Part shown: piece by piece, positions 1 to 64,000 of the stretch | How positions within the stretch are numbered: the first letter of the stretch is position 1 | Layout: every line of letters starts with the position of its first letter | Assembly (NCBI GenBank): GCA_965262725.1 | Contig: OZ253555.1 | Location: forward strand, 1,440,001-1,504,000 | Length of the DNA: 64,000 nt | Source of the DNA: Dehalococcoidia bacterium | Lineage (GTDB): Bacteria; Chloroflexota; Dehalococcoidia; UBA2979 | Direction of reading: 5' to 3' | Made by a program: the position numbers and the translations under genes | The notes under the pieces: model-generated | Told to the model about the DNA's origin: nothing | What the model saw: the letters and a program-made list of their open reading frames with translations, nothing else | Databases searched by the model: none

Positions 1-357
1 GCGCGGATGCTCGCCGAGATCGGTGACATCTCCCGCTTCGCGAACGGATCGAGGCTGGCCAGCTACGCCGGCCTTGCCCCGGTCACCCGCCAGTCCGGCA
101 GCAGCATCCGGGGGCAGACGCGGAGCCGCCGCGGGAATCACCGGCTCAAGAACGCGATGTACCTCTCCGCCTTCGCCTCGCTGCGCGACCCCGTCTCGCG
201 GGCGTTCTACGACCGCAAGCGGGCCGAGGGAAAGAAACACACCGCAGCCGTCATCTGCCTCGCGCGTCGTCGCTGCGACGTCATCCTGGCCATGCTGCGC
301 TCGCGCGAACCGTACCGCGCCGAGGAGGCTCCTCGTCACGGGTCGGTGGCTGCCTGA
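1..357 (+). CDS. IS110 family transposase, C-terminal part (runs off window start)
   Basis: AEIGDISRF...LASYAGLAP...QSG...GNHRLK...AVICLARR, the typical Transposase_20 C-terminus. Confidence 0.9.
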   Translation, partial: ARMLAEIGDISRFANGSRLASYAGLAPVTRQSGSSIRGQTRSRRGNHRLKNAMYLSAFASLRDPVSRAFYDRKRAEGKKHTAAVICLARRRCDVILAMLRSREPYRAEEAPRHGSVAA

Positions 358-419
358 CGCTGCGCCGGCCATCCCCGATCAGTGGCGCTGGCCCTTGACA
401 AAGAACATGGGGACACCCT
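1..419 (+). mobile_element. IS110 element right end
   Basis: Short non-coding end after the stop, TTGACA (395-400) then AAGAACATGGGGACACCC, no terminal IR; abuts an interrupted host ORF. Confidence 0.7.
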
Positions 420-1124
420 CCATGGAGTGCAGAGCAGATTGCCGCGGTCCGATCCACCGTGGAGGACGTGGCGCGGACGCGACCACCGGTGTGGGCCGAG
501 GACATCGAGGAACGAGAGCGAGGGCACCTCTCCGGGTGGCTCCGAGTTCGGGAGGACCCCGCCCCCTTCCTCAGCCTGGGGCTCAGCGACGAACGGTGGC
601 TGCGCAGGTGTCTCCCAGCCCTCATCGAGTCGGCCGAGTCGGCACAACTCGAGGGCGGCTCGCTCGTTCACTTCGACGTGCGCAGCGACAACCTCTGCTT
701 CGTGAACGACGATGTCCACCGACGCGTGACGCTCGTCGACTGGAACTGGTGCGGACGCGGGAGTCCGTTGCTCGACCTCATGTCATGGCTCCCGAGCCTG
801 CATTCCGAGGGAGGACCAGCCCCGTGGGACATGGTCGAGGGATCCAGGGGTTTCGCAGCGCTGCTCAGTGGGTACTTCGCGGCACCGCGCGCAGCTCCTC
901 GAAAGACGCGCCACGCGCTGAGCGGCACGATGGCGTCATGGAGGAGACGATGGACGCAATGCCAGGGCCAACAAGGGCCAGTCGCCGGCAGCGATGGTCT
1001 GCCGCCGCGGCTTCGTGGGACACGACTATGGCATGTCGCGAAGAACCGGCAGAAGCAAGCGGCTCCGCCTTCACGAGCGTGGCAACACGGCTTGCCCGAT
1101 CTGCCTGACCGGTTTCACCCGTGA
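417..1124 (+). pseudogene. APH/choline-kinase family phosphotransferase, 3' part interrupted by IS110
   Basis: Frame opens at the IS junction (PPWSAEQIAAV); HFDVRSDN (Brenner-like) and LVDWNW motifs; C-terminus degenerate. Confidence 0.7.
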
Positions 1125-1515
1125 CGAGGCGTCTTCTGGCAAAGCGGTCACGCTGGAGCCCGGCCAGGCTCGGTGTCTCACCTGCGGGAACTGCAACGCC
1201 CAGGCCGGGCGGGGTATCGATCAAGTAGCCGCAATGAGCGCACATGACCGGTTCGGCGTGACGGTCGACATCCTCGGGAAGCGCGACACATGCATGCTGT
1301 CTCTTGACGGCAAGGAGCTCACTCCTCCCTTCGCGGGATACTCGGAACAGGACTGGCGAGACGTGGACAACACCGATTCACGAAGCTTCATGATGAGTTC
1401 AGGATTCCTGACCCCAAGGCCGTCGCCGCCTCTTCACTCACGTCGGCGCATCTCATCAAGGCCCCGGACGACGTGTCAGACGTGGCGCCGCCCCCGTTCC
1501 GGGGAATCCGGCTAG
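1033..1515 (+). pseudogene. Degenerate HNH/zinc-finger protein
   Basis: CPIC...TLE...CLTCGNCN; the expected catalytic His after TLE is missing. Confidence 0.4.
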
Positions 1516-2513
1516 CTACCCGTCGCGCCCGTGATGTCCCGACGCTGGAAGATCCAGAGGGCGCCCCCCGCAAGCACCGTCGTGTAAGCGAGTAGCACAA
1601 GGAACGCCTGCAGCGCGTCCGAGCCGTCCATCCAGATGTCCACGTTCGCGCCGATAAGCGCTCCCGAGACGCTCTCGCCCCAGTCGAAGCTCCGAAGCAG
1701 GGGGACGACGATCAACTCGACGACGAAGTAACCCAGGCTGAGGCCCATGCCCGAATTCGCGGAGCGGGTCACCACCGTCAGGAGGGCGGCAAGCGCGACG
1801 AAGGGGGCGAGCCCGTAGACGGCCTTGCCCATCGTCACCGCGGCGTCGGTCCACTCGCCGGATCCCGTGAGCCCTCCGGATTCGGCCGGCGGGATGACCG
1901 AGGCGAGGACGCTGGAGACGGCCGCGGAGGCGCCCACGACGACGAGTCCCCCCGCGCCCAGGAGCATGAGCAGGACGAGCCTCGACAGGAGCAGCGGCCA
2001 GCGTCCGGCGCCCCCGGAGACCGCCGGCCTGAGGGTTCCCCAGCCGTACTCGTTTCCGAGGGTCGATGCGGTCAGGATCAGGACGAGAAGTGCGGCGATG
2101 TCGAACACGCTCGCCACGGCCCTCGGAATGGCGCTCGGCAGCACAAATCCCTCGCGCAGGTTCTCGCTCGCCGAGACGCCGCCACAGCTCTCGTCACGGA
2201 AGCGCTCGCCGTCGGCCAGGAAATCGCGCCGCTGCGCATCGGAGAGAAGCTCGAGGCCGTCGGGCGGTCGCTCGTTCACGAGGTCCGCGCACGTCGCCGT
2301 CACGGTAATGGTCCGGCCGTCGTTGACGTGGGTCGTGGAGTAGCTCCCCCCGGAGAGGGCATCCTGCAGGGACTCGTTGTGGAACAGGGCGTAGCTGGCC
2401 CACACGGCGATCTGCGTGAGGACGACGGCGACGGCCAGCAGGATCCAGGGCATCCAGCGTCGCCGCAGCTTGAACCACTCCCAGGACGTGAGGCGCAGCA
2501 CGTGCACGATCAT
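1512..2513 (-). CDS. ABC-2 type transporter permease
   Basis: Several hydrophobic segments, EWFKLRRR at the N-terminus, EYGWGTLR motif, FQRRDI at the C-terminus; overlaps the ATPase gene. Confidence 0.85.
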   Translation of the reverse strand: MIVHVLRLTSWEWFKLRRRWMPWILLAVAVVLTQIAVWASYALFHNESLQDALSGGSYSTTHVNDGRTITVTATCADLVNERPPDGLELLSDAQRRDFLADGERFRDESCGGVSASENLREGFVLPSAIPRAVASVFDIAALLVLILTASTLGNEYGWGTLRPAVSGGAGRWPLLLSRLVLLMLLGAGGLVVVGASAAVSSVLASVIPPAESGGLTGSGEWTDAAVTMGKAVYGLAPFVALAALLTVVTRSANSGMGLSLGYFVVELIVVPLLRSFDWGESVSGALIGANVDIWMDGSDALQAFLVLLAYTTVLAGGALWIFQRRDITGATGS

Positions 2514-3430
2514 TCGCTCTCCGCCTCGCCGTCGCCCGTGACCTCGAGGAAGTACGCCTCGAGAGAGGTCTGGACGGGCGTGAGCTCGGAGACGTAGACG
2601 GCCCCGCGACCCAGGGCGGCCGTCAGCTCCCAGGAACGCTCGTGCGGGGCCGACACCATGAGGGAGCCGTCCGCCGGACGCACCTCGTCGACCCAGTCCA
2701 GGGCCGAGAGGATCCCGTGGGCCGCCGCGTCGTCGGTGGTCCGCATCCGCATCTGCTGTCGGCCCCGGCCGCCGATCAGCTCTGCGACCCGGCCCTGCGC
2801 CACCAGCTTCCCCTTCGACAGGATCGTCACGCTGTCGCAGACCTGCTCGACCTCGTTGAGGAGATGGCTCGAGAGGAGCACGGTCCGGCCGCCGGTGCCC
2901 AGGCTCCGAATCAGCTCTCGGATCTCGGCCATGCCCTCCGGGTCCATCCCGTTGGTCGGCTCGTCCAGGAACAGGAGCTCCGGGTTCCCCAGCAAGGCGT
3001 ACGCGATGCCCAGGCGCTGCTTCATGCCGAGGGAGTAGGTGTGGAAGCGGCCGTCCGCGCGGGACAGGAGCCCGACCCTGTCGAGTAGCGCGTCTACGTC
3101 GGAGGGTGACCCCCGGCCCGAGATCCCCTGGAAGTAGGCGAGGTTCCGGCGGGCCGAGAGGTACGGATAGAAAGAGGGAGTCTCCACGACGGCGCCGACT
3201 CGACGCAGTGCGTCCCGGTGCCGCTCAGTCGAGCCCAGGAGGCTGAAGCTGCCCGATGTCGGTCGGAGCAGTCCGAGCAGCATGCCGATCGTCGTCGTCT
3301 TGCCCGACCCGTTCGGGCCGAGAAGACCGTAGACATGCCCTCGCGTCACCTCGATCGAGAGCCCGTCGACGGCGAGATTCCTGCCGTACCTCTTGGTCAG
3401 GCCATCGGTCCGGATGGCGACGTCACTCAC
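2510..3430 (-). CDS. ABC transporter ATP-binding protein
   Basis: Walker A GPNGSGKTT, signature YSLGMKQR, Walker B LFLDEPTNG, SSH motif. Confidence 0.95.
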   Translation of the reverse strand: MSDVAIRTDGLTKRYGRNLAVDGLSIEVTRGHVYGLLGPNGSGKTTTIGMLLGLLRPTSGSFSLLGSTERHRDALRRVGAVVETPSFYPYLSARRNLAYFQGISGRGSPSDVDALLDRVGLLSRADGRFHTYSLGMKQRLGIAYALLGNPELLFLDEPTNGMDPEGMAEIRELIRSLGTGGRTVLLSSHLLNEVEQVCDSVTILSKGKLVAQGRVAELIGGRGRQQMRMRTTDDAAAHGILSALDWVDEVRPADGSLMVSAPHERSWELTAALGRGAVYVSELTPVQTSLEAYFLEVTGDGEAESE

Positions 3431-3907
3431 CTGTCCCTCGCTCTCGCCGTCTCACGCGATTCATCGGCGACACGACACGCCGGACCGCACGCTCACTCTC
3501 CCTCCTGAGCGCGTGACGGGGCAAGCACACGGGGACTGCATGCGTAGGTGGCCGGCGGGTGACCGGCATCTGCGCGGCCACTGCCACGCCTCGTGGACGG
3601 GGGTCGTCCGGCTCGGAGCGAGGCAGCCTCGCTCGAGGCCCGGAGGGACCCAGTCCGTTGCGGGAGCCGAGTGGAAGCGTCGGCTTCCACCGGGTCGAGG
3701 AAGCAGAGGCGGACGACCGCGCTCGGGGAGAGGTTCCTGCGCTTCATCAGCGAGCAGCCGCCGTGCCAGGACACCGCGTGGCGCCGCCGCGATCGGGCGC
3801 CGGAGTAGCATCGCGGCCTGAACCGGCCGAACCGGCGGCTCCCGGCGCGGGGGCGGGTCTGCGCCCCCCGTCCGCCGTGGGGGAGGCAACTGCGACGGAG
3901 GCACGAA

Positions 3908-5193
3908 ATGATCGGACAGGGCCACCTCGATCGCCGCGAGTTCGAGGAGCTGCTCCGCACGCTGGGCCCCGCCGACGCGCGTCTGCTGCTTCGCCGCACG
4001 GCGGATGGCTGCTCGCTGGTCACGCTCGTCGTCACCGCGGGGCGGGCCCCTGCCGGCCCATCCTCCGAGACGTACGACTACGGCGAGACCGTCCTCGCCC
4101 GGGCCGTCGTCGACGGCGGCGCCCTGGCCGACTGGCTCTCGCGGGGGAACGGCGAGCTCGCGGGTCTGACGTTCGCCGTGCCCGAGCCCGCGCTGGCTGC
4201 AACTGGGAGCACCAAGAGAGCCGCCGGCACGCCACCTACGGGACTCTCTTCGCCACGCCGCACACCGAGTACCGGCTCTCCTCGACGAACGGAGAGCAGC
4301 CGCACTGGCCCGCGGGCGTCCTCGCCGGGCCGGGCCTCCCCTTCTATCCGCATGTCGATGTCGCCGCCGCCTCGGTACTCCTGGACCTCGACTCGCTGCC
4401 CCGGGGGCGCACCATCCCGTCGGAGCTGGTGCTGCTGCGCATAGCCCATCCCGAGGCCTACTTCGAGAGGCTGCGGGTCTCCTCGGCCTCGATCGTCGCA
4501 TCGGTACGCGGCGACGACCTGGCGGACGTGCGGTTGCAGATCTCCCGGGCGGGCGGGCGCCACGAGGAGACCCTCGCGGGGCCCGGCGACGTGCGCGTGC
4601 CCGTGGCCGGAGCCGGGAGTGCCGATGCATGGGTCGCGCTCACGCGCGGGACGCAGTGCCTGGACTTCCGGGCCATCAGCCGCCGCTGGCCGGATCCGTG
4701 GGGGCAGCACGACATCGTCTTCGAGCCGGAGGATCTCGACGAGCGGCTCGATCTCATGCGGCTGGCCGGCGAGGACGAGAGCGTCGAGTTCAAGAAGGCC
4801 GTTCCGGAGGGCGAGGGGATCGCGAGGGCCGTCGCGGCGTTCGCGAACGGCGGCGGCGGCACCATTCTGATCGGGATCGAGGATCGCACGGGCGATGTCG
4901 CCGGCGTGGCGGATCCCGCCGCGTGCCGGGACCGTCTCGCGGACATCGTCCGCAACGGCGTCGCCCCTCCCCCCGAGTACGGGCTCTTCACGTGCACGGT
5001 TCGGCAACGCCCCGTCGTGGCGATGCGCGTCGAGCCGGGGGATGCTCGCCCCTACGGGGTGCGGGGGCCGGGAGGGCTCCGATACTACGTGCGGCGGGGC
5101 GCGACCAACCGCGTCGCGGAGCCCGAGGAGATGCGGGCGCTCTGCCGGGCCCGTCCGGGCGGCCCCTCCGATCCGCATGCTCCGGGGGAGTGA
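3908..5193 (+). pseudogene. Protein with C-terminal Schlafen/AlbA_2 domain, frameshifted near 4195
   Basis: N-terminal part in the 3908 frame, remainder in the 3559 frame; GEDESVEFK...AVAAFANGGGGTILIGIED AlbA_2 motif. Could be a single-base sequencing error. Confidence 0.7.
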
Positions 5194-5710
5194 GCGCGCA
5201 GCGCCGCCGTGTGCTTCCCACGCAGGGGGATCGCGCGGGGCCGCGGGGGCTCCGGTGCGGATGGTGGTCGCGCTCGTGACCTGCCGGCCGTCGCCGCGCC
5301 CGACGACCAGTGCGCCGGGATCACGGCGGCGACGGCGGCTCTCGCGGCCGGATCGCGATACGGCGCCGTCCTGGTGGCGCCCCGCGCGGTCGCCGCCGAC
5401 CTGGACGGCACCGGCACGCCGCCGCTCTCGAGGCGGGCGCGTTCTTCGAGGTCTGCGACCGTCATGAGCCGGCCGGAGGCGTCGTGGCGAAGGGTCGGAC
5501 CGTCCTGCTCCGTGCGGATGAGCCTCTCGCCGAACGTGAGCCGCGGTGGTACCGCGCGGATCGGTCGTTCCATCGTCCTCGCCAGAGAGCCACGGCAGCG
5601 GCGCGCGGACGGCGTGCCGGGGCGGCGCGGCGGCGCGGATCGGCGCATCGGGGGCAACGGCAAGCGGCGGACGGGCCGAGGCGGTCCGGGAGCGGCGGGC
5701 TGTCGCTCCG

Positions 5711-6379
5711 TCAGTCCACGACCGGGTAGTCCGGCGGCCCCCAGTCGATCTCCGGGTGTGACAGCATCAGGCCGACGAACAGGGGGACGAGGCACGCCAG
5801 GATCCGCGACCCGTCGCGGACCTGGTCGCGGTTGACGGAGCTCCGCCACGTCGCTCCGCCGTGCATGAGCTGGATGCGGAGGACGTAGAGACGATCGAAC
5901 AGCGTGTTGAGGACGACCGCGGTCTCCCCGTCGGCGAGCGCGCGGTGGACCCGGCGCCGGCGCGCCGCGAAGAGATCCTCCCAGTCATCGGAGCCTCGAC
6001 CCGCGTGGTGGTTCCAGAAGGGCTGGAACACGAACTTGTTGTCGAGCAGCATCCTGATGGGGCCCGAGAACGTCGTCCAGATCGCTTCGTAGACGGTGTC
6101 GTCGCCATCGAGCGAGAGGAGCGTGTCGAAGTAGCCGGTGAACTCGTCGCGCTCCGTCGACTCAGGGAGCCGGGGTCTGTCCCGGGCGTACGCGGCATTG
6201 AAGGCGATCCAGTAGAAGATGAAGGCCGCGTCGTCGTCCCCGTTCGCCGTTTCCCGCTCCGCGCGCCCCAGCCAGCTCAGGGCACGACGCATGCGGAGCC
6301 CGAGATGCCCGGGCAGATCGTCTCGCACGCGCTCCCACTCCTCCATGAGTCGCCCGACGGGTGTGCCCGGCATCGCCAT
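5711..6379 (-). CDS. HEPN domain protein
   Basis: RALSWLGRAE...FIFYWIAFNAAY...RLYVLRIQLMHGG (Rx4H); purine-rich RBS before ATG 6379. Confidence 0.75.
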   Translation of the reverse strand: MAMPGTPVGRLMEEWERVRDDLPGHLGLRMRRALSWLGRAERETANGDDDAAFIFYWIAFNAAYARDRPRLPESTERDEFTGYFDTLLSLDGDDTVYEAIWTTFSGPIRMLLDNKFVFQPFWNHHAGRGSDDWEDLFAARRRRVHRALADGETAVVLNTLFDRLYVLRIQLMHGGATWRSSVNRDQVRDGSRILACLVPLFVGLMLSHPEIDWGPPDYPVVD

Positions 6380-8505
6380 GTCGTTCCCTTCGCACTCGCG
6401 AGGCGGCAGGGCCGCTCGCCCTCCCCGAAGGGTAGTCGCCCCCCGCCGAGGCGGGGTGCCGCTGCCGCGCGAACGGCTCCCCGGAGCCCGCGCGTCGGTG
6501 GAGGTCGGGCGCGGCCACGGGGGATCTGCCGGCGTGCGTGGGCCCCGGCGCCACTCCCCTCCGGCGCGCCGGGACGCGCGTGAACTTCGGAGCCCGAACC
6601 GCCCCCGGTGCGCGCGTCGGCAACGCGACCGCGACGACGGCGCCGCGAGGCGGCCGTCCTGCCGGGGACGTGGGCGTCGAGGGGGGCCTGCAGCTCCTCG
6701 TGGCGCGGCCCCCGCTCGGGGCAGGGGAGACGCGACAGCGTCGGGGCGATCCCGACATCGCGCCCGCGAGGAAGGCGCCGGGGGCCGTGCGACCGCCTCC
6801 TCGACATGGAGCAGGGCGCCGGCCGCGCGGTCCGGCCGTACCCGCGGGTCGCCGTGATCGCCCCTCCCGCGAACCGCAGCCGCTGCCTCGTGCAGGCGCG
6901 ACCCGGGTCGGGCGGCGTCGCTCCCGGCGCGGGGCCGGCTCAGTCCGCGGCGCTCGTCCCGCCCGGGCAGCTGACGGCGACCGACCGGCCGGTGACGGCG
7001 TACGCCACGACCGGCGATGAAGGGCACGTGTCCGGCACGCCGGCCTCCGCGCTCCGCAACCCGGCCACGTGGCGAGGCCTCGATCGCGAGGCGTACGGTG
7101 GCCCCGTGTAGCCGGGGAACGGGCCGTGGCATGGCGCTCATTGCGAGCATCTGCGATCGCACCACCGGGCGGCCGCTCACCTGCGTGGCGGACGGCGGCA
7201 TCGCCGCGCCGTCTGCCACTACAACCGTCCCGCGCGACGTGGCGCGGCTCCGGCGCCGCCGGCCGCGGACCGTGGAGGTGATCGGCGGCATCCCGCGCCC
7301 GGGCATCGCCACGATGGCGACGGCGCGCTTCACGGCGCGGCTCGGGAGCGATCCCGACCTCTGCATCGAGGGCGTGGCGCCGTACGTGCGCGACGGCGGC
7401 TACCCGATCGGTCCGCCGCCGCCGGAGCCATCCACCGAGGCGAGACCGCCAGCGTCTCCTCGCGCTCGAACGCCCCCGGTCCAGGGGGGCGACCGCCGCC
7501 GTTGACCCGCATAGCGCGGGAGAGCCCCGCACCCGGACGGTGCCGGGAGCGAGGCGCGCCTCGAGCGGCGCGGGGGCATCTCCTCGCGTCGCCGGCCCGG
7601 GCGGAGGACGCCGTCGGGTCGCGCGGCCCGCCCGCCGCAGGCCGTGGCGGACACGCGTGCTTCAACGTGCGGGTCGCCGGGGACCGGACCCGCGGGCGGT
7701 CGACGGCGAACTCCCGGAGGACGGCCTCGCCGCCCGCGCTGACGACGGCGCCGCCCGATGCTCGCCCGGCCCGCGGGACCGTCGCCGGGGACGCAGGCGC
7801 CGACCCGGGCGCGGAGGCTGCCCTCGCGGCCGGGTCGTGGCCGGGAACCGGCGGAGCCGTCGCGAAGAGGTCGGGACGAGGCTCCGACGCGCCCACCGCT
7901 CGAGTGGGCGCCGGAGCGGGAGCAGCAGGGCGCGCTCGCAAGAGCGGCGCGCCGGACGGGAGCTCGGGGAGCATCGCCGGATGCGGCGGTGTTCCCTGCC
8001 GCCGTGATGGGCGCGGCGTGAACGTGGAGTATCGGACCACGGCCTCGGGCGCAGTACCGAGGATCGACCTGAGCACCCGCACGCTGATCCGAACCGCGGA
8101 CAGCGCCGGAAGCGGAACGTGGTGCCCACGAGACGAGGCCGAACGGGCGGGAGTGGTGCCCGGCGTGACTCGCGTACCGACGGGGGATCGGTTGCGCGCG
8201 TGTACGGAAAAAGAACATATGATCCGCGCTCAAATCCTGCTCACGATCCGCTCCGACGCTACTCACACGCCAGGGACGCCGCATGTTGCCTGGTGCCGCT
8301 GCGGGTCGACACCGGCGACCTGCTGACGCCTCGGACACGCGAGCAGGAGCGGGCCTCCGGCCGCGTGATTGTCCTCTGAGCAATCCCTGAGCACGCCGGT
8401 TCGTAGGGTCCGTCGCGCAACACGTGCGTTTGTCGGTATCGCCGCTCCGGAGGAGCAGAGAAACCGACGCGGAGCGCTCATCCGGGACACCCGCGGCAGG
8501 CGGGG

Positions 8506-8921
8506 TGTCGATCGCCAGGGTCATTGAGCCACGCGTCGCCACGGTCATTGGACCACCCGGGACGCCGGTAGGCGGCTTGATATCAGTGAGCGTCTAGCGC
8601 GTCAATCACCTCCCGTCTGCGCCTCGAGCAGGGCGCGGTGCGGCGAGAGCCGCTGGCGGTAGCTATCGCCCTCGATCACGATCTGGTAGCTGGCGTTGGC
8701 GAGGCGGTCGAGGGCGCTGTTGCCGAGGATCGGGTCGTCGAAGAGACCCAGCCATTCCTCCACGGCGCGGTTCGAGGTGATGACGAAGCTGGAGCTGCGG
8801 TGGCGCCCGATGACCAGCTCGTAGAGGTCGATGGACTGCTGCGCGCTGAGGCGATGGAGCCCGAGGTCGTCGAGGATGAGCAGGTCGGGCGCGAGGAAGC
8901 TTCGGAAGACCTTCTCGGCGA
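8506..8921 (-). mobile_element. IS21 right-end fragment with 3' part of istB
   Basis: Near-identical reverse complement of about 60230-60644; terminal TGTCGATCGCCAGGGTCATTG at 8506. Confidence 0.9.
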
Positions 8922-9551
8922 CCACCGCGCGGAAGCCCGCGTCAGGCAAGCCGAGAACGAGTGGCCGGGCCCGGCAAGCGTGCTCGTGACCCGTGAATGG
9001 CGGGTCGAGGGCCCGGGTGGCGATGTCTGTCGATCAGATCCCCAGTGGATGCCGTCAGTAGTGGCCGTCCACCGGATCGGTGCGAGCCGACAGCTGCGCT
9101 TGCGTAGACGACGAAGGGAACGATTTGCGAGACGGCGTCGAGGAGGCCGGCGAGCTGGATGAACTGGAGCGGGAGCAGCAGGCCGGAGTGTGCGGTGAGG
9201 GCGGTGGAGCTGGTGTCGGTGCCGAACTCGATCGGGAGCGTCTGACGTGTCATGCTGTCTGCACCTCGCTGGTGAGTTTTCTTTGTGATACAGGCATTCT
9301 CTGCCCTGAGCGATCAGGGCTCCAGCGAGGTACCTCTCCTCCCTCACCGCGCACGCCGGGGCCGTACCGGGGGTGCGCAGCACCCTGAGACGCCCGATCC
9401 GGGGTGTGATCGGCGTCAGAACGGGGCTCCGGAGGTCGGATCGGGCGCGTCCGACGGCACATCTGCGTCTCGGGCGGCCTCAACCGGGCTGCTCACGCCC
9501 GACGCGGTCCCGTCAGCTTCCCGGGGCTCCAGATTTGATGGGATATCTGGG
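8922..9551 (-). mobile_element. Truncated IS1380-like element (transposase N-terminus begins at 9253)
   Basis: MTRQTLPIEFG...ALTAHSGLLL resembles IS1380 transposase N-termini; candidate end CCCAGATATCCCAT at 9551. Confidence 0.45.
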
Positions 9552-9555
9552 TCTA

Positions 9556-10883
9556 GGGCACCTCGAAGAACTCGCGATTGTTGATGAAGGTATCGGTGAG
9601 GGCACGAGGGGGCAGAGGGCGTAGCTGAGGAGACCCCAGGGGGTGTGGGTGAGTCCGCGAGAGCATAGGTGAAGCGGGATAATTGACAGTTAAACGGGAC
9701 TGTCAAAGCACCGAACTAGAGGCTGGTGTGAGGTCTGTGGACGGGTGGCGGCAAGCTAGGCCGCGGCAGCCGTACGGCGGTGTTCGAGGTGCGCCAGACG
9801 GCGAATATTGTACGCCAGGTTCTTGAAGCCGATCTGCGTCACTGCCCGCCGCACGCCGATCGTACGGATGTGCGTGCCGCCCATCTCGTTCGTCTGCGAG
9901 CCGAAGATGTGCTCAACCCGGGCCCGTACTTGCGACCATCCCCGGTTGACCGCCTCCTCAGCCGCCGTCAACGGCCGGTTGGCAGCGGCCTTCCGATGGA
10001 TGCGGCTCGTCAGACCTTTCTCCGTGAGCATTGCCTCAATCGCCCGCGACCGATAGGCACGGTCTGCCCACACATCGGGTGACGTGTTCGGAGAGTCGAG
10101 CAGCTGGTCGATCACCTGGCTGTCATGGACCGCGGCATCGGTGACGGCGTAGGAACGCACCAGCTTGTGGCGCCGATCGATGGTGATGTGGTTCTTGTAG
10201 CCGTAGTGACTCTTCCCGTGCTTCTTCGTCCAGCGGGCGTCGAGGTCTTTCTGGGCCAGCTTCGCCGGATTGAAGACCCACTCCGAGGGAATGAGGTCCT
10301 GCTTGAGCGACTCGTTCTCCCGGCGGCTGTTGCGCTGGATCGGCACCGAGACGATCGAGGCGTCGACGATCTGTCCGCCACTGGCGCGGTAGCCCTGGCT
10401 GGCGAGATAGTGGTCGAAGGCCTGGAACAACTCGGCGATGGCGCCCGCCCTGGTCAACTGCTCGCGGTAGAGCCAGAAGGTGGTGGCGTCGGGCACCCGG
10501 CCTTCGATGCCTGTGCCGCAGAAGCGGGAGAAGGAGAGACGGTCGCGGATCTGATACTCAATCTGTTCATCGGAGAGGTTGTAGAGTACGCCGAGTATCA
10601 ATCCCTTGAAGATGACGATTGCGTCCCATGGCTTGCGTCCGGCCGGTGATTTACGCTCTTCTTCGGGCGTGGCCCAGACGGCTTCTAACTGAGGTCTGAA
10701 CTGCTCCCACGGGATGATTTGGTCGAGCTTGGCGAGTGGGTCGCCCTTGGCGTCGAGAGCGTCGTAGCGGTCGTCCACATTGAAGAATCCAAGTTGGCCC
10801 ATATCATCCCCCGTAACCATGACACTGATGGCTACAGTATATCATTCACCATGCCGACGATATAGTCATTCTTCGAAGTGCCC
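9556..10883 (-). mobile_element. Complete IS5 family element
   Basis: 15-bp IR GGGCACCTCGAAGAA / TTCTTCGAAGTGCCC (1 mismatch); TCTA target duplication at 9552-9555 and 10884-10887. Confidence 0.9.
9756..10802 (-). CDS. IS5 family transposase
   Basis: LSDEQIEYQIRDRLSF, VPDATT, IVDASIV, YGYKNH, VWADRAY, RARVEHIFG. Confidence 0.95.
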   Translation of the reverse strand: MGQLGFFNVDDRYDALDAKGDPLAKLDQIIPWEQFRPQLEAVWATPEEERKSPAGRKPWDAIVIFKGLILGVLYNLSDEQIEYQIRDRLSFSRFCGTGIEGRVPDATTFWLYREQLTRAGAIAELFQAFDHYLASQGYRASGGQIVDASIVSVPIQRNSRRENESLKQDLIPSEWVFNPAKLAQKDLDARWTKKHGKSHYGYKNHITIDRRHKLVRSYAVTDAAVHDSQVIDQLLDSPNTSPDVWADRAYRSRAIEAMLTEKGLTSRIHRKAAANRPLTAAEEAVNRGWSQVRARVEHIFGSQTNEMGGTHIRTIGVRRAVTQIGFKNLAYNIRRLAHLEHRRTAAAA

Positions 10884-11189
10884 TCTAGTGTCCCGAGTTG
10901 CAAATGCTGAAAACAATCGCACCGAGCCTCGCAGGCCTGGTCCGCTCAGTGGAGGCTTGGGTCGCAACTGGAAACGAGCACCGGAGGCGCTTCATCTGGC
11001 ACAAGTCCGCGGACCAGATCTTTGAGTAGGGTCAGGGGCTGGCGCGGTGCGAGCCGTAGGCGGTGGCGCATATTGCCAGGCCGGTTTCCCGGTGGCGCCC
11101 ATCTCCACAGCCGTAGCATCGTCCGTCTCCAGCCCCTGCCGCCTCGAACCGGACGTGAGGTTTTCCCTCATCCGGCTCACCGATGCCCT

Positions 11190-13410
11190 TCACCGGGCGG
11201 CATGCGGGGTGCCCCGCCACGGTCGATATGGCCGTGGTGCCACGACGCGCTGTCCAGCTAGCGAGATGAGCCCCAGACGGTCGGCGACGGGAAACGGGTG
11301 CCCGCGATGGCGTCGCCGCCAACGCAACCGCTTCCCCAGCCAGAGTTTGAGTCTCCACATGGCAAACCAGTGCAGGACGTCGAACGCCCTCGCCGAGTTG
11401 CCGTAGCGGAAGTAGCTCATCCAGCCGCGGAGGTAGCGATTGACTTCCTCCACGACCTGCCGGGGACTCAGCAGCAGACGCAACCGCGCCGTGATTTCAC
11501 GGATGCGGTCCCGCGCCCGCTGCATCGCTCGCCGTGAGGGCCAGCGTGCGAGGAACTGGATATTCTTGTTGCGCTTCGCACGTACCCAGCGATGCTCGAA
11601 GCCGAGGAACTCCAGCCCCTCGCCTCCCTCCCGCAGGTGCACGATGCGCGTCTTCTCCGCCTTGAGCTCCAGTCCGAGCTCACCCAGCAGGTCACGCAGC
11701 AGGGCCAACGCCCGCTCCGCTTCCTCCCGGCTCCGGCAGAGCACCACGAGGTCATCCGCATAGCGCACCAGCACGCCATCACCCTTCGCCTCCCAGTCCC
11801 GGTCCAACCGGTGCAGGTAGACATTGGCCAGCAGCGGGGACATCACCCCGCCCTGCGGCGTACCCGTCGCGCTGTGCTGCACGACCCCCGACTCCATCAC
11901 ACCGGCACGCAGCATCGCCCGTACCAGCTTCAGGAGATTGCGGTCGCATATCCGTTCCTCGACGGCCGTCATCAGACGGTCGTGTAGGGTCAGGGGCTGG
12001 CGCGGTGCGAGCCGTAGGCGGTGGCGCATCAGTTCCAAGCCGGTTTCCCGGTGGTGCCCAACTCCACGGCCATAGCAGCGTCCGTCTCCAGCCCCTGCCA
12101 CATCGAACCGGACGTGAGGTTCTCCCTCATCCGGCTCACCGATGCCCTTCACCAGATGGCATGCAGCGCTCCCCACAACGTGGGTCGTGCCTTGGCCAGC
12201 CGGTACAGCATGTGCGGAGAGCCTCGAACCCTACCAAGTGGTTGCTAGCCCCGAGGGGCACTCACCAGTCCACACCCCCAGCAACATGCACGGACAAAGT
12301 AGGGGTCCTTCCCATCACCGGCGGTTATGTTGTCCGTCCGGCTCCAGCGGTACTACGACCCCCTCCGCCACCCTTCCGGCTGGCTGTCCACTTCCCGGCT
12401 CTGACCGGTTATAGGACGCCTCGCTCCGACGCCCTCTCACAGGGTGCCGGGCCGGGGAGGGCTTCTCCGGTTCCCGTCGCTACCTTCCGTACGTTCCACG
12501 TCCCATACGCCGGGAGGTTTCTTGAGGCTGCATTCCAGGATCTTCACCTCGTCCATGGCCTTCGCCCTGACCACCCGGGCTCGGCTCCTCCTTGGTCCTG
12601 TCAATAGACAGGCGAGTCTCACGGCGCGGCAGACTTCGCGTCATGCTGCGGACCGCACGTTTGCTCCCCCTCATAGGGCTCTTGACGTCGGGCTTCGACG
12701 CAGACCGTTTCCCGTCCACGCCGCCGACCTGCTAACGGGCCTCCTGACAGTTACCCGTGCCGGACTCTCACCGGCTGGCAGCAACGAGCATGTCTCCGGA
12801 CCGGTCACGTCATCACGTCACCACCCCTTCGACTTCCGGACGCACGCGGTATCGACTCGAAACACGAGGCGATGTCCGTCTCCACTACCCACCGCCTGCC
12901 CCGCCACGCCTCGTCAATGAGGACCTGCAGGGCGTCATGGGCCGAACGCTTCGGGCGGAAGCCGAAGCTGCATGGCAGGAAGTCGGCCTCGAAGACCGGC
13001 TCCGTCACGAGCTTCAGCGACGCCTGCACGATGCGGTCGCGGACCGAAGGAATCGAGAGCGGGCGCTCTTCCGACCGACCGGGCTTGGGTATCCAGACCC
13101 GGCGGCTCGGCTGCACCCGGTATCTTCCCTCCTTCAGTTCCGTGGCCAGTTCATCCAGCAGGCGCTCCACGCCGTAGCGCTCGACCTCGGCGAGCGTGAC
13201 GCCGTCGATACCGGCTGCGCCGCGATTGCGACGCACCTGCTCCCACGCGCGCTCCAGAATGTCTCTGCGATAAACCTTGTCGTAGAGCGCATGAAAGCGT
13301 CTATTGGGGTCGGCCTTGGCCGCCCGGTAAAGCGTGCGTTGTAGTGTTCGGACCTTGTCTTGGATGGAGTTAGCCGCTTGGGCACTCACCGATTCATCCC
13401 TACTCCCCAC
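11190..13410 (-). CDS. ltrA: Group II intron reverse transcriptase/maturase, join(13410-12846, 11983-11190), 452 aa, no endonuclease domain
   Basis: GAAGIDG, RPLSIPSVRDRIVQ, FGFRPKRS, TPQGGVMSPLLAN, RYADD; spliced junction reads DIASCFESIP-H-DRLM in frame. Confidence 0.92.
11984..12845 (-). ncRNA. ORF-less group II intron (inner, 862 nt) inserted in the RT gene
   Basis: 5' GUGCG at 12845, domains V/VI and 3' ACCCTAC at 11984; paralogous to the outer ribozyme; domain IV keeps only an eroded RT scrap (MLYRLAK). Confidence 0.92.
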
Positions 13411-14004
13411 GCGTGAGCAAAGCAGGGGTCCTTCCCATCACCGGCGGTTGTGTTGTCCGTCCGGCTCAAGCGGTACTACGACCCCCTCCGTCACCCTTCC
13501 GGCTAGCTGCCCACTTCCCGGCTTTGACCGGTTATAGGGCACCTCGCTCCGACACCATCTCGCAGGGTGCCGGGCCGGGGAGGGCTTCTCCCGTTCCCGT
13601 CGCTACCTTCCAAACGTTCCACGCCCCTTACGCCGGGAGGTTCCTTGAGGCTGCAGCGCAACGCGCATTCAGGATCTTCACCTCGTCCATGGCCTTCGCC
13701 CTGAATTGCCGGGCTCGGCTCCTCCACTATCCGTTAACGACGCGGCAGGCTTCGCTTGATGCTGCGGACCGCTTGGTTGCTCCCCCTGATAGGGCTCTTG
13801 ACGTCGGGCTTCGACGTGGACCGTTTCCCGTCCGCGCCGCCGACCTGCTAACGGGCCTCCTGACAGTTACCCGTGCCGGACTCGCACCGGCTGGCAACGA
13901 CGAGCATGTCTCCAGACCGGTTACGTCATCACGTCACCCGCCCTTCGACTTCGGGACACACCAACCTCACCGGATATCTCAATCGCATTTCCAATTCAGG
14001 ACAC

Positions 14005-14187
14005 TAGGGCTATATGAAATTTTCCATACCAGTGATTACGAAGCTCCTCTGTTTCTTCAGCACCGGCGACGTATTTTGCAACACGCGCACACATTTCTTC
14101 AGGAGTCTCGATTACGTCCCCTGTATCGTGGTTCTTCCGTAGGTAACGCTTTTCGAGTACAGTGCGCGCGTTGTCTGTAAGTTCCAA
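14005..14187 (-). pseudogene. nrdJ: Class II (B12-dependent) ribonucleotide reductase N-terminal fragment, cut at the IS630 TA site
   Basis: MELTDNARTVLEKRYLRK...IETPEEMCARVAKYVA; strong RBS GGAGGGAGAGG. Confidence 0.75.
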
Positions 14188-14217
14188 GTAACCTCTCCCT
14201 CCGATTAACGGAGGTAT

Positions 14218-14246
14218 AGTATATCACATTGCAAAGTGTAAGTCAA
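14218..14246 (-). promoter_or_regulatory. Sigma70-type promoter upstream of the nrdJ fragment
   Basis: TTGACT-17 bp-TATACT on the minus strand. Confidence 0.7.
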
Positions 14247-14256
14247 GCACTAAATG

Positions 14257-15498
14257 TTACTCCGCACACGGTCCGAGGCCGGACTTTCGATCCTCAAGTT
14301 TCTTGTCATATATAGAATTGACAAACCGCTCAAAGAAGTCAGCCGTTGCGACCGCTGCCGCTTCTGCGGTCGTGTACGGAATCGGAGCATAAGATAAACG
14401 CACTCTGTTAAGCGACCGCACATAGGCCTCGCCGCAAGCTTCCTTTCCTGTGATTTCTACAAGACTGTTGTAGTTTTTGTGGACCTGCAGAAAGTCGAGA
14501 TCCAAGCAGCTGCCCGAGCCGTCATTACGACCTGTGTCACAAGGCGCATCCACAATTGGATTCCAGGCAAGGTCGACCTTCCAATACCCTTCAATCGTAT
14601 TACACCAGTTGCAAGCAACCCAAGCAGATCCAAAGCTGATGCTTCCGGGAATGAGTTGCTCTTCGTGCTCTAGGATTCGTACAGAGACACCACTGCCTTC
14701 TCTAATCCACGCCAAGTTTTCTTGGTGCTGATGGACAAGTGCGGTGACACAAGAGTCCATTGCTGCTGGAGGTGATACCTCTGTGATGTTTATCTTGGAG
14801 AGCTCTACAGTGTCTACTGACTCCCAACTGTTCTTTGGATCAGTGGTGTAACGGCCGAAGGCTTCCACCAGTTGTGCTTCAAGAGTCTCTGATCGTGGCG
14901 CAAGCCCCCACAGTTGCTGCAGAAGCTTGTCGTCGCGCGGACCAAGTTCACTGTGGAGGGAGACTTTCTTCAGAACTTCGTTGAACTCGTAACACGCCGG
15001 TACCTCTGTGACGCACTTACTGGCGTTCCACCACGAGCCTCGAAAGAACGGAAGATCATTTACACAGTCCGACGCAGGCACAGCCTCGATCGACGCCTGA
15101 ACTGTGGGAGTCGGCGTGCTAGGAGCCTGTGTACGAGGAACAGTCCGACTCAGATAGTCGTTGTGTACCCAACTCTTGCGTCCTCTGTCATCACGAAGCC
15201 ACACCCACTCGGCACAAGTCTGTTCACCCTCTCTGATAACGGTAACTTCAGCACCTTCAGGGATGCCACGCCCTCTGTGATCTGGATCGCGCATATCTTC
15301 TCTGCAGCCATGGCGGACCGCTACGTTATCACCGCCTGTGTCGACTATGTAAGCGATATCGTCTTTCTCCCAAACGTCGGGAGTAGGCGTTGCGACTGTG
15401 GGTGTTGCAGTTGGCGGCTCTCGCATATCATCTACGTCCACACAGCCAAAGCTGAGTGCTCCAAGAATTGTCACAAGTGCAATCACGAGACGAGCCAC
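14257..15498 (-). CDS. Low-GC putative lipoprotein with SH3-like segment
   Basis: RBS AAGGAG, hydrophobic signal ending SFGC, PT-rich linkers, WVWLRDDRGRKSWVHNDYL; GC clearly below the flanks. Confidence 0.6.
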   Translation of the reverse strand: MARLVIALVTILGALSFGCVDVDDMREPPTATPTVATPTPDVWEKDDIAYIVDTGGDNVAVRHGCREDMRDPDHRGRGIPEGAEVTVIREGEQTCAEWVWLRDDRGRKSWVHNDYLSRTVPRTQAPSTPTPTVQASIEAVPASDCVNDLPFFRGSWWNASKCVTEVPACYEFNEVLKKVSLHSELGPRDDKLLQQLWGLAPRSETLEAQLVEAFGRYTTDPKNSWESVDTVELSKINITEVSPPAAMDSCVTALVHQHQENLAWIREGSGVSVRILEHEEQLIPGSISFGSAWVACNWCNTIEGYWKVDLAWNPIVDAPCDTGRNDGSGSCLDLDFLQVHKNYNSLVEITGKEACGEAYVRSLNRVRLSYAPIPYTTAEAAAVATADFFERFVNSIYDKKLEDRKSGLGPCAE

Positions 15499-15606
15499 TG
15501 TCTTCTCCTTCACTACTCGGGAGGGTCGCGAGGGCGCACGATCTTCGGAGCGCCGCTCCGTCGTTTCACGTGCAGGACGCCCGGTGCCGGAATTAGGTTT
15601 GAAGAC

Positions 15607-15637
15607 TGGTGCCGAAGGTGGGATTCGAACCCACACG
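15607..15637 (-). tRNA. tRNA 3'-end fragment (probably Leu); likely att site, not a full tRNA
   Basis: Minus strand CGTGTGGGTTCGAATCCCACCTTCGGCACCA gives T-arm, acceptor 3' strand and CCA; no 5' half found. Confidence 0.7.
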
Positions 15638-15699
15638 GGCCGACCGCGAGCGGATTGGAGGCGATGAACGAGTGTCTCCGGTCAGGTTCCGCATCCGGA

Positions 15700-16665
15700 T
15701 CATGACGAGGCCCTGTGACGCCGCACGTTCAGGGCCTTCCACTCCAGGAGCGGTTGCGACCGTATCCGTTGCTGGAGCGCCGGCTCGGAGGTCAAGATGG
15801 TCGAGTCGATCTCTCCGTCGTCGAGCAGCCGGTCAAGGAACGCTCGCTCCGCATCGGTGAACGGCAGTAGCGCGGATAGCCCCTGCTGGCAACCGTCGAC
15901 GAGCACCGGGCCATAGCCGGCCGCTTCGCTCGACTCGACCCTGGCGCGGAGCGTCGGCCTGAGCTGACTCGCGAGTTCCGCCGGGTCGAAGGCCACGTCG
16001 TCGACCGAGACCGTGCGCCAGTCCCTGCGACTCATCGCCCCATACACGACGAAGGCGGTTCTGAGCCGGCCGAGGTCGAGGGAGTCGATGGAGAAAATGA
16101 GATGGCTGTCGAACAGGTCGCGGGCGCGCCGACGCGACAGCAGTGCCGCCAGCTTCCCAGCGGCAAGCTCGTGCACATCCACGACCGGGACGTCGGTCGC
16201 CTGCCAACTCCCGACCCGATGCGAGTCCATCGTTGTGATGGGCCACAGGGGTACGCGGTACATGTAGTTGACGTCCACGTCGATTCTGCCGCCCTGCCCG
16301 GAAGCCGCCGGATAGCGCAGCGTCCACTTGCCTCCCGCGTGCTCGCTCGCGAGCTGTCTGCCAGTCAAATCCTCTCGGCCGAAGACAGCCCGGAGCGCGT
16401 CCTCCAGCCTCGGGCGCTCCTCCAACATGACCTCCCTGCTCTCGGTGCCCACGTAGTTCAGGTCGATGTCGACGGAGAGCCTGGGCACGTCAAAGACGAA
16501 GAGGTTCAGCGCTGTCCCGCCCTTCAGGGCCAGCTTTCCCTTCAGGAACGGATGAAGCTGAATCGCGTCGAGCAGCCCGAGCAGATGGGCGACCTTTTCC
16601 AGCATGTCTGCCCGGAAGCCCGTCGCCTCGGCATCCGCGACGAGCTGCTCAGGGGAGACCCTCAC
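15700..16665 (-). CDS. abiEii: AbiEii family nucleotidyltransferase toxin
   Basis: LKGGTALN...RLSVDIDL...AGKLAAL...RARDLFD; GTG start overlaps the antitoxin stop. Confidence 0.9.
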   Translation of the reverse strand: MRVSPEQLVADAEATGFRADMLEKVAHLLGLLDAIQLHPFLKGKLALKGGTALNLFVFDVPRLSVDIDLNYVGTESREVMLEERPRLEDALRAVFGREDLTGRQLASEHAGGKWTLRYPAASGQGGRIDVDVNYMYRVPLWPITTMDSHRVGSWQATDVPVVDVHELAAGKLAALLSRRRARDLFDSHLIFSIDSLDLGRLRTAFVVYGAMSRRDWRTVSVDDVAFDPAELASQLRPTLRARVESSEAAGYGPVLVDGCQQGLSALLPFTDAERAFLDRLLDDGEIDSTILTSEPALQQRIRSQPLLEWKALNVRRHRASS

Positions 16666-17477
16666 GCGACTTCCTCCCAGGCCCGGTCCACTACCTCCCG
16701 TGGTGCTACCAGGTTCCACTCGGGCACGAAACGCCCTCGGCCATTCGTCGCGGCGTCGACGTAGTGCGGCTGTCGCGGCCGGTGTTGGCGGAGCGTCTGC
16801 AGGTGGCGCGACTGGACCATGAGCACCTCGCGGTGCTGCTCCAGGAAGAAGCCCACCTTTGCGGCGGTCGTCGCGTTGCAAAGCAGGAGCGCGTAGTCCA
16901 CGACCTGCTCGATGTTGAAGAACTCCACCGATTCCAGCGAGCGCCAGATCTCCTCCCAGCCTCCCGAGTGGCGCGGGCGATCGAGCACGTCTACCAGCGT
17001 GCGCTCAAGGCTCGTGACCCTCACCGGGAGGCCGGCGCGCTCCGCAGTCAGAACACCGTGGGTCGTATTGCGTGAACGGGCGAGGGCCTCCTGGAATCGC
17101 GTTCCCCGGAAGACATGGGAGCGGAACGTCAGCGGCGACGAGGGGCGCGCCGCCAGATAGGTGAGATGCTGCCACGCCGAGTAGGCTCGGTCATGGAACT
17201 CAAGCGCCGTGTGGTGCGACAGGATGGCGTCAGCAGTGAGCCGCGACGCGATCAGGTAGGGATCCACGGGGAAGGATTCCGGGTCGGCTCCCGGCGGGAC
17301 CACGGCGTACAGGCCGCGGCGCACTCGCAGGAGCCGACCGGCCTTCACGTGGTAGCCGAGTAGTGTCTCCCGGGTCCTGGCGCTGGCGCGGCCGCGCGAC
17401 GCGAGGTGCACAGCCAGCTCATCGGTGGTGAACACGGGATGCCGGCGAAAAAACTGGTCGTGCTTGACGGTTGGCAT
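16662..17477 (-). CDS. abiEi: AbiEi family antitoxin/transcriptional regulator
   Basis: N-terminal wHTH (LLRVRRGLY), LSHHTALEFH, VTSLERTLVDVLDRP. Confidence 0.88.
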   Translation of the reverse strand: MPTVKHDQFFRRHPVFTTDELAVHLASRGRASARTRETLLGYHVKAGRLLRVRRGLYAVVPPGADPESFPVDPYLIASRLTADAILSHHTALEFHDRAYSAWQHLTYLAARPSSPLTFRSHVFRGTRFQEALARSRNTTHGVLTAERAGLPVRVTSLERTLVDVLDRPRHSGGWEEIWRSLESVEFFNIEQVVDYALLLCNATTAAKVGFFLEQHREVLMVQSRHLQTLRQHRPRQPHYVDAATNGRGRFVPEWNLVAPREVVDRAWEEVA

Positions 17478-17556
17478 TACCAGTCGCCCCCTCCGCCGAG
17501 GTTCCCACCGGATGGTGTGGTCCGAGGAGCCTTCGCGAGCCCAGTACCCCAGTCTC

Positions 17557-17613
17557 TTGATGATTAGTCGAGTAAACTGCTCTTATGCTACGGGTTGCTC
17601 GTCTGATTATCAA
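17557..17613. promoter_or_regulatory. Imperfect inverted repeat, probable AbiEi operator
   Basis: TTGATGATTAGTCGAGTAA ... TTGCTCGTCTGATTATCAA in an AT-rich stretch upstream of abiEi. Confidence 0.55.
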
Positions 17614-17690
17614 CAATCGACGCAGTCGACGGCCGGTGGGAGCGGTGCCTACAGGCGCACCAGGCGGTCGGCCCCGCCAGCAGGAATCGT

Positions 17691-18202
17691 GGCCACGTCC
17701 CGCAAGGTGGTGTCGCAGTGCATCATCCTTATCATTTGTTAGCCGGCAGCCTGCAGCAGCACCTCCTTGCCTGACGTGAGCTCACTCCCCGGCGGGGAGA
17801 GCAGCGTCATCATCGTCATGTAGCGCCGCCCCACGGCCCACTCGTCGTGCTGCTCGGAGAGCACCGCACCGATGAGCCGGATGACCGCTGAGCGGTTGGG
17901 GAAGATGCCGACCACGTTGGTGCGCCGGCGGATCTCCTTGTTGAGCCGCTCCTGGGGGTTGTTCGACCAGATCTGCCGCCAGTGCGTGACCGGGAAGGCC
18001 GTGAACGCCAGGATCTCCTCCGCGGCGTCGGCGAGCATCGCCGCGGCCTCGGGGAAGCGCGCACCGAGCTGCTCCACGACCCGTGCGTGCTGGGCGTGCA
18101 CCTCGGAGGCCGAGGGCTGCTGGTAGATGGTGCGCACGGTCGTCGCCACCAGCGCCTCGGCGCTCTTCGGCACGCGCGTGAGCAGGTTCCGCATGAAGTG
18201 GG
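17691..18202 (-). mobile_element. IS256 family 3' fragment (transposase C-terminus 17739-18202 plus right end)
   Basis: HFMRNLL...IWSNNPQERLNKEIRRRTNVVGIFPN; end ACACCACCTTGCGGGACGTGGCC. Confidence 0.85.
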
Positions 18203-18309
18203 GTGCGCCAGGCTAACTGGTGCTTGGGCAGGAGGTGCAAGTCCTCTACGGCGAAGGAGCAAGCCACTCCACGCGGTTCCGCGAGCCGTGCGCGACTCGT
18301 CGCGAGGCG
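18203..18309 (+). ncRNA. 5' fragment of a second, unrelated group II intron
   Basis: GTGCG begins exactly where the IS256 ORF breaks, followed by domain-I-like GGAGGTGCAAGTCCTCTACGGCGAAGGAG...GAGCCGTGCGCG...CGCGAGG. Confidence 0.6.
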
Positions 18310-19760
18310 TGTTCCGATCGTTCTAATACCCGACCAGTGATTGTCGACGGTCAGCGATTCTGTCCTCGTAACGCGTCAGCGACTCTGTCAGTGTCGCCCT
18401 GGCCGTCAGAGGATGCCGCGGCGCCGTTGCGGCGTCCAGGCACGCCGTTAGCCAGGACGTAGTTGTGGACGGTGTCGCGGGCGATCCCGAGCAGCCTGGC
18501 GGTCGCCCGCATCGAGAGCCCTTGCAGCTGCGCCTGCTGAATCGCCTTCCAGCGGGCGAGCTGCCGGGGGGTCGGAGCAGAGAGTTGCTTGCCGTTGGTC
18601 TCCGGCCTGACCGCAGCGCCGTTGCCGGCCGCAACCGCCGACGGGGCGACGGGGGGCGCACTGAGCCGCCGAGGCGCGCCGCCGGAGCCGAGCCCTGAGG
18701 CGATGCGCTCGTGGTCGGGGCGGAGAGCCAGCTCGGAGCGAGCCTCCCGCAGCATCCCCGCGCGCGGCGGTGCCGGGCGAGAGGGGATCGTCTCGCCTAC
18801 GTGCTGGACGGAGAGCTCGCCGCCCGGCCGTTCCACGACCTCGACCCGTGTCCCAGCGTAGCTGGTGCGCTCGGGACCCGGCAGCAGCTGCAGCGTGCGC
18901 CAGCGGTACTTGACTGTGTTGTCGCGGGCGACGGTGCGGGGGTTCCGAAAGCTGAGGATGGAGGCGAGGGGGAGCGCGGGGTCGAGCGGGCGGTAGGCCT
19001 GCTCGGGTTGCGCCGCCGGGACCCGGAAGCGGGCGTCGAAGCGCGGCAGGAAGCGCTCGAGCACGGCCTGCGCCTCGGGGATGGTGGAGGCTGAGGCGTG
19101 GCGCAGCTCGGTCACCAGCCGGTCCTGAAACGTACCTGCGGCACGTTCCACGCGCCCCTTCGCCTGGGGTGATCGCGCGAAGATCTGGCGTATCCCGAGT
19201 TCGCCCATCGCCCGCGCGAACTGGGTCGAGGCCTTGAGCCCACGCCGCCCGCCGGGACCGGCCAGGAAGACGCCGTGGCGGTCGCTGTACAGGGCAAGCG
19301 GGATGCCGCAGCGCCGGACGATCTCCTCCAGCAGCAGGAAGTAGCCACGGGCGTCCTCGGCCGGGCGGAAGAGCGCGTGCACGGCTGAGCCGGTCGCATC
19401 GTCGACGGCGAGCAGCAGGGCGAAGCGGGGGCCTCGTTCCTCGAGCCAGGCGTGATGGCTGCCGTCCACCTGGAGCAGCATCCCCTCGCGGGGCATCCGC
19501 TCACGCCGGACGCGGTGCTCGGGCGGCCGGCGGCGTCGGGGACTGGGGATGCCGGCCTTCGCCAGGATCCGGCGGACGGACGAGCTGCTCACCTCCAGAC
19601 CCTCGTGCTCCCAGAGCAGCTCGGCGAGGTGGGTGTGGTTCGCTCCCGTGTAGCCGCTGGTGGCGAAGCGCACCACGGCGGAGGCGACGGCGACCGGGAC
19701 AGCGTTGTGGGGGCGACGGCCGCGGTTGCCGTGCCCCAGCGCCGAGGAGTGCGTTGCCCC
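18310..19760 (-). mobile_element. IS1202/ISNCY-like (IS481-related) element, 5'-truncated; transposase 18351 to about 19760
   Basis: HGNRGR, QVDGSHHAW, VDDAT, YSDRHGVF, SPQAKGRVER..TFQDRL; terminal TGT at 18310; subterminal repeats GTCAGCGAYTCTGTC at 18350 and 18375. Confidence 0.8.
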
Positions 19761-19821
19761 TGTTGAGGCGACTATGCTGTCAGGCGGATGTCTCGGATGG
19801 CGACGGGAGCGAGCGCCTCGA

Positions 19822-20976
19822 ATGCTGGACGATCGCCTCACCAGCGCGCGCTACCGCAACTTCATGAGCTTCTCTGACGAAGAAGTGAAGCTCGACGACC
19901 TCACGGTGCTCGTCGGTCAGAACGGCGCTGGCAAGAGCAACTTTGTCGAGGGTCTCCGCTTCTTGCGTGATGCTCTGGGCGGGTTGGATGCCGCGATGCT
20001 TAGCCGTGGCGGAATCGCCAACGTGCGAAGGAAGGTCTCGTACGGTGGACGTCCGTCAGATGTGGAGATCGAAGTTCAAGCCGTTGTTGGAGGGTCGCGG
20101 TTCTTGTACGGCGTGACGATCGGAGCCGTTGCGGGAGGCGGCTGGCGTCTCAAACGTGAGGAATGCAAAGGCGAGTCCAACGAAGGATCGTTCGGCTTCT
20201 CGAGGGTGGGCGAGCGCTTGCGCTTCTCGGGCCTGCCCGATCACGGCGATACCTCGAGAAGGATTGGAGTTGCGCCGGACGACCGTTTGGCTCTGCCAAT
20301 GGTTGGTGTGCCATTTCGCAGCCTCGCCAGCTTCCTTCGCCGTGTCGGAGCGTACAGCATCTACCCCGATGCCCTGCGACAGCCGCAGCCTCTCACTCAA
20401 CCGTTGAGACTTGATGATGGTGGCGAGCAGCTCGCATCAGTGCTGCGGAGGCTTCGGAAGCGGAAGGGCAACCCGGCCGCGGTCCGCATCCGCGAGGCCC
20501 TCGCCGACCTAGTACCCGGCGCGACCAACTTCCGCGTGACGGAGCCCGGCAGTTATCTCGTGGTGAGTGTCTCAATGGAGCGCAACGGGAAAGAGATGTG
20601 GTTCGACGCGGCTCAACTGTCGGACGGAACGCTGCGGCTGCTTGGCATTTTGACTGCCCTACACCAGGCACCGGCTCCCTCGCTCGTCGCTATTGAGGAG
20701 CCGGAACTGACGGTTCACCCGGGTGCAGCTGCTGTACTCACGGACGAACTGGTCGATGCCGCACATCGTATGCAAGTCATCTTCACAACGCACTCACCCG
20801 ACATCGTCGCTCGCATGCCTCTAGGATCACTGCGAGTTGTCGAGGCGACTGCGGAAGGAACTAGGGTCGGTGCAGTCTCTGCGGAGCAGATGGATGTCGT
20901 CAACGAGAAGCTGTTCTCGGCCGGCGATCTGATACGGATTCAGGGGTTGCGCCGCGAACTCAAGACGACCGGTTAG
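19822..20976 (+). CDS. AAA_21/SMC-like ABC ATPase
   Basis: GQNGAGKSN, LSDGTLR, IEEPE..VHP, TTHSP. Confidence 0.88.
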   Translation: MLDDRLTSARYRNFMSFSDEEVKLDDLTVLVGQNGAGKSNFVEGLRFLRDALGGLDAAMLSRGGIANVRRKVSYGGRPSDVEIEVQAVVGGSRFLYGVTIGAVAGGGWRLKREECKGESNEGSFGFSRVGERLRFSGLPDHGDTSRRIGVAPDDRLALPMVGVPFRSLASFLRRVGAYSIYPDALRQPQPLTQPLRLDDGGEQLASVLRRLRKRKGNPAAVRIREALADLVPGATNFRVTEPGSYLVVSVSMERNGKEMWFDAAQLSDGTLRLLGILTALHQAPAPSLVAIEEPELTVHPGAAAVLTDELVDAAHRMQVIFTTHSPDIVARMPLGSLRVVEATAEGTRVGAVSAEQMDVVNEKLFSAGDLIRIQGLRRELKTTG

Positions 20977-20987
20977 CCGGGTTTCGG

Positions 20988-21608
20988 GTGCCTCTAGTCG
21001 GTGTTGTCTGCGAAGGCGACGGTGACGAAGAAGCGCTTCGCGTACTGCTATACAGGATCGCGGCGACCGAGAATCTGCCACTCGTGCCCGGCGAGGTGCT
21101 ACCAGCACGCGGGCGGGGCAACCTCACAACGCCGGGCGGTATCGAGAAGTACTTTCGCCTTGTCGCGACCGGGCACGTCGCCGTGTTGATCGTGCTCGAT
21201 GCCGATCGAGACTGCCCCGTCCAGCTCGCACGCGGCCTCGCCCGCCGAATTCGCGCGCTCCGTCCGTCAATTGCCGTGGGGATCACCGCAGCCAATGCCG
21301 CCTTCGAGGCGTGGTTCCTTGCGGACCTTAGTTCGATTGCGGGCCAGACCGTGAAGGGCCGGATACTGATCCCGGATTTGGGCGAGCCACCGGCCGACCC
21401 CGACGGCGTCCACAATCCGAAGGCGAGGCTAATCGCTTTGACGGCAGCCGCGACGACTTACAAGGAAACCAGCGACCAGCCCTCACTCGCGTCGATGATC
21501 GACCCGGATGTGGTCGCCGAGCGCTCACGATCGTTCCGCCGGCTCGTCGGCGCGCTCCGCGGTCTAGCGGACGCCGTTGCCACCGGCCGCGTGGACGTCA
21601 CACCCTAG
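20988..21608 (+). CDS. DUF4276-like TOPRIM-fold protein
   Basis: VCEGDGDE, VLDAD..CP, FEAWFLAD, YKETSDQ, SRSFRRL. Confidence 0.75.
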   Translation: MPLVGVVCEGDGDEEALRVLLYRIAATENLPLVPGEVLPARGRGNLTTPGGIEKYFRLVATGHVAVLIVLDADRDCPVQLARGLARRIRALRPSIAVGITAANAAFEAWFLADLSSIAGQTVKGRILIPDLGEPPADPDGVHNPKARLIALTAAATTYKETSDQPSLASMIDPDVVAERSRSFRRLVGALRGLADAVATGRVDVTP

Positions 21609-21997
21609 CCGCGACGGACTGACTGGGCGCAGGCAAACATAGGTCCAATGCGAGAAGGCGCTCGAGTCGCTTGCAAACTGTTTGGCGGTGAGTCAAGCAC
21701 GTGGCCTGCGGGTTCGATAGAACTAGCTCAGCGTTAGGCTACGATTCTGCAATGCGCGATAGACCAGGCTGTATTCTCTCACGCTAGGCATGCAGGTGTA
21801 CGGAGAGCTGAAGCGAGATATCTTTGGTACTCAGAGGGCGGCGACATGATCGGCGGCCCGGCTCCCTAGTCCGCGGCGATCGAGTGCGAGTGTCGTCAGT
21901 CCCGTACCCCGGCGGGTTGGTGCGACGCGCTGCTGCTGTCGCCGGCGTCTCGGGCGCTGCGGGTCCCGTCGCCCGGCACGCCGGCTCGCGGGGGGCA

Positions 21998-23208
21998 GTG
22001 AGCGGTCGAGCGATGCTTGTACTCTTCCCGGACACGAATCTCTTCATCCAGTGCCGCGCCCTGGAGGAGCTCGACTGATCGGTCTGGTCGGCCTTCTCCG
22101 AGGTCGACGTCATCGTGAGCCGACCCGTGCAGCGCGAGATCGACAGTCAGAAGAACCGCGGCAACGACCGCGTCGGGCGTCGCGCACGCAAAGCCAACCA
22201 GCTGTTCCGGCGCATGCTCGAGTCCGAGGAGGGCCGCACGGTGGTTCGGGAGTCGGCTCCACGCGTCACTTTGTCCCTAGCGGGACCGGGCAGGCCGAGC
22301 GCGGCGGCGAGCGACATCCTCGACTACAGCAAGCCCGACGACGAGATTGTCGGCCACATCTGCGAGTACCGGGAGCGGCATCCCGCATGAGACGCGAGGC
22401 TCCTCACGGGCGATTCCGGGCAGATGATGACGGCGAAGGCCCTTGATGTTCCGTACGTCCCGATCCCCGACACGTGGCGCCTCGACCCCGAACCCTGCGA
22501 GGCGGAGAAGGAGAACCGGCGCCTCCGAGCCAGAATCGCGGAACTGGAGGCCGGTCCTCAGGTCGAGGTTGCGTTCGTGGACGACGCCGGCGACGTGATC
22601 GCGGAGAGGGGGATCCTGGTGGGGCTCCATCACGAGCTACACGTGGCTTCCGGAGGCATCCCGTTCACGGTGAGGGCGCGGAACGGAGGTACCCGGCCCG
22701 CCAGGCACACGCTGATCGAGTTCCTTGCACGGGGCCATCTCTCGGTGCGCTCCGACTGGAAGGACATCGAGAGTGCCGAGGCCGAACTCATCGAGCCGAC
22801 CCTCTCTCTTCCGTCTCCGCCGGCGTTTGAACTGGGCCTGAGCTCGCTTGCGGCGAGTCTCTGGCCGTCACGCTCGGGCGGCGACAACTACCCCGCGATC
22901 CCGATGCGTTCTACCACCGGGACGGGCGGCCGCGGAGGCGCGTGACGTCATACGCCCTCGAGTGCGAGCAATGGCGCCACCATGCGGGCACGGAGCACAT
23001 CCGCGGCGAGGTGTTCCTCGGGACGGGCGGCGGGGACATCGATGGGACGGTTGCGTGCGTCGTTCACGCCGACAATCTGCCCGCGCCGGTCAGGGCGGTC
23101 GCGGCGGTCCGCGTCACCGTTGAGCCTCTCACCGCTCTCGATCGGGCGCGCGCGATGGTCCTTGAGGTCGCCGAGCGCGACGATCTCGCTCCCGGCCGCC
23201 GCCGGTGA
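21998..23208 (+). pseudogene. PIN-domain protein, inactivated
   Basis: FPDTNLF, VQREID, PDDEIV, LLTGD motifs in one frame broken by TGA at 22076 and 22388, plus a frameshift near 22920. Confidence 0.7.
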
Positions 23209-23573
23209 GGCGCGCGGCGAGCGCGTTGCGCGTGCGAGGCGATGAGGGCCGATGCTGCGCCCGTGGCGCTCTAAAGAGCACCGAATCCGTCGCCTCGTCG
23301 ACCAGCGGTACGCTCCATCGCCCTCCGGCGAAGAAGCGCCCGTTGTTGAACACTTGGATTCCGGCCGGAATGTCGATGACCCAGGGGAGGTCCGCCCCCT
23401 CGTCTGGAAGGCCTCTGGTGCGCTTGCCGTCATCCACCTTACGCATCAGCGATCAGGCCGCATTCCCCATCAGAGGCTGGCGCACCGATCAGTGCCGGTG
23501 GCAACACCCCCGACTGCTTTCGCGCACGGGCGGGCGCTCCACTACGATCACGTTCGATCTCTGGAGGGACAGC

Positions 23574-26507
23574 GTGACCACGGTCCCCGACACGTCGGCT
23601 TCGGCGTTTGCCGCGAAATGGCGAGACAACGCCTGGCGTGAGCGCGCCTCCTCGCAGGAGCACTTCATCGACCTCTGCCGGCTGCTCGGCGCGCCGACAC
23701 CCAACGAGGCCGACCCCGGTGGCGAGTGGTACAGTTTCGAGGCACGGGCGGAGCGCACGAGCACCGGCGGCACGGGCGCCGCCGATGTCTGGAAGCGCGG
23801 CGTCTTCGGCTGGGAGTACAAGGGCGCCCACGCCGACCTCGGCGCTGCCTACCGCCAGCTCCTCGACTACCGCGAGGCGATCGAGAACCCGCCTCTTCTC
23901 GTCGTCAGCGACATGGACCGCATCGAGGTCCACACCAACTTCACCGGCACGCGCCCCGTCGTCCACGCCGCCACCCTCGAGGATCTTGCCGAGGGCGGGG
24001 AGCGCACGTCGCGTGCGCTGCGCGTGCTGCGCGCCGTCATGGAGGACCCCGAGGCTCTGCGGCCGGAGCAGACGCCGGACGAGGTCACGAAGCTCGCCGC
24101 TTCGCGCTTCGCCGTCATCGCGCGCTCGATGCAGGAGCGCGGACACGAGCCGCAGGCCGTGGCGCACTTCCTCAACCGCGTGCTGTTCTGCCTCTTCGCC
24201 GAGGACGTCGGGCTGCTTCCGCGGGACCTGATGACCGACTTGATCCGCTCGCGTGCCCGCGAGCCGGAGGCGTTCACGGCAGGTCTCGCCGAGCTGTTCC
24301 GGCTGATGTCCGAGGCGGGCGGCTGGTTCGGCACGCAGCGCATCGAGTGGTTCAACGGCGGGTTGTTTGACGACGCGGCGGCGCTCGGCTTCACGCGCGA
24401 TGAGCTGCGTGCCGTCGCCGAGGCGTCCGAACTGGACTGGTCGCAGGTGGAGCCGGCGATCCTCGGCACACTCTTCGAGCGCGGGCTGGACCCGGCCAAG
24501 CGCGGTCAGCTGGGGGCGCACTACACGGACCGCGAGAAGATCATGATGGTCGTCGAGCCGGTGGCGCTGACGCCGCTGCGCCGTGAGTTCGCGGAGATGC
24601 GGGAGCGAGTTGCGGCGCTGGCCGCGGGCCAGGAGTTGAGCCCGCCCACCCGCGCGGGTCGTCGCCGTGCGAGGCAGGCGTTGCAGCGTTGGGAGCGCGA
24701 CGCCGAGGACGAGTGGCGCGCGATTCTGGAGCGGCTGCGCGCGGTGCGCGTGCTCGATCCGGCCTGCGGAAGCGGCAACTTCCTCTACGTCACGCTACGC
24801 CAGCTCAAGGACCTGGAGCACGCGGCGATTCGCTGGGGCGCCGAGCGGCTGCGTATCACGGGCGAGTTCCCGCAGACCGGCCCGCACAACATGCTGGGCA
24901 TCGAGATCAACCCGTACGCACGCGAGCTGGCGGGCGTCTCGATCTGGATCGGGCACATTCAGTGGATGCTCGACCACGGCTACGGCTTCCCGCGCGACCC
25001 GGTGCTGCGACCGCTCGACAACATCGAGTTGCGCGACGCGATCCTCGCGCGCGACGCCGAGGGCGCCCCGGTCCCGGCCTCCTGGCCCGCGGCGGAGTTC
25101 ATCGTCGGCAACCCGCCGTTTCTGGGCTTGCGGCGCTTGCGGGAGTCGTTGGGCGACCAGTACGTCGACGACTTGTACGAATCATGGTCGGGTGAGGTAG
25201 CCCGTGAGTCAGACCTTGTCTGCTACTGGCACGAGATGGCTCGCCGCCAGATCGCTGCGGGAACGACCAAGCGGGCGGGGCTCTTGGCGACGAACTCTAT
25301 CCGTGGAGGCCCGAACCGGCGCACACTTGCACGAATCAACGGCAGCGGAGCCATCTTCATGGCGTGGTCGGACGAGCCGTGGACCGTGGACGGCGCTGCC
25401 GTCCGCGTGTCCGTCGTGGCTCAGGATGACGGAACAGAGATCGAGCGGCACCTCGACGGTGAGCCCGTGGGCGCCATTCACAATGACCTCACCGGCGATG
25501 TTGACCTCACCGGAGCGCGACGACTCCCCGAGAACAATGGCGTCTCGTTTCAGGGCGACATCATGGTTGGGCCGTTTGATATCGCTGGCGAACTCGCTCG
25601 CGAGATGTTGCGCGCGCCGACGAACATCAACGGACGCACGAACGCCGACGTGGTGGTGCCGTGGGTGGTCGGCATCGATGTCGTGCGCCGCCCGCGGGAC
25701 ATGTTCGTGATTGACTTTGGTACTGAGATGACCGAGGAGGAAGCGGCAGCGTATGAAATGCCCTTCGCCTACATTGAGGAGCACATCCGGCCCGCGCGCT
25801 TGAATAACCGGATGAAGCGCCGCCGGGAGCAATGGTGGTTGCATGGGAGCCCCGCAGCCGAGATGCGTGCGTCACTGGCTCCGCTGGATCGGTTCGCTGC
25901 CACACTCAAGGTGGGGAAGCACCGGGTGTTCGTGTGGCTGTCCGCGCCTCAGCTCCCCTCGCAGCAACTCATCGTCGTTGCTCGCTCGGATGACTACGCG
26001 TTTGGCGTCCTCCACTCGCGGGCGCACGAGCTATGGGCTCTGCGTACCGGAACGTGGATGGGCGTCGGGAATGACCCGCAATACACACCGACCTCGGCAT
26101 TCGAGACCTTCCCCTTCCCGTGGCCGCTCGACACGCCAGACGAGGCTCTGACGGCGCAGCAGCGAGGGCATCGCGACGCGATCGGCGCCGCGGCACGGGC
26201 GCTCGACGAGGCACGGCGGCTCTGGCTCAACCCGCCGGAGTGGGTGCGCGAGGAATCGGACGTGCTGCCCTCGCTGCCCCCGCGCTTGCTCCCCGTCGAC
26301 GAGGCCGCCGAGCGCGAGCTGCGCAAGCGCACGCTCACCAACCTCTACAACACGCGCCCGGCCTGGCTCTCCCATTTCCACGCGGCCCTCGACACGGCCG
26401 TCTTCGCTGCCTACGGTTGGCCAGAGGCGGGCGCGCCAGAGGACCTGGGTGACGAAGAGATGCTGGAGCGTCTCGTGGAGTTGAACCTCGGGCGCGCGGG
26501 CCTGTGA
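23574..26507 (+). CDS. Type IIG (MmeI-like) fused restriction endonuclease-methyltransferase
   Basis: ADVWKRGVFGWEYK nuclease motif, GAHYT, LDPACGSGNF (motif I), GNPPF (motif IV), C-terminal TRD; RBS GGAGGG. Confidence 0.88.
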   Translation: MTTVPDTSASAFAAKWRDNAWRERASSQEHFIDLCRLLGAPTPNEADPGGEWYSFEARAERTSTGGTGAADVWKRGVFGWEYKGAHADLGAAYRQLLDYREAIENPPLLVVSDMDRIEVHTNFTGTRPVVHAATLEDLAEGGERTSRALRVLRAVMEDPEALRPEQTPDEVTKLAASRFAVIARSMQERGHEPQAVAHFLNRVLFCLFAEDVGLLPRDLMTDLIRSRAREPEAFTAGLAELFRLMSEAGGWFGTQRIEWFNGGLFDDAAALGFTRDELRAVAEASELDWSQVEPAILGTLFERGLDPAKRGQLGAHYTDREKIMMVVEPVALTPLRREFAEMRERVAALAAGQELSPPTRAGRRRARQALQRWERDAEDEWRAILERLRAVRVLDPACGSGNFLYVTLRQLKDLEHAAIRWGAERLRITGEFPQTGPHNMLGIEINPYARELAGVSIWIGHIQWMLDHGYGFPRDPVLRPLDNIELRDAILARDAEGAPVPASWPAAEFIVGNPPFLGLRRLRESLGDQYVDDLYESWSGEVARESDLVCYWHEMARRQIAAGTTKRAGLLATNSIRGGPNRRTLARINGSGAIFMAWSDEPWTVDGAAVRVSVVAQDDGTEIERHLDGEPVGAIHNDLTGDVDLTGARRLPENNGVSFQGDIMVGPFDIAGELAREMLRAPTNINGRTNADVVVPWVVGIDVVRRPRDMFVIDFGTEMTEEEAAAYEMPFAYIEEHIRPARLNNRMKRRREQWWLHGSPAAEMRASLAPLDRFAATLKVGKHRVFVWLSAPQLPSQQLIVVARSDDYAFGVLHSRAHELWALRTGTWMGVGNDPQYTPTSAFETFPFPWPLDTPDEALTAQQRGHRDAIGAAARALDEARRLWLNPPEWVREESDVLPSLPPRLLPVDEAAERELRKRTLTNLYNTRPAWLSHFHAALDTAVFAAYGWPEAGAPEDLGDEEMLERLVELNLGRAGL

Positions 26508-26759
26508 TGGAGTGCCCGGGTGCCGGCACCCAAGTCGGATGCCGCAACACCTGCGAGACATGACACGGGCTGACAGACGGCACCATCGCGCGCGGGCGCA
26601 GCCCTGGGTCGAAGCGCGGTCAGGTTGTCGGCCGTGGTCCGGCGATTCCTGACGACCAACCCGACCACGGCGAAGACGAGTAGTCGCAGCCGCATGGTCC
26701 GCCCGGCGAGCATTCGGCCCGCCAACCGAAGGCCTACCGTCAGTCGAGGCGAGCGCGCG

Positions 26760-27225
26760 GCGATGCGGAGGGGGTGGCCGTGTGTGGTCCGCTGCTCGCC
26801 GTCGCCGGTGCGCTCCTCTCCTGGCTGCTTGCCTGGCCCGCCCACGCGGAGCAGGCATCGGATCCGCTCGCCGCCCTCACCCGGGCCGGCGCTCCTCTCG
26901 TCGCTGTCAACAGCGTTCGGATAGTGATCCAGGTCAGCGGCCGGATGGTGGTCCACTCCGGCGCCACCCCGCCGGCGAGGCCGATGGCGGCTTCCGCCAC
27001 GACCCCGCCCACCGCAGAGCCGGGCGCCGCCCCCGCAATCGGCATTCCCGGGATCCCGAGCCCCTCCGACCTCTGAGCGGCCTCGACCCGCGCGAGTGGG
27101 CGGTTGCGATCCTCGACGGCGTCGTGAGCGCGCTCGGGCGGGAGCTGCTCGGGGCGATGCGCGGCTTATCGACTGGGTGCTGGGCTTCGGCTACTCGTGG
27201 CTCAACTTCGTCACGCGCACGGTGA
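26760..27225 (+). pseudogene. Fragment of a membrane protein, possibly conjugation-related
   Basis: Signal-like hydrophobic start, P-rich linker, internal TGA, then LDPREWAVAILDG...LNFVTRT across a frameshift. Confidence 0.3.
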
Positions 27226-27275
27226 GGAACCGGCGCTGGCGCGCGCGAGGCATCTGATAGGATGATGCGAGGCCA

Positions 27276-29288
27276 ATGAAGATAACGATCTCGAAACTCA
27301 CGTCTGCTGACGTTGACTCTGTCGACGAACTGATGAAACGTCATACGAGCACGATTGGCTTTCTTCCGCGAATCGTGCTTGAGGATCACGCCACCAAGGA
27401 ATGGATATTAGGAGCCACGACTCAGGACGGGACACTCGCTGGATACCTTCTGTACGCAGCCTATCCGGACCGCTTCCGCATTGTGCATCTCTGCGTGGCG
27501 GAGGCTTTCAGAAACCAAGGACTCGCCAGAAGACTTCTTGATGCCATAAAGGCTCGCACGACTACCCAAAAGGTCGTGAAGCTCAGCTGCCGGAACGACT
27601 TCCCGGCGCATCACATGTGGCCAAAACTGGGTTTCGTGCCTATAGCTGAGAGATCTGGGCGATCTAAGGCCGGACATCCTCTAACGCTTTGGCGCCTTGT
27701 ACTAGCGACTGATGATCAATTGGCACTCTTTCGTGCGAATGTCTCAGACGAGACGCTTGATGTGATCATCGATTCCCAAGTATTCTTCGATTTCGATGAA
27801 CCAGACAGTGACAAGGCACAGCCGTCCAAGGCTTTGCTTGCAGACTTCTTCGTAGACTCTATTGCTATTTGGGTCACTGATGAATTGCTCACTGAAATCA
27901 GCCGCAATTCCAGTGCTAGTCGACGGGCAGAGGCAAGGACGCGCGCCAGTCAGTTTCTTGAGCTGCGATATGATCCACTCTTGCTTGATAGCCTCACTGA
28001 ATCACTAAAACAGATTCTTCCTAGCAGCAGCGCAAGTCAGATATCAGATATCAATCATTTGGCTAAGGCTGCTGCGTCTGATGTCAGTATTTTTGTCACC
28101 AGAGACCAGGACTTGCTGAAGAAATCAGACCAGATTTGTGATTTGGTGAATCTCCAGTTATTGTCCCCTACTGAGTTGATTATGAGGTTGCGCGAGCTTT
28201 CAGAAGTGACGTCTAATGTTCCGGATTGTGTTTCTGGTCTTGGTCTCGAATGGAGAACTCTATCCTCCAGCGACTTGTCAGATTTCCCGTTCAAGATCTT
28301 TCTCGAACAAGGGGAACGACTCGGGCAGTTTAGAGAGAAGTTGGACTACTTTCTCGTGGAACCTGTTCACGAACTGGAGGTCCTGTGGTCCAGGAAGAAG
28401 CCTGTGGCGCTGCGAGTCCTGTCCTATAGCTCCCCCAGGGTACTCACCGTGTCTCTCGGTAGGGTGGCGAATTCTCAGGACAGTGCATTGTACGGCCGCT
28501 TTCTAATCTCGGACATCATCTATAAGGCGACGCGGAAGAATCTGGAGATGATCAAGTTCGACACCGCCACGCTCCCGATCAGTCTCATGCAAGGACTTTC
28601 TGAAATGGGATTCACGAAATCTGGTAGTGATTTCGTGAGATTCTGTTTCCCACGTTACCTTGATCATATGGAGGCTCTGTCGGAGATTGCTCGAGTGTTC
28701 CCCGAGCATGTGGAAGAATACCGGAGTATGACACATTCAGATTTGGAGCGGTCTTGCTCCCCTCTCCTGTCCGACCTGGACCAAGGGTATTTCCTAGTTC
28801 CTATTCGACAAGGTTATGCTCTTAGCCTCTTTGACAGACAACAAGCCTCGCGCGATCTGTTCGGCGGGCTACAAGAGATTCTACTTCGCTGGAGTAACGT
28901 GTATTATCGGGCAGGGAATTTTCACAAAATGATTAAGGCCCCTGGACGGATATTATGGTATGTAAGTGGGACAGGTGGTGCGGTTGTGGCCGTGTCTCAC
29001 CTTGATGCAGTTATAGTCGACACTCCTAAAGAACTTCTTCGGAAGTTCAAGAATTATGGAGTTTTCCAGTGGACTGATCTCTACAAGATATGCGGGGATG
29101 ATATATCCGCGAAGCTTATGGCCCTGCGCTTCTCGCATACATTCCCGCTTCGTAGGCGAGTTCTACTAGATGAAATTTGGAGAGTCTTCGATGAGGATGG
29201 CGTCGGTCGATCCTTACAGGCGCCAAGAAAGCTACCAACGAAGACTTTCCGGAAGCTGTTTCAGTTGGGATACGTGGCGCGGCCATGA
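27276..29288 (+). CDS. GNAT acetyltransferase-PIN-PUA-like multidomain protein
   Basis: HLCVAEAFRNQGLARRL (acetyl-CoA motif), IIDSQVF...DINHL...FVTRD (PIN), C-terminal NVYYR...PGRILWYVS; low GC. Confidence 0.75.
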   Translation: MKITISKLTSADVDSVDELMKRHTSTIGFLPRIVLEDHATKEWILGATTQDGTLAGYLLYAAYPDRFRIVHLCVAEAFRNQGLARRLLDAIKARTTTQKVVKLSCRNDFPAHHMWPKLGFVPIAERSGRSKAGHPLTLWRLVLATDDQLALFRANVSDETLDVIIDSQVFFDFDEPDSDKAQPSKALLADFFVDSIAIWVTDELLTEISRNSSASRRAEARTRASQFLELRYDPLLLDSLTESLKQILPSSSASQISDINHLAKAAASDVSIFVTRDQDLLKKSDQICDLVNLQLLSPTELIMRLRELSEVTSNVPDCVSGLGLEWRTLSSSDLSDFPFKIFLEQGERLGQFREKLDYFLVEPVHELEVLWSRKKPVALRVLSYSSPRVLTVSLGRVANSQDSALYGRFLISDIIYKATRKNLEMIKFDTATLPISLMQGLSEMGFTKSGSDFVRFCFPRYLDHMEALSEIARVFPEHVEEYRSMTHSDLERSCSPLLSDLDQGYFLVPIRQGYALSLFDRQQASRDLFGGLQEILLRWSNVYYRAGNFHKMIKAPGRILWYVSGTGGAVVAVSHLDAVIVDTPKELLRKFKNYGVFQWTDLYKICGDDISAKLMALRFSHTFPLRRRVLLDEIWRVFDEDGVGRSLQAPRKLPTKTFRKLFQLGYVARP

Positions 29289-29824
29289 CTGCGTCATCGA
29301 CCCCTTTGCTCCTGTCGTTGAAACCATACTACTGGGACCTGATTTTCGAAGGCCAGAAGAGGGCTGAACTAAGACGTCGAGGCATGGCGGGCATGAAGGG
29401 CTGCGACGTATTCGCGTACATCAGCAGTCCTGTGATGGAATTGCAAGGTGGGTTCCGCGTCGGAGAGGTGTGGACTGGAACTCCAGAGGAGGTTTGGAGC
29501 GCGGTGTCCGACTACGCTGGCGTCGACAGGCCTGATTTCGATGCTTACTACGCGGGGCGGTCCATCGCGTATGCCTTGGAGATCACGGAGGTGTGGCGAT
29601 ATGCGAATCCAGTGGGGCTGACCGCGTTGCGGGCCCGGTTCCAGGATTTCGTTGTGCCGCAGTCCTGGCGGTATGTGAAGCCTAACGAGCGGCGGTGGTT
29701 CCAAAGGATGCAGCGTGGCCGGGAATCAAGGGCGGCGCTTGCCGCGTCACCCGAACTCGCTGACGGCGGCAGGAGCAATGAGTCATGGCGACGCTCCAGA
29801 CTTCATGGTCTCAAACGCTACTGA
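29285..29824 (+). CDS. ASCH domain protein
   Basis: LLSLKPYYWDLIFEGQKRAELRR, YISSP, PQSWRY; ATGA overlap with the upstream gene. Confidence 0.85.
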   Translation: MTASSTPLLLSLKPYYWDLIFEGQKRAELRRRGMAGMKGCDVFAYISSPVMELQGGFRVGEVWTGTPEEVWSAVSDYAGVDRPDFDAYYAGRSIAYALEITEVWRYANPVGLTALRARFQDFVVPQSWRYVKPNERRWFQRMQRGRESRAALAASPELADGGRSNESWRRSRLHGLKRY

Positions 29825-30109
29825 GGCCGTGGTGAGAAGGCAAGGTGGAACCGGTCATCGAGACGGACTTGGCGACACTTGGTCGCTCGCGCGGCTTCGC
29901 AGACGCGCTTGTCAGGGTGCGCCACCGCACACGTTCGCGACGCCCGTGCGCCCGGAAGTGCCGGACCAAAGACGTCTCGTAGCTACAAGTGGTGCACAGC
30001 TTGAGATCGCCAGAAGCGACGTTCTGGCACCAAGCCGAGTGAGCGTGCGGCCGGGTCCGGCCGGGCAGAACCGATCTGGCCGACCGGACCCGTGACGGTA
30101 ACGAGGCTC

Positions 30110-30427
30110 CTAGGTTCGCCAAGCCGGAAGCTGACCGTCGTTGAGGGCAACGAGCGCGTCGCGGACCGGCTGCGGCAGACCGGCCCAGGGCGGCAGTGTG
30201 TAGCCGTCGAACCCGGCAACGGGCACCCACTCCCCCGGTGAGACCTCCTCCTCGATGGCCTCGATTGCGTAGTTGTGCAGTCCCCAGATTTGGGTGTGGC
30301 AGCGGTAGGGGCCGGCCGCCTCGATGGCAGCGGCGACCTCGTCGGTGAAGTTGTGACCGTCGCCGTCGTCGAAGCCGAACTTCGAGAATGCGTCGGTGAT
30401 CTCCCAGCAGATGATCCGTCGTGGCAT
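30110..30427 (-). CDS. Conserved acidic hypothetical protein (105 aa), copy 1
   Basis: RBS AAGGAG; full-length paralog at 39203-39520. Confidence 0.7.
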   Translation of the reverse strand: MPRRIICWEITDAFSKFGFDDGDGHNFTDEVAAAIEAAGPYRCHTQIWGLHNYAIEAIEEEVSPGEWVPVAGFDGYTLPPWAGLPQPVRDALVALNDGQLPAWRT

Positions 30428-30552
30428 CAGGTTCTCCTTCTCTCTCGGTGCTGTCGTGGATGGCGAGGCCGGACGGGGGCGGCGGTCCGGCGTGATCTCC
30501 CACGGTGTGCGCCATGCGCCGCCCCGCCGTGCGCTCCCCGGCCCCGCGTGGG

Positions 30553-31458
30553 TCAGGCCGCCGCTTCCGGCTCCTCCGTCACCGGACTTCGCCCGAGGAT
30601 GTGATCGGCGGCACGCTGTCCCTGCGCGGCGGCGACCACGACCAGGCGCCTGTCGTCGTCGAGCACGCGCAGCCACGAGGCGATGTAGGCGGCGGACTGC
30701 TCAACCCGGGAGGGGTCGATCCCGGCCTCGCTCCCGAGGAAGGCGGCCGCGAACTCCGCCACCAGCTCCTCCTGCGAGTAGCGCTCGGAGCCGAAGCGGG
30801 CGGCCGTCCGGTAGCCCTCGCGCGCGAGGCGGCTCGGGTGCCCGGTGGAGTGGGCGAGCTCGTGGAAGAGCGTCGCGTAGTAGCCGTGCGCATCGCTGAA
30901 GGCTGCGCGCGGCGGCACGTGCACCTCGTCGTGCTCGGGGACGTAGTAGGCGCCCTCGGCGTCCCGGTGGAGCGTCGGTGGGTTCCGGTAGCCCGCGATC
31001 ACCGCCTCCGCGCGTTCCAGCGGATCCGGGCAGCCGCCGTCCACCCGTGCGGGCAACGTCACGCCCTCGCACTGGTCGACGTTGAAGACGGCGTAGAGGC
31101 GGATGAGCGGGAAACGCTCCACCCGCTCGGTATCCTCCCGGTCCCTCCGCTCGATCCACTTCCAGAGCACGACGCGCGTGCCGTGCTCGCCGCGGCGGAC
31201 GTGCCCGCCCGCGGCCTCGGCCTGGCGGTAGGTGAGCCAGCGCGGGTCGCTCCAGCCGCGCTCGAGCGCGGTCATCTGGAGGACCAGCGTGTTGATGCCG
31301 CGGTAGGGGCGGCCCGAGCGGGCGTTGCGGTGCCCGCGTGCGCGCCACGGCGTGCGCCACGGCACGGTGCCGCGCTCAAGCGCGGTGATGATTCGGCCGG
31401 TGATCTCCTGGTAGGGGTCGGTCCGGCCGCCCGGCTGCCTACGCCGCACGGGGAGCAT
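30553..31458 (-). CDS. ardC: ArdC-like antirestriction protein (ssDNA-binding + zincin domain), copy 1
   Basis: PYQEIT...PWRTPW, YRGIN, WLTYRQA, VFNVDQ, YYATLFHELAHSTGH, YSQEELVAE. Confidence 0.9.
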   Translation of the reverse strand: MLPVRRRQPGGRTDPYQEITGRIITALERGTVPWRTPWRARGHRNARSGRPYRGINTLVLQMTALERGWSDPRWLTYRQAEAAGGHVRRGEHGTRVVLWKWIERRDREDTERVERFPLIRLYAVFNVDQCEGVTLPARVDGGCPDPLERAEAVIAGYRNPPTLHRDAEGAYYVPEHDEVHVPPRAAFSDAHGYYATLFHELAHSTGHPSRLAREGYRTAARFGSERYSQEELVAEFAAAFLGSEAGIDPSRVEQSAAYIASWLRVLDDDRRLVVVAAAQGQRAADHILGRSPVTEEPEAAA

Positions 31459-31648
31459 CCCCGCGAGGGCGCGGCTCGAGACGCTCATAGAGCGTGAGAC
31501 GGATCGCCCGCCCGGTGGGGCGATCGGCATCGACGGCCTGGATGAGGGAGGCCCGGAAGCCCGGGATCGGGCATTCGGGCAGCGGGATCCGGGCGACGTC
31601 GTAGCGTCCGTGGCGCGTCTCGATGACGCGGCTGGGGCGGTAGGCCAT
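31439..31648 (-). CDS. Small hypothetical protein (69 aa), copy 1
   Basis: Same-length paralog at 37979-38188; sits between rad52-like and ardC. Confidence 0.6.
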   Translation of the reverse strand: MAYRPSRVIETRHGRYDVARIPLPECPIPGFRASLIQAVDADRPTGRAIRLTLYERLEPRPRGDAPRAA

Positions 31649-31652
31649 CGGT

Positions 31653-32327
31653 TCAGGCCGCCCGTGCCCCGTTGCGGCGGTGGAGTCCGCGCGAGAGCGC
31701 GTCCACGCAGGCGAGGAGCGACCCCGCGTCGAGTTCCGCGAGCGGGCGCCCGTAGCGCTGCTCGACCCAGGCGCGCGTGCGTTCCTCGTCGGCGCCTGCT
31801 CCGGCCGCGATCTCCAGCACCCGGCGGCGCAGCTCGTCGGCTTCGACGGCGGAGGGGGCGAGCACCGAACCGTCGAGTGCGGCCGAGAGGCCGTTTCCGA
31901 AGCGCTCCCCGAAGTGTCGGAGCGCGCGCTTGAGCGCGTCGGTCACGGCGGCCTTCGCGGCGACCGCGTGCCCCTCGGCCGTCGGTTCGGATGCGACGGC
32001 GGTGCCGACGTCGCTGTGGGGTCGGCAACCGTCGACGGTGACCCGGACGGTCGCCGTGTAGAGCGCGGCAGGAACGTCGCCGCCGCCGGTTGCCGGGAGC
32101 TCGCGGCACGCCACCTCGCCGACGAGTTCGGCGCCCCAGCGGTCGTGCCCGAAGACGGCGTTGGCCTGCTCGATGGCCCGCCAGCCTTCGATGTATCGGA
32201 GCACCTCGCCGTGCTCCGTCGTGCGCTCCGACACCAGCTCGGCGTCGAGCGGCTGCCGCAGGCGCCTCTTGGCGCCGCGGCTCAGCCGGCGCGGCCGCGC
32301 CGGCCTTCGTCTCGTGTTCTCGTCCAT
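31653..32327 (-). CDS. Rad52/Sak-like single-strand annealing protein
   Basis: YIEGWRAIEQANAVFGHDRW, KAAVTDALKRALRHFGERFGN. Confidence 0.85.
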   Translation of the reverse strand: MDENTRRRPARPRRLSRGAKRRLRQPLDAELVSERTTEHGEVLRYIEGWRAIEQANAVFGHDRWGAELVGEVACRELPATGGGDVPAALYTATVRVTVDGCRPHSDVGTAVASEPTAEGHAVAAKAAVTDALKRALRHFGERFGNGLSAALDGSVLAPSAVEADELRRRVLEIAAGAGADEERTRAWVEQRYGRPLAELDAGSLLACVDALSRGLHRRNGARAA

Positions 32328-33361
32328 GATTCCTGCTTTCGTGCGTGTGCCTGCTGGAGCGAACCCAGGAAGGCCCGGCGCCCACCTGGCCGGGATCCGA
32401 GTTCGCTGAGGTCGTGCGCGCCCCGGGGGAGCGGCACGGCGACCACCTGCGCCCCGAGCTCGGAGCGGAGGCGGGCTGAGGCGCGGCGACCGGCATCGTC
32501 GGCGTCGAGCGCGAGGTAGACGCGCCGGAAGGAGCGGAGCGCTTGCAGCGCCTCCCGCGAGACGTGAGTGCCGAGCAGCGCCGCGCCGTGCAGCTGCCAG
32601 GCGCAGACGGTCAGCCAGTCGAACGGCCCCTCGGTCAGGACCAGGGCGCGGGCGCCCGCGGCGCGCGCGCGTGCGAGACCGAGCAGGGGCGAGGGGAGGC
32701 GGAGGTTCAGGTAGCGGGGCTCCCGCCCGTCGAGCGAGCGGGCGGTCAGCCAGCTCGCTCGTCCCCCGCCGTCCAGCTCCGGGATGACGACACGCCCGGA
32801 GAGCACGTCGCGGTCGCCCGCGAGCAGGCCGACGCGACGCGCCGCCTCGAGGTCCGGTCCCCGCGACCGGAGGCGACGGGCGAGCCCGCCCGCAGCGAAG
32901 CCGATGCGAAGCCGCGCGGCGGTCTCCTCGTCGATGCCGCGCCCCTCCAGGTACGAGCGGGCCTCCCGGCTCCGCGCGTACTGCGCGGCGTAGAGGGAGC
33001 AGGCGGCCTCGATGACCGCCGCCGCCTCGTCATCCGGCACGGGGGGCATCCGCCGCGGCGGGGAGCGCACGGCCGCGGCGGGCACCGGGCCTGCGCCGCC
33101 ACTCCCGGCGAGCCGCGCCGCGGTCTCGCGGAACCCGGTGCCGTGCATCCGGCCGACGAAGTCGATGACGTCCCCGCCGCTGTCGCAGCCGAAGCAGAAC
33201 CAACTCGCCGACTCCGGGTAGACCACGAGGCTCGGCCTGCGGTCGTCGTGGAACGGGCAGAGGCCGGCGAGTCGGCGGCCCGAGGGCCGGAGCTCGACGC
33301 CGGCGCCCTGGACCGCCCTTGCGATCGGGTGTGCCGCCCGGATCGCCTCCGTGTCGAACAG
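32282..33361 (-). CDS. DnaG-like primase (CHC2 zinc finger + TOPRIM); canonical start codon not evident
   Basis: The frame upstream of 33226 continues as GLCPFHDDRRPSLVV..WFCFGC; LTEGPFD and LALDADDAG TOPRIM motifs. Confidence 0.8.
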   Translation of the reverse strand: MFDTEAIRAAHPIARAVQGAGVELRPSGRRLAGLCPFHDDRRPSLVVYPESASWFCFGCDSGGDVIDFVGRMHGTGFRETAARLAGSGGAGPVPAAAVRSPPRRMPPVPDDEAAAVIEAACSLYAAQYARSREARSYLEGRGIDEETAARLRIGFAAGGLARRLRSRGPDLEAARRVGLLAGDRDVLSGRVVIPELDGGGRASWLTARSLDGREPRYLNLRLPSPLLGLARARAAGARALVLTEGPFDWLTVCAWQLHGAALLGTHVSREALQALRSFRRVYLALDADDAGRRASARLRSELGAQVVAVPLPRGAHDLSELGSRPGGRRAFLGSLQQAHARKQESWTRTRDEGRRGRAG

Positions 33362-33665
33362 CTCAGCCGCTCCGGGGCGGCGCGGTCGTGTGCGGCCCGC
33401 CGCGGGCCTGCCGCGGCACGGCCGGTTGCGGGTCCGCGCACCGCGCGGTCCCGCGTCGCTCCCCGGGCGTTCCGGGGGCGTTGTGGCGTCGTTGCCGGGC
33501 GGCGCGCGGCGCCCCGCGGCAACGATCTCTCTTCTTCATCTCTTCCTCCACCTCCGTTGGCGCACGCTCCGCCGGCCGCCGCGGCACGCCGGGCGGTCGG
33601 CGGACAGAGAAGGGACCGCCCGCCGGGCGGTCCCTCGTCTCAGTCGTGCTCGTGGTCGGTCGGGG

Positions 33666-34652
33666 TCAGGCGAGCGGGCGTGCTCCGCGCAGCGCCCGCG
33701 GCGCGAAGGTGCGGCCGCGTTCCCAGCGCCTCAGGCCGAGCGCCGAGACGACCTCCCAGCGGCCGTCCGCGGTCGGGATCAGGACGGCGCCCCGCAGGGA
33801 GCTGGCCCGGTAGTGGATCGCGGCCAGCAGGCCGAGCCGGCGGCAGGCGGCGAGCCAGCAGCCGTAGAGGTGGCGCGCCACCTCCTCGGGCAGACCGTCG
33901 AGTTCGACGTCCTCTATCAGCTCGATCCCGCGCGCCGGCTCGCGCCGGTGCAGCCGTCGCGCCCCCGCGAGCGCCGCCTCCGCCGCGCGGAGGTGGGCGG
34001 CGCGCTCGCGGCGCCGCAGCGCCTCGAACGCGTCCGCGATCTCGGGCACGCCGCCGACCCTCCTCTCCATGGAGTCGAGCAGCCGCCGTGCCTCCTCGTT
34101 CCTGCCGCCGTCCAGGTGCCGCCCGGCCAGGGCCAGCTCCTCTCGCATCGTCCTCTCCTCCTTCCGCGCCTCCTCCTCCGCCAGCAGCCGGGCGACGTCC
34201 TCGCGCCCGGCCAGCGCCCGAGCCTCGCGCTCGAGCGCCGTCGCGTGCGCCTCGGCCCGCGTGCGGAGCCGCCCGGCCGTCGCCGCGACTCCCGCGGCTC
34301 TCTCCCGTGCGGCGCGCTCGAAGGCCGACCGTGCGAGCGAGGCCGCGCGCTCCGCCGCCCCGCCCATCTCGCGGGCGGTGCTCCGCAGCCGGGCGGCCTC
34401 CGCTGCGGCCGTCCGTGCGCGTCCCGCGCCGCGCTCCGCTTCGAGGCGGCGCTCGCCGTCTCGGGCGAGCAGATCCCGCAGCTCGCCGAGGGCTCGCCGC
34501 GCCTTCGCGTCGACCGCCTCGAGCTCGGCCGGCCCCGTGTCCCGGACGACGGGCACGAGCGCCCGCTCGGCGGGGATCGCTCCGCCCTCGGGGAACAGGC
34601 CGCGGACCGCTTCCAGCTCACCGAGGCTCGTCAGTACGATTCGCTGTGTCAT
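33666..34652 (-). CDS. Coiled-coil hypothetical protein of the integrative element
   Basis: RBS AGGAGG, Ala/Glu/Arg-rich helical sequence, co-oriented with the primase operon. Confidence 0.55.
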   Translation of the reverse strand: MTQRIVLTSLGELEAVRGLFPEGGAIPAERALVPVVRDTGPAELEAVDAKARRALGELRDLLARDGERRLEAERGAGRARTAAAEAARLRSTAREMGGAAERAASLARSAFERAARERAAGVAATAGRLRTRAEAHATALEREARALAGREDVARLLAEEEARKEERTMREELALAGRHLDGGRNEEARRLLDSMERRVGGVPEIADAFEALRRRERAAHLRAAEAALAGARRLHRREPARGIELIEDVELDGLPEEVARHLYGCWLAACRRLGLLAAIHYRASSLRGAVLIPTADGRWEVVSALGLRRWERGRTFAPRALRGARPLA

Positions 34653-34958
34653 CGCTCCCCTCCTATCGGCCTACCGCGCGCGCGCGCCGTTGAGGCCTCG
34701 GAAAGCCGCCGGCCTCCGCGCGGCCGGGCAACGGCTCCGTCGCGGTGTTCGCGGGCGTGCCGAGATCGGCCGCGGCGACCTGCTGGAGCTGCTGCCGCAG
34801 CGTCGCCAGCAGCTCCTCGTGCGGGACCTTCCGGCCTTCGGCCGATGCCGCGAGGAAGAGGACGCGCCGAGCCGGACTCCCCTCCTTCTCGAAGACCTGG
34901 AGCAGCGCCGCGAGCGGTCTCCCCTCAAGCACGACCGTGCGCTGCACCACCACGAGCA

Positions 34959-35472
34959 GGTGTAGGAGACCTCGCAGCCTCGTCCGGCGAGGAGCTCCTG
35001 GATGCGCGTCAGTTGCAGGCGGTCGGTCTCAAGCCAGCGCTCGATCTGCTCCGCCCAGGGCGAGAGCAGCTCCTCGCTCGGCGCCTCGACCTGCCGCGGG
35101 CCGGAGAGGCTCAGCGTCGCCAGCGCGGCGAGCTGCTCCTCACTCGGCTCGGGACCGCCCGGCGTGAGGCCGGCCGCCTCGGCCGCCTCGACGTAGCGGC
35201 GCACCGTCACGCGCGATAGCCCCGTGCCGCTGGCGATGCGGCGCTGGCTGAGCCCCGCCTGCCAGCGTCGAATGATCTCCTGGATCTCCACCCCGTGTAC
35301 CTCCCGGTAGGCCATCGCTGCTCCCTCCGCTGGGGATGCAGGCGATGGTGGCCGTACCGGCGACCCGGGCGGGCAGGAGTCCCTGACGGGGTGGATCAAT
35401 GACCCTGGCGAAGTGGATCAATGACCCTGGCGATCTGGCGATTTCGTGGTCTATAGACCTTGGCGATTCACA
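34959..35472 (-). mobile_element. IS21 left-end fragment with 5' part of istA
   Basis: Near-identical to 58042-58554; terminal TGTGAATCGCCA at 35472; istA (ATG 35315) breaks after GCEVSYT. Confidence 0.9.
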
Positions 35473-35569
35473 GTGGAGGGGACGGGCGGAGGGGCGCATA
35501 GAGCTGCGATACAGTGCCCCCACAATAGAAGGTGCGCCCGAGGAGTGGTTGGTTCGCGTGAACGACGGC

Positions 35570-35754
35570 TCCGGGAGCTGTGGCTGAACGGCAACCAGTT
35601 GAGCGGGACGATCCCCTCTGGGTTCGGAGAGCTGAGCACTCTGGAGGCGCTCTACCTGGACGGGAACGAGCTGACCGGGTGCATTCCGCCGCCGCGCGAG
35701 GATGTCGAGGACACGGACGCCACAAAGCTCGGCCTGAGCCACTGCGAAGCGTAG
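35570..35754 (+). pseudogene. Leucine-rich-repeat protein 3' fragment
   Basis: LRELWLNGNQLSGTIPSGFGELSTLEALYLDGNELTGCIP (plant-type LRR consensus). Confidence 0.75.
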
Positions 35755-35813
35755 TCGCCGCGCGTCGTCGTCGCTCCCATGGCGAGGCGGCGGGTCCTGC
35801 GGGTGTTGGCCAG

Positions 35814-36962
35814 TCACCCTAGCAAGTGGTCCAGGGCCTCCGCCGCTGCCTGCTGCTGACCGCGCAGTAGATGGCCGTACGTGTCCATCGTGAAGGACGC
35901 CGAGCCGTGGCCGAGACGCCGCGAGACCGTGAAGACATCGACGCCGGCCCGGAGCCAGAGACTTGCAGCGGTGTGCCGCAGGGAGTGCCAGTTAGTCGTC
36001 TCAGGCGCGTTTACGTCGGACCGAGCGAGCACCCGACGGAAGCCGGAGTAGAAGTTGTGACGATTCCAGGGCTCCCCCGTGGCCGACGGAAAGACCAGGC
36101 CCCAATCATCCCACGCGCCCCCGAGCTGGAGGCGTGTCGCATTCTGCGCGGCACGGTGCCGGCGCAGCATCGCGACCGTCGCCCCCGAGAGGGCGATGGT
36201 GCGACGCGCATTGCGCGTCTTCGGCGGGAGCATCCGGAAGCCACCGTCGAGCTGCGCGAGCGTCTGGCGCACCACGAATGAGCCCGTCTCGAGGTCCGTC
36301 GACTCCCACGTCGCCGCGAGCAACTCCCCCTGGCGCGTCCCCGTCGCGAGCGCGAACCGGATTGGCGCATCGAATTCGGTGGCCTCGGCCGCCCGGAGCA
36401 ACGCGGCGATCTCCTCCTCGTTCAGCGCCCGACGCTCGCCGGTTGCCCTCTGGGGCGATGGACTCTGGACGGCGTCTGCGGGGTTGCGCGGCATCAACTG
36501 GGCGGTCACCGCCGCACGGAGCGACTGGCGCAACACGCCGAGGATGGTCCGGACGGTTGCCGGAGTCACCACCGTGCTGGCAGCCGCCTTGACGGCTAGC
36601 ACGTGGTCGGTGCGGAGATCCTGCAGGCGCACCGGCCCGATGGTCGGCGAGAGGTGGTGCGCAATGATCGCCCGGTAGTTCTGGGCGGTGCGCGGGCCGA
36701 TCGCCCCGTCCTCGGCCCGCCGTTCGATCCAGCGGGTCACCCACTCGGCGACTGTGATGCGAGTCGGCTCTACACCGCCGTGGTCACGCTCACGCAGGGC
36801 GTCGCGGAGCGCACGCTGCGCATCCCTCTTGCTCCCCTTCACCGTGAACCGGCGTCGTCGCCGCCGTCCCGTGAGCGCTTCACGAGGAAGCTCGACGGTG
36901 ACCTGCCAGCTTCCACCGGACCGTTGCTCAATCGAGCCCGATCCATGGTCACGCCGGGCCAT
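35814..36962 (-). CDS. int: Tyrosine integrase
   Basis: GSGSIEQR arm-binding N-terminus, TGTRQGEL, PKT, HSLRH, RLGH, TMDTY. Confidence 0.95.
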   Translation of the reverse strand: MARRDHGSGSIEQRSGGSWQVTVELPREALTGRRRRRRFTVKGSKRDAQRALRDALRERDHGGVEPTRITVAEWVTRWIERRAEDGAIGPRTAQNYRAIIAHHLSPTIGPVRLQDLRTDHVLAVKAAASTVVTPATVRTILGVLRQSLRAAVTAQLMPRNPADAVQSPSPQRATGERRALNEEEIAALLRAAEATEFDAPIRFALATGTRQGELLAATWESTDLETGSFVVRQTLAQLDGGFRMLPPKTRNARRTIALSGATVAMLRRHRAAQNATRLQLGGAWDDWGLVFPSATGEPWNRHNFYSGFRRVLARSDVNAPETTNWHSLRHTAASLWLRAGVDVFTVSRRLGHGSASFTMDTYGHLLRGQQQAAAEALDHLLG

Positions 36963-37110
36963 CGCACCCACCTCCTCCATCCCGCCCCGATACGCGCAGG
37001 CCGAGCCCCCGATCGTAACAGCACATCAGTTCTGTATCCGCAGCGGCGTCAGCCGCGTGCGCTTCTCGCGCACCCGATACCGAGATGGTCAGCGACTGTC
37101 GTACCGCCTC

Positions 37111-37347
37111 CTATCGGTACGTCCGGGGCAGGGCCAGAGTTCGTTCGCGCGCGCTCTGGGCCCTCGTTGCGTCGGCAGGTTCAGCCCGAAGCCACTCTTC
37201 AAGGGCTGCTCGCGGCACCCGAATGACGCGGCCGAGACGGATCGCTGGCATCTCGCCCCGCGCGACGAGTTCGTACGCGAGGTTGCGCGAGATGCGCAGT
37301 AGCGCGGCCGCCTCTCGCACAGTCAACAGCATGGCGTCCTCAGGCAC
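37111..37347 (-). CDS. Excisionase-like HTH_17 protein
   Basis: LLTVREAAALLRISRNLAYELVARGEMPAIRLGRVIRVP directly upstream of the integrase. Confidence 0.85.
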   Translation of the reverse strand: MPEDAMLLTVREAAALLRISRNLAYELVARGEMPAIRLGRVIRVPRAALEEWLRAEPADATRAQSARERTLALPRTYR

Positions 37348-37685
37348 GGGCCTCCTCCCTTCCGGATGAGATCGTCGTGTCAAGCCCCGCCGTGTGGAAC
37401 CGGAGGGCGGTGCCCGTCCGACGGCCATGCTCATCTGGCTCGACGTGTGGCGATTGCCAGATCGGTCCCAGCAGTCCCGCCGCAACCGGTGTGCCCTGCC
37501 CGAACCGCCATTCGGCGGTGAGGCGCAGCGGCAGGCGGGTCAGTGACCCGCGCTCGGCACGGCGAGCGGCGCGTGCGACGTGCTCCTCGGCGCGGTCGTC
37601 GGCGCAGACGAAGAGCAGCACCGGCTCAGCGTCGAAGTCCTGCCGCCACGCCCCGGCCGCGAAGTAGCGCCGGTATCCACCGAAC
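37340..37685 (-). pseudogene. 3' fragment of a probable replication-relaxation family protein
   Basis: FGGYRRYF...WRQDF..PVLLFVC...GLLGPIW; stop overlaps the xis start; 5' part lost at the 37685 junction. Confidence 0.4.
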
Positions 37686-37974
37686 CGACGGGCTGAAGCG
37701 CGCGCTCCGGCACTTCGGGGCGCGCTTCGGCAACGGGCTCGGGGCCGCGCCGGCCGGCAAATTCCCGGGCGGAGCCGGGGCCGCGCCCGGCGAACTGCGC
37801 CGCCGCGTGCTTCAGATCGCGGCCGGAGCCGGCGCCGACGAGGAATGCACGCGCGAATGGATCGCGCGGCGCTACGGCTGCTCGCTCGACGAGCTCGACG
37901 GCCGCCGGCTGCTCGCCGCGGTGGACGCGCTCTCGCGCGGACTGCATCGCCGCAACGGGACCCGGGCGGCCTGA
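37684..37974 (+). pseudogene. Rad52-like 3' fragment, copy 2
   Basis: Begins abruptly at TDGLKRALRHFGARFGN. Confidence 0.8.
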
Positions 37975-37978
37975 ACCG

Positions 37979-38188
37979 ATGGACTACCGCCCCAGCCGCG
38001 TCATCGAGACGCGCCACGGACGATACGACGTCGCCCGGATCCCGCTGCCCGAGTGCCCGATCCCAGGCTTCCGGGCCTGCCTCATCCAGGCCGTCGACGC
38101 CGATCGCCCCCAGGCGCGGGCGATCCGACTCACGCTCTACGAGCGTCTCGACCCGCGCCCTCGTGGGGATGCTCCCGGTGCGGCGTAG
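37979..38188 (+). CDS. Small hypothetical protein (69 aa), copy 2
   Basis: Paralog of 31439-31648. Confidence 0.6.
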   Translation: MDYRPSRVIETRHGRYDVARIPLPECPIPGFRACLIQAVDADRPQARAIRLTLYERLDPRPRGDAPGAA

Positions 38189-39077
38189 GCAGCCGGGCGG
38201 CCGGACCGACCCCTACCAGGAGATCACCGGCCGCATCATCACCGCGCTTGCGCGCGGCACCGTGCCATGGCGCACGCCGTGGCGCGCCCGCGGGCACAGG
38301 AACGCCCGCTCCAACCGCCCCTACCGCGGCATCAACACGCTGGTCCTCCAGATGACCGCGCTCGAGCGCGGCTGGAGCGACCCGCGCTGGCTCACCTACC
38401 GCCAGGCCGAGGCCGCGGGCGGGCACGTGCGCCGCGGCGAGCACGGCACGCGCGTCGTGCTCTGGAAGTGGACCGAGCGGAGGGACCCGGAGGACCCCGA
38501 GCGGGTGGAGCGTTTCCCGCTGATTCGCCTCTACGCCGTCTTCAACGTCGACCAGTGCGAGGGCGTGACGCTGCCCGCACGGGTGGACGGCGGCTGTCCA
38601 GATCCGCTGGAACGCGCGGAGGCGGTGATCGCAGGCTACCGGGACCCACCGACGCTCCACTGGGACGCCGAGGGCGCCTACTACGTCCCCGAGCGGGACG
38701 AGGTGCACGTGCCGCCGCGCGCAGCCTTCAGCGACGCGCACGGCTACTACGCGACGCTCTTCCACGAACTCGCCCACTCCACCGGTCACCCCAGCCGCCT
38801 CGCGCGCGAGGGCTACCGGACCGCCGCCCGCTTCGGCTCCGAGCGCTACTCGCAGGAGGAGCTGGTGGCGGAGTTCGCGGCCGCCTTCCTCGGGAGCGAG
38901 GCCGGGATCGACCCCTCAAGGGTCGATCAGTCCGCCGCCTACATCGCCTCGTGGCTGCGCGTGCTCGACGACGACAGGCGCCTGGTCGTGGTCGCCGCCG
39001 CACAGGGACAGCGCGCCGCCGATCACATCCTCGGGCGAAGTCCCGAGACGCCGGAGCCGCCGGAAGCGGCGGCCTGA
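38169..39077 (+). CDS. ardC: ArdC-like antirestriction protein, copy 2
   Basis: Same motifs as copy 1, including HELAH. Confidence 0.9.
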   Translation: MLPVRRRQPGGRTDPYQEITGRIITALARGTVPWRTPWRARGHRNARSNRPYRGINTLVLQMTALERGWSDPRWLTYRQAEAAGGHVRRGEHGTRVVLWKWTERRDPEDPERVERFPLIRLYAVFNVDQCEGVTLPARVDGGCPDPLERAEAVIAGYRDPPTLHWDAEGAYYVPERDEVHVPPRAAFSDAHGYYATLFHELAHSTGHPSRLAREGYRTAARFGSERYSQEELVAEFAAAFLGSEAGIDPSRVDQSAAYIASWLRVLDDDRRLVVVAAAQGQRAADHILGRSPETPEPPEAAA

Positions 39078-39202
39078 CCCACGCGGGGCCGGGGAGCGCA
39101 CGGCGGGGCGGCGCATGGCGCACACCGCGGGAGATCACGCCGGACCGCCGCCCCGGTCCGGCCTCGCCATCCACGACAGCACCGAGAGAGAAGGAGAACC
39201 TG

Positions 39203-39520
39203 ATGCCACGACGGATCATCTGCTGGGAGATCACCGACGCGTTCTCGAAGTTCGGCTTCGACGACGGCGATGGTCCCAACTTCACCGACGAGGTCGCCGC
39301 CGCCATCGAGGCGGCCGGCCCCTACCGCTGCCGCACCCAGATCTGGGGGCTCCACAACTACGGGATCGAAACCATCGAGGAGGAGGTCGCGCCGGAGGAG
39401 TGGGTGCGCGTTGCCGAGTTCGACGGCTACGAGCTGCCGCCCTGGGAGAGCCTCCCGGGTCCCGTGCGCGACGCGCTCGTCGCCCTCAACGACGGCGAGT
39501 CGCCCGCGTGGCGGCTCTGA
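39203..39520 (+). CDS. Conserved acidic hypothetical protein (105 aa), copy 2
   Basis: Paralog of 30110-30427. Confidence 0.7.
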   Translation: MPRRIICWEITDAFSKFGFDDGDGPNFTDEVAAAIEAAGPYRCRTQIWGLHNYGIETIEEEVAPEEWVRVAEFDGYELPPWESLPGPVRDALVALNDGESPAWRL

Positions 39521-39525
39521 GCGAT

Positions 39526-39580
39526 TCGCGTGCGGACGTGGCCGGACAGGCAGTACCTGTCCGGCCACGTCCGCACGCGA
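39526..39580. repeat. Perfect 25-bp inverted repeat with 5-nt loop
   Basis: TCGCGTGCGGACGTGGCCGGACAGG-CAGTA-CCTGTCCGGCCACGTCCGCACGCGA. Confidence 0.95.
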
Positions 39581-39849
39581 TCCGGCCCCTTGCGACTGGT
39601 CCAAGGGGAAGGACGCGCAGGCGATAGAGCTCCGCGCCGGTCGCGATGACGTGGGCGTGCAAGGTGGGCGGGTCAACGACCTCGGCGGCGATCCGGGTAT
39701 CTGAGAGGGTCTGATCCGACTCCGGGGCGGGAGCATTCATAGCGACCGGCGGCCGTTGCTAACAGTCGGTGAGTCGTCAGGCGAGCTACGACAGCCTCTC
39801 GAGCGCCTTGAACCTCGCGATCCCCCGCTAAGGCCGGCAACGGCCGAGC

Positions 39850-40734
39850 CTAGTCGCCGTAGGAGTCACGCGCCGTGCGAATCAGGTCTGTAAGCTCGTC
39901 ACTACGCTCTTCCAGATCGTCGTCCGTGACACGCATTCGGTAGTGGTTCCAGCGTGTGTCATACGGAAGCATTTCCAAACCAGACTCTTCGAGGCGCTCC
40001 GTGAGTTCGTCGGAGCGGGGGATCTTGAACTCGGCGATCACGTGCTTTCGGCGCGGCCGAAACAGGATGAAGTTTCGTGCGACGCCGTGGCTCGCTAGCC
40101 CTACGTAGTGCTTGTTGTACTTCGGCTGGAGGTCAGGTTCGATACGCTGGATCATCCCGGAGAATTCATCCACCAGTCGAACCGACTCGCGCGACGCTCG
40201 CCCCTCCCAGTAGGCCCGGTCGACCGTCTCCCCCTCCTCGTCCTCAGGCATTCCTAAGGCCCTGACATCGACCACTCGCGTAAACACTAGCGTGAAGGCG
40301 CCATTGACCTCGATGCCCTCCACCTGAATCGCCACGAGCGGGATGAAGCCGTTGAACAGACTGATCACGTTGAGGAAACGGCTCGTCACGTCCTCCGCGA
40401 CGAGCACCGCCACGTGGTCGTACTGAGGGTAGCGACGCTTCTCGATGTCCCAGTACTCGATCGTGCGGACGATGTGCGACTCGTCGGTCGCGCCGAGCTG
40501 GAGCTCGACCTCATAGCGTGTGAGCGTCTCAGGGTCCGACAGCAACAGATCGAGACGCCCAGCCCGCGGCTGGCGCCGCTCGCTGTCCCTCACCGCCAGA
40601 TCGCCCAGCCCCAAGAGCGTCGGGTCGTCGATGAGCCGCTTGTGCAGCCATCGCTCATTGAGCTCCGGGTGGCCGCTCAGGCTCACACGCTTCGGCTTGT
40701 GGAACTCCATCTCGGCCCCCGAACCGCCAGCCAT
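39850..40734 (-). CDS. NucS-like PD-(D/E)XK nuclease-fold protein
   Basis: GRLDLLL...YEVELQLGATDESHIVRTIEYW; lies downstream of hsdR. Confidence 0.6.
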   Translation of the reverse strand: MAGGSGAEMEFHKPKRVSLSGHPELNERWLHKRLIDDPTLLGLGDLAVRDSERRQPRAGRLDLLLSDPETLTRYEVELQLGATDESHIVRTIEYWDIEKRRYPQYDHVAVLVAEDVTSRFLNVISLFNGFIPLVAIQVEGIEVNGAFTLVFTRVVDVRALGMPEDEEGETVDRAYWEGRASRESVRLVDEFSGMIQRIEPDLQPKYNKHYVGLASHGVARNFILFRPRRKHVIAEFKIPRSDELTERLEESGLEMLPYDTRWNHYRMRVTDDDLEERSDELTDLIRTARDSYGD

Positions 40735-41398
40735 GCCGTATCAGCATCCGTGGCGACCCGCCCAAGGCGCAAGCAGATCCTCACTCTGGACCGCCGCCTG
40801 GAGTGTCGCCGAGTTGGTAGGTCTGTCTTCGTTAACGTAGAGGGCGCCGGTGATGATGCTGCAATCCCATTCTGTCGGGCGTTGCCGTCGGCAGCCCCGG
40901 CGCCGCGCTGACGTCCAGCCGTCTCGCGCACATACTCTAGTCGGGCGCGGTCGCATCGAGAGCCGGCGCACCGTCCGCGGAGGCCTGAAGGGATGACGGG
41001 CGCGCTCAGGAGCGCCCTGTTGTACGCCGCGGAGCCGTAGGGGCGGACGTCCCGCGGCGGGAGGGGCCGACGACTGCGAGGCGCACCCGGCGCCACGCGC
41101 CGCGGCCGGTGAGTGCCGCCCACGCCTGCGAGGGCGAGTCAGGTTCGGAATCGCGACCCTCCGTCACCTGCGTGGTCGCCGGGTTGGTCAGCGCGATCGT
41201 GACTCTCGTGCCGTCGTTGTCGGTAACGGTGACCGCCGCGGAGCCGGGCGTCCCTCCCGCGCCGTGTCCGGGTCGCGTTCCAGCCACACGCCCCCGTCCG
41301 AGGTCGTGATTCGCCCCATGCCGCGGGGCTTGACCAACTGATCGAGTGCGATGGTCAGGTTCGCCGAATCGGGGTGTTCGGGTGCGGGAGATGGGATC

Positions 41399-44536
<3,138 letters not shown>

Positions 44537-45642
44537 TCCCGCCGCCTGACGCTCGCGACCAGGGTCTGCGCGCGATCAAGCACACTCAGGATCCGCATCA
44601 CGGTCTCAGACTTACTCGTCGCGACCTGTGTCGCGGTGGGTCACGCGTATCTCACCTGACATGATGCGCGGTAGCACCAAGTCCCGACCACCGGCCAACG
44701 TGCGCGAGAGTTCCGAACTCGAATCTGACGATGCATAGAGGGGATCGGCTAGGTTCGCGAAACCAAGGAGTACAGACTCAGGTGGGACCACCACTGGTTG
44801 TGTCTTGAGATCCCGCTGGGTTATCAGTGGCTGAGTTGAACCGCGGTTCAAGTTAGACAGGTCCATTTCGCGGACGACTCCAAAGAGCCAGGCGAACTCG
44901 GGGTTGCCTCTGGGAATGATGACTAGCGTGTTATCTGACGGCCACACAGGGAAGTTGACACGGTGTACGACCCCGAGAGTGCCGACGCGTCCCGTGATTA
45001 TGATGGGGAAGTCAAAGCGCGCGTCCGTGGTGTACGCCATTGCTCCCGCGCCCCCGAAGACAGGGACGTCGGCCTCGACCCCAGGGCACGAATGCCGTTG
45101 CTCCGGTCGCTTCCCACTGAAGATGTCAGCCACGTCGCCCAGCGTTTTCGCCTCCCACCCCGCCGGTATCTCCCCCAGCTCTGATGTCTCGAACGATGCG
45201 GGGAACAGCGCGTCGAGGTTGGGAAGGAGGCCCGAGGACCGACCCTCGGCCTTCGCGCGCACTGGGTCGAAGTCCACGAACCACGACCGAAACAGCGACC
45301 GCGCCATCTCTTCGAGGGTCTCGCTCATGCGCCGGTTCATCTCGATCCGGTCGTCGAGCGCGCCGAGCACGCGCGCGATGGCGCGCTGCTCGGCGAGGGG
45401 CGGGAGGGGGAGTTCGACGAGGCCGATGTCCGCCTTCCTCAGTCCGAATCGGGTCACACCGTTCGCGTATGCGTGAAACTGCTGCTGTACTCCTCGTGTC
45501 TTGAGCGTATAGAAGAGATATGTGCCGTCGATCTCCCGCTTGGCGCGGAGGATCGCGAGATGGTAGCCACACAGGAGGTTCGGGAGATTCTCCCGTACCA
45601 GTGCTGGAACCCCTATGTCGTCATGCGCCTCCGAGTCCTTAG

Positions 45643-46843
45643 GGCAAGTCTGGACAAGTGGGTCTGGCGGCGCAAAACGGGCGCGAGGAGCGCTTCTCGC
45701 GGGCGGGTTCGATGAAGTGAGCCATGTTCGGCCCTCTCAGGGCCCCTGCGGCTTCCCGTCCTCGCCTCTCTGGGGCGAGGTGGGCACACTCCACCCACGG
45801 TCAGGCACAGTGCGGCTTTGCGGTGAGCAGATTATGGACCCCCAGCAAGACCGCACACCGCTCGTGGTTCTTGAAGAGGCCCCGGTACCGCACCTTGGCG
45901 TAGTCGAAGCGCCGCTTCACCGTATAGAACGGGTGCTCCACCAGCGCCCGCGCCGACGCCTTCCGTTTCTCCTCGACGGCCTCAGGACTCTCCGGGTCGA
46001 GCTGACGCCGTAGGCCCGGGCGCATCGCCACGTTCCAGTTGTCGACCCCCGAGTCCGCGTTCTCGGGTCGCTTGTCCACGCCCCGGTATCCGGCATCGCC
46101 GTAGACTTCGGCTTCCTCGCCGTGCAGCAGACGGTACGTCTCCGACACGTCCGACACGTTCGCAGGCGTCGTCGTGAAGCTGTGGACCAGGCCCGTGTCC
46201 CTGTCCGCGCCGATGTGCAGCTTCATCCCGAAATACCACTGGTTGCCCTTCTTGGTCTGATGCATCTCGGGGTCCCGCGCCCGCTCGCGATTCTGCGTCG
46301 ACGACGGCGCCGAGATGATGGTCGCGTCCACGATGCTGCCCTCGCTCAGCTTCAATCCCTCGCTCGCAAGGTGCTCGTTGATGAGCTCGAAGATCCTGCT
46401 CCCCAGGGAGTGGCGCTCGAGCAGGTGACGGAATGTGAGGATGGTCGTCTCGTCGGGGATCGGCCCGCGCAGGGTGAGGTGGCAGAAGGCTCGCACCGAC
46501 TCGGCCTCGTGGAGGAGGTCCTCCGTGCCGGGGTCGCTGAGGTTGTAGCAGAGCTGCACGATGTGGATGCGCAGCATCACGGAGAGAGGGTAGGGCCTCC
46601 GCCCGCGGCCGGGTTTCGGGTAGTGGGGCCCGATGGCTGCTTCGAACCTCTCCCACGGGACGAGGCCGTCCAGCCGCTCGAGGAACTTCTGGCGGCGCGT
46701 CGTGTAGCCATCCTGCTCGAACTCGACCCTGGCGAATGTGGGCTGATGCATGGCACGCTCCCATCCCTGTTACGCGTCAGGATCTCACCTGATCAGCAGA
46801 GTGCGCAATACTCTGCTGTCGTGCCAACTTTCCCAGAGCTCCC
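45643..46843 (-). mobile_element. Complete IS5 family element in hsdS
   Basis: Imperfect IR GGCAAGTCTGGACAAG / CTTTCCCAGAGCTCCC; TTAG duplicated at 45639-45642 and 46844-46847. Confidence 0.92.
45801..46751 (-). CDS. IS5 family transposase
   Basis: IPDETTIL, IVDATII, RDPEMHQTKKGNQWYFGMK, YGDAGY, RALVEHPF. Confidence 0.95.
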   Translation of the reverse strand: MHQPTFARVEFEQDGYTTRRQKFLERLDGLVPWERFEAAIGPHYPKPGRGRRPYPLSVMLRIHIVQLCYNLSDPGTEDLLHEAESVRAFCHLTLRGPIPDETTILTFRHLLERHSLGSRIFELINEHLASEGLKLSEGSIVDATIISAPSSTQNRERARDPEMHQTKKGNQWYFGMKLHIGADRDTGLVHSFTTTPANVSDVSETYRLLHGEEAEVYGDAGYRGVDKRPENADSGVDNWNVAMRPGLRRQLDPESPEAVEEKRKASARALVEHPFYTVKRRFDYAKVRYRGLFKNHERCAVLLGVHNLLTAKPHCA

Positions 46844-47375
46844 TTAGTGATGATCACATCGCCCTCGTAGAGAGAGCACCTGCTGATCTCGCGATCGGTA
46901 GCGGTCGCGGGCATGAAGGCCATGTCCGCATAGATGAAGTCGTAGTTATACACGTCCGTGTAGTTGCAGAGCAGAACCGGACGCTCGCCGGCCTTCGACT
47001 TCTTGTCGACACTGCTGAGCGTGAGTTCCACGACCTCGCCGAGAGCCACCGCCGGCCACTCAGCGTCCCGTGGAGCTTCCTGCATCACTACGCAGTCCGA
47101 CTCGATCGCCTCACGGAAGCCGTCCGCGATGGAGTGCCAGTCGACCACGTCCACCCGCATGGGCAGCCGGGACTCTTCGAAGGCCTCCTTGAGCCGAGCG
47201 AGAGCCCCGCGTGGTAGCGGCCCCTCACCGACGACGGCCAGGTCGAGGTCCGAGTAGTCCTTCGCGTTCCAGATCGCCCGGGATCCGAATGCTCGCACCT
47301 CGCACGCCGGCACATGCTCGGCCAGGATGCGCGCGACGATCGCCAGATCGGGGGGGCTGAGGTCAACCGAGACCT

Positions 47376-47795
47376 TCACTCCCACGCCTCTCCGGTAAGA
47401 GCCCCGTGGAGCTGGACGGCGTCCGACACGAACTCCGGCATGACCGCGATGGCATTCGCCGCCTTCGCCCTGTCGTAGTCATGGGTCGTGTCGATCCGTG
47501 TCTGGATGTAGCGCTCCCACTGCCGACCCCCGGCCGCCAGGAGACCGTTCTCGTCAGCCATCCGGAAGACAGGCCTAGGGCTGTTGGGAACCTCGACGAT
47601 GCCGAGCGACTCGACCAGATGGCGCCGGAGCACCTTCCACAGCACGTCGTAGCAAGTCTCGAAGCGCTGAATCACCGACTCGGCCATGGCCTCGTGGACG
47701 AACGACGGATAGTCCGGCGACAGATGCAGCAGGTGCGCGTGCTGCATCTCCAGGTTCTTCAGTGACTTCCGGAAGTTTCCGTAGTCGATCGCCAT
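47376..47795 (-). CDS. HEPN protein (NTase substrate-binding/HI0074-like), putative RNase toxin
   Basis: VIQRFETCY, SPRPVFR, RIDTTHDY (Rx4HxY); its stop overlaps the MNT-HsdS start. Confidence 0.85.
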   Translation of the reverse strand: MAIDYGNFRKSLKNLEMQHAHLLHLSPDYPSFVHEAMAESVIQRFETCYDVLWKVLRRHLVESLGIVEVPNSPRPVFRMADENGLLAAGGRQWERYIQTRIDTTHDYDRAKAANAIAVMPEFVSDAVQLHGALTGEAWE

Positions 47796-47882
47796 CTTGT
47801 TTGCGCCGCCTCTGGTCCGATCCGCCTCGACCGCCATTCTAGGACCCGGAGCGCGGGGCGGTGATGACGCGGCCCCTCCGTA

Positions 47883-49480
<1,598 letters not shown>

Positions 49481-49484
<4 letters not shown>

Positions 49485-49717
49485 CGCACCTCACCGCCCT
49501 CGGCGCGCCACTTCGCCACCTCATGTCTGGCGCTCTTGCCCCCGGGGCCGTAGCCGTACCTAATCAGGAACTCAGGAACGCCGCCATACTCGATCGAGAT
49601 GACGGCGGACTCAGCGGTCTTGTCGTGGCCGGGCAGGAAGAAGGAGCCGATCGTCGTCTCGGCACCGCAACCGCACCAACACTCACCAGTCGGCAGCAGG
49701 CGTTCTGATGAGGCCAC
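49481..49717 (-). CDS. Small Cys/His-rich protein translationally coupled to hsdM
   Basis: CWCGCG...FLPGHD; RBS GGAGGAG; ATGA overlap with hsdM. Confidence 0.65.
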
Positions 49718-50171
49718 TCGGGTTGTCTCCTCCGGGAAAGGTCTGCCTCAGCAGTCTTGGACGATGCCCAAGGATATGCTTCTGGATCAGGGTCGTCCAA
49801 GGCAGCGAGCGATCGTGTGCGGGCCGGTCGCGGTCGTCGTCGAGGTCGCGGCGCAGCGCCTGATGAGCACGCTTGAAGCCAGCCGTGAAGCATCCCTCGG
49901 CCGTCAACACCCGATGGGCGGCTCACTCCCGGCAACGGGAAACCTGACCGCCCACGCCGCAGTCCGACGCGTCCCGCCCCATGGCGGATCGATGCTCGGC
50001 GCACCGCCGCGGAGCTTGCTCGCATGTCGGTCGATGTGATCAGCTGCGCTCAAGAAGACGCGAACGACGCACCGCCGCGGCGCGCCCCCCGGCAGGTGGC
50101 GAGATTCTCGCCACCCCCCTCGACGGCCTGCTAGCATCAGCGCCTGCTCGACATCCCCCCGGGAGGCGGCG

Positions 50172-52035
50172 ATGGTTCTCTGGGCGATCATTCCCGGCCG
50201 GGGCGGGGAGTACGAGGCGGACTTCCTCGAACACCAGCACGTCGGGGTCGGCTACGGGTACGAGCAGGATCTCCGGGCGGTCGCGTCCAGGGACGAGCTG
50301 AGGGACGAACACGACGAGGGCCCCGACTCGCTCTGGCGCTTCTACGCGGAGCTGGAGACGGGTGCGCTGGTGGCGGTGCCGTTCACCGGGTCGCGAGTCT
50401 ACGTGGGCGAAATCACCGGGGACTACGAGTTCCGGCGGGATGTCGCCCCCTACCACATCCGCACCGTGCAGTGGTGGGCGGAGGACATACCGGACGGCGA
50501 GCTCGACAGCGACCTCTTCCATTCAATCAGGAGCGAGCAGGCCGTGCACCGCGTGCAGGTGCCCGGCGCGGAGCAGCGAGTGCGCAGGCTGGCGTGGGGC
50601 CGGATCGACTCCTGGCTCGAGCGGGCACAGGCGTTCACCGGGTCCGGGAAGCTGGACGCCGACGAGATGGCGTACAAGCGCGAGATCATCGCGGCCCTCC
50701 GCCGGGCGCGCGACGCCGTGATCTCAGGCGACGGCGACTGGCCCGCGCTGATCAGGACGGCGATAGGCGTCCCCGGAAGTCCCATGGACTGGCGCGCCGG
50801 GCAGCCGCTCTACGCCTGGTTTGCGTCCGAGCCCGCGAGCGCGCGTGCCGCGATGCGTGCCTTCTGGGCGAATGACGAGACGCCGCTCGGGGAGCGTATC
50901 CGCGCCCTCGTCCGCCGCATCCCCGAGACCGGCGGGTTCACGAAGTCGCAGGTAGGGACGACGCTCCGGCCGGTTGCGGCCCTGCTGATGGCGCTGGGGC
51001 CCGAGTTCCCGCCCTTCGCGAGATACTCGTTCGACGAGGCCTACAAGCTCACGCGCTATCCGCGCTCGCGCGCGGGCGCGGACCAGGGGGCGATGTACGA
51101 GCACGCGCTGGGCTTCCTCGACCGGCTCGTCGAGCGCGCTGGCGAGCTGGGCTACGAACGTCCTGCGGACCGCCTTGAGGCGCAATCAATCGTGTGGATG
51201 ATGCGCGACGATCAGGGGGAGGAGGACGAACGCCGACCAACGCCTCCGGGCACGCGCGCGGAACCCGTATGCGATCTGGATGCGCTGGCGGGCGAACTCC
51301 TGCTGCCTGCCGCCTTCCTGCGGACGATCGAGCGATTGCTGGCCGACGCGCGCAAGCCGCAGGTCATCTTTCAGGGACCACCGGGGACGGGAAAGACCTA
51401 CGTCGCGCGGAAGCTGGCGGAGTGCCTGGCCGGCGCGCCGGATCGCGTGCGGCTCGTCCAGTTTCACCCCTCGTATGCCTATGAGGACTTCGTGCAGGGC
51501 TACCGGCCGGTAGTCGACGCGGAGGGCCGCGCGGGCTTCCGCCTGCGGGACGGGCCGCTGGTGCAAATGGCGAAGCGCGCGCTGGCCGACCATGCGCACG
51601 GCCTCACGACGAAGTACTTCCTGGTCGTCGACGAGATCAACCGAGGGAACCTCGCCAAGGTGCTGGGCGAGCTCTACTTCCTGCTTGAGTACCGGAACGA
51701 GACAATCGAACTTCAGTACTCCGCCGAGCCCTTCGCGCTGCCTCCGAACCTACACATCATCGGCACGATGAACACCGCCGACCGTTCGATCGCGCTGGTC
51801 GATCTCGCACTTCGCCGCCGCTTCCACTTCGTCGAGTTCCATCTCGACAGGAAGCCCGTCAAGGGCCTGCTGAGGAGGTGGCTCGAGGCGAACGCGGGCG
51901 GCATGGAGTGGGTCGCCGACGTCGTCGACCTCGCCAACGAGAAGCTCGCGAACAGGGACGCCGCCATCGGCCCGAGCTACTTCATGCGGGAGGGGATCGA
52001 TGAGGAGCAGGTCAGACTCGTCTGGAAGCATGACG
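50172..52035 (+). pseudogene. mcrB: McrB-like AAA+ GTPase with N-terminal PUA-like domain, C-terminus deleted
   Basis: GPPGTGKT, QFHPSYAYEDF, DEINRG, MNTADRS, LRRRF; homology ends at VWKH. Confidence 0.85.
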
Positions 52036-52827
52036 CTCCGGCGGCGATTCGACATCCCCCTGCCAGTCGACGTGCGCTACGACGACTTCACGGACGACAT
52101 CACCGCCAACCGGCTGGTGAAGGCAGCATGCGCGCGTCTCGGGGGGATGCGCATCGGGGACCGCCGGTCACGTGAGGGCCTTCGCCGCGTCGAGGCGACG
52201 CTCGCGAACGTCGCCCTGGTGCCGTTCAGTCCGCGCGACGTACCGGCCGTCGCGTTCGACCGGCTGAACGAGCACTACCGCGAGGTCGTGGACCTGTCGC
52301 GGCTCATCCTGCGCCACTGGACCCTCGAGGCGGTGCGCGGAGATGTGCGAGCATCCGGCTTCCTCATGGACATGAATGTCGTCTTTCAGCAGTTCGTGAC
52401 GCGTGCGCTGCGGAGCGAGCTCCGCCTCTCGGAGCGAGCGTTCCGCTCGGACAGCCGCGCCGCCGGGACGTTCGACACGACGGGGCGAAGGCAGATTAAG
52501 CCCGACTTCTCTTGGTGGCTGGGTGCGCAATGCGTGTTCGCCGGGGATGCAAAGTACAAGCGGGCGGATGACGGGCGCGTCCCCAGCGCCGACCTGTACC
52601 AAGCGCTCGCCTATGCGACCGCGCTCAATATCCCCGGCGCATTGCTGGCCTACGCCGAGGGCGCGCCCGAGGTGTACGACGTGCGCCACTCCAGCAAGCG
52701 GCTGGAGGTGGCAACGGTGAGCCTCGCCGGGACGATCGATGACCTGCGAGCCTCCATCGTGGGGCTCGCGGAGCGCGTCCGCCGCTTGCGTGCCAAAACG
52801 CTGCGTCAGCGGCGCCGCGCAGCTTAG
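52035..52827 (+). pseudogene. mcrC: McrC-like nuclease, N-terminal half deleted
   Basis: YDDFTDDITANRL, DMNVVFQQFV, IKPD...DAKYK, DLYQALAY. Confidence 0.8.
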
Positions 52828-52859
52828 CGAGAAGCCCTCCGGGTTGTTCTGCAGCACTC

Positions 52860-53858
52860 ATGGGGTGTCGTGCCAGGAGCACTGATCCATTAGGCCGTCG
52901 CAGGAACCAACCCGCCGGGTCGCACGAGCAGCGCGAAGCGGGAGAGGAACTGAGACACGATGGCCTTGTACCTGGGCGGAGGTACTGGAGCTGCCACGGA
53001 CCTGAGGACTGGCACCGGGCCATCGCCGCGGAAGGGGGTGAGCTGGTGTGGGAGGACCCGCTCGCCGAGCTGCCTCGTCGGAGTAATAGCGCGGATTGGG
53101 ACGCAAGCCTGGGCGGAGTGAGCCCAGACGGCCAGACGCTGGTGGCGCATGTCTGCGAGCGAGGAGTCTGTTGGGAGTTCGATCGCCCGCCGAGCGAGGA
53201 TGCAGTAGAGGGGCTCTGGGCTTCTGTCGACGGGGGCGAGACGTGGGAGAGGTGGGGCGACTTCCCGAAGGGGCTGGTGCGGGAGTGGGTCTCGGTCGTG
53301 ACGGAGGAGGATGTCGTTGTCTTCTCGCCCTCGGACGCAACTGACGCGTACCGGGCGTGGTGGTTCCGCTCGGGGGAGGACATGGCGCCGCCGGAGGGCA
53401 TCGACCACCCGCGCATCCTGGGGTGGCGCACCGGCGGAGACGCCCCCGAGCCCATCTGGGAGGATGGCGACGGCACCGTCGCTGTCTCTGCCTCCGGTGA
53501 TGATCTTCCCAGGCCTCCCGGCTATTCGTTCGCGATCCCCCTTCCCGACGGCTCGATGCTGTGGAGCGAGGTCACATTGCGCCATGGGAACCGGGAGAGG
53601 CCGGGGGCGCGAGACCTCGTCCTTTACCTGAGCGACCAGGGCGAAACCGTGTGGGCGTATTCGTGGGACGGGCCGCGCTCGCTTGTGCTGATCGGCCACG
53701 TGGAAGGGCAGCTCTTTGCGGGATTCCTCGGAACCTGGTCATGCGGGGACGGAGTGGACGCGGTCCTGGTGGACCTGGGGTCGCGCTCTCTCCATACCCT
53801 CCTCGGGATCGAGGGGGGCACCGTTGTTCCCTTCGCGGCGCGGCCGGCACCCGACTAG
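52860..53858 (+). CDS. Hypothetical protein with an Asp-box (BNR) motif, probably part of a secreted protein
   Basis: WASVDGGETW; plausible globular composition; start uncertain. Confidence 0.45.
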   Translation: MGCRARSTDPLGRRRNQPAGSHEQREAGEELRHDGLVPGRRYWSCHGPEDWHRAIAAEGGELVWEDPLAELPRRSNSADWDASLGGVSPDGQTLVAHVCERGVCWEFDRPPSEDAVEGLWASVDGGETWERWGDFPKGLVREWVSVVTEEDVVVFSPSDATDAYRAWWFRSGEDMAPPEGIDHPRILGWRTGGDAPEPIWEDGDGTVAVSASGDDLPRPPGYSFAIPLPDGSMLWSEVTLRHGNRERPGARDLVLYLSDQGETVWAYSWDGPRSLVLIGHVEGQLFAGFLGTWSCGDGVDAVLVDLGSRSLHTLLGIEGGTVVPFAARPAPD

Positions 53859-54393
53859 CCTCCCGCGTTGACTCCTGCTGCCCGCGCGCGCCCTGCGCGT
53901 GACGCGTGCCTCCGGGCTTGCTCATCCCTCGAGGCGCACGCCGTCGGAATGCCAGCGGAGGTCGTCGCCGTGCGCGCAGCCATCGACGCCGTCGTCGGTG
54001 CGGATGTGCATCCAGCCGCGGGAGATGCCGTCGGGCTCGGCGACCGTGCGGTTCGGCAGGCACGCCACGATCGGCGCGGCGACCGAGTCGCCCTTCGCAC
54101 ACGGTCAGGCACGTGTCGACGGCGACCTCGACCGGCAGGCGATCGTCGAACCGCGCTGACGCTCCCCGTCTCGATCTCGGCACCTGCGAGTGGACAATTT
54201 ACCAGCTGCGCGCTGATCCCCCCAAATCGGGATCGTATCGGTCCCCCGAAGATCTGGGAGGACTCGCCCCGGAGTGTCAGTCGGGAGCGACCGCCCGGGG
54301 CAACCGACCTTCGTCGCGCAACCGCATTCCGGGACCTCTGGTGGTCGCGCTCGCCGCACGCGGCGTCGACATCCTGAGTGCGAGCGCGCCGCG

Positions 54394-56925
54394 CTACGCC
54401 TCCTCGAGGTCCTCGGTGAGGGCGGACGCGAGCTGCTCGCCCCCGGACTGGGAGCGGACCCCGTCGACGAGATCGAGGTCGCCGAGGCGCCGGATCGCCC
54501 GCACGAGCGGGGCGACTCGCTTGCCCGTGGGGGAGGAGAAGAGGCGCTCGATGATCTCCTTTCCGTCACGCGAGGGCCTCCCGGAGGCACCCAGCACGGC
54601 CCGCTCCCTGGGCGTGGACCACCTCAGGACCTCGTAGAGCCAGTCCCCGAGGGCCGCGTCGTCGCCCGCTGCACCGGCGAGACCGACGTACTCGAGCGCC
54701 GGCCCCTCACGGGCCAGAGCCGCTCGCTCCGCGGTCGAGCCACCCTCCGCTGCGCGCAAGATTCCCAGCAGGCTCCGCGACTCCTCGGCGCTCGTCTGCA
54801 GTGCCCTCCCCCGCGACGGCGCGTACTCGGTCAGCCGCCCCGCGGCGGCCGCCGCAAGCGGCTCCCATGTGATATCCGGGTCCGCGCGTGAGAGCACCTC
54901 GAGCGCGCGCAGGGTCTCCCCCGGCTCCTCCGCCACGCGCTTCGCGAGCGCCTCCTCGAACGTCGGCCGGTCCGCCGGCTCGACCGAGAGCCTCGCAGCG
55001 CAGTCCTCCCAGCCCGGCAGCGCGGCGTAGGCTGCGAGGGCGTCGCAAACTCGCTCCGCGTCGCCGGACGCCCGCACCGTCAGCCACTCGAACCGGCGCA
55101 GGAGCGCGTGCGCTCCCTCGGCCCAGCCCGCACCGCCGCCTGCGTCGATAGCGACGGCCGTCGCCCTCGCCGCGATCGCCTCCGCGTCGGCCCGGCCGAC
55201 GAGCGAGAACAGATCCGCGAGGCGCGCGGCCACCGAGGGAGTCAGCGGCGGCCACACCTCGGCCTCGCGCCCGCCCCGGGCGAGCAGCTCGGTGACGTCT
55301 CGCCATTCGTCGTCGGGGCGGAGCTCCTCCGGGATCTCCGCAAGGCGGCTCGCGGCGAGCAGAAGGGTGGGCGGCGACGACGAGGGCACCCGCATGAACC
55401 CGGACCCGGCGAGCGCTTCCCAGAACCCCGTCCGGCCGGCGAGCTCCACGAGCCCGTCCGCCTCCTCCCGCATCAGGGAATTGTCGATGAGGGGTCCGTA
55501 GAGCAGCTGCAGCGCGCGCTCCGGAGGAGCACCGAATGCGATGGCCGCGAGATGCGCCTCGACGCGCGCATCGAGGAGAGGAGCGACGCCGGGCAGAATC
55601 GGATCCTCCCGGCGCAGGTCGGCGGCCACCTCGGGGCCCTGCTTCCGCTGGCTCGCGTAGTACGCGAGGCTCGCGATCGGGAGGTCGTGCTGCCAGCGCC
55701 GGTGCAGCGCGCCGATGCCGTTGACGTAGAGCTTCAGCTCTCGGGGACTCGGCGCCCGATCGCCTCCCGCAAGCTGGTGCTGGTAGAGGCGGTAGAGAGC
55801 GTAGTGGTCGGTGTCGTGCTCCGGGAGTGCGCGGCGCAGCAGCGAGGCGAGGTACTCGCGCCAGTCGCTGAGCAGCAGCAGCGGCACCTCGAAGTGCACC
55901 TGGATGCTCTTGTCGAGGAAGGACTCCGCCAGCGTGCGCGGCGGTGATCCTCCCACCTCGGGGCGGGCGACCAGGCCGTCCCACAGGCGGTCGATAGCGC
56001 CCTTGTCGTACGGCAGCAGCACCCAGAGCGAGTCGAGCCAGGGCGGGCGCGGATCGCTAGTGTGGTGCAGGAACGTCTGTAGCGTCGCCCACACCGCGCG
56101 TGCGTCCTCGGGAGCCACGCGGTCGAGGTTGTCGACGACGAGGACGAGACGTCTCGTGGGATGACCATCGAGCGCGGCGCACATGAGGTCGCCGAACTCG
56201 CGCTCGAACTCGACGGATGTCGGGTCCGGCGTCTCGACCGTCTCGCGGTCGGACTGCGTGACCGACTGCACCGAGAACAGCTCGAGCCACCGGGCGGCGG
56301 AGTCGTCCCGCCGGAGGCAGTGGGCAAGCCCCGCTACGGCGAGCGCGAAGACCGCCAGCCCGCCGAGGATCCCGGCACCCGAGCGCCAGGTGGCGGGATC
56401 GCCCGAAGAGAGCCCCGCGTTCAGCAGCGCGACGCCCGACGGCACCAGGACAGCGAAGAGGACGCCTGCCACGATGCCCGCCGGCGTGATCCTGGGCCGC
56501 GTGTGCTCGACGCGGTCCCTCCTGGAGAGGCTCTCACGCCGTTCGCGCCACTTCTTGCCGTCGACCCACTCCTTCTCACCGAGCAGGATGTCGATGAGCG
56601 TCTCGAGAAAGGAGCGGCGCAGGGGATCGCCCTCGTGCGCCCAGGCGTCGAAGACCGCGACGCGCTCGTCCTGGCCGCTCATGCGCTCGGCGAGGAGCCG
56701 GACGACCGTGGACTTCCCGGAACCCCAGCGGCCCTCGAGCCCGATCGTGCGCCCGCCGTCCTCACGGGTGATCAGCTCATGGATGGCGGCGGCGATCGGC
56801 TCGTGCGATCCGAACTGGTCCTCGTCGACCGGCGCATCGTCGAGCGTCCACGTGGGGCACGACGCACCCGGACGCGCATCGTCAGCGATGGCGGGGCTCC
56901 TGTCGGGCGGGGAGAGGCCGGCCAT
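54394..56925 (-). CDS. KAP family P-loop NTPase with two transmembrane helices
   Basis: GLEGRWGSGKS, FDAWAH, hydrophobic hairpin, VVDNLDR, FLDKSIQ, SPRELK. Confidence 0.85.
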   Translation of the reverse strand: MAGLSPPDRSPAIADDARPGASCPTWTLDDAPVDEDQFGSHEPIAAAIHELITREDGGRTIGLEGRWGSGKSTVVRLLAERMSGQDERVAVFDAWAHEGDPLRRSFLETLIDILLGEKEWVDGKKWRERRESLSRRDRVEHTRPRITPAGIVAGVLFAVLVPSGVALLNAGLSSGDPATWRSGAGILGGLAVFALAVAGLAHCLRRDDSAARWLELFSVQSVTQSDRETVETPDPTSVEFEREFGDLMCAALDGHPTRRLVLVVDNLDRVAPEDARAVWATLQTFLHHTSDPRPPWLDSLWVLLPYDKGAIDRLWDGLVARPEVGGSPPRTLAESFLDKSIQVHFEVPLLLLSDWREYLASLLRRALPEHDTDHYALYRLYQHQLAGGDRAPSPRELKLYVNGIGALHRRWQHDLPIASLAYYASQRKQGPEVAADLRREDPILPGVAPLLDARVEAHLAAIAFGAPPERALQLLYGPLIDNSLMREEADGLVELAGRTGFWEALAGSGFMRVPSSSPPTLLLAASRLAEIPEELRPDDEWRDVTELLARGGREAEVWPPLTPSVAARLADLFSLVGRADAEAIAARATAVAIDAGGGAGWAEGAHALLRRFEWLTVRASGDAERVCDALAAYAALPGWEDCAARLSVEPADRPTFEEALAKRVAEEPGETLRALEVLSRADPDITWEPLAAAAAGRLTEYAPSRGRALQTSAEESRSLLGILRAAEGGSTAERAALAREGPALEYVGLAGAAGDDAALGDWLYEVLRWSTPRERAVLGASGRPSRDGKEIIERLFSSPTGKRVAPLVRAIRRLGDLDLVDGVRSQSGGEQLASALTEDLEEA

Positions 56926-57175
56926 CGGCGTGAGAGCGAGATCATACGCCCGGCCGCGCGGGCGGCACACCAAGGGGAGGGCTCCTCCGCGCCTCCCTCG
57001 CCGGTGCGCGTGCGGCAGGGGTGAGCAGCCGGCGCTGCGCCCGGGCGAGCGAGAGGAGGCGGGCGGCCGCGGTCGCCCGCCCGCCGTACACGCCCCGGCG
57101 AGGCGCCGGCTGAGCCGCCCGCTCCGCGGGCCGGGCACCGCGCGTCGGCTGCCCCGCTCACGTCCCGATCCCCCG

Positions 57176-57226
57176 CCCGTGCCGGTGCCCGTGCCGGTGC
57201 CCGTGCCCGTGCCCGTGCCCGTGCCG
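57176..57226. repeat. Hexamer microsatellite, about 8 copies of GTGCC(C/G)
   Basis: Tandem GTGCCG/GTGCCC units. Confidence 0.85.
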
Positions 57227-57489
57227 CGAAGCCTCAACGGCGCCGGAGGACGTGGCGACCCCGTCCGTCTCAGGGCGTGCGAGGGGAGGGGACGTCACAA
57301 CCGACCGCGCAGCCGGCGCGTCGGCCGGCTAGACCCAAGCCGGCTGCCGGTCCAGGGACGAGCGGCGAACTGCCGCGTCGGGGACGTGCCGGGCCGTGAC
57401 GTCCGTGACGAGATCGAAGAACCACGAGCCAGCTCCCGGTGCGACGATCACTTCCCCGATGAGCAGGCCCAGGTCGACCCTGTCCCGGA

Positions 57490-57724
57490 CGCCGGGGGCT
57501 TCAGCCTTGTCGTACACGAGGGCGGCAGCGTCGAAGAACTTGTGGCCTGCGCCCAGGGCCTGCACGTCACGGCGCTCTACGCGCTGGTCGAGGGCGAGTA
57601 CGTCTCCTACATCCTCGGCGCGCCGCAGTTCGTGAACGAGGACTTCGCCGGGCTCTTCGCCGACAGCGTTCCCCCGCTCACGCCGTTCGTCGTCAAGAGC
57701 GAGGGGCCTCCCGCAGCCAACTGA
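57490..57724 (+). pseudogene. 3' fragment of a probable surface protein
   Basis: GFSLVVHEGGSVEELVACA...YVSYILGAPQFVN with strong GC3 codon bias and no start. Confidence 0.45.
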
Positions 57725-58197
57725 TTTCTCCCTACAGGCCCTGCGTCCGCCGGTTCGCGATCGCGACCCGATGCAGGTTCAGCCGGGCCGCGCGGCCCGG
57801 GCGCTCTCGATAATCAGCATCGAGCGAGACACGTGCGCGCTCACCGAGGGCGTCACTGAGCAGGTTGGACCTCTCTTTCCAGTTGAAGGACTGAAGGCGC
57901 GCGCTCAGGCGGGACACTTCTTGCTCCGCCCACGCCTGAGCATGCCGCTCCAGCCAAGCGGGCCGATGCCGCGACTCGCGTGCTGCTGACTCTCCGGGGC
58001 GGTGTACGGGGGTGCCCGAACCGCCTGACGCGTCCCCGGCATGTGAATCGCCAGGATCTATAGACCAGCAAACGGCCAGATCGCCAGGGTCATTGATCCA
58101 CTTCGCCAGGGTCATTGAGCCACCCCTCCGGGGGGTCTGACCACTCGGGCCGCCGGTACGGCCACCATCGCCTGCATCCCCAGCGGAGGGAGCAGCG

Positions 58198-59778
58198 ATG
58201 GCCTACCGGGAGGTACACGGGGTGGAGATCCAGGAGATCATTCGACGCTGGCAGGCGGGGCTCAGCCAGCGCCGCATCGCCAGCGGGATGGGGTTGTCGC
58301 GTCAGACGGTCCGCCGCTACATCGACGCGGCCGAAGCGGCCGGCCTCACACCTGACGGTCCCGAGCCGAGTGAGGAGCAGCTCGCCGCGCTGGCGACGCT
58401 GAGCCTCTCCGGCCCGCGGCAGGTCGAGGCGCCGAGCGAAGAGCTGCTCTCGCCCTGGGCGGAGCAGATCGAGCGCTGGCTTGAGACCGACCGCCTGCAA
58501 CTGACGCGCATCCAGGAGCTCCTCGCCGGACGAGGCTGCGAGGTCTCCTACACCACGCTGCGGCGTTTCATCCGGCGCCGCGGCTGGCGCCACCGGCTGC
58601 CGTCGACCGTGCGCATGGACGACGGGCCGCCGGGCGAGGTGGCGGAGATGGACTTCGGCCGCCTCGGCTTCATCCGGGACCCCGAGAGCGGCCGCCGGCG
58701 CGCGGTGTGGGCGCTGGTCGTCGTCTGGCGCTACTCACGCCACTGCTTTGTGTGGCCCACCACCAGCCAGACGCTGGACGCTGTGATCGAGGGCCTGGAG
58801 GAGGCCTGGGCCTTCTTCGGGGGCGTGCCGCGCTACCTCGTCATCGATAACTTCCCGGCCGCCGTCGCCGGGGCCGACGCGCTGCACCCGCGCTTCACGC
58901 GGGGCTTCCTCGAGTACGCCCGCCACAGAGGCTTCATCACCGACCCCGCGCGCGTGCGTCATCCCCGCGACAAGCCGCGCGTCGAGCGCAGCATCCCCTA
59001 CGTGCGCGAGCGCCTCTTCAAGGGCGGCGACTTCCGGGACGTCGTCGACCTGCGCTCCGCCGCCCGCAGCTGGTGCCTGGAGGTGGCGGGACAGCGCATC
59101 CACGGCACGACCCGCCGCCGGCCGCTCGAGGTCTTCCGGGAGGAGGAGCTCCCTCTCCTCGCTCCCTGGGACGGCGAGCCCTACGAGGTCCCCGACTGGC
59201 GGACCGCCACGGTCCATCCCGACCACCACATCGCCTGCCAGTACGCGCTGTACTCGGTGCCGTCCACGGCCTGCCCGCCCCGCCAGAAGGTCGAGGTGCA
59301 GCTCGGCTCGAAGCTGGTGCGCATCTACCACCGCGGTCAGCTCATCAAGGTCCACCCGCGCCAGCGCCGGGGCGGCCGCGCCACCGACCCGAACGACTAC
59401 CCGGCCGAGCTCACCCCCTACACCAGGCGGGCGCCCGACTGGATACAGCGCCGCGCCGCCGAGCTGGGGGAGGCCGTGGGCGCCTACGCCGAGCGTCTCT
59501 TCGAGGGCTCCCTGCCCTGGGCGAAGCTCCGGCAGGGCCACAAGCTGCTGCGCCTCGCCGAGCGCTACTCCCCGGACCGCCTCGACGCCGCCTGCCGCCG
59601 CGCGCTCGAGGTCGACCTCATCGACGTGCGCCGCCTCGAGCGCATCCTCGTCCGCGCCCTCGACCAGGAGAGCACCCCAGACCAGCCCGAGCTGCCGCCT
59701 CCTCCGGGGCGCTTCGCCCGCTCGGGCTCCGTCTTCGCCCAGTCCCGCACGCAGACCCCGACAGGAGCACCACGATGA
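58198..59778 (+). CDS. istA: IS21 transposase
   Basis: N-terminal HTH, PGEVAEMDFG, FFGGVP..LVIDN, PRDKPRVER. Confidence 0.95.
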   Translation: MAYREVHGVEIQEIIRRWQAGLSQRRIASGMGLSRQTVRRYIDAAEAAGLTPDGPEPSEEQLAALATLSLSGPRQVEAPSEELLSPWAEQIERWLETDRLQLTRIQELLAGRGCEVSYTTLRRFIRRRGWRHRLPSTVRMDDGPPGEVAEMDFGRLGFIRDPESGRRRAVWALVVVWRYSRHCFVWPTTSQTLDAVIEGLEEAWAFFGGVPRYLVIDNFPAAVAGADALHPRFTRGFLEYARHRGFITDPARVRHPRDKPRVERSIPYVRERLFKGGDFRDVVDLRSAARSWCLEVAGQRIHGTTRRRPLEVFREEELPLLAPWDGEPYEVPDWRTATVHPDHHIACQYALYSVPSTACPPRQKVEVQLGSKLVRIYHRGQLIKVHPRQRRGGRATDPNDYPAELTPYTRRAPDWIQRRAAELGEAVGAYAERLFEGSLPWAKLRQGHKLLRLAERYSPDRLDAACRRALEVDLIDVRRLERILVRALDQESTPDQPELPPPPGRFARSGSVFAQSRTQTPTGAPR

Positions 59779-60548
59779 CCGCCACCACCTCAGACCTCCG
59801 CCCGCTGCTCAAGCGCCTCAAGCTCGGCCGTATGCTCGACACCCTGCCCGAGCGCATCGCCCTCGCGCGGCGCGACCACCTCGACTACGCGGACTTCCTG
59901 CAGATCCTGCTCGTCGACGAGGTGAGCCGCCGCGACCACGGGCGGTTGGAGCTGCGCCTGCGCCAGGCCGGCTTCGAGCAGCTCTGCCGCCTCGAGGACT
60001 TCGACTGGGCGGCCGCCATCCGGCTCGACCGCCGCCTGCTCGACGCCGCCTTCTCGCTGCACTTCCTCGATCGCCGCGAGCACGTCCTGCTCGTCGGCCC
60101 CGTCGGCGTCGGCAAGAGCTTCTTAGCCCAGGCGCTCGGCTACTCAGCCGTCCGCTCCGGACGCAGCGTCCGCTTCGCCCCGGCCGACCACTACTTCCGC
60201 GAGATGGCGCAGGCCCGCGTCGACCACTCGGCCGAGAAGGTCTTCCGAAGCTTCCTCGCGCCCGACCTGCTCATCCTCGACGACCTCGGGCTCCATCGCC
60301 TCAGCGCGCAGCAGTCCATCGACCTCTACGAGCTGGTCATCGGGCGCCACCGCAGCTCCAGCTTCGTCATCACCTCGAACCGCGCCGTGGAGGAATGGCT
60401 GGGTCTCTTCGACGACCCGATCCTCGGCAACAGCGCCCTCGACCGCCTCGCCAACGCCAGCTACCAGATCGTGATCGAGGGCGATAGCTACCGCCAGCGG
60501 CTCTCGCCGCACCGCGCCCTGCTCGAGGCGCAGACGGGAGGTGATTGA
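59775..60548 (+). CDS. istB: IS21 helper ATPase
   Basis: GPVGVGKS, LILDDLG, ITSNR, ALDRL, IEGDSYR. Confidence 0.95.
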   Translation: MTATTSDLRPLLKRLKLGRMLDTLPERIALARRDHLDYADFLQILLVDEVSRRDHGRLELRLRQAGFEQLCRLEDFDWAAAIRLDRRLLDAAFSLHFLDRREHVLLVGPVGVGKSFLAQALGYSAVRSGRSVRFAPADHYFREMAQARVDHSAEKVFRSFLAPDLLILDDLGLHRLSAQQSIDLYELVIGRHRSSSFVITSNRAVEEWLGLFDDPILGNSALDRLANASYQIVIEGDSYRQRLSPHRALLEAQTGGD

Positions 60549-60740
60549 CGCGCTAGACGCTCACTGATATCAAGCCGCCTACCGGCGTCCCGGGTGGTCT
60601 AATGACCGTGGCGACGCGTGGCTCAATGACCCTGGCGATCGACACGGCACTATGTTGGCACGTATAAATTCACATAGATTCACGTCTAATTCACTGACAG
60701 TAGGCCGACAACCGGTCAGAATCCCATCTCGTTACGGGCA

Positions 60741-61055
60741 GTGCGCTTGCACGGGGTGCTCGCCGGGTTTGCCCAGGGCGCTAGCTACGACGTGCAGGTA
60801 CGCGCAGTCGCGGACGTCGAGGGAGCCTGGTCCGGGAGCCGGACGGGAACGCCCGCCGAGCCCGGCGGCTCGACCGCGACGGCGGCGACCCTGGCGCTCG
60901 ACGCCCCGCTGGGGGGCATGATCGAGCCGGGAACGGACACCGACTACTTCAAGCTCGTGTTGAGCAGTGCGGCCACGATTCTGATCTGGACGTCAGGAGA
61001 CCTCGATACGGTGGGGGTATTGCTGGACAGCGGCGGCGCGGAGCTGGAGTCATGA
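60741..61055 (+). pseudogene. Fibronectin-III + PPC-like fragment of a surface protein
   Basis: YDVQVRAV...GAWS (FN3 end), then DTDYFKL...IWTSGDLDTVG. Confidence 0.6.
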
Positions 61056-61107
61056 CTAGCGCATCCCTATCTCACGAAGTCCATCGCAGTGCGAGCGGAT
61101 TGCCCAA

Positions 61108-63813
61108 GTGACGAGTCTGCTGCGGCTTCTCGATCCGAACGAGCCTGACTCGGCGGCGCGAGCTGCCGGGGCTGTCGCCGCCCTGCTCGACCGCCTGCCG
61201 TCACCACGCTCAATCGCCGAACTTCGTCTCGGGCCGGAGGACGTTGAGTGGCTGCGAGTGTGGGCGGGCGGGATGTCCGCTGCAGCGGCGAGGTGGAGCG
61301 GCGACCGGCGGCTCCTGGGCGACCTGGGGGCCGCGCGCCAGCAGGCGTTCGGGCTGGTCTTCCTCGCACTCGCGGCTGAGACGGCGCGGCGGGATGCGGC
61401 CGAGGGGCACGTGTGGGGCCCCGTCCGGCGCCGCGTATCCAGCGCGGCCGCCTCGATGCTCTTCAGTCAGGGGCAACCGAAGCAAGCGCTCAAGGACGCG
61501 CTGGAGTCCGCGTGCAGGCGCTGGCAGTTGCGGCATGTCTTTGGAGAGGAAGGCCTGCAAGCCTGGTACGCCTCGGTCTACCTTCAGTTCGGGTTCACGG
61601 AACGGACCATCGAGTCGCGACTGCCGGCGCGGCTTGCGAATGCCGAAGCGCTGCCCATAGCGGTTCACCACCTGCTCCACGACCGGAGACTGAAGTCCGA
61701 CTCGTTCGCGTCCCTCTGGAACACCCTTATCGGTGTGCGCCGTCGCAACGTATCGGACTTGAGAGCCCGCCAAGTGCTTGCGGGGAGCCCGTGGATTCTG
61801 CCGGAGTGGACTGACGCGCTCCTCGAGGCTGCCGTGGCGCGCATGGAGTTGACGCCGTCGGGCCTGTCCGATGAAGAGGTTGCGCCCTCGCTCTTCACCG
61901 TTCCGCGTCTGGAGTGGGTCGGTCAGCAACCGCGCTTCATCGCCGAACTGGTCAACCTTGCCGACGTCGCCGGCGAGTTGGAGCCGGGTGCCTACCGATT
62001 GCGGGCCGGCACGGTCAGCGTGGAGTTCACGATCGACGACCTCGGCACCCCTCACGGCCTGCGCCCGGTGGGACTTCCACTGTGGCCAGCCCGGCTCACC
62101 GCCACAGTTGAGCAGCACCACGGTGAGGACTCATGGGATCCCGTCGCTGGCGAAGAGATGGTCCTGTGGGAACCCTCCGACGAAGTCGCCGCCTTCCGCG
62201 ACGACGGGTTCCCGCTGGACGCCTGGAGCACCGCGCTGCACCCAAATCAGCCCTACACACTCGTGCTTGCACCGGGACTCGACGTCAAGCCCGTCCAAGA
62301 CCGTTGGGCGCATGCGGATGGATGCCTCGCGGTCCAGTTGCCGGCTGGCTGGGCGGAGGATACGGGCGTGTACCTCGATGGCGAGAGAATCTGGGATCCG
62401 CTCGTCACCGCCGATGGCCAGAAGACGCTTGCTGGGCTGTCTATGCCTCCCGCTGGCACGAGGCTGGGTGAAGCACCGAGGATTCAGTTGTTCGGCCTGT
62501 CGGAGCGGGTCACTGAAGTAAAGGCCGATCGGCGTGCAGTGGCCTTCGAGCAGCACGGGGGGAGCATCGAAGCGTTCCTTTCCCCCGGCGAGCACGCCGC
62601 CCGCCCCTCCGTGCTCGTCCGCACCAAAGACGCAAGCGGAGAGGTTAGGGCGGGGCGGATTCAGCTCACCTGGTTCGGGGCCCAGCACCTTCGCCCGTAC
62701 GGCTGGGCGCCGTTCCCGGTCGGTGTGATCGATGAGCGCGATCTCGGTCAGCGCATCCGCGCGTTCGCGCCGGAGTGGCGTGAGCCGACATTGCTGGTTG
62801 GCAACCGTCCGATCGGGCGGATCGGCAGCCGCGGTCGAGCACGGGGCTCGGTGGGAGCGTGGGGCGCGCCGCTTCTCATCGCCGATGGGCAGTTCAATCG
62901 CGAGCCCGACCGCCAACTGCTGCTGGCCGATGCCATCACGTCTCGCGGCGTCATCCTGGACATGAACGATGACGACTTCGGAGGCGCGGCCCTGGTCACC
63001 CTCCGGCAGCCCGTCAACCTCGGCGAGGTCAGAGTCTTCGGCATCGATCGCGGCGGCGCTGTCGACGACATCCGGCCCACCCCAACGGGTGAGCGGTCGT
63101 GGGTGATCGAGGTGCCTCCAGAGAACGCCCTGGCGATCGTCTACGGGGAGGAATGGATTGGGGGGTGGTGGTGGCGGCCCCCCGTACCGCCCCAGTCGGC
63201 CGAAGGTGCCGTTCACCTGATAAGGCTGCTGCGCGACGCGCGGGCTCCGCTGCTCTCGCGTGACTATGGCGGTTGGGCGCGGGGAGCGCTGCGCGCGCAC
63301 CCCGCCAGCGCGCTCGTCTGGCTCTTCAACCTCAGCGAAGCTGGAACGCTCTCCGCCGCGCCGCCGGAATCAGACGACTTCGCTCCAGTGGTTCGCGACC
63401 TGCTCGACGGATGGGAGCCGGACCACATATGCGTCGCTCACCTTGCCCGAACTCTGCGTGACTCAAGCGAGGAGTTCATCGAAGGGCTCGCCGACACTGC
63501 TCTGCGAGCGCCGGGCCCGACCGCACGCCTGCTCAGTTCAGTCTTCGAGGACTCGGGGCTCCGGCGGCGTGTCCGCGGAGCCCTCCTTGAGGCGCTTGGT
63601 TGGGGAGACGCATCGAGCGCCGGCGTGCTCAATGAGATCGGATGGCAGTTCGATGTGGACAGCGGGTTCCTTGAACGTCTCGGGCGGTTAGCGAACGATG
63701 GGTTGCGCGGGCAACCGATTCCCCGCGTGCAGCGGCAGAATCTGCTCGTGGCGATGAACCTGAGCGGCGACTTTCGGCGGTGGCTCGCCGGACGCCTGAT
63801 CTCGGAGGACTGA
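61108..63813 (+). CDS. Large hypothetical protein (901 aa), possible DruH-like defence partner
   Basis: Long open ORF; helical N-terminus (LAAETARR...VYLQFG) and beta-rich middle; 4 nt from the next gene. Confidence 0.55.
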   Translation: MTSLLRLLDPNEPDSAARAAGAVAALLDRLPSPRSIAELRLGPEDVEWLRVWAGGMSAAAARWSGDRRLLGDLGAARQQAFGLVFLALAAETARRDAAEGHVWGPVRRRVSSAAASMLFSQGQPKQALKDALESACRRWQLRHVFGEEGLQAWYASVYLQFGFTERTIESRLPARLANAEALPIAVHHLLHDRRLKSDSFASLWNTLIGVRRRNVSDLRARQVLAGSPWILPEWTDALLEAAVARMELTPSGLSDEEVAPSLFTVPRLEWVGQQPRFIAELVNLADVAGELEPGAYRLRAGTVSVEFTIDDLGTPHGLRPVGLPLWPARLTATVEQHHGEDSWDPVAGEEMVLWEPSDEVAAFRDDGFPLDAWSTALHPNQPYTLVLAPGLDVKPVQDRWAHADGCLAVQLPAGWAEDTGVYLDGERIWDPLVTADGQKTLAGLSMPPAGTRLGEAPRIQLFGLSERVTEVKADRRAVAFEQHGGSIEAFLSPGEHAARPSVLVRTKDASGEVRAGRIQLTWFGAQHLRPYGWAPFPVGVIDERDLGQRIRAFAPEWREPTLLVGNRPIGRIGSRGRARGSVGAWGAPLLIADGQFNREPDRQLLLADAITSRGVILDMNDDDFGGAALVTLRQPVNLGEVRVFGIDRGGAVDDIRPTPTGERSWVIEVPPENALAIVYGEEWIGGWWWRPPVPPQSAEGAVHLIRLLRDARAPLLSRDYGGWARGALRAHPASALVWLFNLSEAGTLSAAPPESDDFAPVVRDLLDGWEPDHICVAHLARTLRDSSEEFIEGLADTALRAPGPTARLLSSVFEDSGLRRRVRGALLEALGWGDASSAGVLNEIGWQFDVDSGFLERLGRLANDGLRGQPIPRVQRQNLLVAMNLSGDFRRWLAGRLISED

Positions 63814-63817
63814 CGTA

Positions 63818-64000
63818 GTGCCGGGGAAGCTGGACTCACTCGGGCTCGCGGAGTCGCTGCGGCGACGAATGGCCGACTTCGCGTCGGCGGACCTGTACGT
63901 GACGGACCCCGAGATTCAGCGCGCCGCCGGGGCCGTATGGGAGGACGAGGAGTCGGGGCTGGTTGGCGAACTGTGGGTCGAGGGGATCATGCCGCCAATG
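63818..64000 (+). CDS. 5' end of a probable large helicase (DruE/DUF1998-like), runs off window
   Basis: RBS GGAGG, GTG start, MPGKLDSLGLAESLRRRMADF...GLVGELWVEGIMP; no helicase motifs inside the window. Confidence 0.4.
   Translation, partial: MPGKLDSLGLAESLRRRMADFASADLYVTDPEIQRAAGAVWEDEESGLVGELWVEGIMPPM

Follow-up and report, generated by a model that had tools for sequence, protein, structure and literature searches.

Organisation of the nested introns

The window, the whole 64,000-nt stretch of DNA analysed, comes from the one-contig genome of a Dehalococcoidia bacterium. On its minus strand it contains one group II intron within another: an outer intron that encodes a reverse transcriptase (RT), here called A, and an inner ORF-less intron, here called B. 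The features of the locus, with their supporting evidence in parentheses, are as follows.

11026-13961, minus strand: twintron, made up of the RT-encoding group II intron A (2074 nt without B) and B (boundaries GTGTG...CCCTAC)
11984-12845, minus strand: inner ORF-less group II intron B, 862 nt (ends GTGCG...CCCTAC)
12846-13410, minus strand: 5' part of the RT gene, codons 1-188 and the first base of codon 189 (ORF list; RVT_1 positions 1-83, TIGR04416 positions 2-137)
11190-11983, minus strand: 3' part of the RT gene, remainder of codon 189 to codon 452 and stop (joined ORF; RVT_1 positions 90-204, GIIM, TIGR04416 positions 140-352)
12140-12300, minus strand: remnant of the inner domain IV, eroded start and end of the RT ORF (alignment to A)
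11146-11178, minus strand: outer domain V (RF00029/plastid D5 models and fold)
12105-12137, minus strand: inner domain V (RF00029/plastid D5 models and fold)
11026-11141, minus strand: outer domain VI, long stem with distal insertion and bulged A at 11032 (fold -83.7 kcal/mol, z-score -4.3)
11984-12099, minus strand: inner domain VI, long stem with a distal insertion of about 95 nt and bulged A at 11990 (fold -82.2 kcal/mol, z-score -4.9)
13962-14008, minus strand: 5' flank of A, end of an IS630-type remnant, antisense to the transposase frame (46-49-nt repeat at the other copies)
10885-11025, minus strand: 3' flank of A, rest of the IS630-type remnant of about 190 nt (plus strand encodes ..FIWHKSADQIFE, the transposase C-terminus)

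The initial annotation of this DNA had described two paralogous group II ribozymes nested on the minus strand, and our analysis recovered this arrangement base for base. The D1-D4 cores were identified by two full matches to the Rfam model group-II-D1D4-4 (RF02003, gathering score 49), both on the minus strand, one in the outer intron at 13757-13893 (95.3 bits) and one in the inner intron at 12641-12777 (102.8 bits). The two domain V matches agree with the group II domain V hairpin, which is defined by a length of 34 nt, an AGC triad and a 2-nt bulge. Intron A begins with GTGTG at 13961 and ends with CCCTAC at 11026, and intron B begins with GTGCG at 12845 and ends with CCCTAC at 11984; both agree with the terminal consensus GUGYG...AY (GUGUG...CUAC in A, GUGCG...CUAC in B), and every copy has the same ends. 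At about 115 nt, domain VI is unusually long. In the minimum-energy fold of either intron a bulged branch-point A lies at -7 from the 3' end. Alternative 3' ends offered by the Rfam Intron_gpII match, at 11113 for the outer and about 12073 for the inner intron, were rejected because empty sites and precise skips stop at 11026 and 11984 and because the long domain VI stem with its bulged A closes at these same positions. B is complete, and its exact removal restores the outer intron.

Alignment of the two introns revealed 86-92% identity across D1-D3 and D5-D6. B aligns to positions 1-558 of A, patchily to positions 552-657 (the start of the ORF) and then to positions 1879-2074, and about 1.2 kb of ORF is missing relative to A. 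In the scrap of ORF that is left, 11 nt surrounding the likely start codon match A exactly, and the scrap is 72% identical to the 5' part of the ORF in a relative's intron. B therefore descends from a relative of the outer intron and, as first described, retains only an eroded piece of its RT gene. Overall, these results support the reading of the locus as a group II twintron in which the inner intron is an ORF-deleted sibling of the outer one.

The interrupted reverse transcriptase gene

A scripted in silico join of 12846-13410 to 11190-11983 gave 1359 nt, that is 452 codons and a stop without any internal stop, so that the unbroken 452-amino-acid RT claimed for deletion of 11984-12845 was reproduced. 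The join reads ..ASCFESIP/HDRLMTAV.., the slash marking the place of B. The start codon is GTG at 13410; an in-frame GTG at 13389 is preceded by a GGAG-like stretch. The two halves score 172.4 bits (5' part) and 214.5 bits (3' part) against TIGR04416, each below the cut-off of 300 bits because the gene is split. The halves abut in the TIGR04416 profile (positions 137/140) and follow one another in RVT_1, and the cut at B is therefore precise. A YADD motif and a maturase (X) domain are present in the 3' part, and profile matches over the joined A-type RT included no endonuclease domain. The RT with its maturase domain is thus encoded in domain IV of A (RVT_1, GIIM, TIGR04416, YADD), and the closest solved structures are those of group II intron RTs (7uim, 6ar1 and 6me0).

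If B is not removed, the RT frame terminates 13 codons into B. It follows directly from the sequence that an intact RT should be obtainable only after excision of B, in line with the earlier proposal that RT is made only after inner splicing. This gating is strengthened because the genome is without any uninterrupted RT gene of the A type or of a related ORF-bearing family, here called C. B would then be spliced in the cell and may need the A-type RT, and the gating may have a regulatory effect.

Exon recognition and re-targeting of the inner intron

The exon-binding sites (EBS) and intron-binding sites (IBS) of the two introns are given below.

13704-13708, minus strand: outer EBS1 CAAUU, in the 9-nt loop GGCAAUUCA (A/B comparison, comparative fold, co-variation)
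13728-13733, minus strand: outer EBS2 CGGAUA (A/B comparison, comparative fold, co-variation)
13962-13976, minus strand: outer IBS1 GGUUG (13962-13966) and IBS2 UAUCCG (13971-13976) (5' exon pairing)
12570-12574, minus strand: inner EBS1 GUGGU, in the 9-nt loop GGGUGGUCA (A/B comparison, comparative fold, co-variation)
12613-12618, minus strand: inner EBS2 GACUCG, 5' of a small hairpin absent from the outer intron (A/B comparison, co-variation)
12846-12859, minus strand: inner IBS1 ACCGC (12846-12850) and IBS2 CGAGUC (12854-12859), within the RT codons F-E-S-I-P (exon pairing, 12 ectopic sites)

Comparison of A with B revealed that the largest blocks of difference are the EBS2 segment and the EBS1 loop. 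In the outer intron EBS1 pairs with its exon at 5/5 positions (three Watson-Crick and two G-U pairs) and EBS2 at 6/6; the corresponding values in the inner intron are 5/5 (four Watson-Crick) and 6/6. These pairings co-vary across five intron lineages (A, B, C, G003 and G018): EBS1 occupies the same alignment columns in all five and pairs with the last 4-5 exon bases, and EBS2, 5-6 nt long and in the same place in all five, pairs with the exon at -13 to -15. The sites assigned in the initial annotation, each intron matching its own exon, are borne out by these counts and by the co-variation. The outer IBS sequence is constant at all 12 occupied sites except for one T/G and one T/C variant. Twelve independent ectopic copies of B, the free-standing copies with the same IBS that had been suggested as a check, share the target TCGAG, 3-5 nt and NCYGC, immediately followed by the intron.

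The accessibility of these sites had also been put forward as a check, and here the outcome was mixed. In the comparative fold EBS1 occupies a hairpin loop of 9 nt and EBS2 is unpaired, but in single-sequence thermodynamic folds of D1-D3 most bases of EBS1 are paired (in both introns, four of the five have an unpaired probability of 0.01-0.17). Single-sequence folding was set aside as a test of EBS1, and the comparative fold and the co-variation with the exon were used instead. Inspection of the alignment by eye found no convincing column for an EBS3/delta pairing with the first base of the 3' exon; this base is A at the homing site of B in the RT gene and A, G, T and C at six, two, two and two of the 12 ectopic sites, respectively. 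Overall, the analysis supports a re-targeting of B, through its changed EBS1 and EBS2, to the F-E-S-I-P codons of the A and C RT genes.

Copies in the genome

The initial annotation was right on the anatomy of the locus but missed the multi-copy system to which it belongs and the IS630 homing site. The twintron is present in 12 copies, all in the same flanking sequence and 99.9-100% identical along their whole length. B occupies the same codon in all 12 copies of A and in all three ORF-bearing copies of C, that is in 15/15 cognate RT genes, and one twintron holds a tandem B-B pair; a tblastn search of the genome gave no match of 70% identity or more spanning RT residue 188/189. In total 28 copies of B were found, 24 of them full-length and 100% identical. 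The A and C families are 77-81% alike, yet the B inside both is identical, and separate recent homing events therefore took place. One locus is nested three deep.

Removal of B gives an intact RT frame in seven twintrons. Further IS insertions are present in 5/12 twintrons and all three C copies are damaged or nested further, and the system may be decaying. Three variant sites were found among the copies of A and none among those of B, a difference that is not significant and rests on too few sites to give a relative age. Other group II families (37-40% identity) contribute at least 12 RT genes that are not interrupted and might in principle provide a maturase, one of them located inside a copy of B; these families are of different RNA types, e.g. 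RF02005.

Assignment of genes covered nine of the 12 ectopic B sites (all but 291159, 1963038 and 2536486). Seven sites were assigned to a gene recognised by Pfam: one to another group II RT gene, one to an IS630 transposase gene and five to host genes, namely an RNase_T-type exonuclease, a cadherin-domain protein, a DUF429 protein, a phosphotriesterase and a histidine kinase. The remaining two gave no Pfam family. B was found both sense and antisense to genes, and it is in sense orientation in the RNase_T-type exonuclease, cadherin-domain and DUF429 genes.

The IS630 homing site and the replication strand

Analysis of the flanks revealed that A lies antisense in IS630-family transposase genes and in their remnants of about 190 nt, at a fixed position 43 nt short of the end. 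The window itself has only such a remnant. The full transposase has DDE_3 and HTH domains, and a full-length copy (in L020) scores 272.7 bits against NF033545 (cut-off 100). Empty A sites are present in the genome, including five correctly oriented IS630 sites with a perfect IBS. Relative to replication, occupied A sites are co-oriented and anti-oriented in a ratio of 10 : 2, compared with 5 : 9 for empty IS630 sites (Fisher p = 0.021); for this count of empty sites, five of the 19 hits to a fuzzy pattern were left out as not being ends of IS630, and their inclusion gives 7 : 12 (p = 0.024). In 11 of the 12 ectopic B copies the sense strand is the G-rich strand of its own replichore (binomial p = 0.006). 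Intron orientation thus tracks the replication strand, as expected for an RT without an endonuclease domain. Gene orientation may be a partial contributor to this bias, although B occurs in both orientations relative to genes. Furthermore, A could have spread before B arrived, and the strand bias of A is therefore no proof of RT supplied from twintrons. A promoter scan gave a single sigma-70-like site (14246-14218), which is about chance level, 0.7 sites being expected at random.

Relatives and public sequencing runs

The RT is uninterrupted at the codon of B in nine loci from other genomes, among the relatives being G003, whose uninterrupted homologue of A is 87% identical over 2074 nt. A search of five relatives with a B-specific segment found no B-like element. 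The comparison with public sequencing runs covered four of the 24 listed (X8, X9, X19 and X20). Contigs in X8 and X9 skip exactly 11984-12845 (862 nt); these runs may be of DNA or of RNA, and the B-less form may simply be a DNA allele. One X9 contig skips exactly 2936 nt, the whole twintron. The RNA library X19 has one 263-nt contig identical to 12432-12694, and X20, guessed to be RNA, has one 179-nt contig identical to 12204-12382; the other matches in these two RNA-labelled runs are short domain V look-alikes, and no spliced joint occurs among these short, intron-internal contigs, which are evidence neither of transcription nor of its absence.

Proposed mechanism and alternative explanations

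The best overall explanation, to which we give a probability of about 0.8, is that the locus is one of 12 twintrons in which B, dependent on an RT that it does not encode, acts as a hyperparasite of its sibling A. Intron RTs usually bind around the start codon region of domain IV, and a basal level of self-splicing is seen in many group II introns. B partly keeps the domain IV region, which is likely to be the RT-binding region, and this retained start, together with its kinship to A, suggests that B would be spliced and mobilised in trans by the A- or C-type RT. Synthesis of the RT would depend on prior excision of B, and excision of B probably depends on the RT or on basal self-splicing. At replication forks, the template of the lagging strand would be the target into which both introns reverse-splice. 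The sibling RT gene would offer B a renewable and safe homing site, and B would also retrotranspose to look-alike sites in host genes.

An assembly artefact, in which two similar repeats were mis-joined, deserves mention since the introns are 86-92% alike and highly repeated, and thus prone to such errors. It is next to impossible here: the join is base-precise at canonical intron ends, the reading frame is restored, the EBS/IBS rules are obeyed, and 15 loci whose flanks differ show the arrangement, among them one with diverged (77-81%) exons. The nesting at 12 A and three diverged C loci and the X8 and X9 contigs that skip exactly B likewise speak against chance and answer the concern about a chimera raised in the initial annotation. 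It is very improbable, too, that B is serviced by an unrelated intact group II RT family, so that interruption of the A and C genes costs it nothing. Uninterrupted RT genes are certainly at hand, even inside a copy of B, but the closeness of the B ribozyme to that of A and the 11 identical nucleotides kept around the start codon of A point to the sibling enzyme, and the other families differ in RNA type. In Thermosynechococcus elongatus, moreover, cross-mobilisation was shown among RTs that are 84-100% identical (PMC2882425).

Two further explanations concern the history and the fate of the system. The twintron may have moved as a unit, RNA of A with B aboard reverse-splicing into IS630 sites without a separate invasion of each copy of A by B. 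The presence of B in every copy of A and the near identity of the twintrons would fit such a course, and composite mobility has been named as a possible route (Mohr et al. 2010, PMC2882425). However, the identical B in the diverged C family means that B certainly homes alone, a tandem B-B pair exists, and X9 contains a B-less A-type RT sequence (145 nt to one side, all identical, but only 23 nt to the opposite side); identical inner introns of T. elongatus were also read as separate insertions (PMC2882425). We regard movement as a unit as somewhat doubtful, and it is not exclusive of separate homing by B. Unlikely, in our estimate, is that the gate is in fact a dead end: B would have inactivated every cognate RT gene, leaving the family locked off and decaying and the twintrons as fossils of a very recent burst. 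The interruption of all 15 genes, the further insertions in five twintrons and in all C copies, the five suitable IS630 sites still empty and the lack of a spliced joint in the short contigs of X19 and X20 are all consistent with this. Against it, the 24 full-length copies of B are identical and seven twintrons have a restorable RT frame, so a lock could only have arisen extremely recently; the tandem B-B pair indicates that homing continued into an occupied site, and basal self-splicing, common among group II introns, would offer a way out.

Within the hyperparasite reading, we also advance, as a speculation with rather low odds, that the A/B/C family forms a self-sustaining on/off switch, in which cells that hold RT keep excising B and producing RT, and those that lose it could restart only through rare self-splicing. 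If so, B would throttle its host retroelement, and the host genes with B in sense orientation (RNase_T-type exonuclease, cadherin-domain, DUF429) would be tied to the same switch.

Comparison with known systems

ORF-less group II introns inside sibling RT genes are known from very few prokaryotes, and such introns serve as models for intron proliferation and for the way in which introns come to depend on one shared splicing machinery. The dependence between parasite intron and host intron proposed here would be directly testable at this locus, given access to the organism or its DNA. It should also be noted that the most abundant intron family of this genome will escape annotation pipelines that look for intact RT genes. 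No description of this system was found in the literature searched, which concerned ORF-less twintrons, nested homing in Methanosarcina and group II introns of Dehalococcoidia.

The initial annotation cited Methanosarcina as precedent. That pattern does match: in Methanosarcina acetivorans, according to a review (PMC4424553), related group II introns are the site-specific homing targets of both RT-encoding and ORF-less introns, with multi-level nesting and no coding exons around them, as here, and the notion of a perpetual homing site put forward in that review fits the present genome as well. The M. acetivorans system is archaeal and has up to five levels of nesting, and our inner intron differs in also having 12 ectopic copies, several of them within host genes. 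A closer precedent is T. elongatus (TeI3/TeI4; PMC2882425). There, as here, ORF-less introns arose from an RT-encoding sibling by one large deletion in domain IV that left N- and C-terminal ORF remnants, diverged EBS gave new targets, an ORF-less intron lies within the ORF of its RT-encoding sibling, the inner copies are identical and ORF-less copies outnumber ORF-bearing ones, and some introns target an insertion sequence (IS630 in the present case). The ORF-less introns of T. elongatus are mobilised in trans, as B probably is here. In T. elongatus the insertion lies between the first two ATGs, the RT can start at the second ATG without splicing, and two of eight ORFs are continuous. In the present genome, by contrast, the insertion is in codon 189, in the RT fingers/palm, so that nothing functional is made unspliced, and 15/15 cognate ORFs are interrupted; the host phylum differs and the RT is without an endonuclease domain.

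A bacterial group II twintron with inner-first, sequential splicing was shown experimentally in Trichodesmium erythraeum (Pfreundt and Hess 2015, PMC4649490). The same order would be required here. The T. erythraeum twintron lies in a host protein-coding gene, and the parts of that report drawn on here do not describe it as an ORF-less intron in a sibling RT gene. Bacterial group II introns without an endonuclease use replication forks (PMC4424553), and a survey found a strong replication-strand orientation bias for such introns (PMC8919778); the introns analysed here agree on both the missing domain and the bias, and their RNA is of the Rfam D1D4-4 type. What this genome adds to these precedents is an orientation relative to replication that differs between the empty and the occupied homing sites, a set of 12 natural off-target insertions from which the targeting rule can be read, and further cases in the tandem pair and the three-level nest. 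Judged against Thermosynechococcus and Methanosarcina, the locus is a known kind of system, unusual in that no intact cognate RT gene is left, and it is a clean, very young example in which all cognate RT genes are occupied and no internal start offers a bypass.

Architecture of the nested introns

Rfam search of the window (gathering score 49) found two complete matches to RF02003 (group II domain I-IV) on the minus strand. Together with two domain V matches and canonical ends, they bear out the two nested paralogous ribozymes claimed by the initial annotation.

Features of the outer RT-encoding intron (A) and the inner ORF-less intron (B)
13961 to 11026, minus strand: outer intron A, GTGTG start and CCCTAC end (sequence)
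13757-13893, minus strand: RF02003 match in outer intron, 95.3 bits
11146-11178, minus strand: outer domain V (Rfam)
12845 to 11984, minus strand: inner intron B, GTGCG start and CCCTAC end (sequence)
12641-12777, minus strand: RF02003 match in inner intron, 102.8 bits
12105-12137, minus strand: inner domain V (Rfam)

Over D1-D3, A and B showed a mean column identity of 92% in the alignment and 86.7% by blastn (562 columns, gaps counted); identity was 91.7% over the final 181 nt. Judged by these identities, A and B are paralogues. In the predicted folds of both, domain V is of standard form and the adjoining domain VI is unusually long; the fold z-scores are -4.3 (outer) and -4.9 (inner). The basal stem of domain VI has a bulged A, the putative branch point, 7 nt before the 3' end (11032 in the outer intron, 11990 in the inner). 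An insertion of ~95 nt in domain VI is common to A and B and is unusual among group II introns. The Rfam D5-D6 model also matched 11113-11180 on the minus strand (41.5 bits, gathering score 40; inner counterpart at ~12073); this match stops at a mini domain VI-like hairpin (...GCUAC) nested within the real, far longer domain VI.

Interruption and in silico restoration of the RT gene

The reading frame that starts at 13410 enters B and reaches a stop after 13 intron-encoded codons, for a predicted truncated product of 201 aa. Joining 12846-13410 to 11190-11983 by coordinates gave 1359 nt, or 452 codons with one terminal stop, which is the unbroken 452-aa RT predicted for removal of 11984-12845; the junction reads ..ASCFESIP/HDRLMTAV... 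In profile searches the two halves matched RVT_1 (1-83 for one, 90-204 for the other) and TIGR04416 (2-137 and 140-352), and the maturase domain GIIM was matched as well. The closest solved proteins to the RT of A were group II intron RTs, and the family searches (those that gave the RVT_1, GIIM and TIGR04416 matches) returned no endonuclease domain for it. B has no ORF and keeps 11 nt identical to A around the likely start codon of A. The sequence itself shows that an unspliced twintron (A with B) cannot yield the RT and that exact removal of B would restore it.

A 328-aa ORF was found at 11190-12176 (minus strand), with a GTG start within the domain IV/V region of the inner intron and in frame into the 3' part of the RT gene. 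Translated from unspliced RNA, it could give a protein that lacks the RT N-terminus but has RT motifs 4-7 and the maturase domain; just as possibly, the frame is open by chance because the DNA is G+C-rich.

Targeting rule

The largest blocks of difference between the A and B ribozymes are a variable segment containing exon-binding site 2 (EBS2) and a 9-nt hairpin loop containing EBS1. Comparative alignment covered five lineages, namely A, B and the diverged sibling family C from this genome and homologues from two relatives (G003 and G018). In all five, EBS1 lies in the same alignment columns and pairs with the last 4-5 bases of its own 5' exon, and EBS2 (5-6 nt) has the same start offset and pairs with its own exon at -13 to -15. 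In the window's introns, 5/5 EBS1 and 6/6 EBS2 pairs were formed, and the EBS coordinates proposed earlier are right. With the intron matches, the ends and the restored RT frame, the initial observation is confirmed in every item.

The RNAalifold consensus of the five lineages (164 pairs, 22 with compensatory changes) left EBS2 unpaired and placed EBS1 in a loop whose closing 4-bp stem has one compensatory change. A loop position of EBS1 was upheld by the comparative fold but not by single-sequence folding, in which most EBS1 bases pair. We give more weight to the comparative evidence, together with the natural experiment that the ectopic sites provide. Genome search with the 862-nt intron, as suggested initially, found 12 ectopic B copies (outside A and C RT genes) with a shared IBS-like target motif: the 5' flanks contain TCGAG, a 3-5-nt spacer and NCYGC adjoining the intron. 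Where these flanks carry substitutions, EBS1 GUGGU and EBS2 GACUCG still pair with them through G-U or A-U. Each of the 12 ectopic sites is thus an independent confirmation of the rule by which B is targeted.

Copies across the genome

The genome (one contig, 3.67 Mb, 70.6% G+C) contains 28 copies of B: 24 full-length and 100% identical, one cut at 857 nt and three interrupted by other elements. B was present at the same position in all 12 copies of A, and one A copy holds two B head to tail. Family C has 77-81% identity to A. All three of its ORF-bearing copies have the identical B in the corresponding codon, and its fourth copy is a fragment of 340 nt. Across residue 188/189, tblastn of the whole genome gave no uninterrupted A/C-type hit at >=70% identity; the genome is therefore without an uninterrupted A/C-family RT gene. 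The genome also has RT genes from other group II families (37-40% identity), at least 12 of them uninterrupted. A recognised gene could be assigned to 7/12 ectopic sites.

Recognised genes containing ectopic B
RNase_T-type exonuclease gene: sense
Cadherin-domain protein gene: sense
DUF429 protein gene: sense
RT gene of another group II intron family: sense
Phosphotriesterase gene: antisense
Histidine kinase gene: antisense
IS630 transposase gene: antisense

The B in the RT gene of a different family (L011, G000:C1:1524130-1524991; 38-40% identity to the RT of A) lies at codons ..IYESG/YGF.., not at the homologous F-E-S-I-P site, and an IS5 copy lies 28 nt upstream. The tandem pair (L017 and L018, G000:C1:549500-551223) consists of identical B copies within one twintron; the upstream copy has a normal 5' exon and the downstream copy abuts the 3' end of the first, an arrangement suggesting that B homed a second time, to a site already filled. 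A three-level nest (L026 and L050, G000:C1:732582-737446) consists of a family C intron with B in its RT gene and a third group II intron within domain V of this B. The third intron is 1923 nt long and different in type (RF02005, 152.6 bits); its RT/maturase ORF of 499 aa is intact and runs in the same direction, and its 3' end appears to be ...CCGCGAA instead of AY.

For its size of 3.67 Mb the genome is very heavily loaded with mobile elements: besides 28 B, 12 A and 4 C copies there are at least 15 introns of other families, ~14 copies of IS630 and, in addition, IS630 remnants. The introns have themselves been hit repeatedly by elements of IS21 type (2.6 kb), IS256/Mutator type (1.4 kb) and IS5 type, and 5/12 twintrons already bear such insertions.

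Homing site of A and surroundings

All 12 A copies share the same flanks, which are the terminal ~190 nt of an element of the IS630 family (~1180 nt in its full copies; transposase NF033545, 272.7 bits). A lies antisense to the transposase, 43 nt before the end of its frame (..SADQILD/NL..SGH, then stop). Of the occupied sites, five are in full IS630 elements and seven belong to a subfamily of short remnants. The genome also has 14 true empty IS630 sites, in which the intron-binding sites (IBS) are intact.

Elements around the window's twintron
13962-14008 and 10885-11025: IS630 remnant
9555-10884, minus strand: IS5-family element flanking the remnant, ~1330 nt

The IS5-family element (transposase at 9759-10820, NF033581, 271 bits) has inserted into the IS630-type remnant, at a point 141 nt downstream from the twintron, and five further copies occur elsewhere in the genome at 99.8-100% identity. 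At 13999-15600 (minus strand) there is a patch in which G+C falls to 48-57%, from ~66% in the surrounding DNA. A 63-aa N-terminal fragment of a ribonucleotide reductase (PF00317, E = 3e-14) lies in it, truncated where it meets the IS630 remnant, together with a 459-aa ORF that has a weak SH3_3 match alone; the patch resembles foreign DNA or the remains of a gene. A sigma-70-like promoter match (14218-14246, minus strand; TTGACT, 17-nt spacer, TATACT, upstream TG) precedes the reductase fragment and has the orientation of the twintron; one such site was found against 0.7 expected by chance. A 393-aa ORF at 15703-16881 (minus strand) has an AbiEii nucleotidyltransferase toxin domain (PF08843, E = 1e-33), a domain typical of type IV toxin-antitoxin and abortive-infection pairs.

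Strand bias

By cumulative GC skew, replication starts near 0.40 Mb and terminates near 2.51 Mb. The sense strand of ectopic B was on the G-rich strand of its own replichore in 11/12 cases (binomial p = 0.006), the sole exception lying 26 kb beyond the skew maximum. Occupied IS630 sites were co-/anti-oriented 10/2 and empty sites 5/9 (Fisher p = 0.021); the window's twintron is one of the two anti-oriented occupied copies. Endonuclease-less group II intron RTs use nascent lagging strands as primers, according to a review (PMC4424553), and a survey covers the replication-strand orientation bias of such introns (PMC8919778). The bias of A and B is as would be expected for an endonuclease-less RT priming from nascent lagging strands.

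History and possible working

At 9 loci in related genomes, A-type introns have an RT uninterrupted at the codon of B; one of these loci, in the same-genus relative G003, is a full 2073-nt homologue at 87% identity, whose RT-containing frame stays open for 472 residues. The B-specific segment was not found as an ORF-less element among the five relatives searched. B therefore arose or arrived in this lineage. The sole match to this segment in a relative (72% identity) is the ORF 5' part of an intron in G008, so the RT scrap noticed within B is a true ORF remnant. The B copies in A and in C do not differ, although C itself is much more diverged; B therefore homed to the two families separately, and not long ago.

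Contigs from two public sequencing runs (X8 and X9, unlabelled as DNA or RNA) skip exactly 11984-12845; therefore a B-less form exists somewhere, as DNA or RNA. One X9 contig crosses the B-less joint with 0 differences in 145 nt, but its far side is only 23 nt.

We propose that an A/C-type RT would splice and mobilise B in trans, that the conserved F-E-S-I-P codons would serve B as a safe, self-renewing homing site, and that B excision would limit RT output. The arrangement of A, B and C may be a working gate, a self-sustaining switch or a just-closed lock.

Comparison with known systems

The twintron system is a further case of the already known kind in which an ORF-less intron resides in the RT gene of a sibling. 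TeI3/TeI4 of T. elongatus (PMC2882425) is the closest described system, and the Methanosarcina nests, as outlined in the review PMC4424553, are the conceptual precedent. In contrast to the described systems, the insertion here is mid-RT without bypass, every cognate RT gene is occupied, the host is a member of the Dehalococcoidia and the outer intron homes to the end of IS630.
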